DNA from: Planctomycetota bacterium
GTDB lineage: Bacteria; Planctomycetota; Planctomycetia; Pirellulales; Lacipirellulaceae
Length of the DNA stretch: 36,128 bases
Direction of reading: 5' to 3'
Assembly: GCA_024276705.1 (NCBI GenBank)
Contig: JAJRWS010000696.1
Span: forward strand, 1 to 36,128
The notes below the pieces were generated by a model. The model worked only from the letters and a program-made list of their open reading frames with translations. It was not told the DNA's origin and ran no database searches. Positions 1 to 36,128 of this stretch are shown in pieces. How positions within the stretch are numbered: position 1 is the stretch's first letter; each line of letters begins with the position of its first letter. The position numbers were made by a program, and so were the translations under genes.

Positions 1-262
1 CTAATCTTCGCTAATTTGGATCAGTGAAGATTAGCGTCGATGAGTGTTCTTATTCTCGTATCACCCGGTCTGTAATTCATGAAATACTCAGAAAATCATT
101 CTGCCCTCAACGATTCTGTCATCTCCAAGCAGGCAGTATTCTGTGTAGTACAAATGGGGAGTGGCAGAATGATGGGGGCAGTATCATGAAGCCAATGGAC
201 TACATGATTTAAGTCGCTTTCCTGAATTCGAGTGAGGTGTTACATTTACAGCAATAAATGAG

Positions 263-290
263 TTGACAATAATGTCACATGTGTCATAAT
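263..290 (+). promoter_or_regulatory. Sigma70-like promoter (TTGACA, 16 nt, CATAAT) overlapped by TGACA/TGTCA operator-like repeats
   Basis: Sequence ttgacaataatgtcacatgtgtcataat. It contains a TGACA-ataa-TGTCA inverted repeat followed by TGTCA-taat-TGTCA, about 50 nt upstream of the ATG at 338. Confidence 0.4.
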
Positions 291-337
291 TGTCATATGC
301 GTCTGGGTGTTTGTTTGACGGAATGGGGTAAATAGGG

Positions 338-895
338 ATGCGACTGCCCGATTTTACTGAGAATGATGTATTGCCATCGGATGACTACGCTATGTCCATT
401 TCCGAGCTAAGGCAATCAATGCTTGTCACAGGGCGGCATGGGGTAACGCGTTCCAATTGGGATAGTCAATGGCGAGAACAGTTGGTGGATAATGCGGGTA
501 TCTTGGTGCAGCAGCTATTTGACGTTGGGATCACTGAAATATTTTTCGATGGATCATTTGTCGAGAACAAAGCCCGTCCAGGTGACATCGACGGTTACTT
601 TGAATGCCCGTGGCAAATGTACACAAGTGGTGAATTGGAAACGAAACTAAACCTGAGAGATCAACACTCGGCATGGACTTGGGCACCAAATGATTTACAG
701 CTCTATGCAGGGAAAAGGCGATTGCCTATGTGGATTCATTATCGAGTGGAGCTTTATCCTCACTTGATCGGTTGCCCATGGGACCAGGGATCTGGAATCC
801 AAGATCAGTATGGCAATGATTTGCAGTTTCCCTCGGCATTCAGGCAATCCAGGGATTTCATCCAAAAGGGCGTGATAAAAATACGGCTAGAGTGA
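338..895 (+). CDS. Minimal Pol-beta-superfamily nucleotidyltransferase-like protein (DUF6932-like)
   Basis: 185-aa ORF. The motif DGSFVENKARPGDIDGY fits the NTase signature G-S-x9-D-x-D. The N-terminus (LPDF..LPSDDYAMSISELRQSML) resembles that family. The family name is from memory. Confidence 0.6.
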   Translation: MRLPDFTENDVLPSDDYAMSISELRQSMLVTGRHGVTRSNWDSQWREQLVDNAGILVQQLFDVGITEIFFDGSFVENKARPGDIDGYFECPWQMYTSGELETKLNLRDQHSAWTWAPNDLQLYAGKRRLPMWIHYRVELYPHLIGCPWDQGSGIQDQYGNDLQFPSAFRQSRDFIQKGVIKIRLE

Positions 896-1045
896 CGCCT
901 AATGATTTCAGACAATAACATTAAATTCCAATTGTCAATTTATGCTCAGGCAACAGGTCGAATGAATAGCCTAATCGTCATTTTTTTAAAACACTGCTAG
1001 TCTGCAAGTTTCATGTGGAGTAATAGCTGGAAGGGAGATTGAAGA

Positions 1046-1513
1046 ATGATCCGAACAGATAAGGAATATGGAAAGACTGTAGAGCTTCTTTCTGAGTTTG
1101 AGTCTCGACTAGAGGCCAAGAAGATGGAACTTGCAAAGATGGACCTGACCGAAGGACAAGTTCAGAAAATCATTGATCCAGAAGTTGTATTCTATGGCCA
1201 AATGGCAAATGATATTGAGAGTTACGATCGCTTGCGTCGTCAGGATAAACGAGAGCTAGATAGGTACCACCAGTTTCAAGATCTGGGAAAACTTCTGATC
1301 GCCCTTCGCATTTTTTCTGGAAAAAGCCAGACAGACCTGGCGAAAGCTCTTGGCATTGATTCCTCACAAGTTTGTAGATACGAGAGAAACGAGTATCAAG
1401 GAATCTCGTTACCCAGAGTCCAAAAAATTCTGAATGCATTGCATGCTCCTCTTTGCGTTCATTATAGAAACTCATGCATATCCGATCACGATAGAGAACT
1501 CGACTATGTGTAA
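1046..1513 (+). CDS. Xre-family HTH DNA-binding protein with N-terminal coiled-coil (HigA-like antitoxin architecture)
   Basis: 155-aa ORF with GGAGA upstream of the ATG. The HTH_3-like segment is SGKSQTDLAKALGIDSSQVCRYERNEYQGISLPRVQKILNAL. The N-terminus (IRTDKEYGKTVELLSEFE) is typical of HigA-type antitoxins. Confidence 0.75.
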   Translation: MIRTDKEYGKTVELLSEFESRLEAKKMELAKMDLTEGQVQKIIDPEVVFYGQMANDIESYDRLRRQDKRELDRYHQFQDLGKLLIALRIFSGKSQTDLAKALGIDSSQVCRYERNEYQGISLPRVQKILNALHAPLCVHYRNSCISDHDRELDYV

Positions 1514-1549
1514 CTGTAATGATTGTGAAAAAGCCAAATTGAAATCCCG

Positions 1550-1627
1550 ATGAAAGTCCGTGATTTAAGAGAATTGGTAGCCGGCGGCGAGTCGGAAGGT
1601 GTCGAATTCAAACGATCGATCGGCTAG
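1550..1627 (+). pseudogene. N-terminal stub of an AlbA_2-domain (RecG-like putative DNA-binding) gene, ended by an in-frame TAG
   Basis: MKVRDLRELVAGGESEGVEFKRSIG* matches the usual start of AlbA_2/HATPase_c_4 proteins (E..~LEFKRS). The rest of the domain is missing. Confidence 0.45.
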
Positions 1628-1939
1628 CGGACCGAAGCAGCCATAACGGCTTGCGGTATGCTCAGCCGTGGCCGTGGCCAACGTGGGCTAGAATCGTTCG
1701 TTGTCGAGACAGAGCACGCGGCCACGTTTCTACTGCGTAACGCGCGAAGACGGTCTCTTGACGGCGTCCACTGCTGCTGGGCCGTCCTGGAGGAGATAAC
1801 GGCCTGCGAGATTATGCGCCAAGTCGGCTCACGGCGATTTGAAGACGCATTCCAAATGCTTCGCATCGAGTTGGGGTGTTTACCCTTCAGGATGCCTGTC
1901 CGTTTTTACGTTCCATTTTTCAATGAAAGGAAGATACCG

Positions 1940-2376
1940 ATGACTGATTTGACACGTGCAAGCCAAGAGCTTTATCGACGACATCACCAGACGAACGGTT
2001 CGGATCGCTTCGCGAACTGGCCGTCCATTGCCAGCAGGAGAAGCAATTCTCCAGTGATTGCTGGCAGTTGCCCCAGTCGCTCGCGCCCCGAGTCCGTAAT
2101 GGCTCGGTCACGATGGACCTCGAAGGGTTTGACGATCCGTTCCATTTGACCGAAAAACTCGGATCCGATGCCGAGTCGGTCGTGAAAGAGTTGTGCAAGA
2201 ACGGCATCCCCCGCCATTTGGCCCGCGATGCGACGGAACTCGCCCGCAAGCAGGGTGGGTTCACGATCTTTTCGCTCGTCGATGCGCTGACCCGGATGAC
2301 GCATACGGTCAAGTTCGTTGGCGACCGGGCGGAGGCCGACTCCAAGATCGGGTTGCTGCTTTCGTTGGCCGCGTGA
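1940..2376 (+). pseudogene. DUF932-family (ICE/plasmid-associated) gene remnant, frameshifted near 1982-1986 and internally deleted
   Basis: MTDLTRASQELYRR (frame 2) continues in frame 1 as SPDERFGSLRELAVHCQQEK. It then jumps to the family C-terminus DAESVVKELCKNGIPRHLARDATELARKQGGFTIFSLVDALTRM..GDRAEADSKIGLLLSLAA. Only about 115 of about 300 aa remain. Confidence 0.6.
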
Positions 2377-2529
2377 AGCGTCTCCATGGGTAGTTTGTAA
2401 CTCGGCCAACAGCCGTTGTGGCTATTGGTTGAGTGCGGAATGTTTTGTGCGGAGAGGAACTGTCGCAAGACGGTTTCGCTTCGCTTTACCCTTTGTGATT
2501 GTTTTTTTCACGAAAGGAGCCTATTCAAA

Positions 2530-2751
2530 ATGGCTACACAACAACAAGAACGACGTTCCAAGAAGCGCCCGGTCCACGAGCTGCGTCTCGGCCGTATTCG
2601 GGCCGCTGTTTGGGAAAACTCGACCGAGAACGGCACCCGGCACAATGTGACGGTCAGCCGATTCTACAAGGATGGCGACGACTGGCGCGATTCGACCAGC
2701 TTTGGACGCAACGACCTGCCGCTATTGTCCAAGGTCGCCGACATGGCCCAT
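2530..2751 (+). pseudogene. 5' part of a small conserved mobile-element protein, fused in frame to the following gene wreck
   Basis: AAGGAG lies upstream of the ATG. MATQQQERRSKKRPVHELRLGRIRAAVWENSTENGTRHNVTVSRFYKDGDDWRDSTSFGRNDLPLLSKVADMAH looks like a complete family core. It then runs directly into unrelated RecG-like sequence. Confidence 0.4.
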
Positions 2752-3626
2752 ATCCTCGACCGGCTTGGTCTTCGCCGCGATGGCGTGATAACCCAGGCGG
2801 CCCAGATACTCTTCGGCACACGGTTCCTGCCCGATTACCCGCAAGGCCGCTTGAAACTGGGGCGCTTCCGCGGCACGAAAATCACCGGCGAAATACTGGA
2901 CAACAAGCAAGAGTACATGCACGCCTTTGCGATGGTCCGGGAGGCGATGGCCTTTCTCGACCGCACGCTGCCACTCTCCGGGCACTTCGTCGAAGGCCGC
3001 ATCGAGCGTGAGGACCGACTCCCCTTCCACCCGATGCGTTGCGCGAGGTGCTCCTGAACGCGGTGATGCACCGCGATTACGCCCACCCAGGCGGACACGT
3101 TGCCGTCGCGGTGTTCGACGATCGGATCGATATCTGGAGCCTCGGAAGTCTACCTGCCGGCATCACCACCGAGATGCTTTCCGGCCCTCATCAATCGGTT
3201 CTTCGCAATCCCCTCATTGCCGAGACCTTCCACCGTACTGGAGCCGTGGAAGTTTGGGGCCGAGGCACGAACCGCGTAATCGAGGAATGCAAGCGGTACG
3301 GCGTCGAGCCACCGAGCTTTGAGGAACAGAGCGGTGCCGTCGTGGTCACCTTTCGAGCGATCATCGGACCTACCCCGCAAGTTGCCCCGCAAGTTACCCC
3401 GCAAGTTCTTGCAATTCTCGCGGCTGCCGATAATCCCTGTAGTCGGAGCGAACTTCAGGAGATCACGAGCTTGAAGGACCGGGAGCATTTCCGAACCGCA
3501 TATTTGGAACCTTTACTCGAAGCAGGTTGGATTGAAATGACCATCCCCGACAAACCGCGTAGCTCCAAGCAGCAGTACCGGATAACGGACGCCGGCCGAC
3601 AGATCCTCGAACGGCGCGAGCAATAA
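2752..3626 (+). pseudogene. AlbA_2/HATPase_c_4 (RecG-like putative transcriptional regulator) gene, 5'-deleted and frameshifted near 3030
   Basis: ..AAQILFGTRF..GRFRGTKI..LPFHP (frame 1) then PDALREVLLNAVMHRDY..GRGTNRVIEECKRYG.. (frame 0). There is a C-terminal wHTH-like tail. A 1-nt shift lies at the C-run around 3028-3033. Confidence 0.65.
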
Positions 3627-3746
3627 TCACCCGAGCTATGCGACCAAGAGGGCCGCTGTCCAAAAGTCCGCCACGCCAGCACTGCGCAGGCCTATTGTGG
3701 CTAACCTGCTTGATATTTTCACTGGATACTGCATATTCACTGCGTA

Positions 3747-4397
3747 GTGAAACGCTTATTTCGAGTGATTACATGTCGGCCCCATGAATCGAGTCTGGCC
3801 CAAATGTTGCGAGACGACCTGGCTGCCGCCCGAAAGGCATGGCTGAACGAGGCCAAAAGTGATCCCGAGGAGCGTTTGCGGCGTGAGCAGGGCGATTTCC
3901 TTGCCGCCACGAACCACGAAGGCGAACGGTTTGATTTCCACTCCCTCCGGCATACGTGTGGGGCATGGCTGGCGATGGCGGGAGAGCACCCCAAGGTGAT
4001 TCAAACTCTCATGCGGCATTCGAGCATCACGTTGACGATGGATACCTACGGCCATCTCTTCCCAGGGCAGGAGGCGGACGCAGTCGACCGATTGAGGGAT
4101 TGGATGGCCGGCGACCGGCCCGAGGCGTTGCAAGCGACCGGAACCGACAATCGAGCCATTCTGGACGAGGAACGTCCCCGGCGCGCAGCGCATATGCAGC
4201 GAGCAGGACGCGAAACGGGGCAAAATGGTGCGAGGCGTTGCGAAGAGAATTCAAACGCCGTGGCGAAAAGGAAATCGCCTAAGTCCTTGCAAATTGCGGA
4301 CTTAGGCGATTGCTTGCAAGACGATGCGACACTATTCAATAGTAGCGGAGGAGGGACTCGAACCCCCGACACGCGGATTATGATTCCGCTGCTCTAA
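3747..4397 (+). pseudogene. Tyrosine recombinase (phage-type integrase), C-terminal fragment only
   Basis: FDFHSLRHTCGAWLAMAGEHPKVIQTLMRHSSITLTMDTYGHL carries the HxxR and catalytic Tyr boxes. The N-terminal SAM-like domain and the first catalytic Arg box are absent. The ORF tail runs into the tRNA and is probably not meaningful. Confidence 0.7.
4273..4311. repeat. Perfect 14-bp inverted repeat (hairpin) between the integrase catalytic region and the tRNA
   Basis: aatcgcctaagtcc-ttgcaaattgc-ggacttaggcgatt. There is no U-tract, so its function (terminator, att-related or other) is unknown. Confidence 0.5.
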
Positions 4398-4416
4398 CCA
4401 ACTGAGCTACTCCGCC
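4343..4416 (-). tRNA. tRNA-Met: tRNA with CAT anticodon (elongator Met, or Ile2 if lysidine-modified)
   Basis: Reverse complement GGCGGAG-TA-GCTC-AGTTGGTTA-GAGC-A-GCGGA-ATCATAA-TCCGC-GTGTC-GGGGG-TTCGAGT-CCCTC-CTCCGCT-A folds as a cloverleaf by hand. No encoded CCA. Confidence 0.9.
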
Positions 4417-4618
4417 ATAGGGCTATATTTATAGCCTCAAGCAGTGTTTCTTGGGAAGTCATAAAATAACGAATTGCTACCGGCTTGATCAGGGCACCTT
4501 GATCAGGACTCATTGACGACACCTGCTGGCAGGCACCACCAGACCTCTGGCAAGCACTCCGGCCACCGTACAGGATCCCCCAACGCTGACGGTCAACTTG
4601 GACGAATAAACGGTTCCG

Positions 4619-4813
4619 ATGACGGTCCATACGCTTTGGATCGATGCCCACATCGCTGGGACGGTGTCGCGAACGACACTTGTCACGACGTCCAAGGATC
4701 CACATGATCGCGATCTCGAGGGGGAACTCACCTTCCCGCTTCCGAACGGTGCGGCGCTATGTGGTTATGCGATGCGATCCCTTTGCGACTGTTCCATGGT
4801 GATATGTCAGTGA
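4619..4813 (+). pseudogene. Fragment resembling the N-terminus of a VIT (vault inter-alpha-trypsin) domain protein
   Basis: VHTLWIDAHIAGTVSRTTLVTTSKDPHDRDLEGELTFPLPNGAALCGYAM fits the VIT pattern (I.g..a.t.v...f.N....lEg.y.FPLP..Aav.gf.m). Similarity ends at about 4774 and no downstream vWA region follows. Confidence 0.35.
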
Positions 4814-4881
4814 ACGAGTAACGCGGCCATTCGGATGTACGGACTGCCAGTAGTCTGAAAAATCCTCGGAAATTAAAAATC

Positions 4882-6036
4882 TCAGCATCCATCAACTTCC
4901 GTCGTAGCAGCTCGGAACTCGCCCACGAGCCAATCAAGCGTGTCGGTGAAGCCTTGAAGCTGCTTTTCGTCAGTCAAACTGGATATCGGAATCTTTGGAA
5001 ATCCCTCCATGCCGGCCTCCGTGATTTTCAAACCGGGGATTTTCTCGATGCGTTTGAATAGTTCATCTCGTTTTTCAACATTGTCGAATGGCGGATGATC
5101 TTTCAGCCATCTCATCTGGATAGCGACCATGCCTTTCTGCTGCACCGAAAATGGGAAAACGCGTCGGTCAGGCAATTGCAGGATTGGCATGAAGTTTGCC
5201 CCTCTTTTCCCCGTCGAAAAGTTGTGGGCCATGCCCTGCCTGGTTGCCCAGTCAATCAGGCAATTCGCCACGTCCACTTCCGCCGCTGTCCGGTCGGTGG
5301 CAATTTCCGCCATATACTCGGCCTCGGTGATATCCTCCCTTTTGCTGGACCCAGTGGCTTTATTCTGTCGTGCCCGCTCCGTCTGACCGAGAACCCGGGG
5401 AACAAGCGTCTTCATTCCCGCACCGACATACTGTTTGAGCTCAATGGCAAGAACTTCAGCCGGATCCATCTGCTCGTTCAGGAACTCGACCACTCGGCGA
5501 AGTTCGGTAGGAATCGAATCAGCAAGAAAGACCACCCGAATCCGGCCAGCTTGGAGATTTGTTTTTACACGTTGCCAAAAATCGTCGATCTCTTGGTCCT
5601 CACTGAGAAAAGTGGCCAGCACTTCTTCAGGATCATCATTGTCCTTCTCGCAACGGATTTCAAACTTTGCCTGGATTTGCTCGACAGGCCAGTAGGCAAC
5701 AGCATTGGCCGCATAGTCGAGTATCTGACCAATGACTTCCCTGCGAATGCGGGTGTCGCTGCTCCGTTTAACTTCGACTAATGTGGGCACAGCGTCTTGG
5801 TCCAGAAATAAATGGTCGAGCGACCAGCGGGCGGAACCATCTTGTTCATCGGGGACTGACATTTCGCGAGTGACCAGCAGCCAGCGTCTTGGCTCTTCAC
5901 TGTTGATCTGCTCGCCTGCCAATAGATCGGGATGTTTCGCCAAAAGTTCTTGCAGGAGGCTCTCCGAGTCATAGGACGCTTCCTCCATGGCCAAGAGTTC
6001 CGAGCTGTCATCGAGGAGATAGATTCTTCCAGTCAT
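4882..6036 (-). CDS. NucS/DUF91-like PD-(D/E)xK nuclease-fold protein with a C-terminal extension
   Basis: 384-aa ORF with AGGAA upstream of the ATG. LDHLFLDQDAVPTLVEVKRSSDTRIRREVIGQILDYAA matches a D..(D/E)xK restriction-endonuclease-like core. Confidence 0.65.
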   Translation of the reverse strand: MTGRIYLLDDSSELLAMEEASYDSESLLQELLAKHPDLLAGEQINSEEPRRWLLVTREMSVPDEQDGSARWSLDHLFLDQDAVPTLVEVKRSSDTRIRREVIGQILDYAANAVAYWPVEQIQAKFEIRCEKDNDDPEEVLATFLSEDQEIDDFWQRVKTNLQAGRIRVVFLADSIPTELRRVVEFLNEQMDPAEVLAIELKQYVGAGMKTLVPRVLGQTERARQNKATGSSKREDITEAEYMAEIATDRTAAEVDVANCLIDWATRQGMAHNFSTGKRGANFMPILQLPDRRVFPFSVQQKGMVAIQMRWLKDHPPFDNVEKRDELFKRIEKIPGLKITEAGMEGFPKIPISSLTDEKQLQGFTDTLDWLVGEFRAATTEVDGC

Positions 6037-6769
6037 GGATAGTTCCTGGTGTTCCGAAGAGGATTGGTGACGATAGTAGTTCTGTTGCCATCTGAGTCAT
6101 CACGAGTGGCGCTGAGGGATTTGGCCTGACGACGCGCCCGGCAACCTGGTCTAGCCCCAAGGTGCCAAAGCCATTGACGATGCAGCTCGGTGCGAGCAAA
6201 CAACGGCAGGACAGTCCTCCCGTTACGTGGAGTTTTCCGCGCGCTGGTCGCGGTATCGGAATGCATTGAGGATCGGACACTTTTTCGGTATTCCTGGAAG
6301 CGAATAGGAAGGAAGGCAATCATGCCACATCGAATCTGGAAGCACCAATGTACGGGCGAGAAACATTTCGTAAGACGGGGCCGTGAGCAGTGCGATACAT
6401 GCGGGGCGATCGGGCAATATGATTGTTGGGGCTACAGCATGGTTGAGGCGATGGGCGCTCATCGTACTGGAAAATATGCAATGTCCCCATGACTGGCCAC
6501 ATTTTGGGTGCCCCCAGCCCTTGGCTCATACAAATCGGTTGGTACGCCGACGGTTACCCTTCTCCTTTCGGTAAGAGACCATGCTCGGAAATGCGGACGA
6601 TCCCAGGAAAGCTAATAGGCCACTCTACGACACCAACCGCTAAAGCCCCACAGGGTCTTCTAGATATTTCTCTCCAATTTATCAAGCAAACTCCAGAGGC
6701 CTGAATGGTAGTTCCCTTCTGACATCGCCCCGGAACGATACTGCTTATGCAGTCTTTCAATCGCTCTTA

Positions 6770-7081
6770 CTAGCTCCTGTGCTTTTTCTCCTGGTGATTT
6801 GCCGAATCGATCACAAAAGGCTTTGAACTCATCGCCTGAAAGTAAGCCGTCAGCCCTGGGCGTGACGAAGGATTTTCTGCAACGCGCTGAACTCTGTACG
6901 GATACACACCTTGAGATTTGACCTGGGAAATGGCTGTGTCTTCATCGTCAGCCTCGATGACGAATTGACGGTCTTTTCCGGTGGATGCATCAGCACCAGT
7001 AATGCAGAACTTCACGTGAGTGCCTAATCGGTTTGCGATTGATGTATTGCGTTTGAGATCGCGGATTGGAAATGGTGCCAT
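6770..7081 (-). CDS. Hypothetical small protein; probably continues in another frame to 6660 (apparent frameshift near 6855-6870)
   Basis: The N-terminal two-thirds look protein-like (KDRQFVIEADDEDTAISQVKSQGVYPYRVQ). The tail in this frame looks random. A shifted frame encodes ADGLLSGDEFKAFCDRFGKSPGEKAQELVRAIERLHKQY.. ending at a TAG (6660-6662). Confidence 0.45.
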   Translation of the reverse strand: MAPFPIRDLKRNTSIANRLGTHVKFCITGADASTGKDRQFVIEADDEDTAISQVKSQGVYPYRVQRVAENPSSRPGLTAYFQAMSSKPFVIDSANHQEKKHRS

Positions 7082-7175
7082 CCGACTGCCCTGGCTCTAT
7101 TGCGACGGCATCAGAATCATAAAATGGTGAGGAAGCTTTATCGGACAAACTTCCATTGCATTTTCGGCAGTGAAG

Positions 7176-7529
7176 CTACACTTCAATTTTGCATCGACGG
7201 CTGATGCTGACTGCCGATAAGCCGAGTAGCGACCAGACGATGAAGGTGGTGGCTTCGGGGACAGCGTTATTTGTGTCGCTGTAATCTTCGTGCGTGTAAC
7301 GAGAACGTTGATACAGGTACGGATTGCGGGGATAAAAGTACCGTACACCGGCACGATACATCACCTGGTTACTAAAACGGTTTGCCTGCATCAAGACACG
7401 GTTTCCGTAAACGCCGTAGCCACCATAGGGAAGACCACCGGCAACGCCATGCACCGGGTTGCGGACTCCCTGTCCATGGGCGCACGCCACCATCAAAAGC
7501 ATAAAGGTAGTCAAAAGCAATGTTCTCAT
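7176..7529 (-). CDS. Small secreted PEP-CTERM-anchored protein, Gly/Tyr-rich
   Basis: Internal start gives the signal peptide MRTLLLTTFMLLMVACAHG. The C-terminus VPEATTFIVWSLLGLSAVSISRR has the PEP-CTERM pattern. Confidence 0.65.
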   Translation of the reverse strand: MRTLLLTTFMLLMVACAHGQGVRNPVHGVAGGLPYGGYGVYGNRVLMQANRFSNQVMYRAGVRYFYPRNPYLYQRSRYTHEDYSDTNNAVPEATTFIVWSLLGLSAVSISRRCKIEV

Positions 7530-7917
7530 GTCGCAGCCCCTTTTTTTACTGGCGGGAGAGAAGTCTTGTGATTGGCTGGCAGTACATTCTTCTAGACTAC
7601 CACGCATTTGCCGTGCCACATGGACCGCGACTGCAAATCAAGCTCTATTCACTCGTGCCTGGGTTAAGAAGTGCCGTCATTTGGCGCACAAGTGTAGTCA
7701 GTTTGACGAGTATTTTGTGCATGGAACGCTGCGGTTCCACATCTTACAGTAAAAGAGGCAATTCCCCCGTCGCTGGCTACATTTTGGGTACCAAGCACTC
7801 GCCACATATAAATCGTTTAGGACGTTCAACTTGATTGCAAACTGAAACGGCCCAGCAAGATGCCAGGCCGTGTTGAGTCGTCCAGTTCGGTTGCAATGCT
7901 ACGCCCCGAAGGGGAAG

Positions 7918-8223
7918 TCACATGCTAGATGTTGGTGAACCTGACGAATGATCTTTGACGTCCCATCCATGGTCTACGTACATTTTTACATGAGCTGGAA
8001 CGTATTTTATGGAATCGAGCTTATCGGCCCCCAGGTGAACATAAAATGATGAATCTTTCAAATTGTACGATACGGAATAGGGCTTCCTTGGGGTATGCCA
8101 AACCGGGTGATCGAACTCGATGTCCGTAGTGGGAGCGAATGGAAGCTCGACTTGAAGTTCAGCGGATCCTTGGCCCTCATCGTCTGGTGATAAAAAATCG
8201 ACGTGAAAAATTACGTTGTGCAT
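7918..8223 (-). CDS. Hypothetical protein (about 101 aa)
   Basis: The ATG at 8223 is preceded by AGAGG. MHNVIFHVDFLSPDDEGQGSAELQVELPF.. The upstream part of the longer ORF overlaps the previous gene and looks non-coding. Confidence 0.45.
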   Translation of the reverse strand: MHNVIFHVDFLSPDDEGQGSAELQVELPFAPTTDIEFDHPVWHTPRKPYSVSYNLKDSSFYVHLGADKLDSIKYVPAHVKMYVDHGWDVKDHSSGSPTSSM

Positions 8224-8311
8224 TGTGTACCTCTGAGCGGAAATAGGACTATCAAAACACAGGACATCTGGGGGGGATTCGGGCCGATGAAGGCATTGGT
8301 TCAACGCAAAC

Positions 8312-9178
8312 TCATTTCCCGCTGATTTTTTCGGTCGCACGTATGAATTCGGGAACTTCGGCGTGTACATCGTTGAGGCCAGTGACGTATTGGAGATCAT
8401 TCATCGTTTTCTCGGTCTCCAGCATGCTGAGAGATACCTGGTCGATCTGATCAGAAATATACTCAGGCTCTTGACGATTGACGGCCAATTCGGCGAGGGA
8501 TTTAATTTTGTTTTCCAGTCGGTCGAGTTCCAGTTCGACATATTGCAGATTGGCTTGGGCACGTTGGTAGTTGTCGATTCGCCCCTCGGTGGTCCGCAAG
8601 TTATCCTCCAGGGTGCGGCGAATTTTTTCCTGGTGCGGCGAGAGTTTCTTTTCCGCAAATTTGGCAAGCTGACCTTGGAGCTTTTGTTGTTTGTGTTGCA
8701 TCTTCTCCAATGAAGTGTTCCTCAGAAATCGCTCGATCGAGTACTGAGTGAACAGCAACCGGAGAAATACCCACAGGAGTCGATCAAGGCCCTCGCGTTG
8801 TAGAGAGTCGAAGGAGGAATTGGCGCCGTCCTCTTTGTGCCGGTTCAAGTCGGCGGCGATTTCGCGTAGTTCCTGACATTGCCCGCGCAAGCGAGAAAAA
8901 CGCTGGTGAAGTCGTTTTGGCAGCGATCGCCAAATTTTATTGAGTGCTTGTTTACTCTGCTTCTTTGTCGTTTGCCGCTGCCCCTCGTTTTCCATCACGT
9001 CAATATAATTTTGAAAACGAGGATGGGTCCCTACAAAGCCCAAGTAAGCGGTTTCTCCCGCCATCACAAGCGCTACGCCTACGTCTGCCTGTCCGCTCAG
9101 CGCGGCAAAGCCGATCCCAGCGGCCACGCAGAGGAGGTTCCAAGGATTCAAAAAGGCTGCTTTGATGTACTTGATCAC
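8312..9178 (-). CDS. Membrane protein with two N-terminal TM helices and a long coiled-coil region, function unknown
   Basis: 288-aa ORF with a GTG start. LLCVAAGIGFAALSG / VGVALVMAGETAYLGFV are followed by heptad-rich sequence (QQKLQGQLAKFAEKK..LELDRLENKIKSLAELA). Confidence 0.7.
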   Translation of the reverse strand: MIKYIKAAFLNPWNLLCVAAGIGFAALSGQADVGVALVMAGETAYLGFVGTHPRFQNYIDVMENEGQRQTTKKQSKQALNKIWRSLPKRLHQRFSRLRGQCQELREIAADLNRHKEDGANSSFDSLQREGLDRLLWVFLRLLFTQYSIERFLRNTSLEKMQHKQQKLQGQLAKFAEKKLSPHQEKIRRTLEDNLRTTEGRIDNYQRAQANLQYVELELDRLENKIKSLAELAVNRQEPEYISDQIDQVSLSMLETEKTMNDLQYVTGLNDVHAEVPEFIRATEKISGK

Positions 9179-9258
9179 GTTCTCTACTAGTTGCGTTTAG
9201 CGGTTCGAGTTGATTTTCTGTTGGCTTCTGACCCATGCATTTGCAATAATCGGGCTGA

Positions 9259-9372
9259 TTCAATACTTCCAAATTGCCACTGGGCCTTACGTGGGCCAGG
9301 GCGATAAGCCGCCCGGGAACCGACGTTTTTATCTGCTAGCACGTTGCCCGGGTCGGCTTCATCGGCCATTTC
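9259..9372 (-). repeat. Interspersed hairpin repeat family C, copy 1 (reverse orientation)
   Basis: The reverse complement matches gttccaagaatggccgatgaagccgacccgggcaa..cggtttccgggcggcttatcgcc..tttggaagtactgaa. It abuts the ABC ATPase stop codon. Confidence 0.8.
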
Positions 9373-10295
9373 TACTTATGGTGATTCTCATTCTTTGCTT
9401 CGAGCGCCGAAATCAAGTCGCGTATGTGGTACACGGTTTCCTGGAATCGCGATTCGCGCTGCATTTCTTGTGCGGGACGGTCCGGAGGCTCAACCTCCAT
9501 CTCTTCCAGCAGTCTGCCTGGGGAATTGCTGAGAATATAGACTCGATCGCCCAGGTAAACCGCTTCTTCGATCGAATGCGTTACAAAAAAGACGGTCGCT
9601 TCGACTTCTCTCCAAAGAGAGACTAATAGGTCCTGCATGTTGAATCGCGTGTGGGGATCCAGGGCTCCAAACGGCTCATCCATCAAGATAATTCTCGGAC
9701 TTAGAATCAGGGTGCGGGCAATCGCCACCCGCTGCCGCATGCCGCCGGAGAGCTCATGAGGATACTTTGAATCGTCGTTTGCCACGCTAAGGCCAACTCG
9801 CTCGATCCAGTCGCGTCCCAACTCGTATCGTTCTTGCCGCGGCATGCCTAAACATTCCAGCCCAAAGCATACATTATCAAGAACGGAGCGGTGATCGAAG
9901 CTCGTGTAATCTTGAAATACCATTCCACGGTCGGCAGCGGGACCTGTTACTTGCTCTTCTAGCACCACGATTTTACCCGTTGTCGGTGGATGTTGCGGTT
10001 CGAGTCCGGCAATCAGACGTAAGATGGTGCTTTTTCCACAACCACTGGGCCCCAAGATGCAAATACATTCGCCTTTGTTGGGAAGGTCTTTGACTGTGAA
10101 GCTGACATTCTGAATCGCGGTAAAAGCATTTCGCTTGCCAGCATTGTAAGTTTTCGTAACTTCTTGAAATTCAACAACATGTTTTCCAGGAACCGACTCG
10201 GGCTCTTGGTCATGCTGAAGAACATGCCCGAGGCCAACGTTTTCCGCAGTGTCAACTGCCGGCGTGTCAGGAGTAAGATTGGTCGATTCGCTCAT
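9372..10295 (-). CDS. ABC transporter ATP-binding protein, NitT/TauT (nitrate/sulfonate/bicarbonate) type
   Basis: Walker A GPSGCGKST, signature LSGGMRQRVAIARTL, Walker B IILMDEPFGALD. Its ATGA overlaps the permease stop. Confidence 0.95.
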   Translation of the reverse strand: MSESTNLTPDTPAVDTAENVGLGHVLQHDQEPESVPGKHVVEFQEVTKTYNAGKRNAFTAIQNVSFTVKDLPNKGECICILGPSGCGKSTILRLIAGLEPQHPPTTGKIVVLEEQVTGPAADRGMVFQDYTSFDHRSVLDNVCFGLECLGMPRQERYELGRDWIERVGLSVANDDSKYPHELSGGMRQRVAIARTLILSPRIILMDEPFGALDPHTRFNMQDLLVSLWREVEATVFFVTHSIEEAVYLGDRVYILSNSPGRLLEEMEVEPPDRPAQEMQRESRFQETVYHIRDLISALEAKNENHHK

Positions 10296-11269
10296 CGTTT
10301 GGATCGAAACTTCTCAAGCTGAGTGTTGCGTCGAAAGAAAAGCCCCTTCGCATCCTCCCATTGGTGAACGACGGCTCGCATCAAACGATGGAAGATGCCG
10401 GCACTACCGTAACGGTAAGGAAACAACTCTCGCTGGATCCAAAACAAGATACGATCGACGGCTAATGCAATGACTGGAATGATCAGGATGATCAGATAGA
10501 TGTGCTCGCGAGGGCCCCGTTTTTGCGAGACATTGATTAAGTTTCCCAAACCGCCTTCTTCACTACCGAAGCGGATTAACTCTGCCAGCATGATGTAGCC
10601 AAAGGCTAAGCCAAACAATAGTCGGGCGGAGTTGAAAATCGCAGGCATCGCGAGCGGCACCAGAACTTTCATGATTACTTGCCAGCGGTTGGCTCCCAGG
10701 GTGTAGGCCGTGTCGATATACCGTGAACTTACATCAGCGATCGAGTCGGCCGCATCCGCCAGAATGAAAGCCGCCGTGGCAATGAAGATGAACATTACCT
10801 TCTGCGTTTCACCAATACCGAAGAAAAAGAAAGTGAGCGGGATCAACGCCGCGAGCGGAATGTTACGCCCAAATAGGATCAAAGGGGATAAAAATGCTTT
10901 GATGGGAGCAAAACAACCGGCCAATACTCCCAGTGGTACGCCGATCGCAAGCGCCAAAGCAAATCCCAAAGCCACTCGGCGCAAAGTAACCCACGTATTG
11001 CGAGTCAACGCACGATCGAACCACAGCGAGTGAAAGCTGGCGAAAGTTTCCGAGGGACTTGGCAGCGCGGTAGGGCTAATGATGCGATCTTCAGCTTGCT
11101 CGCCGTTGGTAAAAAACCACCACAAGCCGAAACAAATGGCGAGACATGTTACACTCAGAAAAAAACCGAGCCAGGGGTTGATTGGCGCACGAATCCTGAG
11201 CCACTTTTGCGTAAGTGGTGTCGATGGCGGAATTGTTTCTTTAGCCGGATCGACCATCGTTGTGTGCAC
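10292..11269 (-). CDS. ABC transporter permease, NitT/TauT family
   Basis: Multi-TM protein with the BPD_transp_1-like EAA region (DTAYTLGANRWQVIMKVLVPLAMPAI). GTG start at 11269; an alternative ATG lies at 11257. Confidence 0.9.
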   Translation of the reverse strand: MHTTMVDPAKETIPPSTPLTQKWLRIRAPINPWLGFFLSVTCLAICFGLWWFFTNGEQAEDRIISPTALPSPSETFASFHSLWFDRALTRNTWVTLRRVALGFALALAIGVPLGVLAGCFAPIKAFLSPLILFGRNIPLAALIPLTFFFFGIGETQKVMFIFIATAAFILADAADSIADVSSRYIDTAYTLGANRWQVIMKVLVPLAMPAIFNSARLLFGLAFGYIMLAELIRFGSEEGGLGNLINVSQKRGPREHIYLIILIIPVIALAVDRILFWIQRELFPYRYGSAGIFHRLMRAVVHQWEDAKGLFFRRNTQLEKFRSKR

Positions 11270-11271
11270 GA

Positions 11272-13017
11272 TTAAGGTTGCGCTTCGGCAGGGTAGACTT
11301 TGATTTCAACTCGTCGGTTTTGAGCGTGGTTCAAGGGGTCCTCGCTGTTGGCCGGCCTGGCCCAACCGATACCGTCGACGTTTAACTGGTTGGGATCAAG
11401 ATTGTATTTTTCCACCAAAGCTTGCTTCACGGCACCTGCCCGATTTCCAGAGAGCTCCTTCACAAGAGATTCCGGCACGGATCCTTTCATCGAAGAGTCG
11501 GTGTGACCTTCGATGATGATGCGTGCCGTGCCAAACTGCCCAGCAAGCTTTGCGATTTCTTCCAACACGTTTTGGACGTTGGGATCGTAAAGTACGCCGA
11601 TCTCTTTGCCGTCTTCGCTTTTAGTGATCATTTTCTCCAGTTCCCAACTATTGGGATAGAAGTGAATCACCACCGTATTGGTGAGAATTTCTTCCGCACC
11701 ACGGACTTCCGTGGTCGACTTGGGGACGAAGCTTACCGTGTATTCGTTCTCTTGCGAAGAATATTTTTCTTCTCGGCCAAGTTTTTCAATCACTGAAAAA
11801 TCAACCACTTGATCGAAAGGAACCCGTTGGTGGCTGACCTTATTAATGCGCGAATAAAGATAGTAGGCCTGGTTCCATACACGCTCAAAGTTGGTCGGGT
11901 TATTTTTATTCAGGAAGAACTGGTAGTTCTCAGCCCAGTTCGTACTGTGGGCGTCCGCCAGCATGCTGAGCGTCTCACCCGCGGGGATGTTGTAGCCTGC
12001 TGCCATGAGCTCCGCCACCTCTTGCTTGCTGCTGTCCTTTTTCAGGTCGACCATTGCATCGAAGATGCCGCGAACCAGGCCTTCGATGATTCCCGGATGG
12101 TCCTCCGCAAAATCAGCACGCGCAAACCACACATCGGCAATCAGCTTGTTTGCGGTAGTCGTGTCGACCAACATCTTATTGCCTTGCACTTCGGATAGCG
12201 TATAAATGTCGGGGGCCCAAGACACGGCAGCCGCCATTTCGTGTTGAGAGTTGAACGCTGCCGCAGCCTGGAATGCATCGCTGGTAAAGACCATGTTGAC
12301 TTCACTTGGTTGGACGCCTGCCGCTACAAGCATATTGAGCAGGAAGTATTGTGAGGGGGAATTTTCAGCCAATACGACCGTCTGGCCGCGCAAATCCCGT
12401 ACCGTGTCGATGCGATTGCGAGCCACGATGCCGTCTCCACCATTCGACCAGTCGACCTGCTGGTAAATGCGCGGCATGACGCTGCTATCACGTGGGCGAC
12501 CCGAGCGGTCGACAAAGCCTTCCAGCAAGAGGGGCACCATGTCGAGCGTGGCCCAACCGATGTGTATTTCGCCGGCGGCATACGCATCGCGCATTTGCAC
12601 CGGGTCGTCGATCAATACCAGTTCCACCTTAAACTCCTGGCCGTCGGGAGTCCGCCATACTTTGTCGGCACGGAAACCGCTGTTGGCATAAATGATTGGC
12701 GACCAGCCAGCCCACACATTGAGTGCGAACTTCACGGTATTATCTTCCATTTGCGAATAAGCCGCGGTGCCCTTGACTTCAGGCAGACGCTCCGAAGGCT
12801 TAAACGTGTATTCTTTCACCGTAGTGATGCCAGCCGTGTCTGGAGCTTCCGCTGCGTCTTGATCGCCCAAACCGAGCTGGCCGGGGTCGATCTTTTGAGC
12901 GACGTCCTTAGCTCCTTTGGGAGCAAGGAGGTCGCTGCGGAAGACGGCAAAAGCCACCAAAGCCGCAATAACACCCAGGACGGCTAGATAGAAAACAGGA
13001 GTCGGCTTACCAGGCAT
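11272..13017 (-). CDS. Membrane-anchored NMT1/TauA-like substrate-binding protein fused to a C-terminal OmpA-like peptidoglycan-binding domain
   Basis: N-terminal TM (VFYLAVLGVIAALVAFAVF), a periplasmic binding-protein-like core, and the C-terminus IIIEGHTDSS..LSGNRAGAVKQALVEKY..NRRVEIKVY (OmpA_C motif). Confidence 0.85.
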   Translation of the reverse strand: MPGKPTPVFYLAVLGVIAALVAFAVFRSDLLAPKGAKDVAQKIDPGQLGLGDQDAAEAPDTAGITTVKEYTFKPSERLPEVKGTAAYSQMEDNTVKFALNVWAGWSPIIYANSGFRADKVWRTPDGQEFKVELVLIDDPVQMRDAYAAGEIHIGWATLDMVPLLLEGFVDRSGRPRDSSVMPRIYQQVDWSNGGDGIVARNRIDTVRDLRGQTVVLAENSPSQYFLLNMLVAAGVQPSEVNMVFTSDAFQAAAAFNSQHEMAAAVSWAPDIYTLSEVQGNKMLVDTTTANKLIADVWFARADFAEDHPGIIEGLVRGIFDAMVDLKKDSSKQEVAELMAAGYNIPAGETLSMLADAHSTNWAENYQFFLNKNNPTNFERVWNQAYYLYSRINKVSHQRVPFDQVVDFSVIEKLGREEKYSSQENEYTVSFVPKSTTEVRGAEEILTNTVVIHFYPNSWELEKMITKSEDGKEIGVLYDPNVQNVLEEIAKLAGQFGTARIIIEGHTDSSMKGSVPESLVKELSGNRAGAVKQALVEKYNLDPNQLNVDGIGWARPANSEDPLNHAQNRRVEIKVYPAEAQP

Positions 13018-13050
13018 GAGGATTCCCCCAAATGTTTGACAAACACAATC

Positions 13051-13170
13051 GTTCCAAGAATGGCCGATGAAGCCGACCCGGGCAATGTGCTAGTGGTTAA
13101 AAACGTCGGTTTCCGGGCGGCTTATCGCCCTGCCCCACGTAGGGCAAAGCGGAAATTTGGAAGTACTGAA
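13051..13170 (+). repeat. Interspersed hairpin repeat family C, copy 2
   Basis: gttccaagaatggccgatgaagccgacccgggcaatgtgc..cggtttccgggcggcttatcgccc..ggaaatttggaagtactgaa, 34 nt upstream of the binding-protein start. Confidence 0.8.
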
Positions 13171-13210
13171 ACAATGTTTGTTAGGCGAGAGGCTTAGCTC
13201 TCCCGAATAT

Positions 13211-13501
13211 TTAACCGCGAAACTGAACTTTAGGCCGTTCTTCCATCATCGACTGCAGTACCTGCATGTAGTTGAATGCCGATAACTCGCATAGCAGGTC
13301 GGTGATTTTCTCATGCAAAGTATCGTCAAGTTGAGGCTCGATTTCCTTCATCAACTGAACCACTCGTTTTTCCTGCGACGACAGCTCCCCTTGGTCGATC
13401 CTGCCGTCGGCCATTGCTTCGACAAACGGAACAAGTTGTTTCGCATAGTCGTCGATTTTGGTGCTTTCGGCTTTTTCATCAAGCCAACCCTTGCGTGCCA
13501 T
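13211..13501 (-). CDS. 96-aa all-helical acidic protein, third gene of the PspA-AAA+ operon
   Basis: A perfect AAGGAG lies 7 nt upstream of the ATG, 27 nt after the AAA+ stop. VEAMADGRIDQGELSSQEKRVVQLM resembles an EF-hand/TerB-like ADGxIDxxE motif (weak). Confidence 0.75.
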   Translation of the reverse strand: MARKGWLDEKAESTKIDDYAKQLVPFVEAMADGRIDQGELSSQEKRVVQLMKEIEPQLDDTLHEKITDLLCELSAFNYMQVLQSMMEERPKVQFRG

Positions 13502-13528
13502 ACGAGTACTCCTTAGTTTGTTCAGGCT

Positions 13529-15358
13529 CTAAGTATCCAGTATTTGCTTCATCCTTGCCAGACGTTGGCGGAGTTGTCCGACTCCTTCGGGCTTGTCGAT
13601 ACGCTCAATCCATTCGGCTGGCAAGAAGTTGCGGTCGGTGCATTCCAGTACGGCGGCCACTTCTTGCATCTCTTTTTCAATGCCCTGTGCCGAGGGAATA
13701 AACATCGCAATCGCAGTATTTAAATCGTCGGACTCGACGCTTTCACGCCCCTCGGACAATACCGAACGACGAGCGGAAAGCAAGATGCTCTCGACATCCG
13801 CACCGCTCAATTTCTTTCCTTGAAATTCCTTGGGGATAGCATCATCGGCCAGTGGTATTTTGTTTTTCTTCGCCATGACCTCAAACATCTTGGTGAGCTC
13901 TTCGGCATCTTCCGGGTAGAACAAGGGGATATGCACTTCGGCCCGGCCTTGACGTTTGAGATCGATCGGCAATAAATCGGGGCGGCTAGTGAGTAACATC
14001 CAGACGATGCGTCCGCGGTATTTTGTGTCGCCCATTTGGCTGGCAATCATGGAAAATATGCGTGATGACGTTCCCGAGTCGCCATCGCTCTGGCGATTGC
14101 CCAAAGCAGCGTCCGCTTCGTCGATGATAACCACGACAGGACCGAGAGAGCGCAGGACGGTGAGGACTTGCTGCAGATTGCCCTCCGTCTCACCCACATA
14201 TTTTGAACGGAAATTACTGAGGGTTACGCAGGGAATCCCAATCGATCCGGCATAACATTCCGCGAGAAACGTTTTTCCCGTGCCCACCGGCCCGCATACC
14301 AGGTAGCCCATGGGCGAAACATCGAGACGCCCGCGACTCATCCAGGCGGCGTCCTGGCGGAGTCGTTCTTTCGCCGCTTCATGGCCGACAACCATGTCGA
14401 GGGTATGGCTGGGTTCGACAAAATTGACCAACGACTGGCAACGTCGTTCGATCATCGATTTCTTGAGCCGGCGAAAACGCGACTCGTCGAGCTGAATCTC
14501 GCCCTCTTTGGCACGTGACAGGGCAAAGCTGAGATCAATCAGGTTCAAGCCACTCGACAGCCTGGCCAGGCCTTCATGGCTGAGACCGGCGAGGGCGGAT
14601 TTTTCCGTGCTGGGCACCTGAGATTCGAGATACTCGCGACGTGTGTTTTCGTCGGGAAGTGGGATTTCGATCGTCGCCACGTGTGGGTTCTGCACGAGTC
14701 GGTCGTTGACTTCCCCCAAACGGTCCGCCAGCAGGCAAAATGCCATGTTCACGCGTTTGATGTACGGATTCTGTGCCCAAGAAAGCAAACGGACCAAACG
14801 CGACGCATCTCCGCGCGCCAGTGCCGAAAGATCACCCGCAGGAATCAGGTACTGAGCGTAGTGAAACAGGAACGCCATGCGACTCCGGTCGGCGGCATCC
14901 CCTTCCAGCAAGTTGCGTTGGATCGAGCGGTCGAGCAATGACAAGACTTTGTCCGAATCGCGTGGCCACGTGGCGGGGTTCCCCATCGAACCCGAGACGC
15001 TCCCCACCATCTGCTGGAGGCGAGCGGAGTCCGCCCCCCCCTCAAGCCGCAATCCCCGGCCAAGATCATACGAGAGGACAACTTCCCAAGAACCAAATAA
15101 ATGCTGTGCTAAAAACTCGGCTAACGTGCAATACTCGATGTTGTCGCCCTTCTTAATCGGGACCAGATCGTGAACGTTGCCATGCACGACAAACAGACAA
15201 GTGCTGCCACTGAAGTAAAGAGCGGCGAGTTCCTTAGCCCACGCGGGAAACCAAGCGGGCACCGCCTGGCCGCTGTCCAAAAGATCGCTCAAGCCATCGT
15301 ATCCTGGGGGATCCCCAGCGGAGGGATCGTTGCTCGAATTGGCGGCTCTGGCTGGCAC
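13529..15358 (-). CDS. AAA+ ATPase, classic clade, with a ~330-aa N-terminal region of unknown type
   Basis: Walker A GPVGTGKT, Walker B VVVIIDEAD, SRH-like TSRPDLLPIDLKRQGRAEVHIPL. GTG start 3 nt after the pspA stop. No GAFTGA loop or C-terminal HTH, so it is not PspF-like. Confidence 0.9.
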   Translation of the reverse strand: MPARAANSSNDPSAGDPPGYDGLSDLLDSGQAVPAWFPAWAKELAALYFSGSTCLFVVHGNVHDLVPIKKGDNIEYCTLAEFLAQHLFGSWEVVLSYDLGRGLRLEGGADSARLQQMVGSVSGSMGNPATWPRDSDKVLSLLDRSIQRNLLEGDAADRSRMAFLFHYAQYLIPAGDLSALARGDASRLVRLLSWAQNPYIKRVNMAFCLLADRLGEVNDRLVQNPHVATIEIPLPDENTRREYLESQVPSTEKSALAGLSHEGLARLSSGLNLIDLSFALSRAKEGEIQLDESRFRRLKKSMIERRCQSLVNFVEPSHTLDMVVGHEAAKERLRQDAAWMSRGRLDVSPMGYLVCGPVGTGKTFLAECYAGSIGIPCVTLSNFRSKYVGETEGNLQQVLTVLRSLGPVVVIIDEADAALGNRQSDGDSGTSSRIFSMIASQMGDTKYRGRIVWMLLTSRPDLLPIDLKRQGRAEVHIPLFYPEDAEELTKMFEVMAKKNKIPLADDAIPKEFQGKKLSGADVESILLSARRSVLSEGRESVESDDLNTAIAMFIPSAQGIEKEMQEVAAVLECTDRNFLPAEWIERIDKPEGVGQLRQRLARMKQILDT

Positions 15359-15361
15359 GGA

Positions 15362-16120
15362 CTAAGACCCTTGTTCGGTTATTTCTTGCTTGCTGGAAGG
15401 ACCCAGTTGTTTGACTCCGTCCTCGACCCCAGCAGTTTCAGGTGTCACCAAACCCATTTGTATTTCGAATTCACGCAGCGCATCGTCGGCCAATACGGCT
15501 TCCATGGCATCCTCTCGTTCAATATCCTCGATGCCTTCTTCGGAGAGGTCGGAGCTTACTCTCACTTTGGCACGGTTGAGCCCAATTTTATCTTGAATGA
15601 CTTGCTCGATTTGGCCAAAGTCGGTGGTTACGTCAAACTCGAAGCTTCTGGCCAACTCCGCCATCTCCGCTTCGGCACGGCTCATTTTTAACTCGGCATC
15701 GTACCTGGCAATTTTGTCGCGAATCTTGGCCAGTTTCTTACTCGCGTGTTTGATTTTCCGCACGTTGTTTTCGTACGAATTTTCGTGCATTTCAAGTTGC
15801 GTCTGATTCTCAGCCAACTCATTTTTTGACTTTTGCAGTTCCAAAGCGAACTTCGCGGCGGTTTCTCGATCACCGGCTTGCAGATAAGCTTTTACTTTGG
15901 CTGCGAGCTTGTTGACACGCTTTTTGTCGCCCGCAACCTGACGCAGTACGCGCTCAACTAAAGCACGATATTGTTCAAGACCTTGTCGCCCCGTTTTCAT
16001 TTCTTCCACGGCCGAATCGTACTCATATTGCATCTGAGCAATAGGATCGGCAGTCCAGAAGTAATTTGCCAGCTTGTTCAGCTGTGCTCGAAAGGAACGC
16101 CAAAGCTTGCCGATGATCAT
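15362..16120 (-). CDS. pspA: PspA/IM30/Vipp1-family protein (bacterial ESCRT-III superfamily)
   Basis: The internal ATG at 16120 is preceded by GGAGAG. MIIGKLWRSFRAQLNKLANYFWTADPIAQMQYEYDSAVEEMK.. has the typical PspA N-terminus and coiled-coil hairpin. A ~60-aa acidic C-terminal extension follows. The upstream part of the 326-aa ORF looks non-coding. Confidence 0.85.
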   Translation of the reverse strand: MIIGKLWRSFRAQLNKLANYFWTADPIAQMQYEYDSAVEEMKTGRQGLEQYRALVERVLRQVAGDKKRVNKLAAKVKAYLQAGDRETAAKFALELQKSKNELAENQTQLEMHENSYENNVRKIKHASKKLAKIRDKIARYDAELKMSRAEAEMAELARSFEFDVTTDFGQIEQVIQDKIGLNRAKVRVSSDLSEEGIEDIEREDAMEAVLADDALREFEIQMGLVTPETAGVEDGVKQLGPSSKQEITEQGS

Positions 16121-16285
16121 GGGACTCTCCAGAAGAGAAGCGTAAAGGGGGAGGTGGCTGCTACGCCACTCCCCGTCTTTTCTATCGCACCAGGAACGTG
16201 TTGTCAAACCTTCTCGCCGTAACCCAGAAGCGAAAGCATCGTCTGGTGTATAGCGACAATTATTTCTTTCGGCCGTAAGGATCCC

Positions 16286-16400
16286 ATGGAGGAAGTTTGG
16301 CCAAAGATCCAAAAGATGCTGGAAGAGAATCCAGGGCTTCAAGCAACGACGCTGCTTGACTGGCTTAAACGAGAAAGTTCAGACAAGTACGATGATAACC
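16286..16400 (+). pseudogene. Short fragment resembling the N-terminus of an IS21-like/rve-type transposase
   Basis: EEVWPKIQKMLEENPGLQATTLLDWLKRE resembles the HTH start of planctomycetal IS21-like transposases as I recall them. No catalytic region follows. Confidence 0.3.
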
Positions 16401-16820
16401 ACCGCAGACGATCCGGATACTTGATCACTCCGTACCTTCAGCGGGCACAGCGAGGGCGGGGGTGGCAAAGATTTCTGAAACAATGGAGAGGTTGTGTTTA
16501 CGAGTTGAATATTTTCCTGCCACATAGGTATAAGTCCGAGCCTCAGCGGCCATTTCCACATCGCAGACCATCACCCTCGACCTGATCGTCTCCGGAAAGA
16601 AACGGACAGGGCGAGTGGTAAACATCACCGAAGGTTGCTTGCTCTATCTGTCCCATCGTAGTAGGATCAGTATTCGGACAATGAGGTCCGCTTAGGGGCC
16701 CGTGAAGACCAAACTCATGCTGCGATTCTCAGTTTTCTATTTCGTTGCCTCAACCAAAAGGGAAATGTCAGTTTTTCCTTTTCTCTCAATAGCACATCTG
16801 TAACTTGGGGAGGATGAGTT

Positions 16821-17082
16821 ATGAAGACGGCAAAAGTGGTTGCGCTTTTATCGTTGATGTTCTGCTACACGTCGTCCGCTCGCGGGCAGATGCTTGAGTG
16901 GATCCGGCAACTCGGCACCAGCGACCGCGACTCGAGCTATGGCGTATCGGCGGATGGGCTGGGGAGTGTCTACATCTCGGGCAGTACCAGAGCCGACGGC
17001 AGGGCTTCTGCTGATAATAGGAATGGTGGCAATGTTTTTCCAGCGTGCAGGTGACACTTTTCACTGTAAGGATGGCCAATGA
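16821..17082 (+). pseudogene. Mini PEP-CTERM protein (signal peptide plus one SBBP-like repeat plus PEP-CTERM) with an apparent 1-nt frameshift near 16990
   Basis: Frame 0: MKTAKVVALLSLMFCYTSSARGQMLEWIRQLGTSDRDSSYGVSADGLGSVYISG. Frame +1 continues VPEPTAGLLLIIGMVAMFFQRAG.. Its TGA (17080-17082) overlaps the esterase ATG (17079) as ATGA. Confidence 0.5.
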
Positions 17083-18185
17083 TGAGAATGTTTTTTCTGC
17101 TTGTTGCGTTGATTGCATTGGTACACTACGGACCGCAGTCGAATGCTCAGCCGTTTACGGAACTGATCGTCTTCGGAGATAGCCACTCCGATACGGGCAA
17201 CTGGGCTCCAGACGGCCACTGGGGGCTTGACCCAGCATATTTGGTGGGAAGATTTTCCAATGGCCCGAACTGGGTGGAAGAACTTGCCGTGCAATTGGGA
17301 CTACCCTTGCCCGCACCAAGTGAAGCAAGTGGCTTGAACTATGCTTGGGGGGGAGCACGGACGGGTGCAGGATTCGATAGGTCTGGAGGAATGTCGTTTC
17401 CCAAGGTTGGAACACAGGTCCGCCAATACCTCAGCAGACATGTCCCTGATGGTAATGAACTGGTGACGCTATTTCCTGGCCACAATGATTTCGGCTGGGG
17501 TGGTGAGATAAACGCTTCAATTCCAGCATTGAACATAGGGGATCATATTACCGCCCTAGCGACAGCAGGAATAAACCACTTTCTCGTCCCGAATCTACAT
17601 CCGCTCGGGCATTTGCCCGAGTATCGGGGAACTAGTCGCGAAGCCACATTATATGCATTGACGGCGGATTTCAATGAGATCCTGTCGGCAGAGATTGGAA
17701 GACTTGAAGAGGACCTTGGGGTAACAATTTTTCAGTACGATTTGTTCAGTTTTGTGCAAGGCGCAATTGAAGATCCCGCATCTTTAGGCCTTGTCAATGT
17801 GACGGACCCTGCGTTTTCTAATGGGGCCGCAGTGCCTAACCCGGATGAATATCTCTATTGGGACAATAACCATTTTACAACCTCGTTCTACGCGATGATG
17901 GGCCAACAAGCTGCAGCCGTCGTTGTGCCTGAACCATCGACCTATCTTCTGTGCATCTTCGGCATAGTCGTATTTGGACTGGGCAGATTAAGGAGTCGGC
18001 ATTTCTGCCCAAGAATGGCGCGCACCTTCATTGGGTATGAGCGAACTACTTTGCATAGAGTCCCTCCCACAAGCACGCCTTCATTGCCGGGTGAAACAAT
18101 TCCTGAACCCTCGGCAATTGCTCTTGCTGCCTTGGGGCTGATTTGCATTACGGAGATGTTGAAGTTTCGAATCCCTACAATCTGA
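17079..18185 (+). CDS. GDSL/SGNH-family esterase/lipase with PEP-CTERM anchor(s)
   Basis: Signal peptide, block I FGDSHSDTGN, block V YLYWDNNHFT, then VPEPSTYLLCIFGIVVFGLGRLRSR. A second IPEPSAIALAALGLICI segment lies 45 aa later. Confidence 0.9.
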   Translation: MMRMFFLLVALIALVHYGPQSNAQPFTELIVFGDSHSDTGNWAPDGHWGLDPAYLVGRFSNGPNWVEELAVQLGLPLPAPSEASGLNYAWGGARTGAGFDRSGGMSFPKVGTQVRQYLSRHVPDGNELVTLFPGHNDFGWGGEINASIPALNIGDHITALATAGINHFLVPNLHPLGHLPEYRGTSREATLYALTADFNEILSAEIGRLEEDLGVTIFQYDLFSFVQGAIEDPASLGLVNVTDPAFSNGAAVPNPDEYLYWDNNHFTTSFYAMMGQQAAAVVVPEPSTYLLCIFGIVVFGLGRLRSRHFCPRMARTFIGYERTTLHRVPPTSTPSLPGETIPEPSAIALAALGLICITEMLKFRIPTI

Positions 18186-18381
18186 ATATGAACGCAGTGA
18201 GAATCATTATTGGGGTGTACGAAAAAGGCCCTACTTTTTATCTATCACGTAGTGCAAGTTCAGGCGTGGTGGCAAACTCGCGATTTCGAGTAAAAAACGC
18301 TACCTGTGCAGGAGCCAGGGCAATGCCGCCCATCGGGCCAGGATTCGACAGTTGTGGGGGCTTCATGGAGAGTAATGAAAA

Positions 18382-20364
18382 ATGCACGGAAGCTTGAAGA
18401 TAGCAGTGCTGGCATGTGGACTGGTTGTCTGGCCCGCCTCCGCTTATGCGCAAACCCTCAAATTGAGTTCCACGCCGTTGCCGGCTGGGGCAGATGTCCT
18501 CGACTTCCAACTCAGCCGCGACGGTGCCCTCGTTGTCTATCGGGGCGACCTGGAAACAGACGGAGTCATCGACCTGTTCAGCACCTCGACATCCGGAGGA
18601 GGAGCACAACTCAAATTAAACGGTGGGGCATTGTTGGATGGAGATGTTTTTTCCGACTACCACCTCAATGCTGACGGCAGTCGAGTCGTTTACCGGGGTG
18701 ATTTAGTCATCGAGGATGTCGCCGATCTCTACAGCGCATCCACCGTCGCCAGTGGGACACAGATAAGGCTGAGCTTTACATCCACGGCCGGAGGCGATGT
18801 GTTCCCCGGCTATCAACTTACCGGCGACGGCAACCGGGTTGTCTACCGGGGCGACCTGGTAACCAACAGTGTGTCCGAACTCTATAGCGCGTCTACGGTT
18901 GCGAGCGGAACACAAGTCGTGTTGAGTTCCACCTCCTTGCCGGGAGCGGATGTCTTCTCCGATTACCAAATTTCATTCCCCGGTCTGGTCACCTATCGGG
19001 GCGACCTGACCGTCGATGGTGTCTCCTCGCTCTATGGTGCCTACTCGACCGTGGGTGGCTCGCAGATCGGCCTGAGTTTTTCGACATTGGTCAGGGCGGA
19101 TGTCTTCGATTACCAGTTGACCCCTGAAGGCAACCGTGCCGTCTACCGGGGCGACCTGGCGACAGACGGCCGTACCTCGCTTTATAGTGCCGCCACGTTT
19201 GTCAGTGGCTCGCAAATCGGTTTGAGTTTTACGACGTTGGCCGGGGCGGATGTCTCCGACTACCAATTGACTCCCGACGGTAGTCGTGTCGTTTACCGGG
19301 GCGACCTGGTGACGGATGGTTCGTTGGCGCTCTACAGTTCTTCCACGTTTTTTGGTGGAACGCAGATTCCTTTGAGCTCTACGACGTTGGCTGGAGCGGA
19401 TGTTTTCGATTACCAAATCACACCCGATGGCAGCCATGTTGTCTACCGGGGCGACCTGGTGGCGGATGGTGTTTCCGCCCTCTATAGTGTTTCCACGACT
19501 GCCAGTGGCACGCAGCTTGACTTGAGTTCCGCCACGCTGGCGAGAGCGAATGTCTCCGCCGATTATAAGCTTCTGCCTGATAGCAGTCGGGTTGTCTACC
19601 GAGGCGCCTTGTCTCAGGAAAATGTGGTCGAGCTCTACAGCGCTTCCACGACTGCCAGCGGAGCGCAGATCGGCCTCAGTTCTACTTCGCTGGCCGAGGC
19701 TGCCGTTTTTGATTTTCAGCTCACGCCCGATGGAAACCACGCTATCTACCGTGGCGATTTGTCCACAAGCAACCTGGTCGAGCTCTACAGCGCGGCTACG
19801 GATGCCGTTGGCACGCAAGTCAAGCTGAATAACTCTCTCTCTGCTGTGGACGACTGGATCGGTAATATTCAAATCAGTGACGATGGCCAGTCCCTTGCCT
19901 TCATGGTGGGAACCACGACCGATCCGCTGGATGAAACTAAATTTACCGGCAAGGAACTCTTTTGGACGCCGATCACCGGCGGTGGTGCAACTTCGGTTGC
20001 CATTGCAAACACGGAAATCACTTCCTATCAGTTCAACGGTGACACCCTCATTTTTGCAGGGGACCTCGACACCCCTGGGATGACCGAGTTGTACCACTTC
20101 GTCTGGTTTTCCGGAAACTATGACGAGGACCGAGACGTGGATGGGGCCGACTTCCTCAAGTGGCAACGGGGCGAGTCACCCACTCCGCTGAGCCAATCGG
20201 ACCTTGCTGCATGGCAAGGGGATTTTGGCTCAACGCCCAGCCCGACGACGATTGCTTTGCAGGCGGTTCCAGAGCCGAGCTGCTGGATGATGCTATGGCT
20301 GGCAGCTTTTACGTGCAGCTGGCAGCGGCGTTGGGTGTCGCCACTGTCAACAGACCGGCGTTAG
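18382..20364 (+). CDS. Secreted PD40/TolB-like beta-propeller repeat protein with a dockerin-like module and PEP-CTERM anchor
   Basis: Signal peptide MHGSLKIAVLACGLVVWPASAYA. Nine or more ~50-aa repeats (DYQLTPDGSRVVYRGDLVTDGVSELYSAST). C-terminus DVDGADFLKWQRGESPTPLSQSDLAAWQGDFG followed by VPEPSCWMMLWLAAF..RRW. Confidence 0.9.
   Translation: MHGSLKIAVLACGLVVWPASAYAQTLKLSSTPLPAGADVLDFQLSRDGALVVYRGDLETDGVIDLFSTSTSGGGAQLKLNGGALLDGDVFSDYHLNADGSRVVYRGDLVIEDVADLYSASTVASGTQIRLSFTSTAGGDVFPGYQLTGDGNRVVYRGDLVTNSVSELYSASTVASGTQVVLSSTSLPGADVFSDYQISFPGLVTYRGDLTVDGVSSLYGAYSTVGGSQIGLSFSTLVRADVFDYQLTPEGNRAVYRGDLATDGRTSLYSAATFVSGSQIGLSFTTLAGADVSDYQLTPDGSRVVYRGDLVTDGSLALYSSSTFFGGTQIPLSSTTLAGADVFDYQITPDGSHVVYRGDLVADGVSALYSVSTTASGTQLDLSSATLARANVSADYKLLPDSSRVVYRGALSQENVVELYSASTTASGAQIGLSSTSLAEAAVFDFQLTPDGNHAIYRGDLSTSNLVELYSAATDAVGTQVKLNNSLSAVDDWIGNIQISDDGQSLAFMVGTTTDPLDETKFTGKELFWTPITGGGATSVAIANTEITSYQFNGDTLIFAGDLDTPGMTELYHFVWFSGNYDEDRDVDGADFLKWQRGESPTPLSQSDLAAWQGDFGSTPSPTTIALQAVPEPSCWMMLWLAAFTCSWQRRWVSPLSTDRR
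18535..19800 (+). repeat. Intragenic tandem repeat, 9 units of 150-153 bp
   Basis: The core gtctaccggggcgacctgg recurs at 18535, 18688, 18841, 18991, 19141, 19291, 19441, 19594 and 19744. Confidence 0.85.
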
Positions 20365-20386
20365 CCAGCCATGCCCGTGGCGGCGA

Positions 20387-20599
20387 TCAGTCTTCCGGGA
20401 CCGTGTCGTCTTGTGGTGTCTCGTCGGGGGCTGGATCACTGGGATCGTGGTCACTGGGGCCCTCCTTGGTGATCAGCGAAGGGCATACTTCTTGTTCGCC
20501 ACATTGCTGGCAGACGATGTGGATCAGGTCCGAACTGCTCAGCTTCAGGTTTTCATTCCGACAGAGCTGGTAGAGCTCTCTGAGATGGATGCAAGTCAT
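20387..20599 (-). CDS. Small Cys-containing hypothetical protein with an acidic Pro-rich tail
   Basis: 70-aa ORF MTCIHLRELYQLCRNENLKLSSSDLIHIVCQQCGEQEVCPS... It has plausible composition but no recognisable domain. Confidence 0.4.
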   Translation of the reverse strand: MTCIHLRELYQLCRNENLKLSSSDLIHIVCQQCGEQEVCPSLITKEGPSDHDPSDPAPDETPQDDTVPED

Positions 20600-21101
20600 G
20601 GCAATATCCCCATGGTTCTGGTATCCAGCCGCGCTCCTGACTCACCCATTTCAGGGCGGCGGTTTCACTGCCAGGATGACAGAGTCGCGGATTGGAAGTG
20701 GCTGTCCGGGAAATCCTCGCATCCCCGTTTCACCGAGGGAGCGACGTACCCCTAGGCCGGTTATACTATTCCATGCAGCTCCAGGCGAGGCCAACGTTAT
20801 CGGCGAGAGAAGTTTAGCCTGGACCATTCATCCGCTACCCCTGCGGACAGCCTGTGTTTTGCCCTGGAAGTTGACATTCACTTTCATGCTGAACCCTGAG
20901 GATCAGCCGATAATTAACTACCCGGTTTGCAGTAAGCCACGTTCAATGGAAAAATCGTTAAATCGTGCTGTTTTGGCAATGTGGCCATCCTGGTCGTGTT
21001 CAGCCGCTTGCGGCGGTGCTCGTACTCGAAAGGTGCAAGCATGGCGGATGCCATCTTTGAGTACGACAAACTTGCCCTCTAATCCGGTTGGCTGCAGAAT
21101 G

Positions 21102-21137
21102 CGAGTACGAGTACCGCTCTGCTGAGTACGAGTACGA
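21102..21137 (-). repeat. Repeat family A, 36-bp core only
   Basis: cgagtacgagtaccgctctgctgagtacgagtacga matches 36049-36084 with 1 mismatch. Confidence 0.6.
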
Positions 21138-21378
21138 AATCCAAACCAAACCAAAACGCAATGAAGCCAAAAACAAACGTTTCAACCGTTCCCACGCCCC
21201 GCTTTGCGGGGCAAGCCAAAGACAAGGCTTCTGGCCGTGATCGATTAATATAGGTGTGGCACGTTCCTCCCATGGCATGATGTCCCTCCCAGCGATGGGC
21301 GTGGTCGATTCACGCATGTCACGCATCGTTCCACGCCCTTCATACCTCAGGGCGTGGGCACACAGGACCAAAAGGCTT

Positions 21379-21479
21379 AGGATCGTTCGAGAAATAACTG
21401 TCCGATGTCCCCTCGCCCCTTTGGGGAGAGGGCAGGGTGAGGGGCCTGGAAACATGCCAGTTATTTCTCGAACGATCCT
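21379..21479. repeat. Palindromic MITE/REP-like repeat family B, copy 1
   Basis: aggatcgttcgagaaataactg...cccctcgcccctttggggagagggcagggtgagggg...cagttatttctcgaacgatcct, with perfect 22-bp outer arms. Confidence 0.85.
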
Positions 21480-21534
21480 TATTTTGAGTTTTAGGCCTGA
21501 CAATACACTAGCGAGAAACAGTCGAGAAAGCCCT

Positions 21535-22050
21535 ATGAGGCCCTTTGTCACGACGCGGGAAATTTACTGTAAAAGTGCGCGGGAGGACATCTGGAGCGCG
21601 CTTGCCGATACGCATCAATTGAATCGAGCGATCGGGAATAACCCCTTGGAGAGTGAACCGATCCACCAGGGCGCCGAACGTTACCGAATCAAGACGCGTC
21701 TTGCCGGTTTGTCGCTTGAATACGAAGAAGAGCCCTTCGAGTGGAATCGGCCGGAATTTCTCTCGATTGCGCGCAAGTTTCTGAACGGACCGGCACGTCG
21801 CTATCAGATCGAGTGGCGGCTGGTCGAAAAACAGCAGGGCGGAACGAGTGTCCAGCAACGCCTGGAAGTCGAACCGCGCTCGGTGTGGTTCTGGCCTTTC
21901 GTGGCGCTCAACGCCATGGCGATCACCCATCGACTGGTACGGGAGATTGGCCGCGTCGATGCCCACCTGGATCGTGACATGGAAGCTTACGCCGATGCAA
22001 GTGTCTCCCCGGTCAATTCCGTGGCCTTGGAACGCACCCGGCAGGCCTAG
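21535..22050 (+). CDS. SRPBCC (START/polyketide-cyclase-like) domain protein; possibly the N-terminal part of the downstream cyclase
   Basis: MRPFVTTREIYCKSAREDIWSALADTHQLNRA.. is a typical SRPBCC start. It ends at a TAG at 22048 in the same frame as the next ORF. Confidence 0.65.
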   Translation: MRPFVTTREIYCKSAREDIWSALADTHQLNRAIGNNPLESEPIHQGAERYRIKTRLAGLSLEYEEEPFEWNRPEFLSIARKFLNGPARRYQIEWRLVEKQQGGTSVQQRLEVEPRSVWFWPFVALNAMAITHRLVREIGRVDAHLDRDMEAYADASVSPVNSVALERTRQA

Positions 22051-22062
22051 CAGGCTTCGCTC

Positions 22063-23469
22063 TTGGCTGAGGGGACTTGCCCGGGTCCGGGGGACGGTTC
22101 CAATCCAGGAGCTTGCCTGGCACAAGAGGTGGGTCATAACCATGAGGCCGGGTTGGAGGAAGAGAAAGGCACGGACCAGAGTGTGGATCTGGATTTGGCG
22201 AAACGTTTGGCTCAGTTTATCGTCGTCGCGCCCGATGTGGCGGTCAGTCGGATACGCCCCTTCGAATTGGCGGACGACTGGGGAGTCGACCGGCGCCGCC
22301 TGGTGTCGGTCTGCTTGAAGGGCGTGCTGGCAGGCATGTTGGAGTTGTCCTGGGACATCATCTGCCCGAGTTGCCGCACCTTGTCGTCGCGAGTCGCGAC
22401 CCTTTCGCAGTTGGAGCAGCAGACGCATTGTCACTTGTGCGACATTACCATCCAGGTTGATTTCGATCGGGCGGTCGAGGCCACTTTCCGGCCCACGGAG
22501 TGCGTTCGCCCACTGGAGGATCGGCCTTACTGTATCGGCGGACCTTTTCGAACCCCTCATGTCGTCGCCCAGGCGGTGCTGCCGGCCGGCGGCACGGTCC
22601 ATTTGCAGATTCCCGACGTCGAAGGTCGCTACCGCCTGTTTGTTCGTGGTGGCGCATCGGTCAGCATCGAAGTGAAGGCTGGCGGGAGTGCCCGCCGGCA
22701 AGTCGCTGCCGGCGCTCAGGTGACTCCGGCCGAGCTGAGCCTGGCTCCTGGCGGTGAATTGGAGGTCCAGGACTGCTTGCATACGCGGCGGCATGTGAAG
22801 CTGGAGCACCTGGCGTGGGCCAGCGCCGCAACCACGGCCCACTACGTGAGTACGTTCGATTCGTTTCGGCGGCTCTTCTCGGCGGAAGTCCTACGGCCCG
22901 GATTGCATGTGAAGACATCGCGCGTGGTGCTGCTCTTCACCGACTTGACCGGGAGCACGGCCATGTACTCTCGGCACGGCGATGCTCGGGCGTATCGTTT
23001 CGTGCAAGAGCATTTTGCCGTGCTCGACGCAGTGATCGATCGGCATGGAGGCGCGGTCGTGAAAACCTTGGGCGATGCGGTGATGGCCGCATTCACCGAA
23101 GAGAGGGCCGCGGTGGAAGGGGCCATCGCCATGCAGTGGGCGTATCGACGTTTTGCTCGAAAGCGTGAGGAAGCATGCGGTGTTCAATTGTGCGTGGGCC
23201 TGTTCGCGGGCGCTGCCTATCTGGTCAACGCGAACCATATCCTCGACTATTTTGGTCAAACGGTGAACATCGCCAATCGGCTGCAAGGCACTTCCGCGGG
23301 TGGGCAAATCGTGCTCCCGGCCGAAATGGTCGCCTGCCTGGAGAAGTCCGGAGGGATCCAGGGGGCCCATCGGCTGGGGCCCTTCGAGGCCGTGCTCAAG
23401 GGACTCGACCAACCGCTGGCCGCGGTCCGTCTGGCGGTCGACGAGGATGAGAGCATGGCGAGTTGTTGA
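22063..23469 (+). CDS. Class III adenylate/guanylate cyclase with an N-terminal Cys-rich DUF5939-like domain
   Basis: WDIICPSCRTLSS..THCHLCDITIQVDFD (DUF5939-like, name from memory). Cyclase core VVLLFTDLTGSTAMYSRHGDARAYRFVQEHF..GGAVVKTLGDAVMAAF..FGQTVNIANRLQ. TTG start is uncertain. Confidence 0.85.
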   Translation: MAEGTCPGPGDGSNPGACLAQEVGHNHEAGLEEEKGTDQSVDLDLAKRLAQFIVVAPDVAVSRIRPFELADDWGVDRRRLVSVCLKGVLAGMLELSWDIICPSCRTLSSRVATLSQLEQQTHCHLCDITIQVDFDRAVEATFRPTECVRPLEDRPYCIGGPFRTPHVVAQAVLPAGGTVHLQIPDVEGRYRLFVRGGASVSIEVKAGGSARRQVAAGAQVTPAELSLAPGGELEVQDCLHTRRHVKLEHLAWASAATTAHYVSTFDSFRRLFSAEVLRPGLHVKTSRVVLLFTDLTGSTAMYSRHGDARAYRFVQEHFAVLDAVIDRHGGAVVKTLGDAVMAAFTEERAAVEGAIAMQWAYRRFARKREEACGVQLCVGLFAGAAYLVNANHILDYFGQTVNIANRLQGTSAGGQIVLPAEMVACLEKSGGIQGAHRLGPFEAVLKGLDQPLAAVRLAVDEDESMASC

Positions 23470-26064
23470 CTACTTGCTGCTGCGCAGAAAAGCCAGCAGG
23501 TCGAGTATCTCGTCTGCCTGCAAGGTATCCAGCAGGCCGGTGGGCATCAGGGAAACATCGGAGGGCATTTGGTTGTCGATCTGATCGCGCCGAACCCGGA
23601 TGAGTCCCTTGGGGTCGAGCATGTTGGTACTGATATAGATAGCATCCCGGTCCAAGTTGAGGATGCGACCAACCAGCATGCGGCCGCCGACTTCAAATAT
23701 TCGCTGCCGGTACTGGTCCAGTATCTGGTCGTTGGGCTCAACGATGGCGCGCAGTAGATCTTGTGGCTGAAAACGGCGGCCGATACCGGTCAGGTCGGGG
23801 CCCAGGGCGGTTCCCAGTCCAGCCAGACGGTGGCATTGATGGCAGGTAGCAGCCGCGAACATTTTTTCGCCCCGCTCTAAATCGCGCGGTCCCGAGTCCC
23901 GCGACTCCAGTTCCAGCAATTCCTCGAGAGACCATTTTTGAACAGTGGGCCGAGTGCTGGGAGCGGCTTCGCTCCAGGTTCCCGGTTGCGCATTCAGGGC
24001 CTCGGCGACCGGTACCGCCAACGCTCCTTGTTGCACGGCTGGGATGCCCGCAATGAATCGATCTCGTGCTCGGACCAGGTAGCCATGAAACGATTCCGCT
24101 CCCGCCTCGGAGGCCATGCGCGTAAACCAGCGGAGAAGCTGCTCTCGCTGCTCGACTTGCCAGCCGGTGTGGACCTCGCACAAGGCCAAGGCAAATGCGA
24201 TCTGTTGTTCCCGGGATATGCTACGCTCGATGCATTGCAGTAGCCGGGGTACCATTCGAGGTGCCTGTAGCGACACCAGCAGGTGGCTGAGCTGCCGGTC
24301 GGTCTGAAAATGGCCACTGGGAAAATGGGGCTGGAAATATCGCCGCAGTTGCCCACGCGACGGTTCGGGCAGTTGCATTCGTAGCAGCAGGAGCTGAGCG
24401 ATACGCACGATCTCCAGCCGTTCGTCCGGCTTGCTCGCTTGCCAATCGTTGGCGAGCAGGGCGGCGGCGATGGCTGGCCCTCGCGTCTGCCCGAAGGCTG
24501 AATCTTCCGCTCGAACAAGCCCCAGCAGGGCGGTTCGTCCGCCGGTTCCCACGGGCATGGCCAGGGCCCGTTCGGACCAGCTCGAAACCGGCTGCCATTC
24601 CAGGGCGATCCGGGCCGCATGGCGAATAAAGCGGTCGGGGTCGGACAGGGCGGGCCAAAGCTCGTCGAGAACATCGGCGGTTTGGGAGCCGGCCGGACGT
24701 TGTAGCCGTTCGAGTCGTTGTCGCCGTTTTCGGGCCGCTGCTGCCCGGTCTTTGCTTGCCTGATCCGGTTCGATAAAAATTTCCTGGTTGGCGGGTGGCC
24801 TGATCGTGCTGGCAGGGTGATTCTCGGATTGATCGTCCACCACGATTCGGTACAAGACCGATTCGGTATGGCGCCCACCTACGATAAAGTACAACGCCCC
24901 GTCTTGCGGCCGGACCACCAGGTCGGTGACGGCCAGCGGCATCGCGGTGGCAAACAGTTCGACCTGGCCCCGGTAGGTGGCGCCCTCGGGTTGCAAGTGA
25001 ATCGCGTAGAGATTGCCATAGCTCCAGTCGCTGGCGAACAGGGCTTGCTGGTAGGGCGGTGGAAAATGCGTGCCGGTGCCGAAGGTGAGTCCCGTGGGCG
25101 AACCGGGGCCCACATCGACGACTGGCGGTAACGTGTCGGGGTAGCAGGCGGGCCATTTGCCATTGCCGGCTCGCCAGCCATAGTCGCTGCCATCCACGAC
25201 GTGGCAGACACGCGTCGGCCGATACCAGGGCGTACTGATGTCCCACTCCATGTCGGCATCGAATGTAAAGCATTCGCCGGCCGCGTTGACCGCCAGATCG
25301 TATGGATTGCGGTAGCCAACACTCACCAGCGTCAGCAGACGATCGGCCGGCAGTGGGGTCCCGGGCGGGTTTCCGCCTGCCCGCTTCTCGTCGAGCCGAG
25401 TCAGATCGATACGAGCCACCCAAGCTCCTGGCGCGGGCAGGCCTGCCTCGTGGCCTTGCGGATCGTCGAGGCGTGGCAGCAGTTGGTCTTCACCCCAATG
25501 GGCCGGAACCACACTCTGGCCTTCGGTGGGCAAAGCCGTGTGATTGCCGGCGCAAATCCACAGCGATTTTCCATCTGCCGCGGCGACGATCGCATGGGGG
25601 CCATGTTCGCCCGATCCAGCCAAGGCGCAGAGCCACTCGACCTGGTCGAACCGGTCGTCGCCGTTGGTGTCACGAGCCCGATAGAGTCCTGAGGAGTCCG
25701 CGGCATCGCGCTGGTTCTTCATCACGTAGAGACTACCCTGATGGAATAGCAGGCCCTGAGCACTGCCCAGGGCGACTGCCAGACGCTCGACTCGCGTTTG
25801 CTCAAGCGGGGCAGCCAACGGCGCGGGAGTGATGCGGTACAAACTCCCCCGCTCGTCCGAGGCGATCAAACGGCCCCGGCCATCGACGGTAATCGAGACC
25901 CAAGATCCTTGGGTGGCCAGCGGCACTCGATAGACGACCTCGGCCCGAAAGCCGGGGAGTGTATGGATGCGTTCGTTTTCGGCCCGGACCCACTTGCCCG
26001 GCAGAATCGATGCGAGCAGGCAGAGACCGCACCAGGCGGAAATTGAAATTCGTAGAATTGGCAT
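23470..26064 (-). CDS. Secreted beta-propeller dehydrogenase-like / HEAT-repeat / c-type heme-binding protein (Pirellula/Verrucomicrobium type, TIGR02604+TIGR02603-like)
   Basis: The internal ATG at 26064 gives the signal peptide MPILRISISAWCGLCLLASILPG. Propeller-like FTFDADMEWDISTPWYRPTRVCHVVDGSDYGWR. C-terminal CHQCH heme motif followed by ..MPTGLLDTLQADEILDLLAFLRS. Confidence 0.9.
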   Translation of the reverse strand: MPILRISISAWCGLCLLASILPGKWVRAENERIHTLPGFRAEVVYRVPLATQGSWVSITVDGRGRLIASDERGSLYRITPAPLAAPLEQTRVERLAVALGSAQGLLFHQGSLYVMKNQRDAADSSGLYRARDTNGDDRFDQVEWLCALAGSGEHGPHAIVAAADGKSLWICAGNHTALPTEGQSVVPAHWGEDQLLPRLDDPQGHEAGLPAPGAWVARIDLTRLDEKRAGGNPPGTPLPADRLLTLVSVGYRNPYDLAVNAAGECFTFDADMEWDISTPWYRPTRVCHVVDGSDYGWRAGNGKWPACYPDTLPPVVDVGPGSPTGLTFGTGTHFPPPYQQALFASDWSYGNLYAIHLQPEGATYRGQVELFATAMPLAVTDLVVRPQDGALYFIVGGRHTESVLYRIVVDDQSENHPASTIRPPANQEIFIEPDQASKDRAAAARKRRQRLERLQRPAGSQTADVLDELWPALSDPDRFIRHAARIALEWQPVSSWSERALAMPVGTGGRTALLGLVRAEDSAFGQTRGPAIAAALLANDWQASKPDERLEIVRIAQLLLLRMQLPEPSRGQLRRYFQPHFPSGHFQTDRQLSHLLVSLQAPRMVPRLLQCIERSISREQQIAFALALCEVHTGWQVEQREQLLRWFTRMASEAGAESFHGYLVRARDRFIAGIPAVQQGALAVPVAEALNAQPGTWSEAAPSTRPTVQKWSLEELLELESRDSGPRDLERGEKMFAAATCHQCHRLAGLGTALGPDLTGIGRRFQPQDLLRAIVEPNDQILDQYRQRIFEVGGRMLVGRILNLDRDAIYISTNMLDPKGLIRVRRDQIDNQMPSDVSLMPTGLLDTLQADEILDLLAFLRSSK

Positions 26065-26128
26065 GGGTTTCTTTGTCCGGTTTCCCCGGTCGATTTTGCC
26101 GTTTGCGTTCGTTACAATAAATTCAGTA

Positions 26129-26238
26129 GTTCCAAGAATGGCCGATGAAGCCGACCCGGGCAACGTGCAAACTGCCAAAAATACCGGTTTCCGGGCGGCT
26201 TATCGCCTTGTCCTACGTGGCAATTTGGAAGTACTGAA
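26129..26238 (+). repeat. Interspersed hairpin repeat family C, copy 3
   Basis: gttccaagaatggccgatgaagccgacccgggcaacgtgc..ccggtttccgggcggcttatcgcc..caatttggaagtactgaa, 65 nt upstream of the 26064 start. Confidence 0.8.
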
Positions 26239-26338
26239 TTCTCTACCGTGACACCCTTGGCAGGCGGCTCATCTGCCTGGAACTCCAGGTTCGTTCAATC
26301 AACCCTTACCCCAGTCCGACCTTCAGGCCAATTTCTTT

Positions 26339-28645
26339 ATGCTAACCCACCGACGCGTTGTCGTCTTGGCCTTGATAGGCCTGTTGCTGGCTGGCTGGCT
26401 CACTGCCGACTGGTATATCGGCTTGCCCGAGGCTGCGGTTGCGCACTATACGGGGCGGCAAACGTGTGTTGAGTGTCATCAGACGGAAATGGAGCTGTGG
26501 AAAGATTCGGACCATGATCGGGCCATGGAGATAGCCGACGAACAGTCGGTGCTGGGCGATTTTAACGATGCCACTTTTCGCCGCTTTGGCGTTACGACGC
26601 ACCTGTTTCGCCGTGGCGACCAGTACTGGGTCAATACCGAAGGCCCGGACGGCGAACTGCACGATTACCAGATCAAATACACCTTTGGCATCAGACCCCT
26701 GCAGCAATACATGGTGGAGTTTCCCGATGGTCGCGTGCAGGTGTTGCGTGTTACCTGGGATACGGTGAAGCACGAGTGGTTTTACGTCGCGCCGCCCGAC
26801 GTGCGGGACGAGAAACTCGAACCGGGTGATCCGCTCCATTGGACCGGCCTGGCTCAGAACTGGAATACGATGTGTGCCGAATGCCATTCCACCGACGTGC
26901 GGAAGAATTACGACCTCAAGGCCAATACCTATCATACCACGTTCGAGGAAATCGATGTCAGTTGCGAAACGTGTCACGGTCCGGGCAGCCTGCATGTGCA
27001 ACTGGCCCACAGTTTTTCTTTATTTTGGGATCGCCAACGCGGGTATGCGTTGACCGGGCTGACCGGGGCCGACAATCGTCAGCAAGCGGAGACATGCGCT
27101 CCATGCCATTCCCGCCGGTCGCAAATTCATGCCGATTACCATGCCGGGGGAGGGCTTGCCGACGACGGGCGTTCGACCAGCGGCCGCCGCGGGATCTCGT
27201 TTACCGACTACTTCGAGCTGGCGCTGCTCGACCCCGGCCTGTATCACGCGGATGGCCAGATCCTGGATGAAGTGTACGTATACGGTTCCTTCCTGCAGAG
27301 CCGGATGTATTACGAGGGGATCCGCTGCACCGATTGCCACGACCCGCATTCCCTTCAGTTGAAGTATCCGGGGAACCGATTGTGCGGCCAATGCCACTTG
27401 CCTGGTAAATACGACTCGCCCGCCCATCATCACCACAAGGTCGAGACGGACGCCGCTCTGTGCGTCAATTGCCACATGTCCAGCCGGACTTACATGGAAA
27501 TCGACGGCCGGCGTGACCATAGCCTGCGTATTCCCCGGCCTGATTTGACGGTGCAAATCGGTACGCCCAACGCCTGTGGCGATTGTCATACGAAGCCGGA
27601 TGAAACGGCAGCGTGGGCTGCCGACGCAGTGGTGCGGTGGTATGGCAAGGGCCCCCGACCGGCCGCCGCCCTACCTGGCGATCGGTGGTCGCACGGCACG
27701 CACTATGGGGTTGCTTTTCATGCCGCCCGACAAAACCTGCCAGAGGGAGAAAAACTGCTCCGCGATTTGCTCCGCCGCCAGGTGACTCCTGATATCGTGC
27801 GGGCCACGGCCATTGGCTTGTTGGCGGGCTACCCAAGTTCGGATTCGAACAAGCTGTGCCGCGAAGCGCTGCGGCACAGCAGTCCACTGGTTCGGGCCGC
27901 GGCGGTTCGCGTGCTCGCCGGCGGGAGGCCTGGGCAATACACTCAGGAATTGGCCGGCAGGTTGGACGATCCTTCGCGGATGGTGCGCATGGCCGCGGCC
28001 GGGCATCTGGTGCCCCAGGCCGAGCAGCTTCGCCGTAGCGAATTTCGAGAACCTTTCAAGCGAGCGATCCAAGAGTACCAGGATGGTCAGCAAGTGATGC
28101 TCGATCGGGCCGGTTCGCACCTGAATCTGGCAAGCATGTATGAGCAATTGGGCAATCTGGCCGCGGCCAGGCGGGAGCTGCGCACGGCGATTCGGATTGA
28201 GCCCTACCTGACCGGCCCACACGGTGAGTTGGCCCGACTGCTCGACCAACTTGACAGCCATGAAACGACGGAGGAGGTTCGGGCGCTACGTACTCGTGAG
28301 GTTGAATTGTTGGAACGCGACTTCCGGCTCCTGGCCAATGTGCCCATATTGTATTATCGCCATGGCATGTTGCTTTACTTGTTGGATGAACCGAAGCGGG
28401 CGCTCGAGTCGCTACGTGAAGCATGCCGGCTCGCTCCCGATTCGTATCAGTACTGGTTGGCGTTGGCCCTGCTGTATGAAAAGCAGCAGCTTTGGGACGA
28501 TGCGCTCGATGCGTTACGGAACATGCAGAGGATCCAGCCGGAGGATCCAGCCATCCGGGGTATCTACATGCGCATGCAGCAGGCGATAAAGAGAGCGGAG
28601 GGCGGAGGGCAGAGCAGAGAGCGGAGAGCGAGAAGTGAGAAGTGA
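26339..28645 (+). CDS. Membrane-anchored octaheme c-type cytochrome (cytochrome c554-like multiheme region) with C-terminal HEAT/TPR repeats
   Basis: N-terminal TM VVVLALIGLLLAGWL. Eight CxxCH motifs: CVECH, CAECH, CETCH, CAPCH, CTDCH, CGQCH, CVNCH, CGDCH. TPR-like C-terminus. The last ~15 aa run into an agagcggagagc repeat. Confidence 0.9.
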   Translation: MLTHRRVVVLALIGLLLAGWLTADWYIGLPEAAVAHYTGRQTCVECHQTEMELWKDSDHDRAMEIADEQSVLGDFNDATFRRFGVTTHLFRRGDQYWVNTEGPDGELHDYQIKYTFGIRPLQQYMVEFPDGRVQVLRVTWDTVKHEWFYVAPPDVRDEKLEPGDPLHWTGLAQNWNTMCAECHSTDVRKNYDLKANTYHTTFEEIDVSCETCHGPGSLHVQLAHSFSLFWDRQRGYALTGLTGADNRQQAETCAPCHSRRSQIHADYHAGGGLADDGRSTSGRRGISFTDYFELALLDPGLYHADGQILDEVYVYGSFLQSRMYYEGIRCTDCHDPHSLQLKYPGNRLCGQCHLPGKYDSPAHHHHKVETDAALCVNCHMSSRTYMEIDGRRDHSLRIPRPDLTVQIGTPNACGDCHTKPDETAAWAADAVVRWYGKGPRPAAALPGDRWSHGTHYGVAFHAARQNLPEGEKLLRDLLRRQVTPDIVRATAIGLLAGYPSSDSNKLCREALRHSSPLVRAAAVRVLAGGRPGQYTQELAGRLDDPSRMVRMAAAGHLVPQAEQLRRSEFREPFKRAIQEYQDGQQVMLDRAGSHLNLASMYEQLGNLAAARRELRTAIRIEPYLTGPHGELARLLDQLDSHETTEEVRALRTREVELLERDFRLLANVPILYYRHGMLLYLLDEPKRALESLREACRLAPDSYQYWLALALLYEKQQLWDDALDALRNMQRIQPEDPAIRGIYMRMQQAIKRAEGGGQSRERRARSEK

Positions 28646-28771
28646 GGGGTTCCCAAAAGTGTTCGGCACAGTGTGTGCTGCAAGTGATGGGAAGGGGGAT
28701 GGAGGAGAAGATGGGGATGGAGAACGCAGGGTTCTCTGCGACATAAAAAGTCACGTACCACCCGCATAGCG

Positions 28772-28943
28772 GGTGGTTTGAGGAAGGCTCCTCAAAGGAG
28801 CCGAGAAGAGAATATCGTACTCGTACTCAGCAAAGCGGTACTCGTACTCGAACCCGACTGGGAGGCAAGGTCGGTCATCATCAATATCCATGGCCTTATG
28901 TTTCTGTTGAATGCAGTGGTTCCAGTCGAGTACGAGTACGAGC
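28772..28943 (+). repeat. Repeat family A, copy 1 (short GAGTAC tract)
   Basis: 172 bp with 3 mismatches (manual alignment) to the reverse complement of 35957-36128. The apparent ORF 28778..29026 is a translation of this repeat. Confidence 0.85.
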
Positions 28944-29126
28944 AATATCACTGCGGAACTATCAAACTCTTTCAGTCTCCCGGCAAAGCCGAGGGGTTTC
29001 TCAGAAGAATAAGGAGTGACCAATAAACCCTGGCTGCTCGCCAGGCCTTGTGGTCAGCTAGCACTGCTGGTATGCACTCTGGGCAAACTGCACTTATCCG
29101 CTGAGATGGCCGATAAAGATCCAGTA

Positions 29127-29228
29127 AGGATCGTTCGAGAAATAACTGTCCGATGTCCCCTCGCCCCTTTGGGGGAGAGGGCAGGGTGAGGGGCCTGGAA
29201 ACATGCCAGTTATTTCTCGAACGATCCT
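29127..29228. repeat. Palindromic MITE/REP-like repeat family B, copy 2
   Basis: Identical to 21379-21479 except for one extra G in the central G-run. Confidence 0.85.
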
Positions 29229-29307
29229 AAGGTGCCGTACTCGCGGTAGAACGGGTTACGGCTTGTGGCTGGCAATCCAGTCGCTCTCCGCTCCTCTAGA
29301 CGGTGGA

Positions 29308-29832
29308 ATGGATTCCATGGTTTCGCTTCTATTACGGCCGGTGCGCCAATTGGCTTTGGCGCTGGTCGCCAACGATTCGCCACGCCAGATCGCCTGGGGT
29401 TTTTCCCTGGGCATGCTCGCTGGACTGGTGCCGAAAGGGAGTCTGTTGGCGGTGAGCCTGTTCGTATTGCTCTGTGCTCTGCGAGTCAATAAGCCGGCTG
29501 GCCTGATGGCGATGGGGCTCTTTTCGGTCGTGGGGACCTGGCTCGATCCGACTGCCCATGCAATCGGTGCGTTGGCCCTGACCTGGGAACCGGCCAGACC
29601 CCTGCATGCGTGGCTGTATTCCCTGCCGTTAGGTCCCTGGTTGGGACTGAACAACACGGTTGCCCTGGGGCAATTGGCGATTGGGATGTACTTGTTCTAT
29701 CCGACTTATCGTATCACTTGCCTGCTGGTCACCAGGCTACAACCTCGGGCCATTGCGTGGCTGCAGCGGTATCGGGCCATTCGCTGGCTCACGGGCTTGG
29801 AGCTGGGAGCACGATTAGGAATGGACCGATGA
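29308..29832 (+). CDS. Small polytopic membrane protein, DUF2062/TIGR03546-like
   Basis: The start at the internal ATG 29308 is preceded by GGTGGA. SPRQIAWGFSLGMLAGLVPKGSLLAVSLFVLLCAL.. plus three more hydrophobic segments. The upstream part of the ORF is repeat B. Confidence 0.7.
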   Translation: MDSMVSLLLRPVRQLALALVANDSPRQIAWGFSLGMLAGLVPKGSLLAVSLFVLLCALRVNKPAGLMAMGLFSVVGTWLDPTAHAIGALALTWEPARPLHAWLYSLPLGPWLGLNNTVALGQLAIGMYLFYPTYRITCLLVTRLQPRAIAWLQRYRAIRWLTGLELGARLGMDR

Positions 29833-31625
29833 AGTTATTGCGTTGGAAATATGTGTTGCCGCGGCTGCTGTTGTTACTGACGGTTGTACTGTCCATTCAT
29901 TTTGGCTTGGATCCGCTGGTCCGTTATGGCCTTGTGGTTGGCAGCGAGTCGGCGGTTGGCGCGAAAGTCGAATTGGCCAGTCTCCGCAGTTCCCTCATGC
30001 AAGGTGAATTGATGCTGGGGCAATTGCAAATTGCCAATCCGCGCTCGCCGATGCGTAATCTGTTTCAGGCCGAGCGCGGACGGTTGTTGTTCGACACCCA
30101 AGCTTTACTCGACAAACGACTGGTTGTTCGTAGCGGCACATTGCGTGGCATCGAGTGGGATACCCCTCGAGTCCCTTCCGGCGATTTGGCTGCCGAAAAG
30201 GCGATTGCCGGGGAAAACCAGAGCGAACCGGCGGGACCTCCTTCCTGGCTGGAGTCGGGCCGGCAAAAGGGAGCCGATTGGTTGGCTGGGACCCGTGCCC
30301 GGTTGGAGCAAGATCTGGCCGGTAAACTGGAAACACCGCGGGTTGTTCAGCAGTTGCGAGCTCGCTGGCCGCGGCAGTTGGCTGAGATGCGTGGTCGGGT
30401 GGACACGCTGCGCGGACAAGTCCAGCAGCTTCAGGGCCAGATGAAATCGTTTGGTAAAAATCCATTGCGAGGCATGGAGCAGATGGAACAGTTGCAGCAG
30501 TCGCTGCACAGCGTGCAGCAGGAACTGTTGTCGGTTCAGGGAGAATTGAACCGTTTGCCCCAGCAGGCCGGCAAGGACCGGCAGGCCATTCAAGTGGCTC
30601 GTGTGCATGACCAAAAAATGTTGCGTGACACCCTGTCAGGAGACGGATTGAACGGCGAGCAGCTCAGCGAACAGTTGCTAGGCCCGGTCGTAGCCGAACG
30701 GCTCAAAGTCGTACTCCACTGGGTTCGCACCATCCGTGCGCTGGCCCCTAACCGGCCAGTACGCGCCAAGACCGGTTCGGCCCGAGGCGTGGATGTCCAT
30801 TTCGTGGGCCAGCGGCCACAGCCCAGGCTGCTTGTTCAGCAGCTTGCATTAACCGGAACGGTCCGTATGGGCGCTACCTCGACCGACTGGATTGGCACCC
30901 TCCGTGATGTCAGCGACCAACCATCTTTGCTCGAGAAGCCGACACACCTGCATGTGCAGGGGATAGGCATGCTGGACTTCACCGTCGATGCCACCCTCGA
31001 CCGTACCGGTGTGGTCGCCCGGGATACATTTCGAATGGATTGTCCCGACTTTCCACTGCCCAGCAAAACAGTGGGAGGTGGCACTCTGGCATTGCGGCTA
31101 GATCTGGGTAAAACGAAACTACAGGTCGCCTTGAACCTGACCGAGGATCGATTGGAAGGCCGGGTTCATCTCAAGCAGTCCGCCGTGCGGATGCAGCAGA
31201 TCAACAAGCCGAGCTTCGCGGATAAATCGGTCGTTGCCAAACTGAATCGATTGGTCGGTCAGAGTCTTGCGGGTATCGAACAATTGGAAACCACGGTTGA
31301 GTTGGCTGGCACGCTCCAGCAACCTGCCTGGCGAATCGAATCGAATCTCGGCCCGGAATTGGCTCAGGGGATCAACCAGGCCACTCGGCGATTACTCCAA
31401 CAGCAAGCCACGGCAGTGCAAGATTCTATTGCCCGGCAGGCGGAGAAACAAATGGTGCAGTTGGACGGGCAGCGTCAGGAGGCCCAGCAGAAATTGCTAA
31501 CACGTCTGGGGGACAGCCGGCAGTTGATCGAGCAGTTGGCCAGACTGGGTGGAGAGAGAGGACGGTCGGTTCCCAAACTGGGAATGCAGCCCTCGGTACT
31601 GAAAAAAATCGGTCTGGTGCGCTAA
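29829..31625 (+). CDS. Large membrane-anchored AsmA-like/TIGR03545-like protein with a central coiled-coil
   Basis: ATGA overlap with the previous gene. MKLLRWKYVLPRLLLLLTVVLSIHFGLDPLVRYGLVVGSESAVGAKVELASL.. Central QQLQGQMK..LQQSLHSVQQELLSVQGELNRL. Family names are from memory. Confidence 0.8.
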   Translation: MKLLRWKYVLPRLLLLLTVVLSIHFGLDPLVRYGLVVGSESAVGAKVELASLRSSLMQGELMLGQLQIANPRSPMRNLFQAERGRLLFDTQALLDKRLVVRSGTLRGIEWDTPRVPSGDLAAEKAIAGENQSEPAGPPSWLESGRQKGADWLAGTRARLEQDLAGKLETPRVVQQLRARWPRQLAEMRGRVDTLRGQVQQLQGQMKSFGKNPLRGMEQMEQLQQSLHSVQQELLSVQGELNRLPQQAGKDRQAIQVARVHDQKMLRDTLSGDGLNGEQLSEQLLGPVVAERLKVVLHWVRTIRALAPNRPVRAKTGSARGVDVHFVGQRPQPRLLVQQLALTGTVRMGATSTDWIGTLRDVSDQPSLLEKPTHLHVQGIGMLDFTVDATLDRTGVVARDTFRMDCPDFPLPSKTVGGGTLALRLDLGKTKLQVALNLTEDRLEGRVHLKQSAVRMQQINKPSFADKSVVAKLNRLVGQSLAGIEQLETTVELAGTLQQPAWRIESNLGPELAQGINQATRRLLQQQATAVQDSIARQAEKQMVQLDGQRQEAQQKLLTRLGDSRQLIEQLARLGGERGRSVPKLGMQPSVLKKIGLVR

Positions 31626-32587
31626 TGCTTAATTTAAATCGGCGTGCCCGCGAACTCTGCGAGCGACTTGTCCCGGAAGCCGAATCGTTGGGCATACGGT
31701 TGCACCGGCTTCCTTGTGGGACGCTCGTGTTGGACTTTGGGGTCGATGCGCCAGGAAGCAGGGAAGCGGGCATCTTACTGGCCCGCGTCTGCCTGGCCGA
31801 TCGAGCCAAGGTGGAAGTGATCGCGGACGATCCGGGGACAGCGCCCTGGCCGGCCGTGCATGTTGTCACCGAGCAGCCGATTGCCGCCTGCCTGGCCTCG
31901 CAGTATGCGGGTTGGGAAGTGAAAGGCGCGAATTATTTTGCGATGGGATCGGGGCCGATGCGTGCGAGCGCGGCGCGTGAGCCACTGTTTCGGCATTCGC
32001 CGCTGACGGAACTGGCTCGTCAGGAAAAGGGTGTGCCGTCGGTGGGCATCCTGGAAACAGCCCAGTTGCCCCCCGAGGATATTTGCCGTGCAATCGCCGA
32101 GAAATGCCATATTGGGCCATCCGAACTGACGTTGCTGGTTGCCCCCACCCATAGTCTGGCCGGTACCCTGCAAGTGGTGGCTCGCAGTGTCGAAACGGCT
32201 TTGCACAAACTGCATGAGCTGGCGTTCGATTTGAGCCGTGTTGTCAGTGGACGGGGACTCGCGCCGTTGCCTCCATTGGTTGCGGACGACCTGGCGGCTA
32301 TTGGCCGTACGAACGATGCCATCCTTTACGGTGGCAGAGTGACGCTCGAGGTCCATGGCGACGACCTTTCGCTGCAGGCCATCGGCCCCCAGGCACCCAG
32401 CAGCGCTTCGGCCGACTATGGGCGGCCATTTGTGGAGGTACTTGCCCGTACCCACAACGATTTCTACCAGGTCGACCCCCTGCTCTTCAGCCCCGCGGAA
32501 CTGGTGCTCAAGAATCTGGATACGGGCAACTCCTTTACGTTTGGTAAGGTCAACGACGAAGTGCTGGCCGAATCGTTTGGGAAATAG
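31625..32587 (+). CDS. mch: Methenyltetrahydromethanopterin cyclohydrolase
   Basis: 320 aa. ACLASQYAGWEV..FAMGSGPMRA..SLAGTLQVVARSVETALHKLHEL..IGRTNDAILYGG..ADYGRPFVEV..DFYQVDPLLFSPAE matches Mch along its full length as I recall it. TAATG overlap with the upstream stop. Confidence 0.9.
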   Translation: MLNLNRRARELCERLVPEAESLGIRLHRLPCGTLVLDFGVDAPGSREAGILLARVCLADRAKVEVIADDPGTAPWPAVHVVTEQPIAACLASQYAGWEVKGANYFAMGSGPMRASAAREPLFRHSPLTELARQEKGVPSVGILETAQLPPEDICRAIAEKCHIGPSELTLLVAPTHSLAGTLQVVARSVETALHKLHELAFDLSRVVSGRGLAPLPPLVADDLAAIGRTNDAILYGGRVTLEVHGDDLSLQAIGPQAPSSASADYGRPFVEVLARTHNDFYQVDPLLFSPAELVLKNLDTGNSFTFGKVNDEVLAESFGK

Positions 32588-32719
32588 AGCGGAGAGCAGA
32601 GAGCAGTACCATTAAAAAATGCTGCAATAATTACTTCCTGTTTTGAAATAGCCATACTTTAGATCATCAATCAAACATCCAACATCAAACATCCCACCTC
32701 ACTCATTACGCCACGGATC

Positions 32720-33591
32720 ATGCACCTCGCCTTGCTCGGCTCGCCCACCAGTTGGTACACCCGCGATTTGCAGCGGGCGGCGGCGGATGCGCACCAAATC
32801 GTGCCAGCGAATTACGCCCAATTGCAGTCGGAGCTGGTCGGCGCTGCGGCCCGTTTTCAGGAAGGAGAAACCAACCTGGCTGGCGTCGATTGTCTGCTGG
32901 TCCGGTCGATGCCTCCCGGGAGTCTGGAGCAGATTGTCTTCCGAATGGATGTATTGGGACAATTGGCGTGTCGTGGACTGCCGGTTGTGAATGGGCCCGA
33001 GCCATCGAGACGGCGGTCGACAAATATCTTGCCACCGCCTGCTTGCAGGCTGCCGGTTTGACCGTGCCCCGCACGCTGGTTTGCCAGACGGTCGACGAGG
33101 CGATGCACGGTTATTATGCGCTGGGCGAAGATGTGGTGGTCAAACCCCTGTTTGGAAGTGAAGGGCGTGGCATCTTGCGCGTCACCGACGAAGCGCTTGC
33201 CTGGCGAACATTTCAAACTCTGGCCCGGCTCGACCGGATCCTCTACCTGCAGCAGTTCATCGCCCATCGAGGGGCCGACCTGCGGTTGTTGGTGATCGGC
33301 GATCGCGTGCTGGGAATCCGCCGTACCAGTGCCGACGATTGGCGCACCAACATCAGCCGTGGCGCGGTGGCCGAACCGCTGCGAGTGACCTCGGAGCTGG
33401 AAACGCTGGCCAGGCAGGCAGCCGAGTCGGTCGGCGCCACGGTGGCTGGTGTCGACCTGCTCCCGGGCGACGATGGCGGGCTCTATGCATTGGAAGTCAA
33501 TGCGGTTCCCGGCTGGCGGGCGCTCGCCGCTACAACCGGCATCGATGTGGCCGGTTTGGTCCTCGAACACCTCCTGCAGGTGTGCGCCTAA
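32720..33591 (+). pseudogene. RimK/MptN-type ATP-grasp ligase with an apparent 1-nt frameshift at about 32993-32998
   Basis: MHLALLGSPTSWYTRDLQRAA..GLPVVNG (frame 2) then ARAIETAVDKYLATACLQAAGLTVPRT..VVKPLFGSEGRGI..WRTNISRGA..AGVDLL..YALEVNAVPGW (frame 1). The shift lies at the ggg/ccc runs. Confidence 0.8.
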
Positions 33592-33933
33592 TGCCACATA
33601 CTTTGAGCCGTAGGCGCCAGCCTCGGGTGCCTTCGGGACAACGTAAACCCTGAAATACCCGAGGCTAGCGTCTCCGGCTCAGATGCTGGAATCGACAAAG
33701 TAAGTACCATTGGGCGTGCGCCGCTCGCGGACGCGTTCAGCCAACTCCTTTTTGACTTCTCCGGAAAGGCTGTTTATAGTGGTCTTCTGGGGGATTGCAT
33801 GATCGGATATGGAAGTTTCCCGTCGCGCATAGCCTTTTTCTGTTCGCCTCGGTAGCGATGCTCCAATCGATTCCCACCCGCTCATCCTGCCCGCACAGTC
33901 TGTGTTTTAATTTCCTGCTAAGAGGTGCTTCTT

Positions 33934-35727
33934 ATGGCCCGTAGTTTCACTCGTATTCCACAGATTGTCTTCCTGTTTCTTGCCGTCCTCATGTTCATGA
34001 GTCTGCAATCCAGCTTTTCGGTTGCGGACGTAACTTTTTTTGGCTCGGTGAATCCTGATCCGCCCGGCGATGGGAATGTAGAGGAGAGCCTTGTTGTTGG
34101 CTTGGATGGAGATGATGTTCCCGACCCTCGCGGGTATGTACGCATCGACGGTGGTACGGAATTGGAATACGACGGCCTGACCGTCGGCGATGACGAGGGT
34201 ACTCAAGGAATCATGATTATCTCCGGGACATTGACACCGGGTGGGCAGACGAGCCTGGCACTCGAAGAGTCGGGATCGACGACGATACCCACGGTGCAAA
34301 TCGGCCATGAAGGCGTGGGCCAATTGACGGTCGAGGGAGGAGGGGCGATGACGCTGAATAACCTCGGTGCCGATTTGTCGCTAGGAGTCGAAACCTCAGG
34401 GGTCGGGACGATGATCGTGCGGGACCCTTTCTCGTTGGTGGTGATTCCCGACTCGCACTACATCGGTGATGATGGAATTGGCCGTATGGAAATTCTTGCT
34501 GGTGGAACCGTTTATAATACGGATACATCCGACGTGGCCATCATTGGACGCGCGGCTACCGCGGTCGGTTCCGTATTGGTCGATGGGGCCGGTTCGACCT
34601 GGAAAATCAACGACGACCTGGTGATCGGCGGCTTAGGGATCGGTACGTTGACGGTCAGCAATCAGGGCTTGATCGACGTCGACCGGGCCGGCGCGATCGC
34701 AACCATAGGCTCACTCGGACGCTTGGAGCTTGCCGGTGGTACCTTCGCCGGACAGAGCATTGAGCTGGATGGGACCCTGGGCGGCTCGGGGTTGGTGCGT
34801 GGTTCCGTGGCAAGTTCGGGAGACGCGTTGATCGATGTTCCTGTAGGCGCGTTGTTGCAGTTTGCAGGCAATGTTGCCAACCAGGGTTCGATTCGTGTGC
34901 GCGGCGGCGAGGTGAAGTTCCTGGCGAGTCTGGAAAATTTAGAGCCCGGTGATGAACCCGCGTCAGGACGCATCACTCTGGAGAATGGCCGCGTTCGGTT
35001 CTCGCAACCGCTGGCCAACGAGGGTGTCATCGCGTTAGCCGCGGGCTCGAACTACCTGCATGGCGAAATTGTCAATGGGGCAACAGGTTCTATCGTCGTA
35101 GCCAGTAGCACGATTGGCACGTTTTACGATACGGTTGACATCGATGCCGGTTCGCTCGAGCTGTTGGCAGGGGCGAATGCACTTTTTCTGACCGACTTGA
35201 ATTTCATGGACGAGAGCCTGGTTACTTTGCGAATTGGCGATGCCCAGGCCGGATTCGGGCAAATCTATGTCGAAGGCGAGACGGCGCTGGCCGGAGAACT
35301 CGAAGTGGGACTGGCGGATACGTTTTCTCCCAGTCCGGGCGATTCCTTTTCCTTGCTGTATGCGGCCGGTGGTGTTACGGGCGAATTCGACACCGTTACC
35401 TTACCTGCACTTGATCTGGGACTTTTATGGGACCTGGAGTACGGCGCGAATGAGGTGGTGTTGGCGCTCATCGAGACCATTCCAGGCGATTTCGACTTGG
35501 ATGACGATGCCGATGGCAACGATTTTCTCCTCTGGCAGCGAGGCGGTTCGCCCAACCCGCTCAGTGCGTCGGATCTGGCCGCCTGGCAAGATAGTTTTGG
35601 TACGGTCACTCGTTCGACAGTCGCTGCCACGGCCGCGGCCGCAGTACCCGAACCTACGACAGGGCTGCTGCTGGTGCTGGGACTCGCGGCCATGCTGGTG
35701 GTACGTGACTTGGATCAGCGAAGATAA
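33934..35727 (+). CDS. Secreted passenger-like (autotransporter-type beta-strand repeat) protein with a dockerin-like module and PEP-CTERM anchor
   Basis: AAGAGG lies 9 nt upstream of the ATG at 33934. There is a signal peptide. Repeats include GVGQLTVEGGGAMTL, GIGRMEILAGGTV and GIGTLTVSNQGLI. C-terminus DADGNDFLLWQRGGSPNPLSASDLAAWQDSFG followed by VPEPTTGLLLVLGLAAMLVVR. Confidence 0.85.
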   Translation: MARSFTRIPQIVFLFLAVLMFMSLQSSFSVADVTFFGSVNPDPPGDGNVEESLVVGLDGDDVPDPRGYVRIDGGTELEYDGLTVGDDEGTQGIMIISGTLTPGGQTSLALEESGSTTIPTVQIGHEGVGQLTVEGGGAMTLNNLGADLSLGVETSGVGTMIVRDPFSLVVIPDSHYIGDDGIGRMEILAGGTVYNTDTSDVAIIGRAATAVGSVLVDGAGSTWKINDDLVIGGLGIGTLTVSNQGLIDVDRAGAIATIGSLGRLELAGGTFAGQSIELDGTLGGSGLVRGSVASSGDALIDVPVGALLQFAGNVANQGSIRVRGGEVKFLASLENLEPGDEPASGRITLENGRVRFSQPLANEGVIALAAGSNYLHGEIVNGATGSIVVASSTIGTFYDTVDIDAGSLELLAGANALFLTDLNFMDESLVTLRIGDAQAGFGQIYVEGETALAGELEVGLADTFSPSPGDSFSLLYAAGGVTGEFDTVTLPALDLGLLWDLEYGANEVVLALIETIPGDFDLDDDADGNDFLLWQRGGSPNPLSASDLAAWQDSFGTVTRSTVAATAAAAVPEPTTGLLLVLGLAAMLVVRDLDQRR

Positions 35728-35880
35728 GCGTCGATGAGTGTTCCTTTTCTCCGCATGGCACGTTTCCCGAGAACGAGCCATCCTGACGTATTGGAACACT
35801 AATCCGCACTAATCTTCGCTAATTCCCGTCCGTAAACCACCAGCTCTGCTGGTGAGTACCCATCAGGCTCCGCCGCTCCG

Positions 35881-36128
35881 TCGTGTTCGTGTTCGTGTTC
35901 GTGCTCGTACTCGTACTCGTGCTCGTGCTCGTGCTCGTACTCGTACTCGTGCTCGTGCTCGTACTCGTACTCGACTGGAACCATTGCATTCAACAGAAAC
36001 ACAAGGCCATGGATATTGATGATGACCGACCTTGCCTCCCAGTCGGGTTCGAGTACGAGTACCGCTTTGCTGAGTACGAGTACGATATTCTCTTCTCGGC
36101 TCCTTTGAGGAGCCTTCCTCAAGCCACC
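35881..36128 (-). repeat. Repeat family A, copy 2 (inverted relative to copy 1), with an expanded GAGTAC/GAGCAC/GAACAC hexamer tract at 35881-35975; runs to the window edge
   Basis: See 28772-28943. The tract reads cgtgttcgtgttcgtgttcgtgctcgtactcgtactcgtgctcgtgctcgtgctcgtactcg... The ORF 35799..36122 (YEYEHEHE..) is its translation. Confidence 0.85.

Follow-up and report, generated by a model that had tools for sequence, protein, structure and literature searches.

The locus that we analysed appears to be the planctomycete member of a widespread bacterial envelope module, so far described only computationally, in which an AAA+ ATPase would remodel the membrane-repair protein PspA; we favour this reading tentatively and give it slightly less than an even chance. 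In archaea and eukaryotes, Vps4 extracts subunits from ESCRT-III polymers and reshapes them. According to a 2025 review, a Vps4-like ATPase appears to be absent from bacteria, and the PspA-linked ATPase is a good candidate for this missing counterpart. Within the window (the whole analysed stretch of 36,128 nt), three co-directional genes on the minus strand encode a PspA/IM30-family protein of 252 aa (15362..16120), an AAA+ ATPase of 609 aa (13529..15358) and an acidic helical protein of 96 aa (pI 4.75; 13211..13501). All statements that the original prediction made on the sequence of these genes proved accurate. Read on the minus strand, the pspA stop codon TAG occupies 15364-15362 and the GTG start codon of the ATPase gene 15358-15356, leaving a gap of 3 nt, and behind the TAG of the ATPase gene (13531-13529) the claimed 27-nt spacer with AAGGAG (13528-13502) leads to the ATG of the 96-aa gene at 13501.

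The proposed three-gene module has to be widened: the trio is indeed conserved as a unit, but the full module comprises seven genes, the further four (8312-13017) encoding a PBP-OmpA fusion, an ABC permease, an ABC ATPase and a helical protein of 288 aa with a hydrophobic N-terminus, all on the minus strand. The fusion protein (581 aa; 11272..13017) combines a membrane-anchored NMT1/SsuA-like binding protein (Pfam NMT1, E=2.7e-7; hydrophobic segment at residues 3-33) with a C-terminal OmpA-like peptidoglycan-binding domain (Pfam OmpA, E=1.7e-11); its best NCBIfam match, a urea-type/SsuA/taurine binding protein, is below the cut-off. The permease gene (325 aa; 10292..11269; BPD_transp_1, E=9e-17) starts 2 nt past the PBP-OmpA gene and overlaps by 4 nt with the gene of the ATP-binding protein, which is of the taurine/nitrate/sulfonate type (307 aa; 9372..10295; ABC_tran, E=5e-27; NCBIfam TauB-like with 208 bits, under the cut-off). 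The 288-aa protein (8312..9178) is basic (pI 9.07) and all-helical in its AF2 model (pLDDT 73), with two moderately hydrophobic N-terminal helices (residues 12-28 and 31-50), whose hydropathy stays under a strict TM threshold, followed by long coiled-coil helices. It has no match in Pfam or NCBIfam, and no similarity to ESCRT-III (Snf7) was detected in its sequence or fold. The gene calls of the source record agree on the lengths of 252, 609, 96 and 288 aa. Intergenic distances are 3 and 27 nt inside the trio and 2 and -4 nt among the transporter genes. Co-transcription of the genes is plausible, but a single transcript is not assured, because two gaps of 193 nt divide the cluster into three blocks.

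To assess the linkage we surveyed the neighbourhoods of 82 related genome loci, counting the assessable subset for each gene pair. The ATPase gene is followed immediately by the 96-aa gene in 65 of 68 loci and preceded immediately by pspA in 63 of 74, with pspA at another position in 5 further loci; the members of the proposed trio thus do co-occur. As this order is kept while the flanking genes differ, the linkage of the three genes is not due to chance. The 288-aa gene is kept at the same position in 44/83 loci, and the full seven-gene order was found in 19 of the 38 loci with at least 6.5 kb on each side. Acidobacteriota carry a permuted order (PspA>PBP-OmpA>permease>ABC>288-aa>ATPase>96-aa), and in a clade with only 36-51% identity PspA_IM30 proteins and the 288-aa family again cluster with the ATPase. 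Relatives occur in the genomes of at least 555 species.

The original prediction had held the arrangement to be experimentally uncharacterised in Planctomycetes. Indeed, no experimental work was found in the literature, but the gene set has been described computationally: Ravi et al. (mSystems 2024, PMC11237479) reported PspA alongside a protein of the type 'inactive classical AAA + classical AAA', a set to which they add an ABC ATPase, a permease, a PBPB+OmpA protein and a membrane-anchored helical protein, and from this gene context they draw the same inference. Their examples are AEY64321.1/AEY64320.1 (Clostridium) and OGG56892.1 (Ca. Handelsmanbacteria). Judged from the published description, the gene content of their operons equals that of the window, both in the core (a PspA gene beside one for a protein with two AAA domains, of which the N-terminal one is inactive) and in the extended form with its four further, conserved genes. 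The Handelsmanbacteria order is the one that we found in Acidobacteriota, whereas in the window and in most Planctomycetota the ATPase follows right after PspA and the transporter comes later. By position, the 288-aa gene corresponds to their 'SIG+TM+Snf7' gene, although the label 'divergent Snf7' was not reproduced. A further likeness, again by description only, is to archaeal ESCRT loci of the Halo_adaptin type, where an MIT-less Vps4-like ATPase with a Cdc48-type N-domain follows a PspA-like gene; the related Meth_adaptin loci include a gene for the solute-binding protein ProX (Makarova et al., mBio 2024, PMC10936438). Unlike the window, the Halo_adaptin loci are archaeal, their ATPase has another N-domain and their accessory genes are different ones (wH proteins, adaptin-like).

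The motifs claimed for the ATPase are all present, namely GPVGTGKT (356-363), VVVIIDEAD and the SRH-like TSRPDLLPIDLKRQGRAEVHIPL, and with an aromatic pore loop 1 and two SRH arginines they make up the full catalytic set of a classic-clade AAA+ protein. PF00004 matches residues 353-478 only (E=8.4e-24), inside an active classical AAA module that extends over residues ~311-560 (13679..14428). Walker A (G356-T363; nt 14270-14293), the pore loop K386-E390 (K-Y-V-G-E; nt 14189-14203), Walker B (D413-E414) and the arginines R469 and R472 are invariant among 40 homologues, and the ATPases of the clade with 36-51% identity retain an aromatic pore loop (KWVG). Thus a remodelling or disassembly enzyme would fit, since pore loop, Walker A/B and both SRH arginines of a classic-clade AAA+ protein are invariant. 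The 'single AAA module' of the original prediction stands for the sequence motifs, but not for the architecture: residues ~30-300 (14459..15271) are modelled as a second, degenerate AAA-like domain, with a beta-alpha core followed by a four-helix lid (AF2; mean pLDDT 82.3 and pTM 0.77 for the whole protein). This domain opens with the family motif PxW(F/Y)PxWAxELAxLYFSG and carries FVVHGNVHD at the P-loop position and AFLFHYAQY at the Walker B position. None of 35 full-length family representatives has a Walker A in the N-domain; 33 of them have a single one, at ~305-404, and the other two gave no match, while in three family members with N-terminal extensions of ~250 aa it lies at 604, 572 and 568. 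The N-domain family comprises 1290 representative clusters at E<=1e-3, and hhalign detected no sequence similarity between D1 and D2. Going by these residues, the first AAA domain appears to be catalytically dead and the second a complete classical unfoldase module. A C-terminal helical extension (residues 553-609; 13532..13702) is conserved as well and contains the invariant block F553 P555 S556 Q558 G559 E561 K562 E563 ... E572 C573 T574. The start of the protein is uncertain: the source record uses the GTG, a TTG 22 or 26 codons further on could serve instead, the annotated lengths of cluster mates are 587 and 583 aa, and residues 1-29 are unconserved with pLDDT <50.

The 'Vps4-like' label fails as far as the build of the enzyme is concerned, which is tandem instead: neither Pfam nor NCBIfam finds an MIT domain, the N-terminal 300 residues being modelled as AAA-like domain plus lid, and Pfam finds no Vps4_C. 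NCBIfam scores are 75 bits for PAN, 73 for CDC48, 58 for FtsH and 43.5 for CdvC; membership of the CDC48 equivalog (cut-off 803) and of CdvC (cut-off 650) was rejected. Whole-chain Foldseek matches of the AF2 model are p97/Cdc48, Rix7/NVL, Drg1 and Msm0858 (E~1e-17 to 1e-18), with alignments to tandem AAA proteins spanning 550-630 columns at a TM of up to 0.52, so that the predicted structure has two AAA folds in tandem. Likewise, a phmmer search against PDB gave NVL (5.7e-35), AFG2 (2e-34), VAT (7e-34) and p97 (about 1e-33), and the best 60 sequence matches are exclusively NVL, AFG2, p97, VAT and Rix7. With these type II classical AAA+ proteins (Cdc48/p97/VAT, NVL/Rix7, AFG2/Drg1, Msm0858) the ATPase shares the tandem layout and the aromatic pore loop. 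In contrast to them, its D1 lacks Walker A/B (HGNVHD, FHYAQY), it has no double-psi-barrel N-domain, its chain starts with the family-specific W-rich motif, and it carries a conserved C-terminal block of its own. What it has in common with Vps4/CdvC is the classic-clade AAA+ module with a threading pore loop, the location of its gene beside one of the ESCRT-III superfamily whose product bears a conserved acidic C-terminal tail, and the proposed ATP-driven extraction of subunits; it differs by the absence of MIT, beta-domain and Vps4_C, by the dead D1 in tandem, by a sequence nearer to Cdc48/PAN and by a partner of the PspA rather than the Snf7 type. The canonical proteobacterial psp operon (PspF-PspABC) also pairs PspA with an AAA+ protein. 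However, as originally stated, the ATPase is not PspF: Pfam and NCBIfam show no sigma-54 domain or HTH, GAFTGA is missing, and the window has no PspB or PspC.

PspA was correctly assigned to the PspA/IM30 family of the ESCRT-III superfamily, with a match to PF04012 above the curated threshold over the helical-hairpin core (residues 2-211 of 252; E=3.9e-12, 46.7 bits, cut-off 33.9). Its homologues are 245-253 aa long (70 loci), with a column identity of 73% on average (32 homologues). The N-terminal segment MIIGKLWRSFRAQLNKLANYFWTAD (residues 1-25; pI 10.3) is basic and strongly conserved, and its sequence resembles that of a helix 0. Regarding the acidic C-terminal extension, for which ~60 aa had been proposed, residues 190-252 are indeed acidic (18 D/E versus 4 K/R), but the true extension is only ~30 aa long, because the Pfam domain reaches residue 211 and the piece 'ALREFEIQMGL' looks like the usual end of a PspA domain. 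The tail (residues 224-252; 15365..15451) contains the motif K237-Q-L-G-P241 (nt 15398-15412), in which K237, L239 and G240 do not vary among 32 homologues. ATPase-linked PspA_IM30 proteins of distant clades (61-114 bits; Pfam E 1e-17 to 1e-32) are included in this conservation: even in deeply divergent clades they retain K-[QST]-[LIV]-G ~12 residues before the C-terminus, and the motif may serve as a recognition site.

This conserved tail motif is newly seen, and so is the near-obligate 96-aa partner of the ATPase, which might act as its cofactor or adaptor. An alignment of 35 homologues of the 96-aa protein shows A-D32-G33-x-V-x-x-x-E39 as a motif, and at the C-terminus F-(R/Q)-G is conserved. 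No match was found in Pfam, NCBIfam or among PDB sequences; its 232 database relatives are, where named, called 'hypothetical protein' and in one case 'predicted transcriptional regulator'. A TerB protein (PF05099, 30-41 bits, cut-off 24.4) occupies the position of the 96-aa gene in 8 distant loci. The 96-aa family itself does not match TerB even at E<=10, has a single ADGxVxxxE motif versus the paired aDGxxxxxE, and in hhalign gives a probability of 4.5% (E=0.009) against those TerB proteins.

In the mechanism that we propose, PspA would polymerise on the stressed cytoplasmic membrane via its basic N-terminal helix. The ATPase would form hexamers, the dead D1 ring and the N-terminal motif serving as a docking platform, and together with the 96-aa cofactor it would engage the exposed, conserved acidic tail of PspA, its presumed substrate. 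KYVGE pore loops could then thread PspA and extract subunits, so that the polymer is turned over or reshaped; the ATPase, of another build than Vps4, would thus perform the task that Vps4 has with ESCRT-III. The 288-aa protein is probably a membrane tether of the machinery or else a second substrate, and the transporter may couple the response to some solute in the periplasm or to the layer of peptidoglycan. In favour of PspA remodelling we counted the conserved linkage, the invariant catalytic residues, the kinship with unfoldases, the PspA tail motif and the tight gene spacing. Counted against it were the absence from the ATPase of an MIT-like domain, the kind known to recognise the tails of ESCRT-III proteins, the composition of the distant loci given below, the 193-nt gaps, and the report that PspA binds and hydrolyses nucleotide itself and needs no partner ATPase to remodel membranes (PMC11746142).

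The ATPase might instead be a quality-control or extraction machine for membrane proteins, similar to Cdc48, Msp1 or FtsH. It would act on the 288-aa protein, on subunits of the transporter or on other proteins of the envelope, and PspA would then only seal or stabilise the membrane without being unfolded. The nearest folds, Cdc48-type segregases, would suit such a role, and the ABC, permease and PBP-OmpA genes accompany the set. In distant clades the 288-aa gene, not pspA, is the commonest neighbour of the ATPase gene (21 versus 15 of 33 loci with long flanks) and lies immediately upstream of it in 24/57 loci; 12 of the 33 have no detectable PspA or 288-aa partner. In planctomycetes, however, the immediate neighbour is pspA, with gaps down to 1-4 nt, Fuerstiella and Isosphaeraceae have trio-only loci without the 288-aa and transporter genes nearby, and the PspA tail motif is retained wherever the ATPase is linked. 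We regard an extraction machine of this kind as rather unlikely. By analogy with the psp operon, PspA could also inhibit the ATPase until membrane stress recruits PspA, whereupon the freed ATPase and the 96-aa protein would act on other targets. The inhibitory pairing of PspA and PspF is established, E. coli PspA binding the AAA+ domain of PspF (PMC7619361), and pspA and the ATPase gene are closely linked here too. Yet the ATPase belongs to another AAA+ clade and has none of the sigma-54 activator features, no output target is evident, and the conserved unstructured tail of PspA resembles a handle more than an inhibitor surface. We consider this regulation improbable.

The cluster could go further than PspA remodelling and represent a true bacterial ESCRT-like machine, in which PspA and the 288-aa protein, possibly a very divergent second ESCRT-III-like subunit, form a composite membrane polymer that the dead-D1, Cdc48-derived ATPase remodels for scission or invagination. 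FtsZ is missing from many Planctomycetota, whose membranes form elaborate invaginations, and a Cdc48-to-Vps4 transition has been proposed for archaea. We consider such a machine very unlikely; if it did exist, it could contribute to the budding division of planctomycetes or to the shaping of their endomembranes, and the ATPase would either parallel that transition in bacteria or be left over from it. That the adjacency of pspA and the ATPase gene is functionally meaningless, or part of an anti-phage defence system or mobile cassette, is barely credible. PADLOC gives weak matches of the ATPase to IetA (58 bits), of PspA to JetC and of the OmpA part to ZorB, but these reflect generic AAA, coiled-coil and OmpA similarity. 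The persistence of the linkage across phyla and in two gene orders largely refutes this reading, and the inverted repeat of ~115 nt around the transporter genes, which might suggest mobility, is specific to this genome and has no copy in 162 related loci. In related loci the two gaps show no similarity to each other (0/18). In the window the repeat flanks the transporter genes on both sides, and a third copy lies at 26137-26238.

Reading the minus strand together with the ORF table, we found pspA at 16120–15362 (stop codon TAG at 15364–15362), an ATPase gene with a GTG start at 15358–13529 and, behind a 27-nt spacer carrying AAGGAG, the gene of a 96-aa protein at 13501–13211, which confirms the three-gene arrangement of the original prediction. 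The gene calls of the source record give proteins of 252, 609 and 96 aa; where the ATPase begins is uncertain, since sister sequences are called 22–26 codons shorter and residues 1–29 are unconserved. In the Pfam search, PspA_IM30 was assigned to the PspA protein above threshold (E = 3.9e-12), one AAA domain to the ATPase (residues 353–478) and no domain to the 96-aa protein. The predicted ATPase motifs were found, and GAFTGA is absent as claimed. The predicted gene set, however, was incomplete: four further genes continue the trio on the same strand, encoding a 581-aa protein (PBP-OmpA; 11272–13017) that carries a membrane anchor at the N-terminus, an NMT1/SsuA-type binding domain and, C-terminally, an OmpA domain, as well as an ABC permease (10292–11269), an ABC ATPase (9372–10295) and an all-helical protein of 288 aa whose N-terminus is hydrophobic (8312–9178). 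Novipirellula aureliae has a relative of the 288-aa protein. Intergenic gaps along the seven-gene cluster are 3, 27, 193, 2, −4 and 193 nt. Promoter and terminator scans of the region performed no better than on shuffles and are thus uninformative on co-transcription. A 160-aa ORF (7918–8400, minus strand) shares 89 nt with the 3' end of the 288-aa gene; related loci contain no homologue of it and Pfam assigns it no domain, so it is unlikely to be a real gene. The region's strongest terminator-like hairpin (11 pairs; 7847–7871, minus strand) follows just 3' of this ORF.

The AF2 model of the ATPase (40 homologues; pLDDT 82, pTM 0.77) consists of two alpha/beta-plus-lid units, and in Foldseek the whole chain aligns with p97/Cdc48, Rix7/NVL, Drg1/AFG2 and Msm0858 over 550–630 columns (E~1e-17 to 1e-18). 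The N-terminal unit carries HGNVHD at the P-loop position and FHYAQY at the Walker B position; among 35 full-length family representatives Walker A occurs only in the second unit (no match in two). In the second unit Walker A and B, the pore loop K-Y-V-G-E and two SRH arginines are all invariant across 40 homologues, and its nearest sequences are NVL, AFG2, p97 and VAT (E 1e-35 to 1e-33). Comparison of the N-terminal domain with the protein's own C-terminal AAA module by hhalign gave no similarity; the label 'dead' AAA domain is therefore based on the AF2 model, Foldseek matches and published work. As modelled, the ATPase is Cdc48-like, its first AAA domain being dead and its N-terminus carrying a family-specific motif, PxWxPxWAxELxxLYxxG; the family of this N-terminal domain comprises ~1,290 representative clusters. 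The original prediction had placed the enzyme close to Vps4. This assignment was wrong: because fold and sequence match tandem-AAA proteins, the NCBIfam scores for PAN (75 bits) and CDC48 (73) are well over that for CdvC (43.5), and Pfam and NCBIfam profiles find neither an MIT domain nor Vps4_C, the ATPase is outside the Vps4 family, though it may work in a Vps4-like manner. Past the AAA lid, residues 553–583 (13610–13702) form a block that 40 homologues share with little or no change (F-I-P-S-A-Q-G-x-E-K-E-x-Q-E-x-x-A-V-L-E-C-T) and that may serve contacts between subunits or the docking of a cofactor.

The arrangement had already been described computationally. Ravi et al. (mSystems 2024; preprint 2020; PMC11237479) reported that bacterial PspA co-occurs with a protein of two AAA+ domains, the N-terminal copy of which is inactive, and that in longer operons the pair is joined by an ABC ATPase, a permease, a PBPB+OmpA protein and a 'divergent Snf7' protein anchored in the membrane; their inference is that membranes are remodelled in an ATP-dependent way. 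The gene order of their Handelsmanbacteria operon is the same as the Acidobacteriota order found here. Our locus very probably belongs to this system. In line with the original prediction, our literature search found no experimental study of the PspA–ATPase system. The locus adds a planctomycete member to a kind already known but untouched by experiment. According to a 2025 review (PMC7619361), a Vps4-like ATPase appears to be absent from bacteria; in the structural PspA papers, PspF or chaperones are the only candidate remodellers considered.

Full-length relatives of the ATPase number in the thousands (60–80% identity, mostly Planctomycetota). Scanning one genome per species, we found a relative in at least 555 species genomes; among the matches listed, most are Planctomycetota and some are Acidobacteriota, Gemmatimonadota and others. 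Isolate genomes carry ATPase relatives as well, among them that of Singulisphaera sp. PoT, a complete chromosome. When all seven window proteins were placed on 83 loci, the 96-aa gene lay directly 3' of the ATPase gene in 65 of the 68 assessable loci, and PspA directly upstream of the ATPase in 63 of 74 (in 5 others it lies at a different position of the locus). Among the 38 loci with long flanks, 19 show the full window order and 6, from Fuerstiella and Isosphaeraceae, the trio only; three loci are ordered PspA>PBP-OmpA>permease>ABC>288-aa>ATPase>96-aa. The genes flanking the cluster vary from locus to locus. Metagenomes searched with family members 30–48% identical to one another as seeds yielded 80 further loci. 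In these distant loci a member of the 288-aa family is the next gene upstream of the ATPase in 24 of 57, the upstream flank includes Pfam-confirmed PspA_IM30 proteins in 15 of 33, and about one third of the ATPase loci are orphans.

The 96-aa protein is acidic and helical, with a conserved ADGxVxxxE motif in the homologue alignment, and has no family match in Pfam, NCBIfam or the PDB. Its C-terminus (13211–13222) ends in a conserved P-K-T-x-F-(R/Q)-G; judged from the sequence, conservation at the extreme end suggests a docking peptide. In eight distant loci (L110, L113, L116, L118, L133, L135, L140 and L151) the ORF directly after the ATPase gene encodes instead a TerB-domain protein of 142–164 aa, with PF05099 above threshold in every one scanned (six of the eight). 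Similarity between the two families is not significant (hhalign probability 4.5%), and the relationship to TerB is therefore only a lead; our literature search found no mention of an ATPase–TerB pairing. The PspA tail carries a K-[QST]-[LIV]-G motif ~12 residues before the C-terminus, which is kept in ATPase-linked PspAs with little other sequence in common and is a candidate recognition handle.

These data bear on the disassembly or reshaping of bacterial ESCRT-III polymers (PspA, Vipp1). The best-supported reading, which we hold tentatively, is that a hexameric unfoldase with the 96-aa protein as cofactor would pull PspA subunits out via their conserved tail; the 288-aa protein could tether the machinery to the membrane or be a co-substrate, and the transporter could connect it with periplasm and cell wall. 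Of the original interpretation, which is partly supported, the functional idea stands; the family assignment was wrong and the gene set incomplete. It is less likely that the ATPase pulls proteins out of the membrane and PspA meanwhile seals it, and rather improbable that PspA would, by analogy with PspF, regulate the ATPase. Preserved in at least 555 species genomes, the PspA-linked, pore-loop-competent Cdc48-like ATPase is a concrete, testable candidate for the missing bacterial Vps4-like activity; the system offers a defined small putative cofactor and, in the PspA tail, a conserved motif open to mutation. Active remodelling of bacterial ESCRT-III polymers becomes directly testable through this locus. 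If confirmed, the reading would mean that bacteria acquired or retained ATP-driven ESCRT-III remodelling by means of an enzyme of different build, and would tie this remodelling to solute transport and the cell wall.

That the adjacency is meaningless, or reflects a defence or mobile cassette, is very improbable. Anti-phage defence was rejected, as PADLOC matches only generic AAA, coiled-coil and OmpA proteins. A mobile cassette might be read from two inverted copies of a ~115-nt dispersed intergenic repeat (13059–13173 and, inverted, 9256–9370), which occupy both 193-nt gaps bracketing the ABC-transporter genes. A third copy, however, lies elsewhere in the window (26137–26238; identities 89% and 79%), none occurs in any of 162 related loci, and such an inverted repeat between the gaps is found in 0 of 18 related loci. 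We therefore also rejected it as an invertible or regulatory element of the cluster; missing from all 162 loci, it looks like a genome-specific REP/MITE-like element.

Elsewhere in the window, a GDSL lipase with a PEP-CTERM sorting signal (Pfam; 17079–18185, plus strand) is followed by a 660-aa protein (18382–20364, plus strand) that is built of ~45-residue repeats, with a PEP-CTERM-like end and no Pfam match. ARAGORN and Rfam agree on a tRNA-Met (CAT) gene at 4342–4416 (minus strand). A SAM-I/IV riboswitch match at 6092–6213 (plus strand) scores just above the Rfam gathering score (43.6 vs 41.1 bits, E = 5e-4); this stretch holds only short overlapping mechanical ORFs (50–103 aa) on both strands, none of them conserved or annotated here. 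Finally, positions 1–2000 may be foreign DNA, given their lower G/C content (0.44–0.47 vs 0.50–0.64 elsewhere) and the genes of a DUF6932 protein (338–895) and a Cro/C1-type HTH protein (1046–1513) encoded there.
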